The notes below the pieces were generated by a model. The model did no database searches. It saw only the letters and a list, made by a program, of their open reading frames with translations, and was not told the DNA's origin. The position numbers and the translations under genes were made by a program. A stretch of 62,865 bases of DNA, filler included, from Choristocarpus tenellus KU-1152 (taxonomy: Eukaryota; Protista; Phaeophyceae): the NCBI GenBank assembly GCA_964200185.2. It is 10 parts of 10 records of this genome, joined end to end, with 100 filler letters (N's around TTAATTAATTAA, not from the genome) between each part and the next. Parts side by side here need not be neighbours in the genome. Positions count along the whole stretch, not along the records: positions 1 to 11,379 come from CAXNAD020002357.1; 9 more parts are not named here. The stretch is one strand, 5' to 3'. Shown in pieces: positions 1 to 62,865 of this stretch (position 1 is the stretch's first letter; every line of letters begins with the position of its first letter).

Positions 1-52
1 AAGAGAGGAATGGGCGTTAATTGACGGGGGTAAAAGAGGATTGAGGTCGAGG

Positions 53-220
53 GGGTGGGGGGGGTGGGTGACGCTTCACCAAAGTTTCCATTTGGACCAC
101 ACCAGGAAAAATGCACTTTCATTATCCGTCCAACGTATGGAACCAAATCACCCTAAAATGGCGACAGGAAAAATTTAGCTCCAAATGGACAGCCACCACC
201 CCCCTCAAGTACTTTGAGCC
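53..220. mobile_element. MITE family A copy (degenerate)
   Basis: Similar to 54626-54802; ends CCCCCTCAAGTACTTTGAGCC. Confidence 0.8.
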
Positions 221-1506
221 TAACGCTGGATGGACTCTTCCTACATTGTGTGCTCCCCTGACTGCTGGTCGGAAATTTAGCTGCTTCAGCTGTCCTGGGA
301 GACATGACACCAGAGGAGGGAGGGTAGAGAGCAGAATGTGCAACCTTTTCAGACTGCTCTATTTCAACGATATATATAGAGAGTGGAAATATATATGCAA
401 AACTGTAGCAAGCCTTTCATTTGCCAAGGGAACTTTCCCAAATTGTATTCTATCAGACGCAGTTGAAGAACTATCCCGACTCGGGGACGCAAGAGCACAT
501 AATGACTGAAATATAGACTTAGGATCTATACAACACTCAAACTTCAGGTAGACCTAAGTCTTCTATGTGAGAGGCGCCAGGATAGCATTGCACGAAAAAG
601 AACAAATACACAAATAGAGCAGTTTACGTTTCACATTGAGTCAATAGTATACCTCCACGCTGTAATATGCTGCTCCTCCCTACAATCTCAATCACGATAT
701 TTTCAATCATGGTACTACTTGAGTGTGCGATTCCCATTTGGCACGCAAGATCCATCATTCATATATGAAACAGGAATGGTCTCCACATCTGCACCCCTCA
801 ACAAGGTGTTGCAAGAGCCACAAAGCATGATACCTCGAGGGGTACTAGCACTTCCAGCGTGGGTTCAGACTGCAAACAATTTATCGTCTGACCCCAAGGA
901 TACCTACGTATTGGTGTTCACACCAGGAATCCAGCCAGTGGTACAGGGGAAGCTGCACTGGACCAAGTCAGCAAGAGTTGCGAACGGTCCTACAGGGATA
1001 CCAGGATGGAAAGGATGAGCTTATCCCAAGTCCCCACTGACTCTAAGCATACCTTAAACTACATAGGATCAATGCGGTTACCCAAGAGGTGTTAAGAATG
1101 CCACTGAAAGACTAAGTGACTACTGTACAGTGCCCATAATCTTTACTCGATATTCTATTCTGTGATAAAAAGAGGCTTCATAGGCGAGATGGCTAACAAT
1201 GGACGCTGGATACATGGAGTGCTCAACTACCATACTCCTAGTACTCTACTACCATGTGATATTGTACGGTTGTAAATCATCATCCCCTCAATAATTCCAA
1301 TGATCTGGATGTATAACGTGGTTATCATCATGACATTGTTCTCAGGATGTTCATTCTAGGTCCACCACCACTCACTCTCACTCTCACTTCCCCTTGTAAG
1401 GTGGTTCAGAACTTATCCGTAATACCCAGATGTATATAAGCCTTCAGGTGCAAGACCACAAAACAGATGATACAAACACAACAAAACACTCTTCACGCAT
1501 TCTTAC

Positions 1507-4500
1507 CAATGTAGAAGCCATCAAGGAGGCTTGCCACGCGGAAATTCCCTCGGCCGTGAGCTTGCTCAAATGCAACTGTGGCATCGCTCCCCGCCTTGTC
1601 TAGAAGGATTTTGTACCCACCCGGATGCACAGTCAAGTACTTGGTGATGTCGTACACACCACCCCTAAACACTATCCAACAGGACTCAGCCGTGTGATGA
1701 GAGGCAATCTATGGAAGATATTATCGAGGCAGCAAAAAGAGCAATAGCAGGAGAGTGGTATCTGTGGGCTTAGCTATCTTTGTCACGTTTAAATTATTCC
1801 TTTGGTCACTTATTTTATTTTTGGCACACTCGACGGTTGACTTCAATTACCTGATCTGGGTATCAACTTCAAATTCAGAATGCACAAAAAGAAATGGCAT
1901 ACTACTGTAATATAAGAGGAAGGAGGAATTGACGAGAAATTATGTTGGGAAAACACCTCGACTTACATCAAGTATACTACTCTGGAGTGTATGTTACATA
2001 TAACTTTGCCGCCCTCAACCCGAGGCTCAACGAATCGGACATGGGATGATACAGCAGGACAGCAAATTTAATTTCTGTCCCACATACTCTCAAGTATGTA
2101 CAGCCTTTGGGAATGGGGATCGAGGGAACGGATGCTAAGAGCTTGAAGACAGTATCTGAGATAGAAATTAACTCGATAAAATAACACAATCTAGGATACC
2201 ACCAAAGAAATGGTATTTCCAAAAGAAAAAAAAGTTTCAAGTACTATTACAAAATTTGAAATTTACTGAGTATATACAGCATACAGATATATAGAGGACT
2301 AGCTGAACACTCAGCATTCTTTATGCCGATGTACAAAGAACTTCCAGCGATAATACCTCGGACCAATTGTATTCCATGTCTGTCACAGGTGGATGGCCAG
2401 AGTTGAACAGATCTATGCACAGGCGATCCTGGGCGATGAGCCTGGCAGCATAACGATCCCCTAGTTTCCTGAGGTTTTGTTGGAGAAAGTACCAGCTGAT
2501 ATTGTATAGTGGTTGGGCACACAGCTGGTATGCCTCACTGGTGATCTTGCGGGTGAATTCAGCCAAGATCGGCACACCACAAACATACCTGCCATACGAA
2601 GAAGGGAGGTTAGGGAGTTCACGTGAGTTGGAGCTCTAGCAAAAAAAATAATAATGTTCGGCCACGAATACAGGGCAAATGAAAGCATTTCCTGATCTTT
2701 CAAGCTAAGTGTGGCATCCTCCTTGTTTTTCCTCCCACGGGCAATTCAATCAATGAGGCGCATATAGGGTTGCCCCATATGGGGAGGTCTAAATGTCGGC
2801 GTGGAGACTGCCTATAGGGAAAAATTACGACTACCTTCATCTTTAACGCGAGGATGAGGTAAGATGCATCGACAAAGGACATTGTCGGGAAAAATATTTT
2901 GACTTCAAGGTCAGCTTTAAAGGAGCCAATCGAAACTCTTCTCCACGCCATGTTGTGCTCCAGTTAAATCAAAATACTCAAAGTGGTGCCTCTGCCTACC
3001 TACCTACGGAGGTGCTAGCTATTCTGTTCAAGTGACAACAGAGAGAGCCAAGAAAGTTATATCGTTTACAAGGGAAGTGCATTACGTTTCCGGAAAAGGG
3101 ATTTTGACATGCACTATATTTCGGGAATGAGATTTTGATACCAAAAGCAATTACAAAGGAATAAATCAAAAAATCTACACAATAGTATACTTTTCAGTAT
3201 TACATGTTGCGCTCGACATAATCTTAACATACGAAGTAGCCTAGCATGAAGCTACTCGACAAAGGAAGTCCTAGATCTACTTTTGACAGGACAATGTGGA
3301 AGAATTACGAAGACTGCCATGTACAAGGCACTACTTCCGCAATGATTTTAGTTTCATATTGGAATAGTCTATTATACAGCTGGGCATTGTCGGTCCTCTT
3401 GAGCGCTGGTACACATATGATTTCTTTTTTTTTCAAGGGTAGCCACTAAAAGCTCATCCAACGCACACCTGGGAAAAAACATTTAGCGATATAGGAAAGG
3501 ATATGCCAAACACTGAGGCTATTTCTGGCAGGGATTCTAGCATGTGCCCTCATCCAATTGTTCAATTGAACAGGACCAGGGGTGACCATTAAGAGAGAAG
3601 GATAATGGTCTATGAAAGAGATTGGCAACACAAAAATGGTTGTTCACTGGTTACTCGTGACAAGAATTTTCACGTAAAAGGGAGTATGTTCCCCCTCGTC
3701 AAAGCAGAATTGGTTCCAATAGATACTGACACTATCCCCCCCCCTTTTCTCCTCCCTCTCTCATCTTCACTGCTTCTTGAGATACACAGGTCACCCCCTT
3801 GACTTTATTTTGTCCCCCTTGACTTATTGGTAGCTAGCCTGGAGAATGCACAATCCACAGAGTCACGCACATTTCTCTAAGACAATACATCTTAACAGGT
3901 AATCACTATTCGTCGTTCCTTAGGAAACAATTGTACAGAATACGATTTGAATTACAATAATAGAGGGAAATGCGCAAGGAGGGGCTTGTTAGATTCTTGG
4001 GGTGCTTCCCTACCTCCTCACCCTGGGGTGCAACATAGATAGTAGGAAAAAAGGAAAAATATAACATTTTTCACATATGTGACAACTGTTACTTCTTTTG
4101 GGATTTTTAAGACATGTAAATAGTTTCATTAGTTTTCCCCCTAACAAATCTGCAAAACGTCAGAGGGCATAATAATAAAAATTACAGTAATATGTAATCG
4201 AAAGCATTGACAACGATCATATTTCATATCTTAGTGGGATAGAGAATCAATTCTGGGCTTTGATGTCCACATACTCCAGATGTTTTCTATATATTGGAGT
4301 TTTTATTAGAAAAGTTGTAAGTGTTCAAAGTTAGTGATTCCTTCTTGAAACGACAGGTGCTAAACCACCCCCCACCAACTATAATAGTATCACTTTTCTC
4401 TTTTCAACCATGATCACATTCAGTCACGGGGAATCGTGTGAGGCTCCCATCTCTTCTCTCTTCTTCCAATACTGACACACACAGCAGTCTAAAAATCTGC

Positions 4501-7500
4501 ACAACAATACCCTACACAGAATGCCATTCGTTCGTCCTTTCTCTAGGAACAAGGTTCTCCATCATCATGCTATTAGAATAAGGGTCCATTGGTTTTGTTG
4601 TGACTCACATGTGCCCTCCCATATCGAGCAAGTTCCACAGTCCACGAAGGTTCTCCTGACCTACCTTGGTGTTGCGGTCAAATAGGTTGTTGATACGTTT
4701 GCGCTCACCAGTCACGAATCGTATTTTCCACTCGCCATTCCCACATCCCTCCTCCCGAGCACATTCCCCGGCTGTGCCTTCTACGACCTTCATCTCCGTC
4801 CCAGATCTAGCACCCTCGTCCATAACTAAGTCTACATCCTCTCTGGAGAACGCTACCTTCAGCGTTACAAGCCCACTCCTAACATGCGGCATCCATGCGT
4901 CTTGAAAATAGAGCTTTTCCCGGCTCTGGACTCCCCACACCAGCCACACCTGGATATTAAGTGACAACCACGACAGATACAGATACAGTTTTGACCAGTA
5001 GTCGGCACACAAGCGTGTGCAACGATATTAAAACGTGGACTGTTTGGGTGGACAATTAGAACTTCATCAAACAGGAAAGTTGGTGGCAGCACTTCGTGAA
5101 AGTTTCTTAACAACAACGACTTTGGATAAATAACAAGAGAGAACACACACAAATCAGCAACAAAACATACAACCAAGGTTCTTACCTCTGTGAGCAACAT
5201 AGGAATCGTAAAAGGGGTGTGGAGTGGGAGTGGGGACCTGAAGAGTGGGACTCAATGTAGAAAAGACCACATACTTGCTCATGTGATTGCCAAGGTCGCA
5301 CAACCTATTCCCTCCCTTTGAAAAATGTTGAAAAATTGAAGATGAGAAGCCAACATCGTGACCAATATTTTAGTTGGCATGACTGCTTCAGCTCACCTCT
5401 CTCCGTATGTTCAACTTCTCTGATTGTGCTGCGATCTCCTGCAGGAATCCCATGAATGGTGCTACCCCAGTCCCTATGGATACCATCACAACTGGGACAG
5501 TTGGGTCCTCTGGCAAACGGAAATTTGGGGCTGGGGAGATGGCCGTGGGTAAACGCAGACCAGGAGCAGCACGGTCCAACAAAAGGTGTGATGCCGTCCC
5601 TGTTAGGTCTCCAGTCCCCTTTGGTGCCCCCAAGGCTTTCCACGTCCGATGACGAGGTCCAATCACCCCCTTCATAGCCTGGATCACTCTAGTCAGCTCC
5701 ACCAGCCACATTCTGACCCTGACGAATCTTCCCCCTCTCAAAGGCTTGTGCAGAAGAGCACAACACTTCTCAAGGATGGCTTTTTCAGAGTCGGTCCAAG
5801 TATGCTCAGTAGACAACCCCTTAACGGTGGAGTTGAGATATAAGGATGGATCCACAGTTTGCATTTTGGCTCCCTTAATTTTAACAACCGCAGATACAGC
5901 ACGCTTGACATGTTGTGCCACTGTAGGGTGATCTGTGGTGATGTTGTCAATGAATACCAACAGTGAAGAACGTTTCTGTGTTTTCGGAATTTCATCTGAT
6001 CGGAAAGGAGTGAAAGGTGCCGAAGTTGGTTTACATTCCTCCTCGCTTGTGGCACGGAGGATTTCGCCCGCTGTCCCTTGAAAAGGACCACCTTCTAATG
6101 GACGACATGCTGTAGATATACCCAAGGAGGCCTTAACACTATTCACCTCCTTGACCCCCCCACTGTTGCTGGTGGGTCCATTGGGCCTGCCACTCCTGTC
6201 CGCATATCTTGAGCAATCAAAGATCCAGGCTGGTCCAGTGATCCCATACCTTACCCGCCCCACCTGCTCAGACCAAAACCAACATCGAAACGTTGTTGAG
6301 ACAAAAACAACAAGCCAAACGTTGGTTGAGGTAGCTGTAAGGCAAGGGGGCAGGTAGCATTTTCCTATTAGCCACAGTCCACGTCACACAAACATGAACA
6401 GTCCACCATGCTCTCGGATCATAAAAACAGTACCAAGGAGGCACGAAGGAGACTACTGTGCCTGCATTGTTCTAGGGCCGTACTAGAGCGTGCATGATAC
6501 CTCTGATTTATCTAAGCCAGTGACGGGAAGGCAGCATTGCACTCACAACAATCGAAAGCTCCTCAGGGGCAGTTGAAGGATTAGGTGCAGAGGCAATGGA
6601 GTACTCTCTTCGGCGTAGCGGGGGCAGGATGAATGCAAGCTGCTGCAGTAGTGTATGCCCTGGTGAGACATATGAGGTTGCAGAGACGAATGACACAAAA
6701 GTGGCAAAATCCGTCTGGCATAGAAGGAGAAGGGAAGGCTTAGTGCGGTGAAATCAACAGTTGGCTTGTGCAGCAATCTTGCAAGCAATGAACTCATGTT
6801 CAACAGCAAGAGACAACGCCTTCCCAACTCTCGAGACAAGCACGATATACCCAGTCCAATTCTAAGTTGACTATCAATTATTTGAAGCAATACTGTCAAA
6901 CTTTAAATGAAACTAGCAACGTGGACGTATTCCTCATAACTGCTGCTGCTAGTACTACTGTAATGATATTGTGGGTTTGATATCCAAATTTAGTCTCATC
7001 ACATGTAACTCGCAGAGATGTACCTATACAGTGAATCGCATGAAGCACCTGCCAAAGACGATGATAGTTCCGAGTGACGAAGGAGCTTGTGCAGTACATG
7101 GCCTTCATTGTGCCCTCTGCAATATCACGTGTCATAGGATGTAGGGTCGCATGTTTTAGGAACTCATACAGTGGGAGGAATTCCTTGCCACCACTTATTT
7201 TGACGGAAACAACTTGTCTATCCCTGCACTCCTGTTTCCACTCATTAGTCAGGGGTATCAGGATTGCTCCATCCTGGTCCACGCATTGCAGTGCAAGAGC
7301 GTGGGTGGCGAAGAAGATTAGTTTTAGGGCCGTGTCTAGGGGGGTTGATCGAAGATTCAATAGCAGGGCTGAGTGAAAGTATCTTAGAGGGTACGATTTC
7401 TGCCCTGTTAGTACATTTGGGGCTTGGCTTCTCGCAGGTTTTAATGACATTTCACCTACTCCAAAATGTTTCAGAGTAGGTAAAAATGTATATGTTATGA

Positions 7501-10379
7501 AAAGGAGTGTCCAGAACAAGGACATTGACATCTCCTAATAAACATGATAGCCAAAATAACATCAAAATTGCAACAATGGATTTTGGCCCCCAAATGGACG
7601 CGGCTCTACCCTCTAAGATACTTTGACTCGGCTGTAGGAGATGTTGTGTTGAACAGTAGAGGAGAAAGTGCAATAGCAAGTATGTATGAATAGATCATAC
7701 AAATTGTGCTTGTGGTTTATGGTTTGATAGTTCATAATGAATCTGGGGGGATCTGGGAGAACAGGTTGGGGGGGACTCAGAGAGTCTGAGAGATCAAATG
7801 AAAGGTTGAACCATAATAGGTCCCCTTCACATATTTGTCCCCTCACCTCGCCAACGGCGTCCAGTGTCTCATCCACTAGGTTTTCACTGTTGGACGGCAG
7901 CACAGATAGACGATCTCCAGGATGAAACAAGAGTCCTGTCCCCCTCATGTTGAAGGTCACAACCTTGGCATCTGTTCCGGGCAATGCTGCCACCCGTTTC
8001 ACCTAAGGGGTAGGGCACAGATAGACACCGTACAGCCTATGTACACTTCGTGCTGTTCGGTATGTACATTGATTATAAAGTTATCTTTTTTCTTGTCATT
8101 CCTTTTTCATACCAATATGTGCCTAGGCGCAACTGCTCCAACTCCGACAACAAACGCAGTGGGGAAAGAGCGAATGCCACCCCAAAGGCACTGCTATCTT
8201 TGAGAAAACTCTGATGGTACTGGAGAGCGATGGAGCCACTGAAATGTAAGAACTTGGAAAATACTTTGAATTATACATCAAAAGTAATTACTGTATCTAT
8301 AGAAAATCTTTGTGGCACAGATGTAGAAAGTACTCAAGACAAAAAGAAGTGTTCACATGTGAGTTCCAACAGGGCTCAGAATATCTGTCCAAAATGAAAA
8401 CAAAACCAACACAAACCCACGTTTTATACCTTCTTTCCACCTGATTAGCTCTCAACGTTTCAAACACAGAAAGGGTGTCCTCACTTTTAATTGGACCCAA
8501 CCTATCACTGGTTGAAATTAACGGAGGGATTAAGGATGATCATCCCATAAAATAAATAATAATAATAATAATAATAATAATATACAAAATCGTATCAGCA
8601 AAAAATAGTACTAATAATAACAATATTACAAATATTAATAGTAATAATATATCAATACAACTAATAATAGTAGTAGTACGAATGATTGTAATAAAAGTAA
8701 TTCTAGTAGGAATAGCAATAGCAACAGCAATAGCAGTAACAATAGTAGGAATAGGAATAGCAATAGCAATAACAATAGCAATAACAAATAGTAACAGTAA
8801 TAGTAAAAATAATAGCAATATCAATAATAATAGTAAAAATAATAGTAATAGTGATACTATATATTCGAGACAGAGCTGAAATTATAGTGAGCCTGCACAG
8901 ATCACACTCACAGTCTAAGTCTGTCATAGCTTTGTGTTCCACTCCTTACCTGATGAGAAATCATAACCAACAGTCAAAATTTGTTACCTCACAGTATCAT
9001 ACTAATGGGGTACATGCTTCAAGTGGAATTCTGATCAATGATTTTGGTGGGGTCATCAATATCACGTGCTTGTCAAGATTCTGATCTTGGACTCGAAATA
9101 TCTGTTCAACGTTGTGCAAGAAAATCTAGAAGGTTGCACATATTTTAACACAAATCATAGGAAACAAAATCAGTACATTTATCTACCTTCACACATATTC
9201 ATGCACCAAGCAGCCTGCTAACCAGCTTGGGGTAAATGTGGGAACTCGAGTGCTTGCTTCCAAGTATGTGCTCAATATGTTGCCTGCATAAGAGAACCTG
9301 GTCTTATACACTCTTCCGTCACCCACCTTCCTGCAGGACTTGGGGTAATAGCTTATGGATGAAAGCAAAGAAATGTGAACTACTCCTATCAATCACACCT
9401 GCACACTTGTATATGTGCGGGACCCAACCACCATCCGCTGGCGCTCAGTCATCGCATCAAGCATGAACCGGTTAACCGTGAGCCATGGCCGGGACTGCCA
9501 TCCAACATCAAGCTTTGTACCAGCAGCTGTTTTTGTCCGTCCAGTCTTGGTTGCTACCTCGATAAATCCAAATATTTTTAGGCGATGAACCTTGGGTTTG
9601 AGTTGGGAGAAGAACATATCGTGGGCGGAAGGAGAGAGGAGGTGTTGGGTGAGTTGGACTGCACATCACTTGCGTGTGATGTTGGATGGAGATTGCTCGA
9701 ACAAAGGCTCTATAAATTGAATTTCAATTGACCCCTGGATGAAATACAAATAGGTGAGTCAAAGTATCTTAGAGGGTAGAGCCGCGTCCATTTGGGGGCC
9801 AAAATCCAATGTTGCAATTTTGATGTTATTTGGCTATCATGTTTGTTAGTAGATGTCAATATCCTTGTTCTGGAACCTTTTCATAACGTATACATTTTAC
9901 CTACTCTGAAACATTTTGGAGTAGGTAAAATGTCATTATAAACCTGTGAGAAGCCAAGCCCCAAATGTACAAACAGGGCAAAAATCGTACCCTCTAAGAT
10001 ACTTTCACTCCGGTTTTATGTTGACATTGGGCAGGATTAAAAGATACGGTTTTATGGCACTCTTCGCATTACATCATCGTACACTACAGGATAATGCAGC
10101 AGGGTGTGAAGACACAAAAGAGACTCAGCTCTGACATCAGCGACAAGGCAGTGAAATATCATGTGGTCGGACATCGACCGTGAAGCAGGAACTCCACATT
10201 GTGGAACATGCATTTTTTTCTTAAACTTGCTCACCTCCAGGAATCCAAATGAGCCCTCCTTGCCCACGAACAGGCTATGCACCTCCCTGAACATGTTGCG
10301 GAACTCCTGGCCATCTGTGAGCTCAATATATGACAGCAGGGAGACTGCTCGCACTGCCTTGAAAAAATCTCGATGGAGC
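1507..10379 (-). CDS. Multi-exon fusion protein: IDO/PrnB-like haem dioxygenase + CPR/NOS-like FAD- and NADPH-binding reductase + cytochrome b5 (5' and 3' ends not fixed)
   Basis: Exons 10379-10235, 9590-9399, 8002-7847, 7273-7049, 6714-6547, 6263-5397, 4949-4609, 2588-2357 and 1708-1507 all have AG/GT boundaries and join in phase (2528 nt, about 842 aa). IDO-like C-terminal helices with the proximal His: LHRDFF...GFLE|[13 protein letters not shown]...TAAG. FAD binding: [31 protein letters not shown] binding: [39 protein letters not shown]|YVCG, RLCIDLF. Cytochrome b5: [23 protein letters not shown]...[11 protein letters not shown]. Further 5' exons are likely within 10577-11100 or lost at the gap; the last exon may start at 991. 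Confidence 0.88.
7371..7629. mobile_element. MITE family B, complete, intronic
   Basis: TIR GAGTGAAAGTATCTTAGAGGGTA...TACCCTCTAAGATACTTTGACTC, flanked by the 4-bp direct repeat GGCT. Confidence 0.92.
8550..8855. repeat. Low-complexity AAT/AGT/AGC trinucleotide mosaic (intronic)
   Basis: Degenerate runs of aat, aatagc and aatagt. Confidence 0.85.
9756..10010. mobile_element. MITE family B, complete, intronic, inverted relative to 7371-7629
   Basis: Same TIRs; flanks are AGGT/CGGT (4-bp TSD with one mismatch). Confidence 0.92.
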
Positions 10380-11168
10380 CTGCCAAACAGATAAGAAAGC
10401 CCTCCGTAGTCAGTACTACATATTACGTAGTACGTACATACTGTGTAAATAGCGAATACTTATCGAATTAAGGATGTCACACTCCGAGTCAAACCTGCAA
10501 GGGTTATACACCTCTTGGTCAGGGTGCAGGTGAAAGATGAGTTAGAGGAAACACAACTTTGATGAAATTGATTTACCTACTGGGATAGTCTGTTATCAGC
10601 TGAGCACTATCAACAGATTGTTGCGCCATAGTGTATCATGAACCACACTACCACGCATATGTACTGATCTCAGATGGAAGAGGCAAACAACAAAGGGAAC
10701 CATCTCATTTTGAACTTAAGCTGAGTACTCAGGAGCAATCTTTTAACACCAGCAGTCATTGATTCAAAACCCATCATCACGTCTACATCGGACACTATTT
10801 GACCCTCGTGTCCAAATTTATAGGTGTACAATGTCCAAATAGATAGGATGAGATTATTTTCAGTCATTTTCTCTAGAGCCTATCACTGATATCTGTTTTC
10901 ATGAATCCATTTAAGCCCGTACCTCAACACTACTTGTGCGCAGCACACGCTTGTCCGGAATGTTTTCTTGCTCGATATTTGAATTGAAGAATGGGGTCAA
11001 ATACGGTAGAAACCTATAGGCACCATACACCAGTATAAGTCGTCCGAGTACACAAAAATCTGGCTTTACACACCTGCCATAATTGTGGGCACACCTCGAG
11101 GCAACAATGGACTGTACAGAACACACATATATATAGACAACACATGCAATAAGTACCCTCCCAACACC

Positions 11169-11335
11169 GACCCAAAGTATCTGGGGGGGGTGGCGGCTGT
11201 CCATTTGGGGTCAATTTTTTCATATCGTGATTTTGGGTAATTTGGTTGCACATGACGGATGGATAGCGAAAGTGCACTTTTCCTGGTTTTGGTTCAAAAA
11301 ATGGACACCCTGGTGTAGACCCCCCCCCTCCCCAC
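11169..11335. mobile_element. MITE family A copy
   Basis: GACCCAAAGTATCTGGGGGG...AATGGACACCCTGGTGTAGACCCC; lies next to a gap. Confidence 0.85.
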
Positions 11336-11379
11336 ATATTTCGGGTCACACCTAAATACATTATCAAGAAACGGAATCG

Positions 11380-11479
11380 NNNNNNNNNNNNNNNNNNNNN
11401 NNNNNNNNNNNNNNNNNNNNNNNTTAATTAATTAANNNNNNNNNNNNNNNNNNNNNNNNNNNNNNNNNNNNNNNNNNNN
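11380..11479. other. Artificial 100-nt contig linker (also at 17424, 30091, 32945, 35638, 41572, 45443, 54498, 59792)
   Basis: Identical N44-TTAATTAATTAA-N44 (stops in all frames) occurs nine times. Confidence 0.97.
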
Positions 11480-14400
11480 GGGAGGGGGGTCATCAGGGGC
11501 GGGGGCCAGAGGGGCGGGGGATCAGGCTGCCGCAGCAGCTACAGCTGCAGCATTGGCAGCACAGCAGGCAATGATGATGAACCCTGCGATCATGCAGGTA
11601 TGAAGGGGGCAGCATGGATGTGTACATACACTGAGGAGGAGTATGCTAAATAGTGCATCACAACTTGCTGTCATTGCTTAGAAGAGGTTCGCAGGGGGTG
11701 GGGGAGGGAGGGGGGGAAGACTGGAAAGGTATCTTCAGCATCGTGCTTCAATCTATTGCTATTATTATTACTGCAGCTTGTTTTGCACATATTGTATTCA
11801 TCAGGGATTCACACAGGCATAGTATCATGGGTACATAGCATGCTATAGTGTTTCAATCAGTCATGTGTACATAGTATGCTATGTTGACTGGTTTGACGTA
11901 TAAAGGTACACAGTTCTGTTCGGAACAACAGTTGGAATACATTTATGTACCGCAGACTCTCTGTAGTGCAAATACCAGGCTGTACCTCTTTTTGTAGACA
12001 GACTCCCCGCACCCAAGAAGTGCGATACCTTTTGCCAAGAGGCTCTGTGTGCTGCAGTGGGGCATGTCCAAAATCATAAGGGCCGTTGTGATTTGTTGGT
12101 CAATACCTCAGAGTACTGAAGTGGTATGGTGTATGATTATAAACTGTTTCATCTTGGATACACTCCAATAGCTGCACATATGCACTTATGTCCAGAATCG
12201 TACCTGGTATTGTCACAGGTGCATAGTAGTACTTAAGTGTTCATGATAGTTAGAACCATGCAGTCGTGGATTGTGCACGGTGGTTGGTACCATTGCTGAA
12301 CCTTAAGTATGCTGAAGCTAAACTGTACTGTGCAGTACCTTGGCAGCTTCTCAATGTTAAGTAACTCCCCTTCCTACTGTCTTTTGATGCTGTGTTCAAC
12401 TGCATTCGAAGCTGCAATTTTAGCGATCAAATACAGGAAAGGGCGATTGTACCTCACCCTACCAGAGAGCAAGTGTGCTGATTTATGAGTGGGTCGTCAA
12501 TCCATCCCCTGTTATTTTTTTGTTGAGGAAAGGCAAACGGCACATAGAGTTTTTTTTTATCGCAAAAAGGGTCAAGGTTAGGGTTAGGGTTAGGGTTATC
12601 ACCCTCACTTCCCCTACCCCCCCCTACAACCCCCTCACCAATGGGGTGGCCGGTGTGAAGGAGACTGCCAGAGGTGTATTTTTATCGTGCCTGTACACAA
12701 ACAACTACATGCATGCGGAACTGTCATGCTGGGTTGTTCAGAGTTCGAAGTTGCTTAAGCACAGCCTTGATCAAACTCACTCCCTCCCTGTGTCAAGATA
12801 TACACTTGAATGAATGCTTGTGTGGTATGTTTTTCCCAAGAAGTGTTAATGTGCACAGGCACGTCGTGTAACTTCCTTCCTGGGATCAACACTGTGTAGG
12901 TGAAGTAGTGGTGAAGGAAAGTGGAGTGAACCTTGTCGCATGGAGGGAGGAGGTCCCTTTGTGAGCAAGCACTCAATCCGCTGTCCAGTTGGTGCTCACA
13001 GCCCATTTGCTTGCTACAATGTTTCCTGTCCTTCAGGCCACGGTCCTGTCCTCTTCCATCAACTGCTTGTGTCTTACGTATTAATATTTTAATCTTATTA
13101 ATATTTTTATCTTACTAATATTTTTATCTTATTAATATTTTATCTTACTAATATTTTTATATTATTAATATTTTTATCTTACTAATATTTTTATATTATT
13201 TATATTTTTATCTTACTAATATTTTTACATTATTTATATTTTTATGTTTTCGCGTAAGAAATGGGAGTCACTTTCCTTGACAGTGCTACCTTGTTCGGAA
13301 ATCGTAGTGAGAGGTTAAGCTCTTCGATCGCTCGAGAACTCAAATCCCCTAGAACGTTCCATCGTCAACACCAAAAAAAACCAGTCCCAGTTCATTCTGT
13401 GCGTGTTAGTGCTTGTATACCCTAGTAAACGATTCCTTCAACAGTCTCTATGTAAAATGATCTGCGTGTTTGAACCTGATAGCTATATGTGCAAATGCCC
13501 AATTGCAATCTTTCCTTCCCTCTCCAAGTGGCATGCATGGTGGTATGCATGGTGGTGTCGAACACCGACGTCCATTGTCCTTCCCCACCCCCAGAAACAC
13601 CCTTCTTCTGAGGTATCTTGATAGTGGAACCAAAGCATTTCAGAGGGCAGGAGTTCTGTTCTGCCCTGTTTTTCCTTCTGTTTGGGGTTTGGATTTTTTT
13701 TTTTTTTAATGCCCTTTTTTAGGTTTTCTGTGTGAACACAGTTGCCTGAGATGCGTACGACTGTGAAAGGTGTGTCCAGAACGAGGATATCGACACTTGC
13801 TAACAAACACGATAGCCAAAATTCGTCAAAATCAAATCGCGACATTGGATTTTTGGATTTCGGACCCCAAATGGACACGGCTCTACCTTTGTATTTAATG
13901 TTCTGACTAAGCACCACCGTTGTCCTCAAACACTGACACAAGAGTAATTAGTCCCTATGAACTGGTTGCATGACACATGTGCAACTAGTTCAAGGAACAC
14001 GAGCTCTTTCCCCAACTCACACAAGACAACAAGCTTAGTTTTGGTAGTGGACACTTTACCCGGTTGGGGTTGCTGCTTTCTACACCGACAGTCAGCTCAC
14101 CCTCCCCCCAAGCATCACCACACCATCAAAGTAGACAAGCTACTCTGCTTGCGGTTATATAATCAGCATCTGCATAGCCCATTGGCTGGTCCTTCAGCCT
14201 GTTCCCATTCGCCTGACTAATCTGGTGGAGGGTCGTTGTTGTGATCAACGAGTCTTTAGCAACAACATAGTCCTCCCGCTCCCCTACTGTGACTTGAGAC
14301 CTACATCACTCCTGCCATTATCCAATATTCCCTCCAATCCCGCCTTTTCCACATCCAACCCCCTCTTTGTAGAAGTCACAATACAACCAGAAGCATCACT

Positions 14401-16303
14401 AATGAAGGGGTTCACTACCTGGCACCCCAGCGATTTTTTTATTATTATTATGTTTCCCAATTTACTCTCGCTTGAGCATTTCCCAGGTTCCCTCGCTCGG
14501 AGCTGAGTGCCATTTCCTCAAGCATTACAACCCCTGCCCCCAAATCCAAAGCCAGCTCTCCCTGCGGTGCAGAACCTCGCCGCCGGTTCCCAGATGTACC
14601 GGTCCAGACAGGCGCACCTCGGTCTGAGCAAGGTTCCCAGATGTAGTCCCTCCTGTGGACGATTTGCCCTTATTTGAGAAGCAACAAACGCAAGGGAATC
14701 GAAAGGGTGGTTAGAGGAAGGAAATCTCTGTCATCGAGCATGGTTCACCTCTTGGAACCGATTTTTGAGACTGTTGTACTTTGACTCTTATGTGCAGGCT
14801 GTTATTGGTGTTGTAGAAACATGGGTTTGAAACTTCGGGTGTAGAGAACAGTTGTGTTCATATTATTATTATTATTATTATTACTATTATGTGATATAGA
14901 ATACTGTGTACTTTGGACAATGCAATAGTCGATGTGTTGGATGTAATTGCCTGTTGAATTACCAGAGAGGTAGAGGAGCCCACAATGTCAACTTCATGCT
15001 CCACCTAATCTTGTTATATTGGAGAAGAGAGACCCCATGGGTTGGGGCAGCACTACTTGCCTTCCTTCATACATCACTCACTACCCTCACCTAGAGTGTG
15101 GATTTGGTGAGGGTCGGGTGTGACAAATAGGGTCTATCATGCATTGTGCAACCCAAGTTGTAATGAAGATGTCAAGTTGTAATGAAGATGTCAAGTTGTA
15201 ATGAAGATGTCAAGTTGTAATGAAGATGTCAAGTTGTGATGAAGATGTCAAGTTGTGATGAAGATGTCAAGTTGTAATGAAGATGTCAAGTTGTGATGAA
15301 GATGTCAAGTTGTGATGAAGATGTCAAGTTGTAATGAAGATGTCATATGTGTGTCTCGAGTTTTTTGTTGCACTTGTCTGGTAAAAGGATAAGAGTGTTT
15401 TGTCCTCACCTGATATGGGTTTCAGTCTAGTTTACCCCTTACACCATGAGTTGATCGCTTCAGTTTTTGTAGATATGATCACTTTCTCTTGGAGTGTATA
15501 TGGAGGTTGAATAACAAGGTCAGTTGATGGATTGTAGGCAGCAGGTGCGTGAGGGGGAAGGTGTCGTTGAAGTCAACAGTTACCAAATGTCGCACACCCC
15601 TCCTTTTTTCCGACCTGAGTATCATTTTATATACCTGGTTGCATCCTTCGAAGTAGTGAAGAAGGGGACTAAGCAAATGAAAGGTACCCAGGTTTTGTCC
15701 ATTTTGAGTTTTCCGCCATTTTTTTTTTGCATTTTTTACGATTCACCCCTATTTCTATGAATGTAGTACTTTAATCGACTTGAGAGCGTTGACTCCTCTG
15801 TTGTTTGAAAAATTTCGACAGAATTAAGAAAATTTCCCTAGTGTATTTGTACAAAAAGCGGAAATTTGCACATATTTGTCAGCATCCAAAAAAATGCAAC
15901 CCTGGGTGGATACCTCTCATTTACTTTTGACTCTACGTCATTTAGGGAGGACTGATCTTGTCTGGCTTTGTTGCAGAGTAGGATGGCATCATCAACCTGG
16001 TGAAGAGTCCGCCAAATTGGTAGCAAAAATAAAACCTGTCAAAGCATGGTTGGTGGCTTTGACCTTCAATCTACTAGCGTGTATTTTGTGAGCACTATAA
16101 TAAACACCCTACTTCCCAGTCCTTTGTTTCACTACTATTTTTTTTTAAATAGCCGTTTCCTCCGTTGCCGTCCCCCTCCTTTTGCCCAGGCAATAATGCA
16201 TGGCTTCAACCCTGGTCAGGTGAGTTACGCAGGGCCACAAGATACTGAAGGACAGGATCCAAACTCACCTCATTCCCACCCTACTGAGGCTGCTGAGGAC
16301 TGA
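11480..16303 (+). CDS. 3' exons of an unknown protein with a Gly/Ala/Gln/Met-rich tail (partial)
   Basis: Exon 11480-11597 (GGGSSGAGARGAGDQAAAAATAAALAAQQAMMMNPAIMQ|gtatga) joins in phase 0 to 16190-16303 (polypyrimidine-cag|AIMHGFNPGQ...EAAED*). Intervening exons are not excluded. Confidence 0.55.
12576..12598 (+). repeat. Interstitial telomere-type repeat (TTAGGG)x3+
   Basis: GGTTAGGGTTAGGGTTAGGGTTA. Confidence 0.7.
13075..13245. repeat. AT-rich tandem repeat, unit about 18 bp
   Basis: About 9 degenerate copies of TAATATTTTTATCTTA(C/T). Confidence 0.85.
13627..13890. mobile_element. MITE family B, degenerate copy
   Basis: Shares GTGTCCAGAAC...GATAGCCAAAA...CCCCAAATGGACACGGCTCTACC with 7371-7629; termini are eroded. 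Confidence 0.75.
15154..15345. repeat. Minisatellite, 10 x 19 bp
   Basis: Head-to-tail CAAGTTGT(A/G)ATGAAGATGT with no spacers. Confidence 0.95.
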
Positions 16304-16782
16304 TACAGCGGACAGGATATATGCTATCGAGCCCTTTCAAGTAGCCTGCTTGCTGATGATGCACTGTAATCTCCCACATGTTCCAACAAGTCAGTCTGTG
16401 TGGCGTGTTCATGAACCTTGTGATGCATGCCGGAAGTTGCTCATTTTAAAGGTCATTTTTTGGCACATACTCTATATAGTTGTTTCAATGCATTAAGAGC
16501 CACGGACAACATTACTGCTTCTTTTTAATCATCAACAGATTACTTGGAATCGCTTTACCTTCCTGATTGTAGTATGGAGGTACTAGTGTACTACGTAGTA
16601 TTTGTTTCACTTGTGGTGAGTGTAAAGGTGTGTCCTCCTGGTGACAAATTTTGTTGACATGGCAATAGAAAAGTGGCGATGCTGTGCACAACATATCGAC
16701 GGCTGCCTTGGATATAAAGGCTGTTGACCCCTGCCATTTTACACACACAGAACTGCAGGCATGATCCAGTGTTAGTCTGTCT

Positions 16783-16955
16783 GGCTCAAAGTATCTGGGG
16801 GGTGGGGTGGCGGCTGTCCATTTGGGTTTTCATGTTGCGATTTTTGGGTGATTTGGTTGCATACATTGGGTGGATAATGTAAATGCATTTTTCCTGATTT
16901 TGCCCCAAATGGACACCCTGGTGTAGGTCCCCCCCTCCCCCAGATACTTTAGGTC
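16783..16955. mobile_element. MITE family A, complete
   Basis: GGCTCAAAGTATCTGGGGG...CCCCCAGATACTTTAGGTC. Confidence 0.9.
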
Positions 16956-17202
16956 TCTAGGGGATTCGTTTTTTGACTGTCCAGAAAGTATGCTCTCAGA
17001 TTGAGTGAGGGTCAGAAGGCGATCCGAGTTCAAAGTATTGTAACAGGAGGATAGTTGGAGCTTTGGTCCTTGTGTATCCGCACATCACCCCTTGTAATAG
17101 GCAATATCACCATCGTTGAAGACAACATATCAACCGACTGCTGTAGCACCCTAATGAATTTTCATCAATGGGAAGTTTTAGAGCGAACAGTAATGACTGC
17201 CT

Positions 17203-17360
17203 GGCTCAAACTATCTGGGGGGGGGGTGGCAGCTGTCCATTTGAAGTCCATTTTTTCATGTTGAGGTTTTGGGGTGATTTAGTCGCATACATCAGATCAG
17301 ATGAATAATGTAAATGCACTTTTCTGATTTTGCCCCAAACAGACACCCTGGTGTAGAAAC
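17203..17360. mobile_element. MITE family A copy, truncated near the gap
   Basis: GGCTCAAACTATCTGGGG...GACACCCTGGTGTAG. Confidence 0.85.
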
Positions 17361-18049
17361 CCACAACACCCCACACACCAAAACACCCAGCCCTGCAGCA
17401 CACAGAAAAGCAAAACAACAAAANNNNNNNNNNNNNNNNNNNNNNNNNNNNNNNNNNNNNNNNNNNNTTAATTAATTAANNNNNNNNNNNNNNNNNNNNN
17501 NNNNNNNNNNNNNNNNNNNNNNNGTTGAAATACAAGAAGAAATACTCGCTCTATTCGCCTGTAATGGACAAACTGGTCTAAGCCCCCAATGCCATCTAAG
17601 ATACTATGCACCTTCTGTCAAATTTTAAATGTAACTTGAAAAAATATATTGTGATTGGTGAGTACTTTCTCCAGAAAAGAGGTACACATATCTTACCTTG
17701 TCTGTTCGTGACAGATGAATATTTGGCACTCCTTCAACCCGACCACTTTGAAGTCCTCACTGACCAACACCACCTTGTTGCCAGTACTGAATTGCTCCGT
17801 GTACCTGGAGTGATCCCTGGCGTTCCATTCTACAGTCTCCTTCTGGTGAACAGTGAAAGGAAGGAACCCTAACCCACCGTAGCCTGATGACTCCACTCAC
17901 ACAATACAAATATTACCCACTTCTACCTACTCTTTCTCCTTGACAGGTGACTCCAAAGGTACATGTCCCCTGCCATGTCTTCAGGTGAAAACCTGAGGTT
18001 GGTCTACCTCAAGAAAACATAAGGATAACCACCTTCAACCTGCTGGGTT

Positions 18050-19680
18050 GTTGCCAACTGTGCACCTGGTGCAGTAGGATGACCTCTCAGTGCAAACTAA
18101 GGAAGAAGAGTTGTCTAATGTGGTTGAAGTAATAAAGCTGTGCATGGACTTGGTGCCTAGAAAGACCGGAAGACACAGATATTGTGATGTCAGTTGCAGT
18201 CAAACTCATGAGTGGAACATGAACAATGATCTCTGCCTTTTGAGAGTGTTAGCCATCAGAAGTGTTGCTTCCACCTCCCGGTGCTTCATACCCTTCTTGT
18301 CACTTCATATCTGTCCATAGGTGGCAACTGTGGAGGGGAGAAGGAAGAGTCGATTAGGTGCATAAAAATAGATCGCAGTGAATCATGGATAAAGGAAAGG
18401 TCACAAATGAAGTAAAAAATATCAAGACACTTGAACAACCTATGCAAGGAAAGTTGTTTTCACGAAAAGTCACTACTCTGCATATTCCGAAACAATACGG
18501 ATTATTGCAAAATGGTGTAGAAAGTGATACCTCTCGCTCGTCCAAACTCATCAGACAAACCCCAGAAAAAAGTATACATTTTGCAATAAGATTTTGATGA
18601 TGAATTTTTCTGTAGTTAGAATAGTATGTCATGCACCTGAAGATATTCAGGTTTGTAATGGGAATATGGTGAACTATTCTGTTCCTATATTGTAGGGCGA
18701 AAGGAAGATCCAAATACACAACGAGAGTAGAGGTGGTAAAATACTGACTTTTGCAACAACAGTCTATGCCAGAGGAACCTTGGACTCCCTCCACATGTGC
18801 TCCTCACCCTCCAATGTAGGATCCACCAAGGTGTGCTCCTCTCTGTCTTGGTTGCTTTGAGTGTCGGGATGAGGCTGACGGAACTCATATGACACATATT
18901 TTGCCTGTTATGTGTGATAGGTAGCGACTGTTCTTATGTTTCTGATCTACTGTGATGTTCTAAAAGGGATTGATGATGTTGTGATGATGAGTTAGTGATA
19001 TGAATAGAAAAACGACCAGCGCAATGGACAAATCAACATTTAGTATGAACTGGTGATACTGTATCATATCAAGAACAGAGCAAATGAATAGCCTATGTTT
19101 TAACAGTGGTCTAGCATCCGTACACCATTGTGCTCCAGCAGTCTGGTGCTGGACTCAACTATGACCCCAATTTCATTGGACATGGACTTACTTTGTCAAG
19201 ATGCAAAGAACTTACAGATGATGACCACGATCCCGTGCCTTGCAAAGCCTGAGAAATCAACCCACTGCATTTGCCACCTGTTCTTGAACTGGCTTCCACA
19301 GCCATCAGTCCAGATGTGTAGCACTTGTAGTTTCTGTCTGCATTCACAGGCCATGGGCTTCAAGGACTTATTGATGAGCTTCTCCAGCATATGCTGCGCG
19401 AATTTGTTGTCCTGGCTGGTGTCTCGGCTTAGAAGCATGAACCTGCGTGCACCCACATCTGTCCCCGCACCAGGCCTCCTCTCCTCAAGTTTTCCATCCA
19501 CACGTCAGCTGGAACCATCACGGTCAGCAACTGACTGAAGAGAACTCCTGTTGCGTCAATTCCTGGTGGCCATGACCGTTCTATTGGAAGTTTACCACGA
19601 ACACAGCGTGTGTGTTGATATGCAGGCTATACAGTGCTTGTATTGGCAGGCCTCCCAGTTCGTGCTATGATGCACTGGAA
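18050..19680 (-). pseudogene. Decayed DDE/D DNA-transposase, Sola(2)-like
   Basis: Motifs in order: VVNFQ*N..HQELTQQEF (DF.EN...Q...Q-like), LHIWTDGCGSQFKN, FFAS*QSKSMSNEIG (FFAxxHGKxxxDGIG-like), then GTKSMHSF...ERSSYCTRC. Contains stops and frameshifts. The element may extend over about 17700-21900. Confidence 0.65.
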
Positions 19681-21970
19681 GTTCTTGTTAAAGTCCATGA
19701 AGATGACTCCAACAAGTGTGGGGAAATTCCCCATTTGCGGGAGTAGCTCCTGCCAAAAGAAATATTCCATACTGTTGATGATTTGAAGAGGTTTTTGTTA
19801 AAGGGGGGGGAGATGTCCTGGTGGACTGGTGTTGAAGAGATACATGTATGTATACATTCAGGAAAGGAAAAAGTTGGAAAAAAAAATCCAATTAGTGGTA
19901 GGAAAAAAGAAAGGTGATAGAAGAAGGAAACTGACCCCCAATTTGTATTGAAGGAGAAAAAGGAGATTGTCAGACCTTCTTTTTGAGATATGTTGAGGTA
20001 TACTTGAAGAGTTTTGTTATTCAATCTCTTTGGATTCTAGGCAATAATTTGGCACACAACTGTTACATCTGTAGCTGTTGAAGTAGAAGGAGGACTCACC
20101 TTGTGTTTCTTTTTGTGCTTAATGGTTCTAGTTGTTGATGCGTTGTTGTCCTCATTGAGATTGATGTCATGCACAGAGTTAGTGTTGATATCCCTGGGCA
20201 TGCAGCTATCTGGCTGTGATGAAGTCACCTGTATCAGGTCCTTACCCTTATTTTTTCCTTGATCCTCTCAACCATCTGGTGCTTTGTGTTGCCCCGGGGA
20301 GCATGGAGGACTAACCAGCCGGAGAGGGCCCATACAGCACAACATGATATGGACACATTAGTTTGTGTGGGTTGAGATTGGGTGTGTCAGTGTTTTTTGG
20401 AAAATTTTCGATCAAGTTCTGAAAATGGGTCCTGAGGGGTTAACTTGATAGAGTTATGTATGTGTTCTTTTTTCAAAAAGAGTGGGAAAAAATGAACTTA
20501 CTTGTAATGCCGTGGCGACATTCACATCTTGATCTTGTTGTGTGACATTCCTTCAAGCTCACTCTCCACGATGGGTGTTATGTGTGGATGAACTTGTTCG
20601 AGGTTCCAGCACCCAACTGAGAGTCCGCCATGCGAGGACACTTCCAGATGGGATGCTCTCTTCCAGATGTACCTCTCGCATGTCCCATTTATTCAAGAGG
20701 TCGCACAAGCTTCCTCCAAAGCTGCGGTCTCTGTATCAACTGGCTCATACTTAGACCTCTCTCACATGGATGAGGTGGCAGTGAAGAGTTTTGCATATAT
20801 ATGTATCAGTAACACTCTGAACGAACTTCAGGAAGGAAGGGAAATCAAAGAAGAAGAAGCACACAAGAAATGAGGGAACTCTGAAAATTATGGTCACCAT
20901 ATTGTGGCCTTGGTGATGCAGAAGGGTCTCTATTTGTGTTCCTCCACTCAGACTCTCGACCTCCAATCTATTCTTAAAGGTCCCATACACCTCATCTCTC
21001 CCAATCTGCACTCAAAAAATGGTTCACGGAATGGGAGAAGAGAGTAGATGAACATATTGATTTGGAGTTAGGATATTGTTGGTTATGCACACAAACAAGA
21101 AAATGTGGTGCTTGACCATTATTCACCTAGGTCATATCACACCTCTGAGTATGTTGTTTGTGCTGATTCAAGTAGTGCGCTTGTCCTTGGTCTTGTCGTG
21201 GTTCCAGATTGGATTGTAAGGCATGAGCTTGCCATTGGTCTCTGTTAAAGAAAGTTGATTTTCCCAAGACTTGTGTATATAAATGACTTGATTAATTCCT
21301 TACTGGATTGGACAGTATTTACATGAAGGAAGGAGAAAGGAGGAGTGAGTGACCTTTCAAGCCCAGAAGGTGGGAGGTTCTTGCCACCAAATCAATCCTA
21401 CTCTATGGATCATTAGTCACCAAATAACAGAATACATGCCACAATATTTCCTATTCCTGAACTCTTCCATATTCTAGGTCATATAACTTATACCTATCTT
21501 CTAGTCTTCGAAATATAAATATGTTCTCTTCCATCATCTGGTTGTTTCATTCAGAATCTACTTCAAGACAAGAATGGAAGGCGTATTCTTGACACACTCC
21601 TCTGCTTTGAACTTCTAGTGAAAGAGTAATACCTCAATCACTGTTAAATATATCACAACACAAAAAACAGTCCAAGTTCATTCTATGTATGATAACACTG
21701 AGGTGTCTATTGAATTGTTCCTTGGACAGAGGTCTAACCAATGAAAAAAGATTCGCATGTTGAAACTCCATAGATAAATCAATCTGCGATCTTCTCTTCC
21801 CTCTCCAACTTGCATACATGGTGGTACCATATATGTGTGTGTGCTTTGTTCTTCCTCCGGATACTGCCTTCCAGGCAACTTAATTGCCCCATCATCCTCA
21901 AACACTGATACACAGTAATCCTTACGAAGTGTGGTTGCATAACATGTGCAGTTGCTTAAGGAACATAACC

Positions 21971-24900
21971 TGTTAAGCTGTCCTTAACAATCTGTTGTCC
22001 CACACAGCCAGATATATTATTATCTATTAGCTTGTATCAGAGCTGAGAAGAGAGTGAGACACCATCACCAGATGGGACTCACCAAACCTTTCAGTAAATG
22101 ACTCAGAATATCAAATGACTGAACAATTCTCTAGCACACATCAGAAACACTCTGACTCTGACATTCCGCCAATATCTTCTGGACAAAGTCCCCATAAAAA
22201 TATCCTGAATGTCCTGCACCATCGTGTACATAAAATATTACTTCGAATCTTATTGCATAGTCTTGACACACTCCCCTGCTCTGACCATGCAGTGAGAATC
22301 AAATCAGCCCAAAATAAAATCCCAACTTCAATCAACTCAATCTGCACTCTTCAAATCTTATTCTCACAAATGGACAAGCAAAATCTTGCCACACTCGCTC
22401 TGTCCAAGAAGCAAGAATCAAATGAACTCAATCTGCATACTAACCCTTAGTCACAGTGCATGATAGTTCTAGAGTGGTATTCAAGCACGTTACTGCTCAA
22501 AGCCTTCGTAAACAAATCTCAATGTTGTTCACCTGAGTTTATGTAAACAATCTGTGTCTTCTCCTCCTTCACCAAGTTCCTTACATAGTGATATCTAATA
22601 TCTATATTTTTGTCCCACCCCCTGAAGCTGTCTTCTCAGCCAACTTGATTGCTCCAGTACTGTCTTCAAGCAATCGCACACTATACTTGTGCATAGTTGG
22701 CTTCAGAAACAATTGGACTTGCTGCAAAAACATTACCTCCTTTCCAAAATCACAAAACGACACATACTCAGCCTCAGTGGTACATAAAGTAACAGTCTTC
22801 GGCATTCTAGACCACCAGCTCACACATGCACCCCAAAACATTACCACGCCACCAGACACAAAAAATCTTGAAATATCACAATTGGCATAGTATAGTCAGC
22901 ATCAGGATAGCCAATGAGTTGGTCCCTAGGTGCAACACTATAAAAACTGAAATCACCAAAAGTCAAGCCCCTCTTGCTTGTCCTCAATAAATATGCAATC
23001 ACTCTTTTTGCCCCTTTCCAATCCGTCACTGTGCAATTCACACACTTCATCGCTAGGCTTCATACCGCAGATGCTACATCTGGTCTGGTCATGATTGATG
23101 CCCACATTAAACTCCCAACCATGGCACGATAACCATCTCCAATGGGTCCCTCCTCAACAGACTCTTTAGTAGTAGCAGCAGGGAGGCCTCAGCCACTCGT
23201 GATCCCATATTTGGCTGTCAACTTTTCAACATACACTTGCCTGTTGGTCTATGGAAACTGTCCCAAGTCCACAATCCCTGTTGATACAACATCCCTTCTA
23301 CCCAAGGTTCTCCACAGGAAATTTCTTGTTTAATCCCTGAACTACATCCAAGGCATGCTTAGACCCCTTGCTGGCCATAAGCATATCATCGACATGATTG
23401 AGCATGATTAGTACCAGTTCCCCATCCAACACCCATCTAAACAAACAAAGATCAGCCTCACATTGTTCCAGTCCCAGCTCCAGTAATGATGCCACAAGCA
23501 GGGCATTCAAATTACATGATGCTTGGACAATCCCATACAATGATTTTTGTACCTTCCCAACCTCCCTATCGAATTCAGCCACTACCTCCTCTGGCAGCTC
23601 TACATACAGGTCTTCCTCCAGGTCTGCATTGGTGAAAGCCCTCACTGCATCAGCCATATTTAGGTCCCATCCCAAACGTGCAGTCAGTGCAAGTATCATT
23701 CACAGGCTTGACATTTGAGCCGTTGGTGTGAACATTTCGTGCCAATCGATACCAGGCTGTTGTCAGAATCCATCATCTACCACCAGTCTTGCTTTCCAGC
23801 GGTCCACCAATCCCACTGAATTCACCTTCCTCAAAAAAATTAAATTATTCATTTTCAAGACATTCGCCTTAGTTGGCCTAGGAACCTGCACCCATTTGCC
23901 ATGAGCGATTAACCCATTGATCTCAGCATATATAGCCTCAAGCCACTCCCTTGGACTCCCGAGACTCAAGTGCTTCCTTCACAATTATAGGGACAGGGGG
24001 CAACTCTCTAGCCGGAATATTCGCTAGCCATCCCAGTCCCAATTCATCGCCAATCATCTCCTCCACCTCATGCCGTACCACGTAGGTCGCTCAACTAGTT
24101 GTTCTCGGCCGTGCCATAGGAGTTTGTGGCAGTCCCATGTTATATTTCAAGAGTCAAGACAGCATCCTGGGTTCAGAGGGTTGTGACTGCCTTCCCGACC
24201 CAAGCCTCCCACTCCCCTGCTGTGAAGGTGATGTATGTGGAGAAACCCTTGTTCCAGACCCCAATTGTACTTCTTCAGCAGTATCCGACCCCAATTGCTC
24301 CTCTTCAGCTCCATTATAAGGGCCTCCTGCTGGTTTATGATGTCAGCAGGATCTCCCCCAGGTTCCAGCTCCATGTCCATCAATTGCCATTTCACTAGAT
24401 TTCTCTCAGTTTGCCCAGAATGAGCATAGTTCTTGATAAGTGCGGCAAATGCTTCACTCAGAGGTTCGTACGTTAAAATGATGCCCAAGGCAGGTCCAGC
24501 TGTAGCCTCTTAAGTCCATTTATCATGTAAGACGTTGCATGGTGAAGGTACGGGTCAACACCAGTCGGGAAATAATCCAATGACAGTACCCTCAGGTATT
24601 CCTTCGTTACCAGTGGCTCCTTCCATATCAATAAGAGAGTATGCGTAAGAAACGTTTTGCTCCACTTCCTCCACGTTCCTGGTTCCCCCTTGAACGTAGG
24701 TTGTTTCGAGGAATATTGTTTCAAGTTGGGTGTGAATAAAGGTCTAGCCCCCACGGCCACCGTATCTCTTGCCCCAACCCCAACCCCGCCCGCTTGCGCA
24801 GCCTATGTCCCATCTTGAATCTCTCCCCCCCAATGGGTCATTGACGGTTCTTCAACTCCATCAATGGAGTTCAGACTTGAATCAAATCTCGATCTGGGCA

Positions 24901-25310
24901 TCATGCTGTTTGTCTTGACTACCTTCCCAGTCATAGCTAAAATCCAAATATAGTAACTATGCAAGCACGCTTATAAGGTTGCTATAGCATGTTAAGCTGT
25001 CCTTGACAATCTGTTGTCCCACACAACCAGATATATCATTGTTTATTAGCTTGTATCAGAGTTGAGAAGAGAGTGAGACACCATCACCAAATGGGGCTCA
25101 CCAAACCTTACAGTAAATGATTCAGAATATCAAATGACTCGACAGTTCTCTAGCACACGTCAGAAACACTCCGACTCTTAACATTCCACCAATTTCTTCT
25201 GGTCAAATACCCCACGCAAATATCCCGAATGTCCCATTCATTGTTTGTGTGTTAATAAAAAAATGACTTCGAATCTTATTCTCACAAATGGTGAAGCATA
25301 ATCTTCACAT
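21971..25310 (-). mobile_element. Ty1/Copia LTR retrotransposon, degenerate and internally deleted
   Basis: Direct repeats (LTRs) start TGTTAAGCTGTCC at 21971 and 24990. Gag-like region 24147-24900. RT: WLEAIYAEINGL, RWKARLVV, KSLYG, HVDDML. RNase H: GYPDADY, SGGVVMFWGACVSWWSR, TEAEYVS. Protease and integrase are missing. Confidence 0.9.
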
Positions 25311-27300
25311 AACCTTTTTCCCCAACTCACATAATGGAATACACTCAGCCTCTGGAGCAGACAGTGTAACCGCTTTCAGCTTTCTATACCACCAGTCAAC
25401 ACATCCTCCCCCAAACAACACTACACCACCAGAAACAGACAATCTCTACTCTCCTTGCAGTTAGCATAATCAGCATCTGCATGGGCAATTAGCTGGTCCC
25501 TCGGTCCATTCCCATACAGTCCAAAGTCACCAAAGGTAAATCCAAGCTCTTTAGTACCCAACACGTACTCGATCATTCTCTTACCATTCAGCTAATCAGA
25601 TCAACTTGGATTCTCCACACAAGATGCCAACGCTTGAACTACAGAAGACCCATCAGGCCTAGCCATAATTGCCACCCACTGTATCCTACCAACAATCAAT
25701 CTATAGTAATCTGAAACAGGCTTCTACCCCACTCTCTTTGTGATTGATGGCAGTTCGTAAGTTATTCCAATCCCATCATGTCTTTCTGCCAGGTCTAATA
25801 TGTGTATAAGCTCTGATTCACTACAAGTGTCCCAGCCTTCCTGTTCCTCCTGATCCTGTAGCCCATGAACTTATTCACCTTATCCAAATTCACCACTGGA
25901 ACTTCTGTGTTCAGCCCCTTGATGATATCAACAGTACACCCTGACCCTGATTCCTCAGGCATCAACATGTCGTCCACACAAGCAATCACGATCATAACGA
26001 CCTCATCATCCACCTATCAATCTAAATGAGCACAAATCTGCCTCAGATTGTTCCAATTCTAACTCCAGCAAAGCATTCACCAGCAGAACGCTCCAGTTCT
26101 GATACGCCTGAGATCCACATCTCGAAGTAGCATCTTTCTCACAATTACCCTGCTGTGACATTGGATCTACATCACCAATACCAGAGTCAAATTTTAATCC
26201 AACCCCTCTGTCTCCATATCCAACACCCTTGCACTGTCTGCTACCATAGGACATACCATAATTTTCCCAGAAGTATCTGCCTGGACTCATCCACAGTTTT
26301 GTCAATTGGACCTTGTTCCAGTTCATCAGGTATCAAACCCCCTTCCTCCAAATCTAAATATGGGAAGTTCCAGTGGGGATCAATATATGTTGGGGATAGG
26401 TTAGTAAGAGTGTTGATAACCATATTGTGTGTCTCAGCCCACAATCCTAGTCGATCTCCCAAACCAGCTGGCCAACCCTTTTTTCTGCAATCAGTGTAAT
26501 GGAACATTCTGCTTTCCCACTGACTTCAGAATTTCCAGGCACAGTGTACTAATGCCTTATCTTGTATTCACCCTTCTACTAACCAGTCAAAATATTGCCA
26601 CCCTCCTTGGCATACTTTCGAACAATTATCTCGTGGAAATGTCTTGGTTGGTGATGCATCTGATGGATATCAATACGCATTGAGGGTCTCACTCCCCCAC
26701 TCGGGCTCCATGGGCAATGACATGTGCTGCAGCCCCTTCAAGGTCTGAGTCCCCGCTGGATCAATGGCATTTTCTTCAATCCCTCCTAGATTATGCTCTC
26801 TTGTCTCTACAACACCCTCCTCTGATATTGTATTCACACCCATCGACCTCCCAAGATCAGCATCTACTCTAGTCATCCTTGAGGCAAGCCTCTCCTCCTC
26901 AACAGTCCCCCCTCGGACTTTATGGTACTCTGGAGTATCTCTTTCAACCCCTTCAAGAGTATGCTCTCATGTTGCTACAACATCCTCCTCTGGCCATGTA
27001 GTCTCCTCAGAGGACAGGTCCCCCCCGAGACAATATACCTATTCCAGCCCTTGTGGGAGCAAGTTTGTCTCTTCCTGCCTCCCTCTCAGCTAGAAGTGAT
27101 CCTGACATGACCCTCTCTGACATGTTTGGTACATCAGGTGAATGTCTTGTGTTTTGGACAGGAAGTATCAACAGGTTTCTCCGACTGACTTTTAACTAAG
27201 CAATCCATAGTTCTTCCCAACCTTCTTCACAAATCGCAATCCAGGTCCTCCAGAAGAAGCTGTAAATCACACAGAATTTCCCCCTTTCCAATATAGCTCT
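25310..27300 (-). mobile_element. Second, more decayed Copia pol region (integrase remnant, RT, RNase H)
   Basis: LELEQSEADLCSFR, IACVDDML, KAVTLSAPEAE; paralogous to 22600-23700. Confidence 0.8.
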
Positions 27301-28754
27301 CCTCCTGATTGTTTCCCGACTTGATGTTGACATCTTGAATTGAATGAAATGTTGTTTCTCAAGTAGTTGTCTATGTAGAGCCTTTAATATTTAGTGTAAA
27401 GGGGTGACGCATTTCACTGAAGCACTGATGAGTTCAGAGTGATAAATCTTTTGACATACTCTGCATAGCGGCAGGTTGAATGCTATGATGTGTCATGCTG
27501 TTTTAGTCATTTAAAGTAAATGATAAATGCTCTGTGTGGAGGCGTGTCACTTTGTGAAGAAGGTTGTGGATGTTTTAACTCTACATATATCTCATCCAGT
27601 TGTGTATTGGGTGCACACTTAAAGAGGGTGAATTCGTGGTCTAAAGGGAAAAAAAAAGAAAATATACATCACTGTAATTTCTTCAATGAGCAGAAAAAGA
27701 GGAAACCAGTACTAGTGGCCTAATCAATGGTCAACACTAGTTGGTACTGTGCTGTATCCATCACCTAATAGAAGAGTAGCCTATGTTTTAGCACTTTGCT
27801 TGTGGAGAAGAGAGTAAATTTTACAAACTTTTCACCTAGCCAGGCAGTTCAGTTAGTATGTCCACTGTCGGCATATGGCCATCGGGCAGTCCATGGCCCA
27901 GTCATGTTGAAAACGACCCATGGCCATGGGCTCAGTCATGTGTTGAACTTGGTTGTTCATGGCTGGCAGGCAGCCCCAGTCATGTTGAGTGAGCAATGGC
28001 AATGGACTCAGCCATGTTAGAACATTTTATATATGGTAGGTTAGGTGATTTATTTTACACTCAGGTCGGCCACGTCATGACCATACCTCTTTAATTCACT
28101 CCACTTGAACCTTGTATCCTATACTCCTACTGTACGTACTCTTAAATATAAAATATCATAGTGACATTTTGTATCACTTTCAATATTACTATATTAACTA
28201 TTAAAATTGTGAATTTGATACAAATACATTTTTTGGATGGCTAAGATGATTTATGATCCTTGAGGCAACTTAGCCTTCAATTTGTTCCACATATTTTCAT
28301 TGTTCGCATCAAAAGGCCAAACAAGATGGATGGATGGATGGATGGACTTGTAGAACATGTAGTGGACATTGTCCAGGCATGTCAGAAAAAATTGAACTGG
28401 TTGGCAACCACAGTCTGGACATGCAAGGGAAAAAGTTAGACTGACTGGCTGGTGGACTTGGACCGGTCCAATATCCTGTGGACATGGTTTGGACATGTGA
28501 GAGAATTTTTATCCAGTCCGGGCAGTGGACATGGACCAATTCAATACCTAGGGGGCATGGACCAGACATGTTAAATAATTGTGGGAGTGGTGTGGCTGGT
28601 CGACATGGACTGGTTCTATATCTAGTGAACATGGACTGGGACATGATAAATAATTGTGTAACCGGTCTGGCTGGTGGACAAGACTTTTTAATTTGCTGGC
28701 CCGATGAAAAGTCCTGGAATTTTATCCCAGGGACCAGGGACTCAAAGTAGTGAC

Positions 28755-29480
28755 AAATCACCTATGGCTATATAACTCATAAAAATCATTCCATCGCCAA
28801 CAGTCACTGATGTCTCTACCACAGGTTTTGGATCTATCAAAGCAATAGAATTATTATTTGTCATTGTTTCACAGAATGCTCATTGTCAAAGAACCAAACC
28901 TTGCCCCATTCCTCTAAACTTCCCATCATCTCTTACCAATGAGAATCCCCCAAGTTTTACTGGTGTAGCAGTCACTTGTTACGCTTTCTCCATCTCCAGC
29001 TCCATCAGAGTTATTATTGTCACCTCTCCCCTTTCCTTTCCCGTTTGTCCTCTTTCTTCTAGTGGTTGATCTAGAATGACTCGATCCTTGCCCAGTCACC
29101 CCAATGGCTCCAGCATGCTTAGGCCAGCTATGAGCCTTGTGCCTTGTCACTCCACAAACATAGCAAGCACCTGCTTAAGATCTGGAATGTGAGGAAACAA
29201 CGGAAGGGCAAAAAGACTAAAAGTGGGGTCCTCCATACAGCCAGCACTCCACACACATCTTGATTGCCGATCCTTTCACCCCCCTGAAGTTCTGCCTCTC
29301 ACACATGTTCCACTCAAAATCAGTGCCCCACCATTGCTTCCATCCATCTTTCAAGGAAATTCTGTGTTAGAGAGAGTACGTGCTACGTTACATTCTATAC
29401 TAGCAAGGTATATATCTCTGTTGCTGAGGATAACTGGGCATTTGTAACTGCCGTTTGGAAAAGTTAGCCCATAACACAGC
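28755..29480 (-). mobile_element. Copia gag zinc-knuckle/protease remnant (probable 5' part of the 25310-27300 element)
   Basis: CYVCGVTRHKAHSW (degenerate CX2CX4HX4C); MTNNN...VTVGDG...IGDL; GTTATGGGC PBS-like motif near 29470. Confidence 0.55.
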
Positions 29481-29711
29481 TTTCAGTGCAAAGTTGCATA
29501 AAGCCCCGTTTTTCCTTCCCCTGGAAGACAAGCTTGATTACTTCTTGATATTATCCTTGGTTCGTCTAAATGCCGATTCAGTTGCCACTACTAAGGGTTT
29601 TACTCAGCAAACCAAAGGCAAAGCTTGCTTTTGAGTTGGCACGCCGTAACTTCCATGAACGCATTAAAATCAGAAACATGCCCACCAACAAACGTATTGT
29701 GTTCCCCGTTT

Positions 29712-30090
29712 TATTGTAACCGGTGATGAAGTGCTAGTCCATAGGCATAGGATAGGCTACATGAGAGTGCTGGGTGGTTTGAATCTGGGAGGGTCTGGAT
29801 GAAGGCTGAGCGGCGTACGCTGTTGAAAGCATTCCTTCCGTCTAGATTAATGACCCATTCTCCGCACTCATTCCTCAGACGGATATCCAGGAGTGCACGT
29901 TCAATGCCATTTGGGACCCCGACGCCGAATTGTCCTACTCCCCCAAAACATTCCTCAAGGTAGGGGCGCCAGTCTGTGCAGAAAGCCGAAGCACATGTCC
30001 TCCTAAAAAAAGATCCACAGGCAACTGGGCGACACTTCTCCCCGATAGCGGATAGGCTCGAGTTGGTGTGGAGCGTCCAGAACTCTAGGG
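29712..30090 (-). mobile_element. Non-LTR retrotransposon reverse-transcriptase fragment (CRE/R2-like early clade)
   Basis: Open frame running from the gap: EFWTLHTNSSLSAIGEKCRPVACGSFFRR...GQFGVGVPNGIE...VINLDGRNAFNSVRR. Confidence 0.8.
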
Positions 30091-30190
30091 NNNNNNNNNN
30101 NNNNNNNNNNNNNNNNNNNNNNNNNNNNNNNNNNTTAATTAATTAANNNNNNNNNNNNNNNNNNNNNNNNNNNNNNNNNNNNNNNNNNNN

Positions 30191-30670
30191 GTTGGAGGGA
30201 CTCGCCTGTTGCCACATGTCTCGCATGAATTCCGTGCGCTTTTTGGTGGATGACCTTAGTGTGTCGACGTTGATGTCGTATTTTCTTGCTGTGACGGACA
30301 GAAGGGGCTGGAATGTTGATGTCACACTGTCATCGCCTATTTCAACATCAGGAGCGATGCCGACGAGGATGGATTTATATACCTGGCGGGTGTGCTCGGT
30401 GCTAAGATCTTTCTTTACACCTTCTAGCAATGTCTTGACCTGGAGATCAGTCGTGGACTCACGTTGTTCCTGAGCCAGCACAACTCGCAGCGTGCTCGCC
30501 AATGGTGCAAATCTGCTTTTCTCATCCATCAACCAAGAGACAAGGTCGTTCCAAGTGCGGCCGCTTCCTTCCATCTCTTCTGGACCATCGTGGTTAACAA
30601 AAATGGAGAGGAAGAAGTCCATGATCTGGTCCGTTTTGGATTTCTTCCACAAACGGGTGGCACTGGTCTT
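30191..30670 (-). CDS. Unknown protein fragment, possibly transposon-encoded; runs into the gap
   Basis: About 155 stop-free codons with protein-like composition; no motif recognised. Confidence 0.45.
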
Positions 30671-31371
30671 GGGCAGTCTCTGTAGTCCCCATTTTCTGAG
30701 TGGGATCCAAAGTAGGTTATGATATGAGTTTGGTGGGTTTGTTTCCCTTTGACATTATTGATTGATCCTCATGATGCGAACATACGTAATACTGCATCTT
30801 TCTTCGGGGGAAGAGGCTTGCACAATATTTGGTCACAAAGTGTTCCACGGAATACGGCCCTGTTGGATGACACCCCACTTTGAAAGCATGGAGAAGGGTG
30901 TGTTTGATACATCGAGAACCGAAACCGCCCCGATTAGAATATCCTAAAAAGGTGTGCATCGCATATGCGGTCAATCGCGAGCCACATACAAAAGGTTACG
31001 AAAACGTACGATGAAGCATGTAGGACGAAGTGATTGGGGTTAGTTTGTCGAATGGTAGAATGTGTGTTTTGATCTGAATTTTTTGGGGGAAACAGTTGAC
31101 ACGTGCATGGTTGGTGGGTATCGCCTCTGACACTACTGGCGCATGTATATATACCACAATTGACGTGTACTGTCCAACAGTAAACTAGTGTGTATGATGG
31201 ATTTTGTGGTGGAAGGGATACTGAACGTTTCATGTGATGTCGGTCAACACATATCCCCACATGCATATACCATCGTATGCGCCCCTTTCTCGATAGGGGA
31301 TATGAGATCGCAATTGAGTTTTTTGGTAAGTCGAGGACGATGGTTGGAGGCGTGCGGCTGCAAAGAGGATA

Positions 31372-31800
31372 GTATGTGGACAGCCGCAACTTTTGCCAGA
31401 CTTTGTCGTACGGTAATGTATGGTGAAATTGACTTGAGGCGTATGGCTTGAAAAAAGTGAGTATATGGACCGCTGCAACTTTCGCCACACTTTTTCGTAC
31501 GGTAAAGTACGGCGAAATTGACTTGAGGCGTGTGGCCTGAAAAAAGTGAGTATATGGACCGCTACAACTTTCGCCACACTTTTTCGTACGGTAAAGTACG
31601 GCGAAAATGACTTGAGGTGTGTGGCTTGAAAAAAGTTAGTATATGGACCACCGCAACTTTCGCCACACTTTGTTGTAGGACAAAGTATGGCAAAAATGAC
31701 ATGATTTGTGTGGCTTCAAATAAGTTGGTATGTGGACAGCTGCAATTTTTGCCATACTTTACCGTTCGACAAAGTATAGCAAAAATGACGTGAGGCGAGC
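31372..31800. repeat. Tandem array of about 5 x 89-bp units, each with an internal palindrome
   Basis: GTAT(A/G)TGGAC recurs at 31372, 31461, 31550, 31639 and 31728. Confidence 0.92.
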
Positions 31801-33664
31801 AGATGAAGGAAGGTCGAAACATGACTTGGTATAATTTCATTATCGTGAAAGGGTGAGAGACGGTATCAGGGTTAGGGCACAGGGTTAGGTATGGGACAGG
31901 TGCTAGGGTTGGGATCGGAAACAGAAACTACCAAATGATGATCCGATGCATATTGTAACGCAGATATCGGAGAACACGAACTTCGTCGATAGATTTCGTT
32001 CTGTTCTGGATGGGAGGACATGTGCGTCACTGGTTCGGAACTACGGTGGAACTAGTGAACACCACGTCTCTCTGATTTCGATGCAAATGTGTGATTTCGG
32101 AAGGATATGGTGACCATATGCTTCGCTATGCCTAGTCTTCAAGTGCAAATCCCTCCTTCAGGTAATTACAGAATGCAGAGGCTACATTGGAGTGTGTATC
32201 TCGCTGCGACGGAGGCCTGGTCTTGCCTTTGGGATGTCGTGGGGTCTACCCCTCCGGAGTCCACGAGTTAATTCCCATTCTTAGCGAGATCCTCTAGTGA
32301 CTGGTGGGTCGTCATCGTACATCTGCGGTGCAATGGGTGTGGTCCCCTCGAAGAACTGCAACAACGATTCCTCTATATTGTCCAGACCCATTGGTTTGTT
32401 TTCGACAGAGTAAGGGAGTGTGAGGTTTGTCGTATTTGTGGTTTGGCGAAAGTTTTTTTTGTTATGCACTATAATATAATTCTACAAAACTGCAAATAGA
32501 TGAAAAAAAAGAAGCAAACTCAAAGTTTTGACCCTCTAGCACTAATGAAGAACTAGCGCATGGAGAGTTACATACACATTTATATACACTTTTATGTCTG
32601 TATTTGTTCTAGTTCAATGGCATCGTAGACATGCATAGAAATTTCAAGATATAAGTGAAGAGAGAAAAATTCCCTTTATTAAGTATCCTTTTTTTATTCC
32701 CGACGAAAAGGAACACCCAAACTGGCCTGTTCATAACCACAAAGTATATACTATTATTTAATAGGGGTACAACACTCCATAAAGTTGTTAAAACATAGGC
32801 TACTCATCTGTTTGTTCCTTGATACGACTACAGTTCCACCAGTCAACACTAACTGTTGATTGGTCTGTTACGTTCTGGACGTCCCTTTCACTCCTCCGTC
32901 CTCACCCCACCCCCCCCACTTCGCCCCCCTCACCCCAGCACAGCNNNNNNNNNNNNNNNNNNNNNNNNNNNNNNNNNNNNNNNNNNNNTTAATTAATTAA
33001 NNNNNNNNNNNNNNNNNNNNNNNNNNNNNNNNNNNNNNNNNNNNCCCCCAGATACTTTGGGTCTAATTCTGAGTTTTAATTACTGACTGACACCAAGTCC
33101 CATTTTTTTGCAACAGGGGATAATGATAAATATGTAAAAGCCCTACAGCAACAGGACCTCTGAAGAGTCTTCAAAATCACCTAAAGGTCCTACTGCTGTA
33201 TTCCTTCCCCCCTCTTATGTAGCCTGCAGAGGTGTCAGCCTCCAATAGTCAATCTTGCGTTTGTCCTGCGATATCCGACTCCCCCACCTCCCCCCCGTCC
33301 CTCATTATACTGGCCTTGTGAAAAAACAATAATGGACTTATGGGTTGTATCCAAGCGATACGTGATTGTTTGAATAAGACATTCTTATCAGTTGTGGTAT
33401 ACATCACATCTCTCTGATACACCAAAGCCTTGGGTGGTAAAGTCAGAGAGCCCCATGGTATTTTGCTGTTGTAAATGAAATCGAATATACATTAGCACAA
33501 ATTGGTGAGGTATATACTTGATATGGAGTAAGGTGTTGAGGTCTATGTGCTGACCTAGCCCTTTGAATCTTCTGTTTAACTCAATATTGGGATCCTGTGG
33601 ACTTTGTTGCAGCTACTTCCCCCAAGGCAAGCTCTGTGCTTGATCCGGGCGACATTTGTGCCAG

Positions 33665-35637
33665 ATGAAGTTCCGTTTGAGGATCGAACCTTGCTGATTC
33701 TTGTTGACAGGGATCCAGGAGGAAAGCGTGGCATGGTAAATCAGCAAGAGGTGGGTGACCCGAGAGGATGGATTACTCCAGGGTGCCTAGTAGGGTTGAG
33801 GTTGGGGGTGAGGGCAGCAACATAATTCTTGAAGTAAAGCTGGCTAAGAATCTGATGAAGATAGCATGGCAGGGCCTATCCCTAGATCAGTTGCCTGCAT
33901 TGAGTTCTAGCCCCTACTATATGGTTCATCATGAGATTGGTGAAATATGTACGCTACGTTGATTTCCCCACTGAAAGACTAACCCTTTACTCCAGACAAA
34001 GACTTATTTGATCAAATGCTAACACTGCATAGAAGAACATGAATAGTGTACCTAACCAGGAACTTGTAGCGAGGAGCCTTATGGGGCTGTAATGTAGCTT
34101 GGGAATACCCATTCTAAATAAACTTGTCAAGTGTGTGAGGCAACATGAAATCGATGTGCCTCCCCATCCCCCCTTGTTTTGTGGCAGGTGGTTTCAGCAA
34201 TGCAACGCATTGCAAGCAACCAAAACTTGGACTTGGTGGTTTTCAACGGAGCCAAGGAGGGCGTTTCACAAGCTGTGAAGACCTTCAGTCGGGCAAGCAT
34301 CGTTGTGGGGTCAGTCCGTCACATAATTTCCTACTGTAATGAACGTACCTTTTGATGTAATGTGTGTTGTTGGAAGTGCCTACCTGGTGTCATTGCCAAC
34401 ATTAAAAATCTTCGACTGCCTTCAAACCACGGCATCTTAGCTCTACAGACAGCTAATGTAGCACAAAGCAAGTCAAAGCAGGTGAGCAATGTGTCACTCT
34501 TTCAAGGATGAACTAATTAAATACTGCAGATACAGGCACATGGTAAAGATCACTGCATGGGACTTCAAAGCCATGCTGCATTCAGGAGCAGTATCAAGTG
34601 TAGCTAATTTCCATGATCAAATAACGGCAAAAGCAATGTCAAACGAAGGGATATCCTATTATTTATATCATTGTCAACTGTTGTGTGATTTTGATAGCAA
34701 GGACTAGCAGGGAGGGTGAGATGTAGAAATGGGGAAGTGTTGGGTCTTGACATGTAGGAGCTCCACTAAGAGGAATTGCTTGGGACAATGTTCTGGATCA
34801 CAAATCATTAACACAATCATCATTGGGTGGGCAAAGGAATGCGGACGATAGTCAACAGATAGTGCACTGATGGAACTCAAGTCTGGCTATGATATCTTGC
34901 GTTCTTGTTGGAGTTAGAATCCTGTTGTATAAAGCGGTAAGAACGTGATTTGAATGCTGTAGATCTTACATGGAAGACTAGACAAAACAACACGAGATGT
35001 TATTACTACACACACACCTTAAAATAGCAACCTCCATCCTACGGCACCATAGTGCTAGTCTTAGACAATCTGTATAACTATCTAGAGTGTTATCACTGAT
35101 GTAGGATTTCGAAGAAGGAAAAGAAGAGCATCCTACGTATGAAACAAACAACATCTCATTGTTGGTTGTCGTGGGCCGACTCTGAGAGCTCTCCCGCAGT
35201 ATCCTAGTGTCAAAGTCTACAATGGCCCCTTCATTGGCGTGCTTTGAAGTTGAAGAAGTGTCTCCCTCCCCTGAGTGGAAGACCCGAAGAACTCTATACT
35301 TCTGCGTGGTCAGATTGACTGTTCAATTTGTCGGACCAAGTTTCCTTTCTCCCTCCTTGTCACTAACCACTGTTGCTATCACTTTCTTCTCCTGTACTCA
35401 TCCAAGGTTCACTATTGGCAGTGCATGGATATTTGATCTCGATCGCACACACACATTCATACAACTAACTCACTCATCTCCAAAGGAGAAATATACTTCT
35501 ATACCAACTGAAGTTTTGGGATAAGATCTACAGAATATGTTTTTTGTTGTTGCTCATGCTACCCTTGTCCTTTCATCTCCCTACTGCACCCTTTTTTTTT
35601 CTGTGCACCCCAGAGTTCATGGGGCAGGGCTAGCAAA
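33665..35637 (+). CDS. Glycosyltransferase family 61 (DUF563-type) protein, partial
   Basis: Exons 33665-33750, 34188-34309 and 35614-gap join in phase: LILVDR...RGMVNQQE|VVSAMQR...QAVKTFSRASIVVG|VHGAGLA(N), the GT61 signature. Confidence 0.85.
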
Positions 35638-35737
35638 NNNNNNNNNNNNNNNNNNNNNNNNNNNNNNNNNNNNNNNNNNNNTTAATTAATTAANNNNNNN
35701 NNNNNNNNNNNNNNNNNNNNNNNNNNNNNNNNNNNNN

Positions 35738-35916
35738 GGGGGCTGGGGGGGGGGGGGGGGGGGGGGGGTGTGAGGGGGAGTCCGGTTTGGTCAAAAAACT
35801 CTTTTTTTTGCTGAAATTTCAAATCCGAGACGTGCGACTAAATCACACAAAAAAAGTGAAAATCGAAAAAAGGGTGAAAAACGGACACCGACACCCCCCC
35901 CCAGATACTTTGACCC
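35738..35916. mobile_element. MITE family C copy (family-A termini, different interior)
   Basis: Ends CCCCCCAGATACTTTGACCC; interior matches 62690-62794. Confidence 0.8.
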
Positions 35917-38046
35917 CTTTGTTAGTTTATATTCACCTTGGTCGTGTCACTCCAGACGCTGCACTAACTGCACACCCCAGGTGGTGTAACATAACTGTAT
36001 AAAATATTCGTACATACTCGGAAATAATACCAAGAACGAACGCGCGTTTTTCATCACACTTGACTGACCTCTTGTACTTGAATGACAAATGATGGAAAGG
36101 TATTCAGTGCATTGTATGGGAGGACATAGATCTCTTGTGGGTAGGGTGAAATTCCTTTTTTTGTACTTCCAGTATCAACCAATATCAAGAATATCAAATA
36201 TCAAATATTAAACAAAATATCTAATTTTCGACCTTTCTGATATGATATACTCAGTATGTCAAAAATAATTTCGATATATAATATAAAAACACTGATATTT
36301 GGATTTGAGGCATGTAATGCAACTGAATGTGACGTTTTTGTCCTGTATCATTTCCATTATTACAGAAGGAGCGCCATCTTCGACTTTCTCGCGGGCTTTC
36401 TAGATGCGCGATGATAGGACCTGTAACTACCACCCTAATCAAATCCGACGTCAGTCTCTTCCTCAGGTTTCCTGTCTCGCTAATGTCATCCACTTAACCA
36501 CTGTCATCGATCTCCTCACATTGCCCAGAGTAATTAGTTATCCATCAGTAGCATAACAGGGTTGGTTATTAGCCACTCTCGAGGCAACGTAAACGAGAGG
36601 TTCCCAAGTTTTGGTTATTTTACATTTTAAGTCTGTCAATCTCTTATAATTCATCCATATCTCTATGGATGAAGTTTTAAGTTTGACTTGAGAGCTTTTA
36701 TTTGTTATTTGAAAATCTCCCTAGACAATTAAGAAAATTTCCTATGTTATACACCTTTTTTTTTTTAAAGCACGTATTTGCCCGCAACCTTACAATATAA
36801 CTCTGGTTACCTGTCGTTTAACCCTCTCCTTGCATGTGGTAGGAAGACCAGTGTGTAAACCATTTCTTGAAGGTGACCTGGTCGGACCATGTTTTCTCTG
36901 ACTGAAGGGAACGCATGGAGGCTGCCTGACCCGAAAGCATTTTACTCCTTTCCTCTCGTTCAAATGCCACTCAGGGTCAAATGCGTCTTCTTCTGTGATA
37001 ATGTTTCAACAGTCACAAACCTGCACGTAGCCTATCAGCCTATCAGCTCGTCCTACCAAATGAATGCCTGGGGTCAAACCTGGTCAAGTTCTGTTTCTCT
37101 TTTTCGATAAAATTGATTTTAATGGATCACGAAGCAAACACAACAGGACAATACACCAGTACCTTCTCTTCTGTCACAAGGCCACGAAAAAAAAGAAGGA
37201 AAATCTGAACCTTGGTGGCAGGAATTAATTTTGACAAGGCGAGTATCACACAAGGTGGAGGGAGGAGGCAGAGTGATGAGAGTTTATATGGGTGAATCCA
37301 TCATGTGTGACAAAAGCAAGGCACGGACAGGGCAGTGCATCTAGTTGTATTGTGACCGTTAGTTTGTAGTTATTGAGAAGTAGCGTAGTGTTTAGTGTCT
37401 TTGACTATGGGTCAAGGTAAGGTAGGGTTGAGCTAGGTCCCCAGACTAAAGTGCAGATAGCAATAAAAATAAAGCATTATACAATTGTAATACCCCACCC
37501 TTGGCATGAGATATATATATATATATATATATATAATGTGAGGGTTTCCAGACACATGGTCAAAGGGCAGTCTAAGGAGAAGACTTGAAACTCTTGAAGA
37601 GATACGTAACTGTTACAGGCGCCCCTCAATGCTCGCCTTTCCAGGATGTACAAGCCAAGTCCAATTCACAGATTATCGAACGTCAGCTCAATAGAACAGG
37701 GGTACTCTTAATGGATTCAATCAGTATAAAATGTATATAAAGTTTTGCATCAGTTAAAAGTGCCATGTGTGGGTTTCTCTGTTCGGTCAGAATAACTGAG
37801 CCGTTTTGAGCCGTTTTTAGGAACTCTAATCATCATTTGCGTTTTAGGGGGGTTTTCGGGTTCGTAAATACTGGTATGTATCTCAGAACCCTTTCCGACC
37901 ATTCATTCACGACCCTCTGCGACTACCCGAGTTACAGTTTACTCTGCAACTTTTAGGCAAATCGGAGTTCCCCCTTTTGAGGTTCCCCACGCGTGTATAC
38001 TGCTCGCTCCAGTTAAAGCGCGAGGAGAAATACCCGCGCTATTCGC

Positions 38047-40150
38047 CTGTAACATGCCCCCCAGCGTGAACTAGGTAACATGTTTCACGCTTAATACAGG
38101 CGATTGTCACCGGTTAAGACGATAGATATTACCTGTCACCTCAGATCACGCTGTAGCAGCATGAGTTAGTTGCCATCAAGCAAAAGAGGGGCTCCAGTTC
38201 CAAACTCGTCAGTTGCTTCCAACCCAGGGACCTCGGTTCCAAACTCCAGATAGTTCCAATCAATGAGTTGACATATCTCCTAGTTTCTTCTCGAGAATAT
38301 TTCCTCAAAAGTCTTGAGACACAGTCAGAATCAATAAATGTCTGAGCTAATCAGAGTATATATTTTTATTAAAAATATATAACTTCGACTAGGTCCAAAA
38401 TCGATCAACACATATCCATGTTTCTCTTGGGATAATTTATCGTAAGAGGCACAGAATATAATTTGCATCTCGGCTAGTCTGAGTATGTACTTGCTCTTTC
38501 TAAAACATATTCAAAAATTGCAAGGTATACATCTCTGACATGGCCTAAGATGAATAGGACCCTAGTTTCGATCACCTTAATCATAAATGTGATTAATCTC
38601 CACAATTCTTTTACAAAGAGTCCATCCACAAGGTCATAGGATGTAATCTTATTCAAATTGTGTCTGCCTAACCTAAATATGCCTGTTCTTTTGGGCTGGG
38701 ACTTCATGATAACGAAATGGAGAAAATAAGAAAATCCAAAAATAAAACAAGAGAAGAATGTATCCTATATTACGTTTACTACAAGTGATTGTTACTGGTG
38801 AATACAATAGACATCATTAATCGCCTCAAATCATCCTGTAGCAGGGAGAAGGAAGAGCAGAAAAATATACCAAACTTCTACTAGGCCTAAACATGTATCC
38901 TTATCCTACTTGGGGAAATCTGTCTGCGTCTAGCCTAATTCTGAGGATATATTCATTCTCTCTAAGGTACAGCTTTCCTAGAGTGCCAAGTATCATCTGG
39001 TTATTGCCGAAAATATGCCCAACTCCTACTAGGCCTAAACATGTATCCCTATCTTACTTGGGGGAATCTGTCTGCGCCTAGCCTAATATGAGTATACCTT
39101 TGCTCTTTCTAAAATACAGCTTCCTTAAAGTGCTGAGTATCATCTGATTATTGCCTGCCTCATGCCCCCCAGCACGAAGTATTCTGACGACTGCTAGTGC
39201 GTAAAACAGGCAATAACATCAGCATCAGCGCCCAAAATAAATAATAAAATAAAATAGAGGATACAAGGGACAGAAAAGAAAGAATTGAAGGTAGAGCATA
39301 GTAAGGACGCAAGGGGGTACCTGGTCTGACAGAAAGGGAGAAAGAAAAAATGAAATAAAAATGAAAATAGCAAGGAAGTAAAAATGAAAAAAAAGAGGAA
39401 AATAAAATAAAATAAAAGCATCCTATGAAAGTTACTGTCTGGTCTGATACGAGTTACTTCATAGTTCTGACTTCTGCTATCCTATGTTCCATGCAAGGAT
39501 TACCTGTTCAATGCTTTCTACAGGCAATGATCATTTTCTGGATAAAAAATATCCATCACCTTAGATCATGCTGCGGCGGCATGATAATTGCCATTTGGTA
39601 ACATAGGGGCTTCAGTTCAGACTCTGCCAGTTTTCTCCAATATAGGGACTCCAGTTCGAAACAAACACATGGATTCCAACAATGATCAACAATTCTCTGG
39701 TTTCCTTTGAGAACGGATCCTCAAAGGTCATAAGGCACAGTCAAGATCAATATATGTCTGACCAGATAAGAATATATACTATTATTAAAAATATATATAT
39801 ATATAACTCGAACTAGCCTCAAAACAGGTCAGCAAACATCCTTGCTTAATGTGGGAAAAAATTCCAAAGGGTCACAGAATACCATTAGAGTCAGATTGCC
39901 CCTGGCCTAGTCTGAGTATACATTTGTTCTTTCTGAAACATTCCTTCAATATTTACAAAGGGTATAGCTCTGATTGGTCATACAATTTGTGCGTCTTCCG
40001 TTCCAATCTTCCCGGTTATATAAATGTGAATACTATCAAGGATTAGACTTATATCATTCAAGACCTACACAGCATCTGATTATTGCCTGTCCTATGCCCC
40101 CCATGCATCAAGCATACTCAAGGCTGCTAGTGTGCAAAACAGGCAATGAA
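38047..40150. repeat. Degenerate duplicated block, units about 1 kb with a nested 148-bp tandem duplication
   Basis: 38135-38550 resembles 39555-39980; 38873-39020 resembles 39021-39155; ATGCCCCC unit starts near 38053, 39163 and 40094. Confidence 0.75.
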
Positions 40151-41239
40151 ATAAAAAAAATAAAAAAAAATAAAGAAGGGTCAATGAGAGCAACAAACAG
40201 TACTAATAATAACTAAAGAGAAGAGATAAAGGTAAAATAAGCAATAAATAGAAAATAAATAATTATAAAAATGTGTGGATGATGAGGGTAACAAAGTGGA
40301 AACTGAATAGTAAATATAATTTTAAAAAAGCACAAAAAGGTAAAAGGCAAGAAAAAAAAGAATAGAAAAAGTCAGTAAATAAGGAGGGTAACAACTATGA
40401 AAAGAAAATGAAATTCAAAATCAGGGGATGATGGAATGAGAACTAAAAATAAATAACATTAGAAAAACATAAGGATTCAAGATCCCTGAGAGTTGTGACA
40501 AAATAGAAAAGAGGAAAATTAAATTAAAAAAGTAGTGAGTTCAGTGTTTATATTTTCCAAGAACTTCAACCTATACAACCAATCTATAATACTGTGTGCT
40601 CTAATGTGGGCAGCTTCATTTTAACTTCTGCTGTCTCACATTCCTTTCAGTTACTTATGATTTTCAATGCTTTAATCTCTTGTTCTAGCATGTACCAGCT
40701 GAACCTCACCTTGTCCCTCAGGCATACAGTTGTTACCTGCTGGAAGGTTTTCTGGAGGAGGCACTCATCTCTCTCCTGCCGAATTCCTTCTTACCTCCAT
40801 CCTTCAACCATACCTTCCAGTGGGGTGACTTGAACTCAAAAACTGGACCCTGTCCTACATGTCTCTTCAGCTTTCATCATTCCAAAATGTTTGACACTAG
40901 TACCTATAGGGAAGAGGCGTACCACATCCTCTCGAGGCAAGAGTTGTTCTTGGGTGGGAACATTAGTTGGACATGGTCTTATGTTAGAGTTGTGAAGGTC
41001 CTAGAAGGCATGATTAACATCCAACTGTAGTAAGTTAAAGCTGTTCATTTCTTCTGCTTAGCTACCCAGTCTAACAAATATCCATCTTAGAACTTTCTTT
41101 TGTACTACAGTGTCATTTGTTAAGATCTGACAAGGGTACATTGTTACTGCTCGATCTAGGTGTTGAAATGTTGACAAAAGGTACCCATGGTGGCAGTGGT
41201 GATGGTTGGGAGCATTGACCTTCTCTAAACGGTAGTTCC

Positions 41240-41520
41240 CTCTAGTGTTGTCTACAAAATGCTGTACCTAAAATAATTTCGTATGGCAGCCCCACCATTA
41301 TCCTAAAAGTCATATTGCGTACTTTTCCTCTGGGGTAAACGCTATTAGAAGTTTGCATGACCTCAGTACCAGCACAGGTAGAATATTGCACCCTCTGAGG
41401 TTTGCTGTATTTAAGGTACCTTTGCCCGCCATGTTGAGCTGTGGTAAGCAATTTTCACAAAAGTAGATGAGACCTGCACCTGTGTCAAGGAGTACCTGGG
41501 CAAGCATTCTCGAGTGGACT
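41240..41520 (-). mobile_element. Ty3/Gypsy-type aspartic protease remnant
   Basis: AQVLLDTGAG and, after a frameshift, LPYEIILGTAFCRQH. Confidence 0.65.
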
Positions 41521-41691
41521 CTATGTGGGTGACATGGCAGGGCATATATTAATACTTGACTAGTACAATGGNNNNNNNNNNNNNNNNNNNNNNNNNNNNN
41601 NNNNNNNNNNNNNNNTTAATTAATTAANNNNNNNNNNNNNNNNNNNNNNNNNNNNNNNNNNNNNNNNNNNNACGTGTTTGTCGTAAAAGGA

Positions 41692-41860
41692 TGGGGGGGG
41701 GGATTGGTGAGGTTCTACACCAGAGTGTCCATATGGACCGAAATCAGGAAAAGTGCATTTATATTATCCATCCGACGTATGCAACCAAATCACCCAAAAA
41801 TCGCGACATGAAAAAATTGACCTCAAATGGATAGCGACCACCCCCCCCCCAGATACTTTC
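41692..41860. mobile_element. MITE family A copy (partial copies also at 33045-33063, 45543-45599, 59572-59746, 59892-59942)
   Basis: TTATCCATCCGACGTATGCAACCAAATCACCCAAAAA core and CCCCAGATACTTT end. Confidence 0.88.
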
Positions 41861-42231
41861 ATCCTTTTCTGGGGACGAAAGGTTGGTTATACGCACAATG
41901 GGTGGAGAGGTAGACAAAACAGTAGGGCGTTGGATTTCTTTCATTTGTTGTTTAAGGTTGGCTTAAGGGTGGGGTTTGAATACCATGTAGGGGTGGAGAT
42001 GAATTAGAGTCGGAGCACAGGGACAACTTAAACTTAAAATAGACAAGATGTTGTAAGTTGTGTGATTTTGTTAAAAATGTACTTTGCATAGTGATTTGAG
42101 TAATAATCCTTGTCACGAGTGGCCCTTCAGTGCAAAATGCCCAACCATCCCTGCATTCCTATTCCAGTCCACAAACATAAATGCCGTGGCTGGGTGGCAA
42201 TGTGACAGCTTCCACCATACATTCATGTAAT

Positions 42232-42592
42232 AACAAACTAGAGGAACAGTTAGCGCGTTTAAAAGCAAGAAGATTTGGTAAATCATCGGAGAAGCTGGAG
42301 CATCAAATAGACATAGTAGAAAGATTACTTGAAAAAGAGGAGACATTGCTTGGCTTTGAATCAAAAAGTAGTTTTACTTTAGAAGGTGAAATTAAATCAA
42401 AAGGGCAAAAAAAAAAAAAAAAATTACCAGAGCATTCTAATTCTAACAAATGATTCNNNNNNNNNNAGAAAAAAATTACCAGAGCATCTACCAAGGGAAG
42501 ACGTAATTTTAGAGCCAGAGGAAAAATGTGATGCTTGCGTCGGAAATGATGTATCAGAAGTTCTAGAACGTATACCTGAATCCTTTAAATGC
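42232..42592 (+). pseudogene. tnpC: Bacterial IS66-family transposase (TnpC) N-terminal fragment
   Basis: KLEEQLARLKARRFGKSSEKLEHQID (leucine zipper with FGxxSEK) ... RKKLPEHLPREDVILEPEEKCDAC-VGNDVSEVLERIPESFK (zinc-finger region with a short deletion). AT-rich, intronless, contains a 10-N gap. Confidence 0.85.
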
Positions 42593-42990
42593 GAGTTTAG
42601 GATAAGAGGAAGTAAAGTACTTGACACGCCCTGTGCTCCAACATACACACATACATGCAACGGCTAGCCTAGGTCAACCTGATCTTCAAGATGATAATGT
42701 TCCACACACACTGCGGACTATACGAGTATATATCTGTAGCACATGTTTACACTCCGGACTGCAATGTTGCTGTGACTGTACCGGCTCAGTAGCACATTCA
42801 AACACCCATAAAAATTAATAGTATTATCTTTGACTGCAGCATCTTCAGCTGACAAGTGGCAGACTTAAATATGCTGCTCCTCCTAAGGACTTTAGAAAAA
42901 TGATGTTACATCAACATCCACTATGTACGCCTTGTCAGGTTATGCAGTAGGTAAGCTCGGTTTGCACTGAATTCTTCCGAGCTATCTAAC

Positions 42991-44212
42991 CTTCCTCACG
43001 ATAGCAACATCCAGTCGAAGTGTCTCGGTGCTATCCCGAATAGATGCTGAGTGCCCCGCGACCTTGGACATGCCTGTTTCCATCATATCTCTAGCACTGC
43101 TGTGCCATGGAGCTTCAGCGTGAACCCCTACCCCTAGTGACCGTTCTCCATTCTCATCGTGCCTCCACCCCCCCTCCTCCACTTGTTCTGGCTGAGGTCC
43201 ATGCCCTTTTCCTTGACCCTGCTCTGGAACACTTCTCCTCCAGGCGAGATCACCCCTCCAATGTGCCCCCTGCCTTCTCTTACCATCGTTGGTCCTCTCT
43301 TCCTCCTCTCTCTTTTTTCCTGCTTCCCCAGCTCCATTTACTTGCTCCTCTGCCTCTACCCCGTCCAGCTTGAGCTGTTGCCCCCTCTCATGATCCAATA
43401 CCTCTTTGTCCTGATGCTTGTCCTTTTTGTTGTCTTGGTGTTGCATCGAAACTATTGAAACTGTTGAAGCGGTTACAACATCTTTGTGTCCATTTCCTTC
43501 TCCTGTCTCAGTCACAGAATCCTCGTTTCCTTTCAATAACCTCCTCCCTCCATCTGTCCCTGTCAATTCTCCTTGCCCCAACACATTTGCCCCTGCACTT
43601 ATTGGGACCCTGCCTGCGCCCCCTACTGCCATTGCTGCTTCTTTCCCATTCCACTGTTTACCCTCCGGTGTTGCTATAGGGTGCTCATTCTTGATTCGTT
43701 GTGCTCGTAGCAGTCGCAGCTGTTGTGGTGTGTGTAGGAGAAGAATGCTGGAGTGTGAGAGTCTGGGGAGGCGACCAATGACGACTAGCTTGAACGAGGA
43801 TCAGGTTGAAGGTCCAGAATATTGAATTAACTAATTTGAGTTAACACTAAACTGGACTTCAAGAAAAGATGGAATGGAGAGATAGGTGGGTTTCAAAAGG
43901 CGAGGGAAGGGCATGTGCTGCCAAAAGAGGCTTTAAGAAATAGGAGAACATGAAGGGGAGAACTCGTAGAAGATTTCTATAAAATATGGGTCAGATTGTC
44001 CACTCAGGTCTGAATCGAACAAAATTTCAAACCAGAACCCGTGGCGGTATTTGTTGTAGTACTATGAGACAGATGCTACGTTCCACACAATCACAAGCAC
44101 ACCTCCTCTCTGGCGATGTCTGATGCTGCCCTCGCCTTTTCCAGCTCAGCCCTCAAGGCTGCAGCCTCAGCATCACATTCCGAAAACACCATTCGCAATC
44201 GATCACGATCCG
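42991..44212 (-). CDS. Internal exons of an unknown coiled-coil/low-complexity protein
   Basis: Exon about 44212-44103 (..AEAAALRAELEKARAASDIAREE|gtgtgc) joins in phase to 43719-42991 (LRLLRAQRIKNE... 243 codons). Confidence 0.6.
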
Positions 44213-44547
44213 CTTTTTTTTTTTTGTCCAGTTGAGGGAGGGAGAAGGGCAAGTCGATACAGGTACTTCGCATGTTACGCAATTCTAGGACAGTGTATGA
44301 TCCATGTATTTGGTATGCTACACACCATGCTATGTTTGGGCATTAGGTTCAAAGTTCCAGGAGGAAAGGCAACACAGAAGCAGAGAAGTGTGACAGGAAA
44401 TGACCCGTGGCAGGAAGAGGAATACCAAGAGTACTACACTTTGCACAATAAAATGTAGGGTATAGTGGCAATGTACTGGAATGTGAGTGATGGACAAGAA
44501 TCGAGAGCTGCAGGAAAAGGGTCGCAAAGGCGTATGGCAGCTAGGGT

Positions 44548-44908
44548 CCATGTTAGACTGTTTGGATGATGACTACTGGATCACCAAACATTATCTCCAG
44601 CACCATAACAAGATTGAGCGTTCGAGAACTACAATACGACAAGCTGCTCGTTCGCGTTATTCTCACTTCAACGCCAGGTGTGTACGATGGATGGCCAGTC
44701 GTACCTTGGTTCTCTCTTCGGTTAACCTTTTTTACGGTCCTCGCGGCCAGAACGCTCCCGGACTCTCCGCGATCTCCTATCTCGTTGAAGTGAGAATAAC
44801 GCGAACGAGCAGCTTGTCGTATTGTAGTTCTCGAACGCTCAATCTTGTTATGGTGCTGGAGAGAATGTTTGGTGATCCGGTAGTCATCATCCAAACAGTC
44901 TAACATGG
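44548..44908. ncRNA. Long foldback; candidate miRNA/hairpin-RNA precursor
   Basis: Arms 44548-44673 and 44783-44908 are reverse complements at 124/126 positions, with a 109-nt spacer. The inverted repeat is certain; the RNA function is inferred. Confidence 0.5.
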
Positions 44909-47606
44909 CGATTTCTAGGACCTACTCAGACATCACATGCCCTATCATCGCGATCTGGCCAACCCAGTCCAGCATCATTGTGAAGGTAATTTGGGGTCTG
45001 ACCCCCTAGGCATCTTGACCGTCATAACTTTCCTTTGGGGTCTGGCTATTTCCTCATCTGTGTTCACGTAGTTGTTTCCAGGCTCCTGAAGGTGAGGCAG
45101 CATTCCCAATGAAAACTATATGTATGTCGTTATTAGTCCTAAAGAAATAAAATATCCTAAACGTAAGAACACTGTAAGACATTGTAAGTGTGGAAATCAC
45201 TAATCAGTTACTTCACCACTATGAAATATTGTACTACTGTCTTCCTTAGTTTCCCATCTACCTACTTCTGTGCCCCGGGGGGGGGAGCTAGGGAGGCAAC
45301 CCAAGAATCCAACAGACCCCTCTGTACCCATCTCCCTGGTGACTCTTTGAAGCGCATGACACGTCGAGACAATGCCTCTTGCGTAGTCACCGAAACAATT
45401 TGGTGTAGCCTGGATTTAACTACTCCTTTCCTGCCATATCCTNNNNNNNNNNNNNNNNNNNNNNNNNNNNNNNNNNNNNNNNNNNNTTAATTAATTAANN
45501 NNNNNNNNNNNNNNNNNNNNNNNNNNNNNNNNNNNNNNNNNNACATGAAAAAATTGACCCCAAATGGACAGTCGCTACCCCCCCCAGATACTTTGAGCCA
45601 TTCCATGAATAGAAATTTCGTGTCTGAAATGGAATTGTTTAAGCGGGTGCACCTTTTCACACCTATATAAGGACTATTAATAATACGTGCTCCTCCCCAT
45701 TGTGCTATTTTTTCCTTCTTGTTCAGATCTTCAGGTCACACGTATGTATGTATTTGTGGGGGTACCTTCTTGCCACTTTTTTGCAGGCGGGAGAAAGACT
45801 TGAACTACGACAAGTTGTCCAAGTTTGTGCGTCCTTAAGCCACACACCAACATGTAGTACTCAGATCTACTTACTATGTATGTAATTCAAAGGGGGGCAC
45901 TCTGCAGGCAATGGTGTTTTGAGACAAGTGAAAACGTTCAACAATGTTAGTTCATTGACGTTAACCCCAAGCAAAAATCTATGGAGATTCTCCATGATAT
46001 AATTTTTTCTTAATGGCACGGTGGCGGTTTTGATTGGATTTTCCGCAGCATAAGAATTGGCCAGAGTAACACTCTTTTGCACCTCAAAGTACAGATTTCT
46101 AAAATTTGTTGAACCTGCACTTTCTTGGGTCATTGATCAGTGCTGATGTCATCCTACTACTTCCCCCTTGGTGTCAGCAGCGTTTCCAGTTCTTACCATG
46201 TTGGTTCATGATGCATATTGAAACCTTTCTCAATTACGATAACTTCGCTACTGTACTCTTCTGGGTCTTAGTTGCTAAGCCTTTCTAAGGTTACTCCTCC
46301 AAACTACTGTTTCTCAGATCAGGAACTAAGACACTGATACGACTCTGAACACCACAGTAGCGTTGATAACTCAAGAGTGATGCACTTGAGCCTTGTACAA
46401 TGCCATCGAAAACTTATCACCTCGTGCTGAATGCTACTCTGAACTGGTTGTTGCACTTCACCTCGACTGAAGTAGCATCTGACTGATGGTAGAAGGGGAA
46501 TGCTCAATCTTGCCCCACACCTCCCTCTTTGCAAGTGTATTGTTCGAATGGCATGAAGACAGCAGTATTTTGTTCCATTCAGCTTCCCTAAGCATGGTAT
46601 ATAACAACAAGAAGAGACTCCAGGTGCCCCTCATGGCTCACAATCTGATGGGTTATCCACTTTTCACAATACTACAGGCGTCCTGAACAATATGACAGCT
46701 TGGAAGGTTTTGAAGCATAGATCATAAAACATATATCCACAAGGAGTAGAAAGTAGCCAACTAACCTGTACTTGATGGATAGGTGTAAATATGAGTTCAT
46801 AACAAAGAAGTAATTCAGAGCTGAATGAAGTATTTGATGTAGGAATATGGAAATAGATAATTCGACATGTGTTATCGGGAAAACCGAATTACAAAAGAAT
46901 TAGTGCGAAGAGAAACTCAATGATGTATTAATCTTAGTGGGCATGTCTGGGCAAGGCAGATTCAAGATTCTAACAGCTACCGTATTAGCACAAATTACAA
47001 GTGAGCTAATATATAGAGTGGACAGGGCCACCATTACATATCTCTATGCTGCGATCAGAGCACCACTGTACTGTCAGTGCAAGCCATATCGTCACCCTCA
47101 TCCTTTGGAGTCAAAGTAAGCTGAGGTGAAGTTCCACCCATGCAACAGGTACCCTGAGCAAAATATTTGTAAGTTTGGGGACAAATTGGCTTGTTGTAGG
47201 CTTGTTGCAGTGCTTAATCAAGCCTATTATAATGGTACAGTATATCGGGATGTGCAGTCCGATGAATCAAGAACAATACTGAGTACCCACGTCACGAAGG
47301 TAAGTGAAGACTTCCGGCACTGTACACTCGAGCAAACCTGTCAAATTCTTCAAAATACTTATGGAAGATGAGTACATGCACTGATTTACTGATTGCTGGG
47401 AAACTCTATGGAGTAAGGTTGAAAGATTAGATGTCTCTACGTATTACATGAAGGGGCTAGTTTATGCTACTTTTGTAGAACAGAGCCCATTTTTTGTGCA
47501 TAGAAATTGATGACCCATATCTGTTCGAAATTTTGTAAGAAGATTTCAAAGTACAACTCTGAGTAATGATCTGAAGTGTGGTTATCTCGATTCAAGAAGG
47601 TCTTAC

Positions 47607-48089
47607 CTTCACAGCGGAGCAGCAGATAAAGGCAATGACGATGAGGGAAGAGGTGAAGATAATATATTTGACTTTCCCGGTTGTGATTGCCTTCCAGACG
47701 ATCCAACCATATGATCCCAAGACCACCACCCCCAGACATGCTGCAAGCAGTATTTGTGTCCCCTTGCGAATCATTATTTGCATCCGTGCATGTCGGGAAA
47801 GCACGTCCTCTTTTTTTTCCTTTGTGACACATGACGGAGGCGACGAGACGACCCACGGCCCTTTCTTGATATCTCTAGGCACTGAAGAAGTGTCCCAGGA
47901 AGAGGGCCCTGGCGAAAATGTAGGAGTACCCAGCTCAGGGTCGAAAAAAACTGTTTCACGCAGACTTGTCGCAGAAGGTGGGGTCAATATAGATGTTATT
48001 CTAGATTGGAGGACAATCTCTCGTTGTTCTGGCTTGGTTCCTAGTGAGTCGCTATGATGGGAAGTTGCGAAGTATTCCCACACACTCAT
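47607..48089 (-). CDS. First exon of an unknown membrane protein (two predicted TM helices)
   Basis: 161 codons from ATG to a strong AAG|gtaaga donor; hydrophobic segments ILLAACLGVVVLGSYGWIVW and YIIFTSSLIVIAFICCSAV. Downstream exons unresolved. Confidence 0.6.
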
Positions 48090-48307
48090 GCTTGGCTGTT
48101 GATCTGTAAAGTGCCGAGGAAGTTTGCCGCCTGTCTGGACCTATCTCGACTGTGACAAGGAGTAGAGAAGTGATGCTTTGATGGTTCTTTTCCTATCATG
48201 AACAGATGGGTGATGTGAAACCGATCCAGCTGGCAAACGCCTTCCTGGCTTCGTGCTCCTTCCATTCACCTGAATCCTGAATCAGACACAAAATCGATGT
48301 GGACCCA
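48090..48307. promoter_or_regulatory. Putative bidirectional promoter/5'UTR region
   Basis: Only 218 nt separate the two divergent ATGs. Confidence 0.45.
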
Positions 48308-50604
48308 ATGCCCGAGCTACCTGAAGTTGAATATGCCCGCACACTCGTTGAAAGCCACTGCCTCAGAGAAACTATCGCGAAATGCCTTGCGCTGGAGTCG
48401 GGAGGTGGAAATGTAAGCGTTAGACTTAGGTGAAGAGTGGGGTTGAAACATCAAAACCTTTGGCAACAACTCAAGATTGTCTTACTCCCCGCCCTATGGC
48501 ATAGCATGATATTCTCTACCCCTAGCTCAAAAATATCATTTTCTTCTCATAACATAGCTCTGTCATTGCCCTGGGCATGTGTCGCCCCTGCCCGTACCCA
48601 CGTAGCGCCATGGAATGTTTGATGACATTGTGATCAATGAAGATGCGACAGCCGATACGATCACGTCGGCCCTCGAAGGGCGTACGATCATGGCCGTGAA
48701 GAGACGTGGAAAACAGTTATGGTTTGAGCTCGACAAGTGAGTGCCTTGTGACAAATATAACCTTGCATCTTGCTAGCGAAGGCACGTATGATACCCTCTT
48801 CACCAGCAATTTGTTATTGCTGCCATACGTGGTGTTCGTCAAGCAAGAGTTACAATGGGTGTCGTAGGAAAGCCATTAATGCGAAGTTTAAGCGGCTAAA
48901 CAGCGGTGGTGGAAATACGGCGACCTTAATCTCGTCCCTCAGACTAAAAAATCCTTGGATACTGCTTTACACTCATTTGTTGTGCTGTTACGAGTAGGCC
49001 ATCACATTACCAGGCTAATATCAGAGAAGTAGTTGGAGCTAATCTTTTCCATGTGTACGCAGTAATAGGTAGATGTGGTGACAAAAGTAACAACTCTGAT
49101 TCTCATCTTGTTTGAGAGCAAGTGCTTTCATATCCAACCTTTATGCCCTTCACTTACTCCACTCACTTCCATTGTTGGTCATGGTGGCACCTGTCCAAGT
49201 CCTCCACACCCACTGTTCCACTTCGGCATGACAGGGGCCTTCATTGTTAAAGGATATGAACCGATGAAGTACTGGAGCTTCAAGGTTTCCAAAGATGTGT
49301 GGCCGCCCAAGTTTACAAAGCTTGAGCTCCAGGTACGCTCGCTAGTTCGGTCAGTGTTACTGCAAGATGCTATCAAGAGAGAATGTTGCCAGAAGCAATA
49401 ACGCGCTTTACTCTTCAAAATCTATATCTTGTCCATTTCTTGTAAGAAGAGGTAAATGGCTTCCATGTTTGACTATCTGTTTGGAAGTTTTTTTTTTTTC
49501 CCGTAGATTGACCTGCTTTTTGGCAGATCACTTTGTATTGAGTGCGGTACATACGGATCCTGTATATTCTACGCACATGAAGCCTTTGGTGGACCTGTGA
49601 TATGATAATATGGCTTCCTTCTTGAAAATGAACATTTTGACCTGGATATAGGACTGCACTCATGATGAAAGACTCACACCCGACACGCAATCTGTATAGC
49701 GGTTTCACCATTGGTTCATCAACCTTCACGATGTGACTTCTTGCTTCTCTGTGTGTTGATTTTGTGCTCAAGAGGACAAACTCAGGGGTATCTTAAGATA
49801 AACGATTCTGAAAGACTTGCATTTCACCCAATTGATCATTCAACTGGCCTGGTGTTTTTTCCCCTAACAAATCTGGCTGAGTTTCTGAAACGATGATATA
49901 GTTCTTGAAAGCCACAGGTCACTACCTATCACAAATACGCTCTGAAGAATTTTGCAGTCTTGAGGTGCTCAAAGTGCCCAGTTATGTTGTTTAATGCGTT
50001 AAGCAAAGGTATCACAAGCTCGTGACCTTTCTCTCGTGTCAACCCATGTTTGAATATGAGAGTTCCTTACTGAGTTTCGCCAAGAAAATTGGTTAGAAGT
50101 ACAGTAGATGTGCAGTACCACCTCAGAGTTCCACACAGTGTGGCCTGCCCACACACACACACACGCGCGCGCGCGCGCGCACACACACTGTATTTGATAT
50201 CTGTGTTTTATTCCCCCCCCACCCCTCCCTTCCCAAATTCTACTTATTTGTAAGCATGCCTTCCTTGCCCTACCCAGATGACAAATGGCAAGAGGTTGGC
50301 CCTCACAGACCCCCGTCGCCTCTCAAGGGTGAAGCTTCGGGAGTCACCAGAACTCGAACCACCGATCAGCAACCTAGGACCGGATCCCATAACCCACCCC
50401 ATCTCCCTTGGAGCCTTTTCCGCCAAGCTCGCAAAGATTGCAGCACCAATCAAGGCTGCATTGCTTGCGCAGGATAGAGTCGTCAGTGGGGTAGGGAACT
50501 GGATTGCGGACGAGGTGTGCTTTCAGGCCTCTGTGCATCCAGGAGCAGCGTGCAATACGCTCTCTCTAGATCAGGTGAGTGCGTTCTTTCTTTTTTTTTC
50601 TTGT

Positions 50605-50635
<31 letters not shown>

Positions 50636-52998
50636 CTGTGATAGTGAGCACTCACACCTTTGTGATGGCCTCTTCCTCACAATAGCAAATATCTCACCAA
50701 CTTCCATATGTGATTTGACTGCTATCCCTGTTCCTCATCTGGCTGCTGCCAAGCCCCTTATCCGCCTTGCCAGTGCCCTCACTTTACTCTCTTCCACTGG
50801 CGCTTCTCGCTGTGTTTTCATCATGGCATGTGTCACTCACTGTGTGCACTCAATTCACTTGCCAGGTGTTGAGTGTTCACCGCAGTCTGCTCTCTGTGTG
50901 CAGCATAGCCGTTGACGCCAACGCAGACTACAACCTCTTCCCCAAAGACTGGCTCTTTCATCACCGGTGAGAAAATACTTGATTGGAAAAAAGAAAAGAA
51001 GAAGTGTTTGCTCCTTGTGTACATGGCGTTGACCATCTGTTTGACTCGTTGTACCCTACCTTCCTGTGCATGCCCACCTAAGAGGCTTGTAGTGAAGAAC
51101 TTCTGTGATGTGTTTTTGAAAAGTAGTGAAGAGTGAGTTGATTGCATTTTTTGTTGTTGTGGAAGAGTTGGAAGTGAGAGAGGATCGCTCAGCTGGTCCC
51201 ATTTGCTGCCTTAAGAAAAAACATCTACGTCAACTTTTTATTTTATCAAGTAAGACACTTAAGTGTTGCAACGGAAGCATGCCAACTCTCTGAGGAGATC
51301 TTGGAGCTTAAGTGAATCAACTTCTGTTTCTTGAAGTGCAATGGAAGCATGCTTAAGTGGGAGGGGTCGTGATTTTCAGGTGTACTTCTCACTGAAGCAT
51401 TCTTTGTTCCCTTGTAGTGCTCTGTAGCGCTCTGTAGTGAGAAACGTTTTTTCTTCTTTTTTTGCAGAAGATCTTGTTTCTTGTACCTGATTATAACAGT
51501 TGTAGGGTGAAAAGAGTTGGACTGTGGAAGTGAGATGCAGGTATAGACGCAAGCATGTTGGGACTTTTGGATGATGTATGCGCCGACAGCGGGGTGACTT
51601 AAGCCTCGCTATATGAAAATGATTCAATCTGATCAGAGTAGTTCATGAGCCTCTACATGTAAACCACAGTGAGCAGGTGAGCTACTGAACTGTGGAATAG
51701 TCTTTTCTAATCGTGAAGCAAAGTGTGTGTAGGTATGTTGCGGAGTTTGCAAACCTGTCGAGAAGTACTTGTACTCTAGTGTACTTGTTTCAATGAGAGT
51801 TCTTAACCATTTCAGTCTGATAGTTTTGTCCTTATGAAGTGCGCTACTGGGACGGTACTTTGAGGTTTAAAAAATTGAAGTTGAACTCCTCCTTTGAGCA
51901 AAGCAACAATCAAATTTCAAGCCTTGTTTTAAATCTTGCCATGCCCCCTTTTCCAACTGCTACTATGTTTACCTTGACGCGCGCACACACACATTAGTTG
52001 TACACACACACATACATATACATGTATTAGTCTTAGTGCTTATTCCTTGCCCCACTGCACCTTACGTTACTTTTATTTTATTCTCGTGATTCCTCTTTTA
52101 TGTTTACAGGTGGGGAAAGGGCAAAGGCTCTGATGGTGCTCCCTGTGTTTCTTCTGGTCACTGCATCACATTTGAGACGGTTGGTGGCAGGACGACGGCT
52201 GTGGTCCTCGACCTTCAGAAGCGCGGACTTCTCTCTGGTGGTGGGGAAGCAAAATACAACAGCACTGTAAAGAGTCAGAGGAAGGGCAGCACCAAGGTCA
52301 AGGGCAAAGGCAAGGCTGGTGGCACGGGCAGAGGCAATGCCAAAGCAGTCAAGGAGTTGAGTGAGGTTAATACTGCGTCTGGGACTGTTAGTGGGGTCTC
52401 GATAGATGGGAATGATGACGGACAGGGTGGTAAGGATGAGGAGTTGTTCGGGCGTGCCGCCGTGCAAGGTGGACGGGGTGAAGGGAGGGATGGGGACATG
52501 GTTGCTCCTGAAATGGTCAAGTGTGAAGATGAAGCGGTGGATAGGAAGAGAGGCAAGGTGGATATCAAGAAGTTAGGGATCAAGAATGGTAAAAGGTCGA
52601 AAAATGTAATGAAGCAGGAAGATTCAGCTGGATGTGGTGATATAAAGGTTAGGGCCACAGTACTACCGGGTTTGGAGAGCACTGGCGGCACCACTATGTG
52701 GAGAGGGTCACGGAGTAACTGTGTAAAGAACTCTGTGACTGATGTGCCTCTTACCATTTCAGAGTCAGAGACCAATCCTCCTCAGCGCAATTCATTGTCA
52801 CGGCGGGGGGGGAAGTCTGCAGTTGTTGCTCTGATGGTGACAGGTAAGAAGAGGGGAAGGGCACCACCTTCAGCCCCAGAGAGGGTTTGTGACCCTTCTC
52901 ACCCTAGTGAGGTTAAGGCTCTCAGTGGGGATGGCAGGGGCCAAAAAAGGAGAAGTGTTCGTATTTCCCGTGCTAGTATTAGACCAGTGTACACTTGA
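48308..52998 (+). CDS. FPG: Formamidopyrimidine-DNA glycosylase (plant/fungal-type Fpg, zinc-less finger), about 551 aa
   Basis: Exons 48308-48412, 48606-48736, 49200-49332, 50278-50574, 50866-50966 and 52110-52998 are all in phase. Motifs: MPELPEVE, RRGKQLW, FHFGMTG, WPPKFTK, DPRRL, H2TH IKAALLAQ..VSGVGNWIADEVCFQA, WLFHHRWGK, TVGGRTTA. Long K/G/S-rich tail. Confidence 0.95.
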
Positions 52999-54625
52999 TG
53001 TTTAAATGTATATTCCTGTAGTATGTAGTAGTATAACTGGGCACTAGCTCTCTAATTTTGGGTCAATTTTTGATAGTGGTAGCACAGGTGTTTGCCTGGG
53101 AAACCAGCCGAGGTGGTAGAGTAGTACTTGTTTGCTAGTATTGCTATGTGCCAGGAGTCATACTACCTAGTACACATACAGTAAAGGACTTTTGTGCTTT
53201 TTTTGGAATGATCAGATTTGTAGTGCTATTATCACACCAGTATACACATTTACCTCTGGGAGTGAATAATAATTTGTGTATGTGGATATTTGCTCCGGAG
53301 TACATATTTACACAGGTAAGGTAGACTACCAATTGGGCGACAAGAGATAAGGAGATCTTAACACTTTCTGCTTCCAAGTATAGCAGTAGGGATCCATCCG
53401 AGATGGTGATATGGTAGTGCTCATAAGAATGAGTCTGTATTGCTCCTGGAGGCCATATGATAGCGGTTGGGGTGTGATGTTTTGTGGAAACATGGCTGCT
53501 ACCATAACACCTGGAGAATGGAGGCCAAGGTTGATCTCCACTCGATGGATGCCACATGGTGCCGTGAGGTGTAGGAACACAAAGGAAGCCATGATGTATG
53601 CATCGTTGGATAAGTCGATGCATGTATTTTATTTCAATATCCCCTTACGACTATTAATGTGCCTTTTGGTGAGTCAAATGGGTACATGCAGTAGCCAAGC
53701 ATGACAATGCGTAATCAGGCAGGAATATCTCAAAAGCCAAAAACGAGTAGAGTTAGAGCCCAACAAAGGATGTGCTGTGTACCATGTCTACTTCTCTTGT
53801 AAAACAGTCTAATCTATAATGGCGTACTTTAATACTCAGTATACGCTATGTAGTTGTCATCTCAACCAGCACTCATATATGATTTCAACCCAAACCAATT
53901 CTTTTAACTTCACAGTGTCTTTTTTGTTTATGAATCAATCCTTCATGTTCTGCCATGATACACCTGCATAAGGCAGAGTAACGGTGGAATATTTTTCAAC
54001 AATGGACACAAAACATTAATGTGGGGCGAACTGTAGTCTTCCTTCACTTATAGCTTACATGGTGTTGTTGATGTGTAGATGCATTCATTGATGTTGGTGT
54101 GTACGCCTAAGAGGCTCACATCTCATACCCAAACATTCGCACACATACACACCAAGAGGATATAGCAACATTCGAGACACGAAAAAAAAAGCAGACACTG
54201 TAAGAATCCGTTGTAGTACTACAGTAATATATTAGTGTGTACACAGACATGAAGGAGTTGAGGAGGTTCCTTCATCCAAACCTGTTTGATATGTGCGAAT
54301 AGAATTCATTCGTGCTGGGTAGTGATGCGTCTCAAATGAATCCAAAGAGCATTTTTGTACATCTCTTCATATCGAAAAGGTGGAAAATGATTGATATTGA
54401 TGTCCGAATATCAAATATGAACAGGTATCAACAGCCGATTTCAAAAATTGAGGATGGAGCTTTTCATTGAGGATGGGCTTGACCCAAAATTGACTGGNNN
54501 NNNNNNNNNNNNNNNNNNNNNNNNNNNNNNNNNNNNNNNNNTTAATTAATTAANNNNNNNNNNNNNNNNNNNNNNNNNNNNNNNNNNNNNNNNNNNNTTG
54601 TTTGATGGAGGAATCTTGCGCAGAT

Positions 54626-54802
54626 GGCCCAGAGTATCTGGGGGGGGGGGGGTTCTACACCAGGGTGTCCATTTGGATCAAAAACAGGAAAAGTTCACTT
54701 ACGTTATCCATCCGACGTATGCAACCAAATCACCCAAAAATTATGACATGAAAAACTTGACCCCAAAATGGACAGCCACCACCCCCCCAGATACTTTGAG
54801 CC
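54626..54802. mobile_element. MITE family A, complete with TSD
   Basis: GGCCCAGAGTATCTGGGG...CCCCAGATACTTTGAGCC flanked by AGAT on both sides. Confidence 0.93.
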
Positions 54803-55004
54803 AGATGTCAGTGCAAGGCTCTATCACATTTGACAATATTCATCCTGGCTGGCAAGAGGGTGGGAGAATAAGTCCATGCAGCAAGGTCGAAGAAGTGCAT
54901 ATATTTGCTCTACTCTGAGGTGAAGAACAGGGGTGGGAGGAGTCCTCTCATGTCGCCAGCAGGGCTTGAGGAGACATGCAGCAGTTGAAAGTCCTTCTCG
55001 TTAA

Positions 55005-55508
55005 TTAGCACGCAGCCTGAGGGTCTAAGGTCTTCTTCAACAGCTCGACCCTCACATCTTGAATCAGCTTCCGACTGGAGGAGGTATGGGGCAAGAGAGT
55101 ATGGAAGGATCAAATTGCTATTGCAATAAGAATCAACACACATAGGCAACTCACATAGTACTATCCACACACAGAAGTGAGCACACACTGCATAGCTGAC
55201 GCATGCTTTGCACACACACACAACTCAATAGTTGACACACGGCGTAATGGTCTCCTGAGCTTACCTGCCCAGTAATGCTAGTAATACTTGACAGGGTCTG
55301 CCAATGCCAACTTGCCGCTCATGTCAAAGACAGTCAGAGTGCTTGCAAACATCATAATCAGTGAGATCTGCCTATGCTCAAGGGACTTGGCTCAGGTTGT
55401 TGGCCCAACCAGCCTAGCCCACTTCCTGATGTGCTCACGTTGGGTCACATAGGTTTCTTTTCACCACCTCATCTAATCTCTTCCGACCCAGGATGATGAA
55501 CCCTGACA
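55005..55508 (-). CDS. Probable last two exons of an unknown gene
   Basis: 55508-55439 and 55074-55005 join in phase: SGFIILGRKRLDEVVKRNLCDPT|RKLIQDVRVELLKKTLDPQAAC*. Confidence 0.45.
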
Positions 55509-57949
55509 CTGGAGGCGAGGGGGCATGGCACAATACAGGAAGAAGAGAGGCTTGGGACTGTACGACACACTGAAGCAAACATCCACTCCTTAAATTCATT
55601 GAATTCATTTTACCTTGGGCTACACTTTGCATAGTTCGTTCCTGATTGTGCAAGCGCTTGAAACATATATTGATGAGCCTTGTGATCAGGTTAATTCCTG
55701 ACAGTAAGTGAATCGTGAACCAAGGAGAAAATAGGAGGGTTGAGACCATAGTCTATTCCTTGTTTGTTAAACTGTGGGAAATCCCTCTCTATCTCATCTA
55801 TTCTGGGTCCTAAGGGTGACTAAGTTGGGTTAATCTATTACCCCCATCTTCCATGAAGGTGGTTGGATCAGGGGAACTCCGTCCCCAACTCTGTTCCATT
55901 TCTTCGGTGACGTTCCTCAAAACTGGCATGGACATGGACTTAGACGAGTTAAGTTTTTGAAGAAATCTGAGTATTGCGGGGGGGGAGAAGTTCTTTGTGA
56001 TGGGTTGGTGAATGTGAGACTGATTTGATGCACGGAAAAGATAAAGTAGCAAGGAGAGTTGAACGAAATAGATATTAGTTTAATTAGTGCAGTACAAGTG
56101 AGAACTGGGAATTCAGCAAGTTGCTGAGAAAGAGTGCCCATGAAATCGAGGGCTTCAGATTTTAAAATTTGAGGAAGGGTTGTAGGTGCAGGCTAAAGTA
56201 ATTTAAGCTATTTTTCCCACCCACACACCCTCTTCATTATTTACAATTGTGGGGGATGATGGGGGGAGGGAGGAGGTCAAGGTTTGGCAGAGTAGATGTC
56301 TTCTAGTTCAAAGCTACGGTGTATGAAAGCGGACGAATTGAATGTGGAGTGTTTTGAAGGAATGCAGAACATCTTGGATGTGGAGTTTAAGTGTTTTGGG
56401 AGGACTGATGTGGGAGTGGAGATACAAAAATTGGTCGCATTATTTTGTGAGTTGGATATTATGCGGATTTTGACCGCATCGGTTGTGAGTGGCTATATAT
56501 GCGGAAATTGGCCGAATAATTTTGGAGTGGATATACAGAAATTGGGTGTATTATTTTGTGAGTGGAGTTAATGTTGACAGAGCAAGAGTTTGAGCTTGGT
56601 AGAAAATGTTAGTGCTTAGATACCAGATATAAAATTTACTACATAGCCGGAATGGAATGACTACTATGAGAAAATATATGACGGTATGTGTGTACTCTAA
56701 TACATGCCATTCATTGGTATATATTCATGGCATAAATTGCAGCATCGTACCGATCCGCCGAATTTCCCAATACCTCGTTTGAGACAGATCGTGTCTGTCC
56801 CTACGCAAACGACTCTGAAGATGGATCATGTATTTCAAGTTAGAGACATCGGGTAGGTGGCCAAGAAGGGACCTGACAGATTCTTGGGATGCTCCCCTAG
56901 GTCCTCGCCCACCTTTGTAAGGCTAAACTAGGTTAGAAGCATATCTGTTTACACATTACTCAGTAGAGAACGATCTCCAAGGGAATATTCTTGTATGTTC
57001 ATTTTTTAAATAGTACGTACTTCAGGGATGCGCACTAGTATTGACAACAACCGTTGTATCCACAGTAGTCCTTGTCATATATTTTTGGTCATGGTTTTTT
57101 CTCACTCGTGGTAAATATGCAAAATGTTCGTGGGGATCAAAATCTGTACCTGACTGACTGAAATCTCCCGATTTGTCCTCAAAATTATTGGCTTGGAGAT
57201 TCTTTGACCATATTTGGTGTCTCTAATGGTGTGACGTTCCATCAGTATGGAAAGTGAGTGAGGCTAAGAGTGGATGATTGTGATATGAATTAATACGGAA
57301 TTTTGTAACCAAAACAAACCATACACTAATCATCAAAATATTGGAAGGTGCTTGGAACGGGTCATGTCCTTCCCCACCATCTCTACGTCAATTTCTTCAG
57401 TAACTCCTTGAAAAAGCCGGCACGAACTATATTCCCACTCACGAAGCAGCTTTGTTGCGCGAATTCTGATAAATTTGGACCGGCAGACCAGTAATGACGG
57501 GTCTCAAATCCAATTATAGATTTGTACGTGCGATATGTGAAAAGGTAAAAAAATGTCTTGAAAATAAAATACGTAAAATCAAATATAGAACTACTTTGTT
57601 TATTTGATACTTGATAGTTTGATATTGGTAAAACAATATGGAATTTCACCCCCACTCGTCTCCATTCGCCACAAGACATGTATGCCCTTTCGTACAATAC
57701 AAGGAAGAACCTTCTACCAGTGAAGTGTGATCTTAAAAAAACATGTACTACAAGGATAATATCGGAGTATGTACAACATACATGCTACCTCCGCGCCATA
57801 AGTCTGTGCTGCGTTGTCCAAAACTTTTGAAGATGCTGATGAAAATCATTTCTGAAAGAAGATTTGGAATTCTTGACGAATTTCTGGTTAGGGTCAGCTC
57901 TTTCTATTACTATTACTCCCCATCCATCACGATTTTATCTGCCACAGAA

Positions 57950-58746
57950 AAAGCCTCCATGACTACCTTCGCCATGTTTTCAAGCTCACCAGACAACTGC
58001 CTCTTCCTTACCCCTGTGTGCTCCACACTGAAGCCATTCCCCCCTTTGTATCTAAGTACTTGATTGTACACTGCGAAAATGAGCTGCTAAGCCCTCTCAA
58101 GTGTGGTTTCATCATACTCCTCACACTGTTTTTGAATGACCTTTACCATCTCCTCAACAGACCCAAACCGCTCCCCCATCACCCGGCATTTCAAAGACCT
58201 AAAAAAGCACAGGTCCATGATACTGAGATCGGGGGAGTTACATGGCTGCATCACAAGCCTAATCGACCCCCCCTCAGTCTTCCCTGTCCCTGACAAAATT
58301 TCTGAGTTGCCCTTGCCTGTGTGGAGGATGGCACTGTCTTGCTGAATGACAATGCGCTTCCCCTGCAACCAAGACATCTTGGACTTGATTGCAGGCAGCA
58401 ACTCCGTTTACCACTTCCTGTGCCACAAATGGTCTAAAGTACAGTCCTGCTCATACAGATCCCCCTCTTTATGGTTCTTGCTTATCCTGTCCGCCGTTTT
58501 TGGCGCACACACACGCCAAACACCAAGCTTTCCATCAAAGCTGTGAGTCGAATCTGGGTGGGCGTTGGCTGCAATGATCATGGTTTTGGGGATATGACTC
58601 TTGTGCTGCACAGTAGGGGACCCTCGAAGGTCGCTATCATCCTCATGCGGAAATACCCTAACCCTTTCCCCACCAGTCATCACATAAAACCAGGTTTCAG
58701 CCACATGGATCGTATTTGGACTTTTCCCTAACCCTGGTGTGCCCAA
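57950..58746 (-). pseudogene. Tc1/mariner DD39D-type transposase, frameshifted
   Basis: IHVAETWFY (IHxDEKWF with the first Asp lost), VQHKSHIPK, FDGKLGVW, IVIQQDSA, QPCNSPDLSIMDLCFF. Confidence 0.9.
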
Positions 58747-58901
58747 GGACGAAAAAAATAGAACCGTCTGTAAAGCAGAATGTCCTATCTGCAGTATCCT
58801 GTGTAGGTGGGTCCTGACAACAGGGAGGGGGGACGTGCTACATTGTGGATGGGAAGGATAACGTGCTAGACAAATACTTGTGCATTCCTAACCATCAATA
58901 T

Positions 58902-59077
58902 TGCTCAAAGTATCTGGGGGGGAGGATCTACATCAGGGTGTCCATTCGGGCCCTGACCATGAGAAGTATACTTACACTATCTATCCGACGCATACAACCA
59001 TATCGCCCAAAAATAGCGGCATGGAAAAATGGGCCCCAAGTGGACAGCCGCTGCACTGCCCCCCAGATACTTTAGCC
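58902..59077. mobile_element. MITE family A, near complete
   Basis: GCTCAAAGTATCTGGGGG...CCCCCAGATACTTTAGCC. Confidence 0.88.
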
Positions 59078-59959
59078 TATATTTGAGATGTGTATCGGTT
59101 AAAGATGTTGAAAAAATAATTTTGTTAGTTCGGTTTCTCTTGTGCATGGGTTGGTGGCGACAGAGTGGGAAGGGGGAGTCATCACATTGCGCATGGCAAC
59201 AAAACAATACAAACAATGTTTTTTTTATCGTTTTCGTAGCTCCTTGATCTAAAGCAGAATGTGGTTACTGCAGTATCCTGTATGCATAGGTTGGTTACGG
59301 CTGGGGGGGGAGTTGCGACATTGTGAACAGGGGATAAGATTTATTAATATTGACGGCCTCTCTCCTAATCCTTGATGAGCCTGGGTTATATTAACAAATG
59401 AAAGGAGGGATTGGTGTTTGTCCTGTATCGTATTCCGCAATAATTTATCTGTTTCACTGGCCTGTTGTACACAATAATTCCTATAGATATGTTTTGGTTG
59501 CCTTCATTCAACAGCACGTTTCCCTTTTAATGGTTCAAGGGTGCATGGGGGGCAAGCGGTGGGGGAGGTTAGGCTCAAAGTATCTAGGGGGGGGTGGCGG
59601 CTGTCCATTTGGGGTCAATTTTTTCATGTCGCGATTTTTGGGTTATTTGGTTGCATACGTCAGATGGATAATAAAAATGCTGCACTTTCCCTGATTTTGA
59701 CTCAAATGGACACCCTGGTGTAGACCCCCCCCCCCCCCCCCCCCCCAACAAACAGTTGGTGGTTTTTTTAAAAACCACCAACCCCCCACAANNNNNNNNN
59801 NNNNNNNNNNNNNNNNNNNNNNNNNNNNNNNNNNNTTAATTAATTAANNNNNNNNNNNNNNNNNNNNNNNNNNNNNNNNNNNNNNNNNNNNGACACCCTG
59901 GGGTAGATAGACCCCCCCCCCCCCTCCCAGATACTTTGGGTCTATAACCATCATCAAGG

Positions 59960-61130
59960 ATGTAGCATCATATTTTAATTACAGTTGTGTCAGTTGGAAA
60001 TTGGGAATTTTCACTGGAGAAGGAGAATTCGGGTAAGGATAGGTACGATGAGTTGGAAGGAGATTTGGAGGATGAAAGATATTCATATTCTGAATATAAT
60101 GGGTCAGATGAGGATGGTAGCAGCAAGGTGGATAGCTCCGGAGAAACTGGCTCGTGCATCAGGTGAATAGATGATAGGGAGGTTGGCGATTTGCATCGAC
60201 TCGTTATCGTCGTCTAAGGATTTAAAGAAGAAAATTCTGTATTTGAGGTACAAACATGTTGGGATGGTTTCCATGGACCTAAGAACTGCTGACAATTGGT
60301 CTGCTAACTTGACATGGTCGTAGCAGCATTCGCGAGGGTTAACTTTAGAGCTCACTGACTGCTTCAACTTACTTCTCCCCAAGAAAGAGATGGAGCTCAT
60401 GGTGGAGGCTGCTATCTCTTGCATGCGACAAGGTAAGTTTCCAGCATGTGCTACTGACATCTGGCGTATGGTTGGCCCTCTGTTAGCCATGACACTGGTG
60501 GAGATCATCGACGAGAACAAAGTCGGACTATTAGGCAAGAAGGAGGTGTATCAAGTGTACACAGGTGGGAACTGACTCTGGGCAACATGTCACTTACCAC
60601 TGCTTCAGAGGCATCCTGTCAGTATTTCTCGTTGACTAGCTGTGGAAGTGGGGACGGGGAAGGGTGGTATTGGAGCCTGGATGATCAAGAAAGGTGGGTA
60701 GACGTGGAATTCTTCCTCCATGTGAGAAATTGAAATTACCATGCATAACTTCAGCCGCCTGGAAGTGGAGAGTCGGCGAGTCAGTATTGGCACGAAGGGG
60801 ATTGGAAGGCAATGTGGGGTAGATTGAGATACCTCATGTTGCGAAGATTACAAGGAAACAGAAGGGACTTGGGGCAGAGATCAGAGATGTTGCTTGCGGA
60901 CAGATTCGCACCATGTACTTCATATAGTTGGTGAAGGCTATAAAGTTGCAGAAGCTGACAGGCCCTCTCATAGCTAATGCCAGCTTGGCCTGCAGAACTT
61001 ACGATGCATCTCCTTCAAAGTCTCCAAGGAAAGCCCTACAATATCAAAGAATATTCTGCGCTTGCCTCAGTATAGTCTGCTCAATAGAATCTCCAGCTGT
61101 GCTGAGGGCGATATGAGCGCTCACGACTCA
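59960..61130 (-). mobile_element. Possible highly decayed non-LTR retrotransposon 3' region
   Basis: Broken frames including DFEGDAS*VLQAKLALAMRG (QAxLxxxxGG-like); weak match only. Confidence 0.3.
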
Positions 61131-61324
61131 GATATTCTTCTCATGTAAGGACTCCGTCCACCCTTCTGGGCTCACAAGGGTTCTGTTCTGATCATATATT
61201 CGTATGTATTACTTTAGTTCATGGAGTGAGCTTGTGTGAGACAAGATGCTCTCTCTTGCTCATTTAGTGTTAGACCGCTATATGCAGTATCAATACGCAA
61301 AGGTACAAATTCCACGTGTAGTAT

Positions 61325-61580
61325 GAGCTAATGTATCTTAGAGGGTAGAGCCGTGTCCATTTGGGGCCAAATTCCAATGTTGCGATTTTTATGTAATTTT
61401 TGGCTATCGTGTTTGTTAGGAAGTGACAACATCCATGTTCCGGACGCACCTTTTCATACCATACATACTTTACCTACTCCTAAAAATTGTGTAGGAAAAC
61501 GTCATAAAAGAGCCCATGTGAAGCCAAGTCCCGAATGGACAGACATGGGAAAACTCCTACCCTCTGAGATACTTTCGCTC
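61325..61580. mobile_element. MITE family B, complete with TSD
   Basis: GAGCTAATGTATCTTAGAGGGTAG...CTACCCTCTGAGATACTTTCGCTC flanked by GTAT on both sides. Confidence 0.92.
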
Positions 61581-61849
61581 GTATGCAAATAATACGAACC
61601 GGACTGTATCTCTCATGTATATCATATATAGTCGAATAATAATGCTGCTTGACTTATCAACGTCTACAACACCACCCAGAGATCAGTCAATGTATACTGT
61701 CCATTCTAGTAGCTAATTGCTTATCTCAGTAAATGCAGTATTAATTCTCCGAAATCAATACCAACAGCAAATATACACGTAAAACATCTGCCTGATCATA
61801 ACACTCAGGACTAACGGCATCTCAATTCGAGTTAGAAATGACCATTTAT

Positions 61850-62689
61850 ATTCAAACATCGATACCATAAAGTCGCTTGAGTGCGCGTTGCACATTAGAG
61901 TGCTGTCACATCTTCTTCAACTCCTTGTTGAGAAACCCAGGTGTCCCATCCATGATTGTGCGGATAGGTTCCCATATTCTCTTATCATCACTAAAAACAA
62001 ATCAATGAACAAACACTACGTACTCATCTTCTTTCTTGCACAAATCCACTATGGCAGACATCTCTAAATCTCCCTGGTTGTGCATGTACTGGAATGTCTC
62101 CTTCAGCTCCTTCGTCACTTCCAGCTCCTTATTAGAGTAAAACCGAAGTCTTGATACATGCACCTCATGCAAATCTTTGGAGATAATGTTTTGAACTTGG
62201 TAGACATGAGGAGTCTCTGCCTCGACCACTCGCCTGAGACCAGTCCAAGTGCTCACCAGCTTCGGTCTACTCCCCCTCTTGCGAAATCGAGCCACCATCA
62301 CAAAGTCCCCAACAGCAAAGTTTGGTATCTGCCCCTTGCTGGCCACCTGACGTTGTTGAGCTCGGTTTTGTTGTGCTCGCCTCAAGACGTTTCTGTGCGA
62401 TTCCTCCTGTGTCTTAGAAAGCTCCTGTACCGTTTCTCTCGTGGGTTCTGGATGCGTAGCCACTTCTGACCATGAACCACTCTAACTCACCACTGTGGAC
62501 AATGCCATGTATGGAGCTCTCCCGTATAACACTCGGTAAGGTGTACACTCAAATCGCTCGCAGTGAGCAGTGTTCAATGCCCATTGAACTGCAGGCACCA
62601 AATCCACTCATTCCTCAGCGAGCCGGCGTGCTTTATTCAGCATTGCCTTGAGGATCCGAACAATTTCACTCATCATGCGTTCCACTGTT
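61850..62689 (-). mobile_element. Ty3/Gypsy (chromovirus-like) integrase C-terminus and chromodomain relic
   Basis: VERMM.EI...VPAVQWALNTA...TPY, FAVGDFVMV...KLVSTWTG, VHVSRLRFY, YVVFVH*...WEP; contains in-frame stops. Confidence 0.88.
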
Positions 62690-62865
62690 GGGTCAAAGTA
62701 TCTGGGGGGGGGGGGTGGTTTGTGAGGGGGCGTCCGTTTCGGTCAAACAACTCATTTTTGCTGATATATCAAATCCGACACGTGCAACCGAATCGAGCCA
62801 AAGTATCTTAGAGGGTAGAGCCATGTCCATTTGGGGGCCAAAATCCAGTGTTGCGATTTCAATGT
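62690..62865. mobile_element. MITE family C (62690-62794) with a family B copy inserted at 62795
   Basis: Starts GGGTCAAAGTATCTGGGG, then switches abruptly to GAGCCAAAGTATCTTAGAGGGTAGAG. Confidence 0.88.

Follow-up and report, generated by a model that had tools for sequence, protein, structure and literature searches.

How IDO enzymes stay reduced is an open question. In vitro, CPR can support IDO1 whether or not b5 is present, but it is still unclear if the same happens in vivo (PMC13142367). The IDO-reductase-b5 family described here bears on this question, and a locus of the brown alga Choristocarpus tenellus was examined with two points in view: does the locus encode a single polypeptide in which an IDO-like haem domain is joined to its own reductants, and what would such a protein do? 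The window, i.e. the whole stretch of DNA that was analysed, comprises 62,865 nucleotides in ten joined parts, and the locus lies in the first of these (CAXNAD020002357.1, positions 1 to 11,379).

Gene structure

The gene was found as nine minus-strand exons, D to L, which run from position 10379 to 1507 on the whole 11.4-kb contig (Table 1). Every exon border is canonical, with an AG acceptor and a GT donor, the phases match, and the spliced frame of 2528 nt has zero in-frame stops. All nine phase-consistent exons of the initial annotation were thus recovered where it had placed them, and the same was true for the motifs that it had quoted, namely LHRDFF (exon D), the His-bearing motif (E), REYSIAS (H), GTGVAPF (I), AFSRED (J), YVCG and CIDLF (K), and HPGG and AHG (L). 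The order and identity of the exons were also recovered by tblastn with full-length homologues.

The idea that these nine exons form a complete unit had to be given up, because the gene is cut by both contig ends, exon D beginning and exon L finishing mid-codon. On this contig, the IDO-like domain is represented by the final ~113 of its ~420 residues, including an invariant His. Exons A to C sit on a separate contig, C16849, which overlaps the contig end on the side of exon D over 75 bp with 97% identity, and the join depends on this 75-bp overlap within repeat-rich sequence. The two terminal codon bases of exon C complete the split codon with exon D, and the joint then reads DLKWLPK/LHRDFF, which resembles MPPAHRNFL in IDO1. 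At the other end, a GTAAGA donor closes exon L after the first base of a codon, which implies at least one further 3' exon off the contig. The off-contig 3' exon or exons encode a helical tail domain, and a tail exon with the motif W..L...MLEHRSVF.LNL is present in other copies, on C1175, C12298 and C16146. The assembly is fragmented, the gene being scattered over at least three contigs. Exons D to L make up the middle of a genuine protein-coding gene and are its largest portion; the full product is about 1350 aa long. Since the public runs that match the locus are DNA assemblies only, splicing and expression of this gene rest on homology and selection.

Table 1. Exons of the gene and miniature transposable elements in its introns. 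Positions count along the window.
Feature	Position	Strand	Content	Borders and phase	Matches
Exon D (4th exon)	10235..10379	-	IDO-like segment (K)LHRDFFKAV...GSFGFLE	AG 10381-10380, GT 10234-10233; first base is third base of codon split from exon C	Family consensus R.W.P...R.F..AV
Exon E	9399..9590	-	End of IDO-like domain: invariant His, GR..T..G loop, closing helix to TERQR	Phase 0, AG/GT	tblastn vs P0002/P0004/P0005, E=6e-10 to 9e-9
Exon F	7847..8002	-	Start of FAD-binding module (VKRVAALPG...)	Phase 0, AG/GT	Pfam FAD_binding_1, E=4.8e-5, profile positions 31-67
Exon G	7049..7273	-	Connecting/FAD subdomain	Phase 0, AG/GT	tblastn vs P0005 residues 466-530, E=3e-8; family block ..flr.a.l.Pl
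Exon H	6547..6714	-	FAD-binding motif R-x-Y-S-x-x-S	Donor GTGAGT	Pfam FAD_binding_1, E=3.8e-4, profile positions 169-203; family R.YSi.S block
Exon I (289 aa)	5397..6263	-	FAD strand VGRVRY, insert, GTASHLL (G-x-x-S), FRLPEDP, start of NADPH fold	Open frame, AG/GT, phase 0	tblastn E=5e-10 to 2e-11; NAD_binding_1 weak, E=0.08; family G.sSsfL...FrlP...GtG.aPF
Exon J	4609..4949	-	Mid NADPH-binding domain: KVAFSRED, ...LLDMGGH	Stops two bases into codon	tblastn E=8e-13 (P0004); family WLi.g.r...afSred...gah
Exon K	2357..2588	-	Reductase end (YVCG, RLCIDLF) and linker to b5		tblastn E=7e-9; family y.CG...Rlh.d.f.sg
Exon L	1507..1708	-	Cytochrome b5, both haem ligands (HPGG, AHG)	Donor 1506-1505	Pfam Cyt-b5, 49.9 bits, E=3.3e-13 (single-exon search); tblastn E=8e-24
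Miniature transposable element, ~260 bp, inverted ends	9755..10010	+	Within D-E intron, noncoding		
Second copy of same element	7371..7629	-	Within F-G intron		

Gene copies, selection and intron elements

A collinear paralogue on contig C2358 has all nine exons open and aligns without gaps except at the insert of exon I. The gene is under purifying selection, with a dN/dS of 0.25 for exons D to L against this paralogue. Exon D is 88% identical between the two copies (pN 0.06 versus pS 0.33), and exon K is the most constrained (pN 0.019 versus pS 0.27; dN/dS 0.07). The exon I insert of about 200 residues is fast-evolving, with indels and a pN of 0.16, and is still open. About three copies of the gene are present in the genome, the third being divided between C401 and C1175 and possibly rearranged. 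The number of copies, the exit of the gene from its contig at both ends and the helical tail as a fifth domain were all additions to what had been noted before.

The two miniature elements in the introns are 94% identical and lie in opposite orientations. At least dozens of further copies with 82-93% identity were found on other contigs, a number that is to be read as a lower bound only. The paralogue on C2358 is free of the element at the site in the D-E intron. These repeats produce false 'joints' in the lay-out of reads.

The haem domain is of the IDO type

The haem domain is IDO-type rather than PrnB-type. P0001, the protein deposited from C16849, matches Pfam IDO with 45.1 bits; in the homologues this profile covers the first half only of the domain (profile positions 8-209). 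The family profile matches human IDO1 with an E-value of 8e-38. Fold and complex models were computed on the homologue P0002, which is ~50% identical to the algal protein in exon A. The AF2 model of its haem domain has a pLDDT of 87.7, and IDO1 accounts for each of the best 50 PDB matches listed, with TM values of 0.74-0.81. Of the earlier description as IDO/PrnB-like, the IDO part is borne out by Pfam and by these 50 matches, whereas the PrnB part is not. The fold and domain check suggested along with it, carried out on homologues, likewise returned the IDO fold, FAD_binding_1, NAD_binding_1 and Cyt-b5, but not PrnB. A PrnB or TDO identity is not supported: no Pfam PrnB or TDO match appeared in any member tested, and IDO1 made up the best 50 fold matches listed.

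All 48 of 48 family members share the His of G.HRLK.YGFLE, and exon E contains it. This His stands at the start of helix 354-372 in the model, and a loop of low confidence comes after the helix, an arrangement that corresponds to His346 and the JK loop in the topology of IDO1. The JK-loop-like motif GR..T..G is at least 90% conserved in the family, and this includes one Thr close to where IDO1 has its substrate-binding Thr379. Arg231, the residue with which IDO1 binds the carboxylate of its substrate, lacks conservation in the profile alignment of the family.

Reductase module and predicted contact with b5

Exons F to K encode a FAD/NADPH module of the CPR/sulfite-reductase type without an FMN domain. 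The reductase profile matched SiR-FP best (E=3.8e-55), with BM3, CPR and NOS next. The motifs RxYSxxS, GxxS, GTGxAPF, AFSRE, YVCG and D-x-F all align with the family consensus, and at the level of sequence the cofactor motifs of the gene are intact. No FMN/flavodoxin exon lies between the IDO-like domain, which ends in exon E, and exon F.

The contact between b5 and the catalytic haem in the electron chain proposed initially passed an in-silico complex test. Haem domain and b5 scored 0.61 versus 0.04 for the best control. In the calibration, which was made without ligands, 51 of 78 solved complexes and 2 of 108 mismatched pairs attained that mark, and passing this test is not equal to proof of binding. 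At least 76% of the contacts were common to the runs, with a partner pLDDT of at least 84. In the predicted complex the HPGG and AHG loops of b5 contact residues 390-401, right after His388, and the predicted docking site is the helix of exon E that follows the invariant His. By placing the b5 haem edge beside the His-bearing helix, the prediction makes an NADPH->FAD->b5->haem electron chain plausible.

A family conserved from bacteria to protists

Our searches retrieved 276 homologues, most of them 1000-1450 aa long. In Pfam searches, all seven full-length homologues tested contained IDO, FAD_binding_1, NAD_binding_1 and Cyt-b5, with zero matches to a flavodoxin/FMN domain, and FAD_binding_1 begins about 35 residues after the end of the IDO-like domain. 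The proposed arrangement, an IDO-like domain directly before the FAD/NADPH module without FMN and then b5, is thus repeated in many full-length homologues of 1100-1450 aa, and a conserved helical tail follows b5 in the family. Full-length relatives are present in genomes of at least 73 bacterial species, as had been mentioned in the initial annotation, and also in an amoebozoan and a red alga; the fungal relatives mentioned with them were not seen among the homologues. Uninterrupted ORFs or transcripts with the same domain order occur in bacteria, Eucheuma and Endostelium. The architecture is conserved from bacteria to protists. A horizontal acquisition followed by gain of introns had been suggested, but the tree places the algal protein in a eukaryote-type clade, well apart from all known bacterial members, and recent horizontal transfer is therefore not supported.

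Certain bacterial members bear N-terminal GGACT or FHA domains. A CBS-pair gene adjoins the family gene in 45 of 62 bacterial loci, and LuxR-type regulators are found nearby in one context, on two metagenome contigs. No NO-response genes were seen in the bacterial neighbourhoods examined, and no biosynthetic gene cluster around the two bacterial genes inspected. Our literature search found no paper on an IDO-reductase-b5 fusion.

Proposed function and alternative explanations

Our main reading, to which we assign a probability of roughly 0.6, is that the protein is a self-reducing haem oxygenase in which b5 mediates the re-reduction of an IDO-type haem, and which oxidises Trp or a related aromatic. 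The order of domains is the IDO haem domain (exons A-E), the FAD/NADPH module (F-K), b5 (L) and the helical tail off the contig. NADPH would reduce FAD, and FAD would then reduce the b5 haem. Electrons would probably pass along the chain in this order, with b5 standing in for FMN. Docked with its haem edge on the helix that follows the invariant His, the presumed proximal ligand, b5 would keep the catalytic haem in, or return it to, the ferrous, O2-binding state. The enzyme would then use O2 to oxidise tryptophan or a related aromatic compound that is amino-acid-like; Trp or a haloindole, as proposed before, may be the substrate, and the reaction itself is likewise a proposal. Tryptophan dioxygenation needs zero net electrons, and a permanently fused reductase thus suits an electron-consuming reaction at least equally well.

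One such reaction, which we regard as rather unlikely here, is that of an NO dioxygenase like flavohaemoglobin, with the same architecture and chain, in which Fe(II)-O2 and NO give nitrate and Fe(III) and the reductase re-reduces the haem. What marks out flavohaemoglobin-type NO dioxygenases, which need one electron per turnover (PMC3820574), against none for Trp dioxygenation, is a dedicated NADPH reductase in covalent attachment. The lack of conservation at the Trp-binding Arg231 agrees with this, and molluscan IDO-like myoglobins, according to work cited in PMC1821046, show that a protein with the IDO fold can simply bind O2. However, we found no sequence feature specific to NO, the neighbourhoods hold the CBS-pair gene rather than NO-response genes, and the conservation of GR..T..G, with its Thr near the place of Thr379, suggests an amino-acid-like substrate. 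It is also doubtful that the same chain feeds a haem mono-oxygenase with a built-in reductant, as an IDO-fold analogue of P450 BM3. In the IDO/TDO superfamily, members such as MarE and SfmD depend on an external reductant when they hydroxylate or mono-oxygenate aromatic amino acids. Such reductant-dependent relatives, the nearness of the reductase to those of BM3, CPR and SiR-FP, and the two electrons per turnover that would justify a fusion all speak for this possibility, and the N-terminal GGACT and FHA domains of some bacterial members hint at specialised metabolism or regulation. Yet b5 carries single electrons at a fairly high potential, which is typical of haem re-reduction and not of O2 activation by a His-ligated haem; the nearest relatives in sequence and fold are true IDOs; and no biosynthetic cluster was seen around the two bacterial genes inspected.

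It is very improbable that the alga lacks a single polypeptide and that separate genes, or an unexpressed or decaying duplicate, mimic a fusion. The DNA-only public runs, the fragmentation over at least three contigs and the possible rearrangement of the third copy would be in line with this, but the phases tie the modules together: at the J/K junction the split codon AT/G yields GGHM-YVCG, a codon is split at C/D across contigs, and the other joints are in phase 0. The modules are not divided by a start codon or a stop, the constraint is strong (dN/dS 0.25 overall and 0.07 in exon K), and the same order is found in the single ORFs or transcripts of bacteria, Eucheuma and Endostelium. We give equally little credence to a role in sensing redox state, O2 or NO, or in haem-based signalling, in which the IDO-like haem would report its ligand or redox state and the tail transmit it, in place of a metabolic enzyme. 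The conserved tail, the adjacent CBS-pair genes, the FHA domains and the nearby LuxR-type regulators would fit such a role, but the protein is not joined to any known output domain (kinase, cyclase or DNA-binding), and the intact NADPH/FAD catalytic machinery and strong constraint argue for turnover.

Comparison with known systems

The proposed self-reducing oxygenase shares single features with several known systems. PrnB of the pyrrolnitrin pathway and TDO come from the same superfamily, whose His-ligated haem enzymes have tryptophan derivatives as substrates, but PrnB has no fused reductase. In NCB5OR and assimilatory nitrate reductase, as in the present family, b5 is covalently joined to an NAD(P)H flavin reductase in a one-electron relay to a metal centre. 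These two enzymes use a b5-reductase-type FAD domain (FAD_binding_6), which had no Pfam match in the exons or in the tested homologues, where FAD_binding_1 was the only type; domain order and terminal acceptor differ as well. In flavohaemoglobin (Hmp), likewise, the haem domain is His-ligated and binds O2, and an FNR-like FAD/NAD(P)H reductase fused to this domain re-reduces the haem. Its haem domain is a globin, its electrons pass directly from FAD to haem without b5, and its reductase, being of the short FNR type, lacks the connecting subdomain that belongs to FAD_binding_1. P450 BM3 (CYP102A1) and other self-sufficient fusions resemble the family in placing an N-terminal haem oxygenase before a diflavin-reductase-type FAD/NADPH module, and the FAD domain of BM3 is among the best PDB matches to the family reductase (E~1e-48). 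BM3 combines a Cys-ligated P450 haem with an FMN shuttle, whereas the family has an IDO fold (His-ligated in IDO1) and a b5, C-terminal to the reductase, that would replace FMN. Closest in sequence and fold is IDO1, with which the family has in common the fold of the haem domain (TM 0.74-0.81; profile E=8e-38), an invariant His where the topology puts the proximal ligand, and redox partners of the same kinds, namely b5 and a FAD/NADPH module of CPR type. Sequence identity to IDO1 amounts to only 17-20%, and the family does not conserve Arg231 and has an extra helical tail. Unlike in IDO1, the partners, minus the FMN domain of CPR, are fused with the haem domain in one chain.

Exon structure of the gene

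The initial annotation described nine exons on contig C2357, which makes up all of positions 1-11379 of the window and belongs to an assembly of 164 Mb in 27,310 contigs. The phases of these exons (D to L in the table below) are consistent from end to end and no stop codon occurs over their 2528 nt. The codon that is split between exons J and K (AT/G) yields the sequence GGHM-YVCG. When Pfam was searched exon by exon, Cyt-b5 (PF00173) was detected in exon L with 49.9 bits at a cut-off of 23.7, FAD_binding_1 was detected twice (E=5e-5 and 4e-4), and NAD_binding_1 gave a weak match. Full-length homologues used as tblastn queries recover exons D to L in the same order. In addition, a paralogue on contig C2358 is collinear with the window copy, showing 86-93% identity in all exons but exon I, where it falls to 75%, and blastn matches between the exons are weaker (~68-78%) or absent. 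Every exon of this paralogue is open, with an overall dN/dS of 0.25 and a pN/pS of ~0.07 in exon K. Because of the exon borders, the phases, the Pfam and tblastn matches and the constrained collinear paralogue, the nine-exon model can, as judged from the sequence, be regarded as real. The motifs quoted in the initial annotation are all present in exons D to L, and both they and the exon model are far beyond what would be expected by chance. It should be noted that the searches used the exons singly, and that database homologues and P0001, a deposited partial protein of Choristocarpus tenellus, stood in for the whole algal protein.

Coordinates of exons, intronic elements and gene copies. Positions without a contig name are those of the window.
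Feature	Location	Strand	Remarks
Exon A	C16849:1668-2228		upstream of window exons
Exon B	C16849:2478-2706		upstream of window exons
Exon C	C16849:3581-3746		final two codon bases complete exon D
Exon D	10379-10235	minus	AG acceptor, GT donor
Exon E	9590-9399	minus	AG acceptor, GT donor
Exon F	8002-7847	minus	AG acceptor, GT donor
Exon G	7273-7049	minus	AG acceptor, GT donor
Exon H	6714-6547	minus	AG acceptor, GT donor
Exon I	6263-5397	minus	AG acceptor, GT donor
Exon J	4949-4609	minus	AG acceptor, GT donor
Exon K	2588-2357	minus	AG acceptor, GT donor
Exon L	1708-1507	minus	AG acceptor, GT donor
MITE-type element copy	7371-7629	minus	intron
MITE-type element copy	9755-10010	plus	intron
Gene copy 1	C16849 + C2357 (+ C16146?)		
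Gene copy 2	C2358 (+ C12298?)		
Gene copy 3	C401 (5' part) + C1175 (3' part)		

The introns contain two copies of an element of ~260 bp that are 94% identical and lie in opposite orientation. Since its ends are inverted repeats of ~23 bp (GAGTCAAAGTATCTTAGAGGGTA...), this is a MITE-type transposable element. At least dozens of further copies are present on other contigs, and the word depth of the element in DNA runs is ~10^5. The plus-strand copy is missing at the same place in the C2358 paralogue. The public runs found to contain the locus were two DNA assemblies, and aligning them to positions 4500-10400 revealed no splice joints. Apparent read 'joints' at ~7625-9755 in this alignment are artefacts of the two element copies. 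The intron between exons E and F also contains microsatellites, namely (AAT)9 at 8555-8582 and an imperfect (TAGCAA)24 at 8704-8851, in a stretch of 27% G+C. The long poly-Leu and poly-Ile open frames in these microsatellites are a product of the repeats and have no meaning.

Gene ends and copy number

The first base of exon D is the third position of a codon begun elsewhere, which places the 5' part of the gene off contig C2357. Contig C16849 (3972 bp) overlaps the end of C2357 by 75 bp with 97% identity and carries exons A to C. The joint between exons C and D reads ...DLKWLPK/LHRDFF, and resembles ...MPPAHRNFL of IDO1. As the 5' exons are located on C16849, C2357 contains only the last ~113 of the ~420 residues of the IDO-like domain. 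C16849 also carries P0001, which has been deposited as CAM9902478.1, 'unnamed protein product, partial [Choristocarpus tenellus]'. In this entry the A/B junction (C16849 2189-2484) reads ...VQLKPA/YNFIVSC, and the protein starts at the Met of MAFLSMDGG, later than the first in-frame ATG at 1668. Alignments with homologues extend to C16849 2228 and favour ...KPAVMACGGM/GEYNFIVSC over the deposited junction; this version restores the family motif G...E..F.

At the other end, exon L breaks off after the first base of a codon, where the donor GTAAGA follows, and homologues extend 180-250 residues past the b5 domain. A tail exon was sought by tblastn in window positions 1-1600 and on C2358 with no significant match, and none was found in window positions 1-1506; likewise, the tail of the database homologue P0002 did not match anywhere in the Choristocarpus genome. 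The exon (W..L...MLEHRSVF.LNL) was found by way of a third gene copy, at C1175:7824-8030, 2 kb downstream of the b5 exon, and is also present on C12298 and C16146. The end of C16146 matches window positions 58-106, a repeat sequence, with 94% identity.

The genome thus appears to hold approximately three gene copies, whose exons are 75-93% identical. For the third copy, exons J to L were not seen within 10 kb downstream of exon I on C401, and C1175 holds exons J to L together with the tail exon. These two contigs may be the halves of a single locus, but a rearranged copy or haplotypes would also be conceivable. Another repeat, with long G/C runs, is located at both ends of the window contig (58-343 and 11171-11350), at C1175:404-583 and at the end of C16146. 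This repeat is probably the reason why the gene is spread over separate contigs in the assembly. For brown-alga genomics, this means that a single gene is scattered over at least three contigs and that its annotation is only piecemeal.

The haem domain

Pfam PF01231 (IDO) has a cut-off of 26 bits, and was matched by P0001, the product of exons A to C, with 45.1 bits, by exon A of the paralogue with 29.5 bits, and by homologues with 48-78 bits. Exons D and E alone gave no Pfam match. A profile built from 48 family domains aligns to residues ~18-341 of human IDO1 with E=8e-38. A search with P0002:1-470 as a single sequence extended over no more than the first ~100 IDO1 residues and also returned spurious repeat-protein matches, and paralogue exon A gave no usable match to solved structures.

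The fold was assessed on residues 31-470 of P0002 as a stand-in for the algal product. The AlphaFold model of this region has a pLDDT of 87.7, and IDO1 accounts for every one of the best 50 PDB matches listed by Foldseek, over 420-440 aligned columns and at TM scores of 0.74-0.81 by target. The two-lobed, all-helical IDO fold is therefore found over the whole domain in this model. The PrnB-like alternative named in the initial annotation was not supported: PF08933 (PrnB) was not reported at E≤0.01 for any of eight proteins, and the haem domain matched no PrnB or TDO model. Judging from profiles and the predicted structure, the haem domain is of the IDO type and not of the PrnB type.

Exon E contains the His of the motif G.HRLK.YGFLE, a residue that does not vary among the 48 members. 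In the model it opens a helix that precedes a flexible loop, as His346 does in IDO1, and the HMM alignment to IDO1 ends five residues before His346. We infer that this invariant His would be the equivalent of the proximal His346. At the place of the carboxylate-binding Arg231 of IDO1, no conserved Arg is found in the profile alignment. An F-x-V-S motif resembles Phe164/Ser167 in the Trp pocket of IDO1, and a conserved Thr in the GR..T..G loop resembles IDO1 Thr379.

The FAD/NADPH module, cytochrome b5 and helical tail

A reductase-b5 profile, in which the window exons were included as separate rows, matches the FAD/NADPH fragment of the E. coli sulfite reductase flavoprotein at E=3.8e-55. This is followed by the same module of P450 BM3, CPR (E~3e-47), NOS and methionine synthase reductase, each over its whole length. 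Exons H, J and K singly gave no usable match to solved structures. Aligned to the family consensus, the window contains the motifs RREYSIAS, GTASHLL, AFSRED, YVCG and CIDLF, which we take to be the FAD-binding, NADPH 2'-phosphate and Ser/Cys/Asp triad elements of rat CPR. Profile and motif alignment together thus identify a FAD_binding_1 plus NAD_binding_1 module with the diflavin-reductase motifs RxYSxxS, GxxS/T, GTGxAP and C-G and a C-terminal aromatic residue, although its single exons score weakly. Seven full-length homologues gave no match to a flavodoxin/FMN domain. Between the last residues of the IDO-like domain (TERQR...) and FAD_binding_1 there is only a short linker of ~12-35 residues; the FMN domain is thus genuinely missing, and the module is not a diflavin reductase but only the FAD/NADPH half of one. 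Exon L contains both HPGG and AHG, which, together with its Pfam score, identifies it as a cytochrome b5; the two motifs, and with them both His ligands, are conserved across the family. The reductase and b5 without an FMN domain were thus read correctly in the initial annotation.

The middle of exon I (window 5600-6200) encodes an insert of ~200 residues between two FAD-domain motifs that is rich in Ser, Thr, Pro and charged residues. It is fast-evolving, with several indels and a pN of 0.16 relative to the paralogue, yet it is open. In the eukaryote-type clade other members have inserts here as well; in the bacterial members these are short or missing altogether. One bacterial member, P0051 (GCA_009885495.1, locus L018, 6001-9345), has FVSYPVFR for RxYSxxS, AEDNGLNAF for GTGxAPF and HEGG for HPGG; to judge from these replacements, its reductase may be inactive.

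The domain encoded by the tail is modelled as a confident helical bundle (pLDDT 89). It gave nothing in Pfam, no PDB match in Foldseek at E≤0.001, a best VIA-align Z of 7.2, which is in the range of generic helical bundles, and a TM below 0.5 in the ESM Atlas. As modelled, it is a conserved helical bundle with no recognisable relative in these searches.

Distribution and origin of the family

A full HMMER scan with paralogue exon A yielded 276 proteins, most of 1000-1450 aa. All seven full-length homologues tested combine IDO, FAD_binding_1, NAD_binding_1 and Cyt-b5, and we regard this architecture as secure. Named eukaryotic members are from Endostelium zonatum (Amoebozoa, a transcript) and from the red alga Eucheuma denticulatum, in which a single transcript carries a complete ORF. 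The bacterial relatives mentioned in the initial annotation are indeed present: uninterrupted full-length genes occur in 73 bacterial species genomes, belonging to Chloroflexota, Actinomycetota (Nocardioides immobilis, Kitasatospora sp.), Cyanobacteriota (Chrysosporum bergii, Limnofasciculus), Sericytochromatia, Acidobacteriota, Pseudomonadota, Bdellovibrionota, Myxococcota and Bacteroidota.

Metagenome members are labelled 'sulfite reductase flavoprotein', the other source annotation seen being 'unnamed protein product'. NCBIfam has no model for the family, and protein searches by word yielded hardly any named relatives or none. A paper describing the fusion of IDO, reductase and b5 was not found in the literature covered, although most subscription journals are outside this scope and a prior description is possible. 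The family is widespread and, as far as we could find, uncharacterised.

In 45 of 62 bacterial loci (among L021-L092), the family gene is directly adjoined on the same strand by a gene for a CBS-pair protein of ~150-160 aa, which is usually upstream and sometimes overlapping. This looks like a dedicated partner or regulator in bacteria. Some long members of the bacterial clade have an extra domain N-terminal to the IDO-like domain, either FHA (P0035, P0070) or GGACT/AIG2-like, gamma-glutamyl cyclotransferase-like (P0119, P0131).

A maximum-likelihood tree of 71 haem domains, built without the shorter fragments and with only a minority of the 150 listed hits, resolves two clades with an SH-aLRT of 100. 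Every known eukaryotic member (Choristocarpus, Endostelium, Eucheuma) falls, together with unlabelled relatives, in a clade of 18 rows, and every known bacterial member in one of 53 rows. The position of the alga in the eukaryote clade lends no support to the intron-acquiring horizontal acquisition suggested in the initial annotation, at least as a recent event from bacteria. The tree has a midpoint root only and gives no direction for any ancient transfer.

Proposed electron path and possible reactions

Taken together, the sequence data argue for a real multi-exon gene in which an IDO-type haem domain is fused to a FAD/NADPH reductase and a cytochrome b5. Electrons would most likely pass from NADPH to FAD, to the b5 haem and on to the IDO-type haem within one chain, with b5 replacing FMN as the shuttle from the NADPH/FAD module. 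In vitro, CPR with or without b5 supports IDO1 activity, and its part in vivo is, according to the literature, unsettled (PMC13142367). Members from bacteria through to algae have the same set of domains, which we offer as support for such a chain. Moreover, the haem and b5 domains of P0002 were predicted as a complex in the presence of two haems. The score was 0.61 versus 0.04 for the best control; in a calibration without ligands, 51 of the 78 solved complexes and 2 of the 108 mismatched pairs attained this mark. The prediction runs had at least 76% of contacts in common and a partner pLDDT of at least 84. In the predicted contact, the HPGG and AHG loops at the haem edge of b5 lie on P0002 residues 390-401, a helix just after His388 that corresponds to a segment in exon E. 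This supports docking of b5 by its haem edge beside the helix of the invariant His, and makes the path from NADPH to the haem plausible. The intramolecular chain suggested in the initial annotation thus has in its favour the conserved domain set and a docking that is predicted for a homologue.

The reaction served by this chain may be one other than tryptophan dioxygenation, which needs electrons only for the rescue of oxidised haem, while the reductase is here permanently fused. By analogy with flavohaemoglobin, the fusion would suit an NO dioxygenase at least as well as a tryptophan dioxygenase, and the same holds for a mono-oxygenase; both are retained as rival readings. A farther-reaching reading is that the family, which spans many bacterial phyla, red and brown algae and Amoebozoa, comprises self-sufficient IDO-type oxygenases with b5 as an FMN-replacing shuttle, a helical tail and, in bacteria, a CBS-pair partner, and that it reflects a native and ancient b5 plus flavin-reductase route for IDO-family haem. 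To this reading as a whole we assign a probability of approximately 0.45, slightly short of even odds.

If it is correct, the 'Rosetta stone' fusion would indicate that b5 and a flavin reductase are the native, ancient way to keep IDO-family haem active, and would give access to a reductant-free enzyme with which IDO chemistry could be studied or used. It is a long-standing, unsettled question how cells maintain IDO in the ferrous state, and a conserved natural fusion of an IDO-type domain with a CPR-type module and b5 is independent evolutionary evidence for that reduction route. Intronless bacterial orthologues in cultured strains (Nocardioides immobilis, Kitasatospora sp. MAP5-34, Chrysosporum bergii) are tractable for experiment, and could be used to address FAD-to-b5-to-haem transfer, the substrate, and dioxygenase versus NO-dioxygenase versus mono-oxygenase chemistry.

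With respect to known systems, the family is a variant of two known kinds, the IDO enzymes and the self-sufficient haem-reductase fusions. It resembles P450 BM3-like fusions in that a haem domain is joined to its own reductase, but differs from them in having b5 in place of FMN, which would represent a new design for a self-sufficient haem enzyme.
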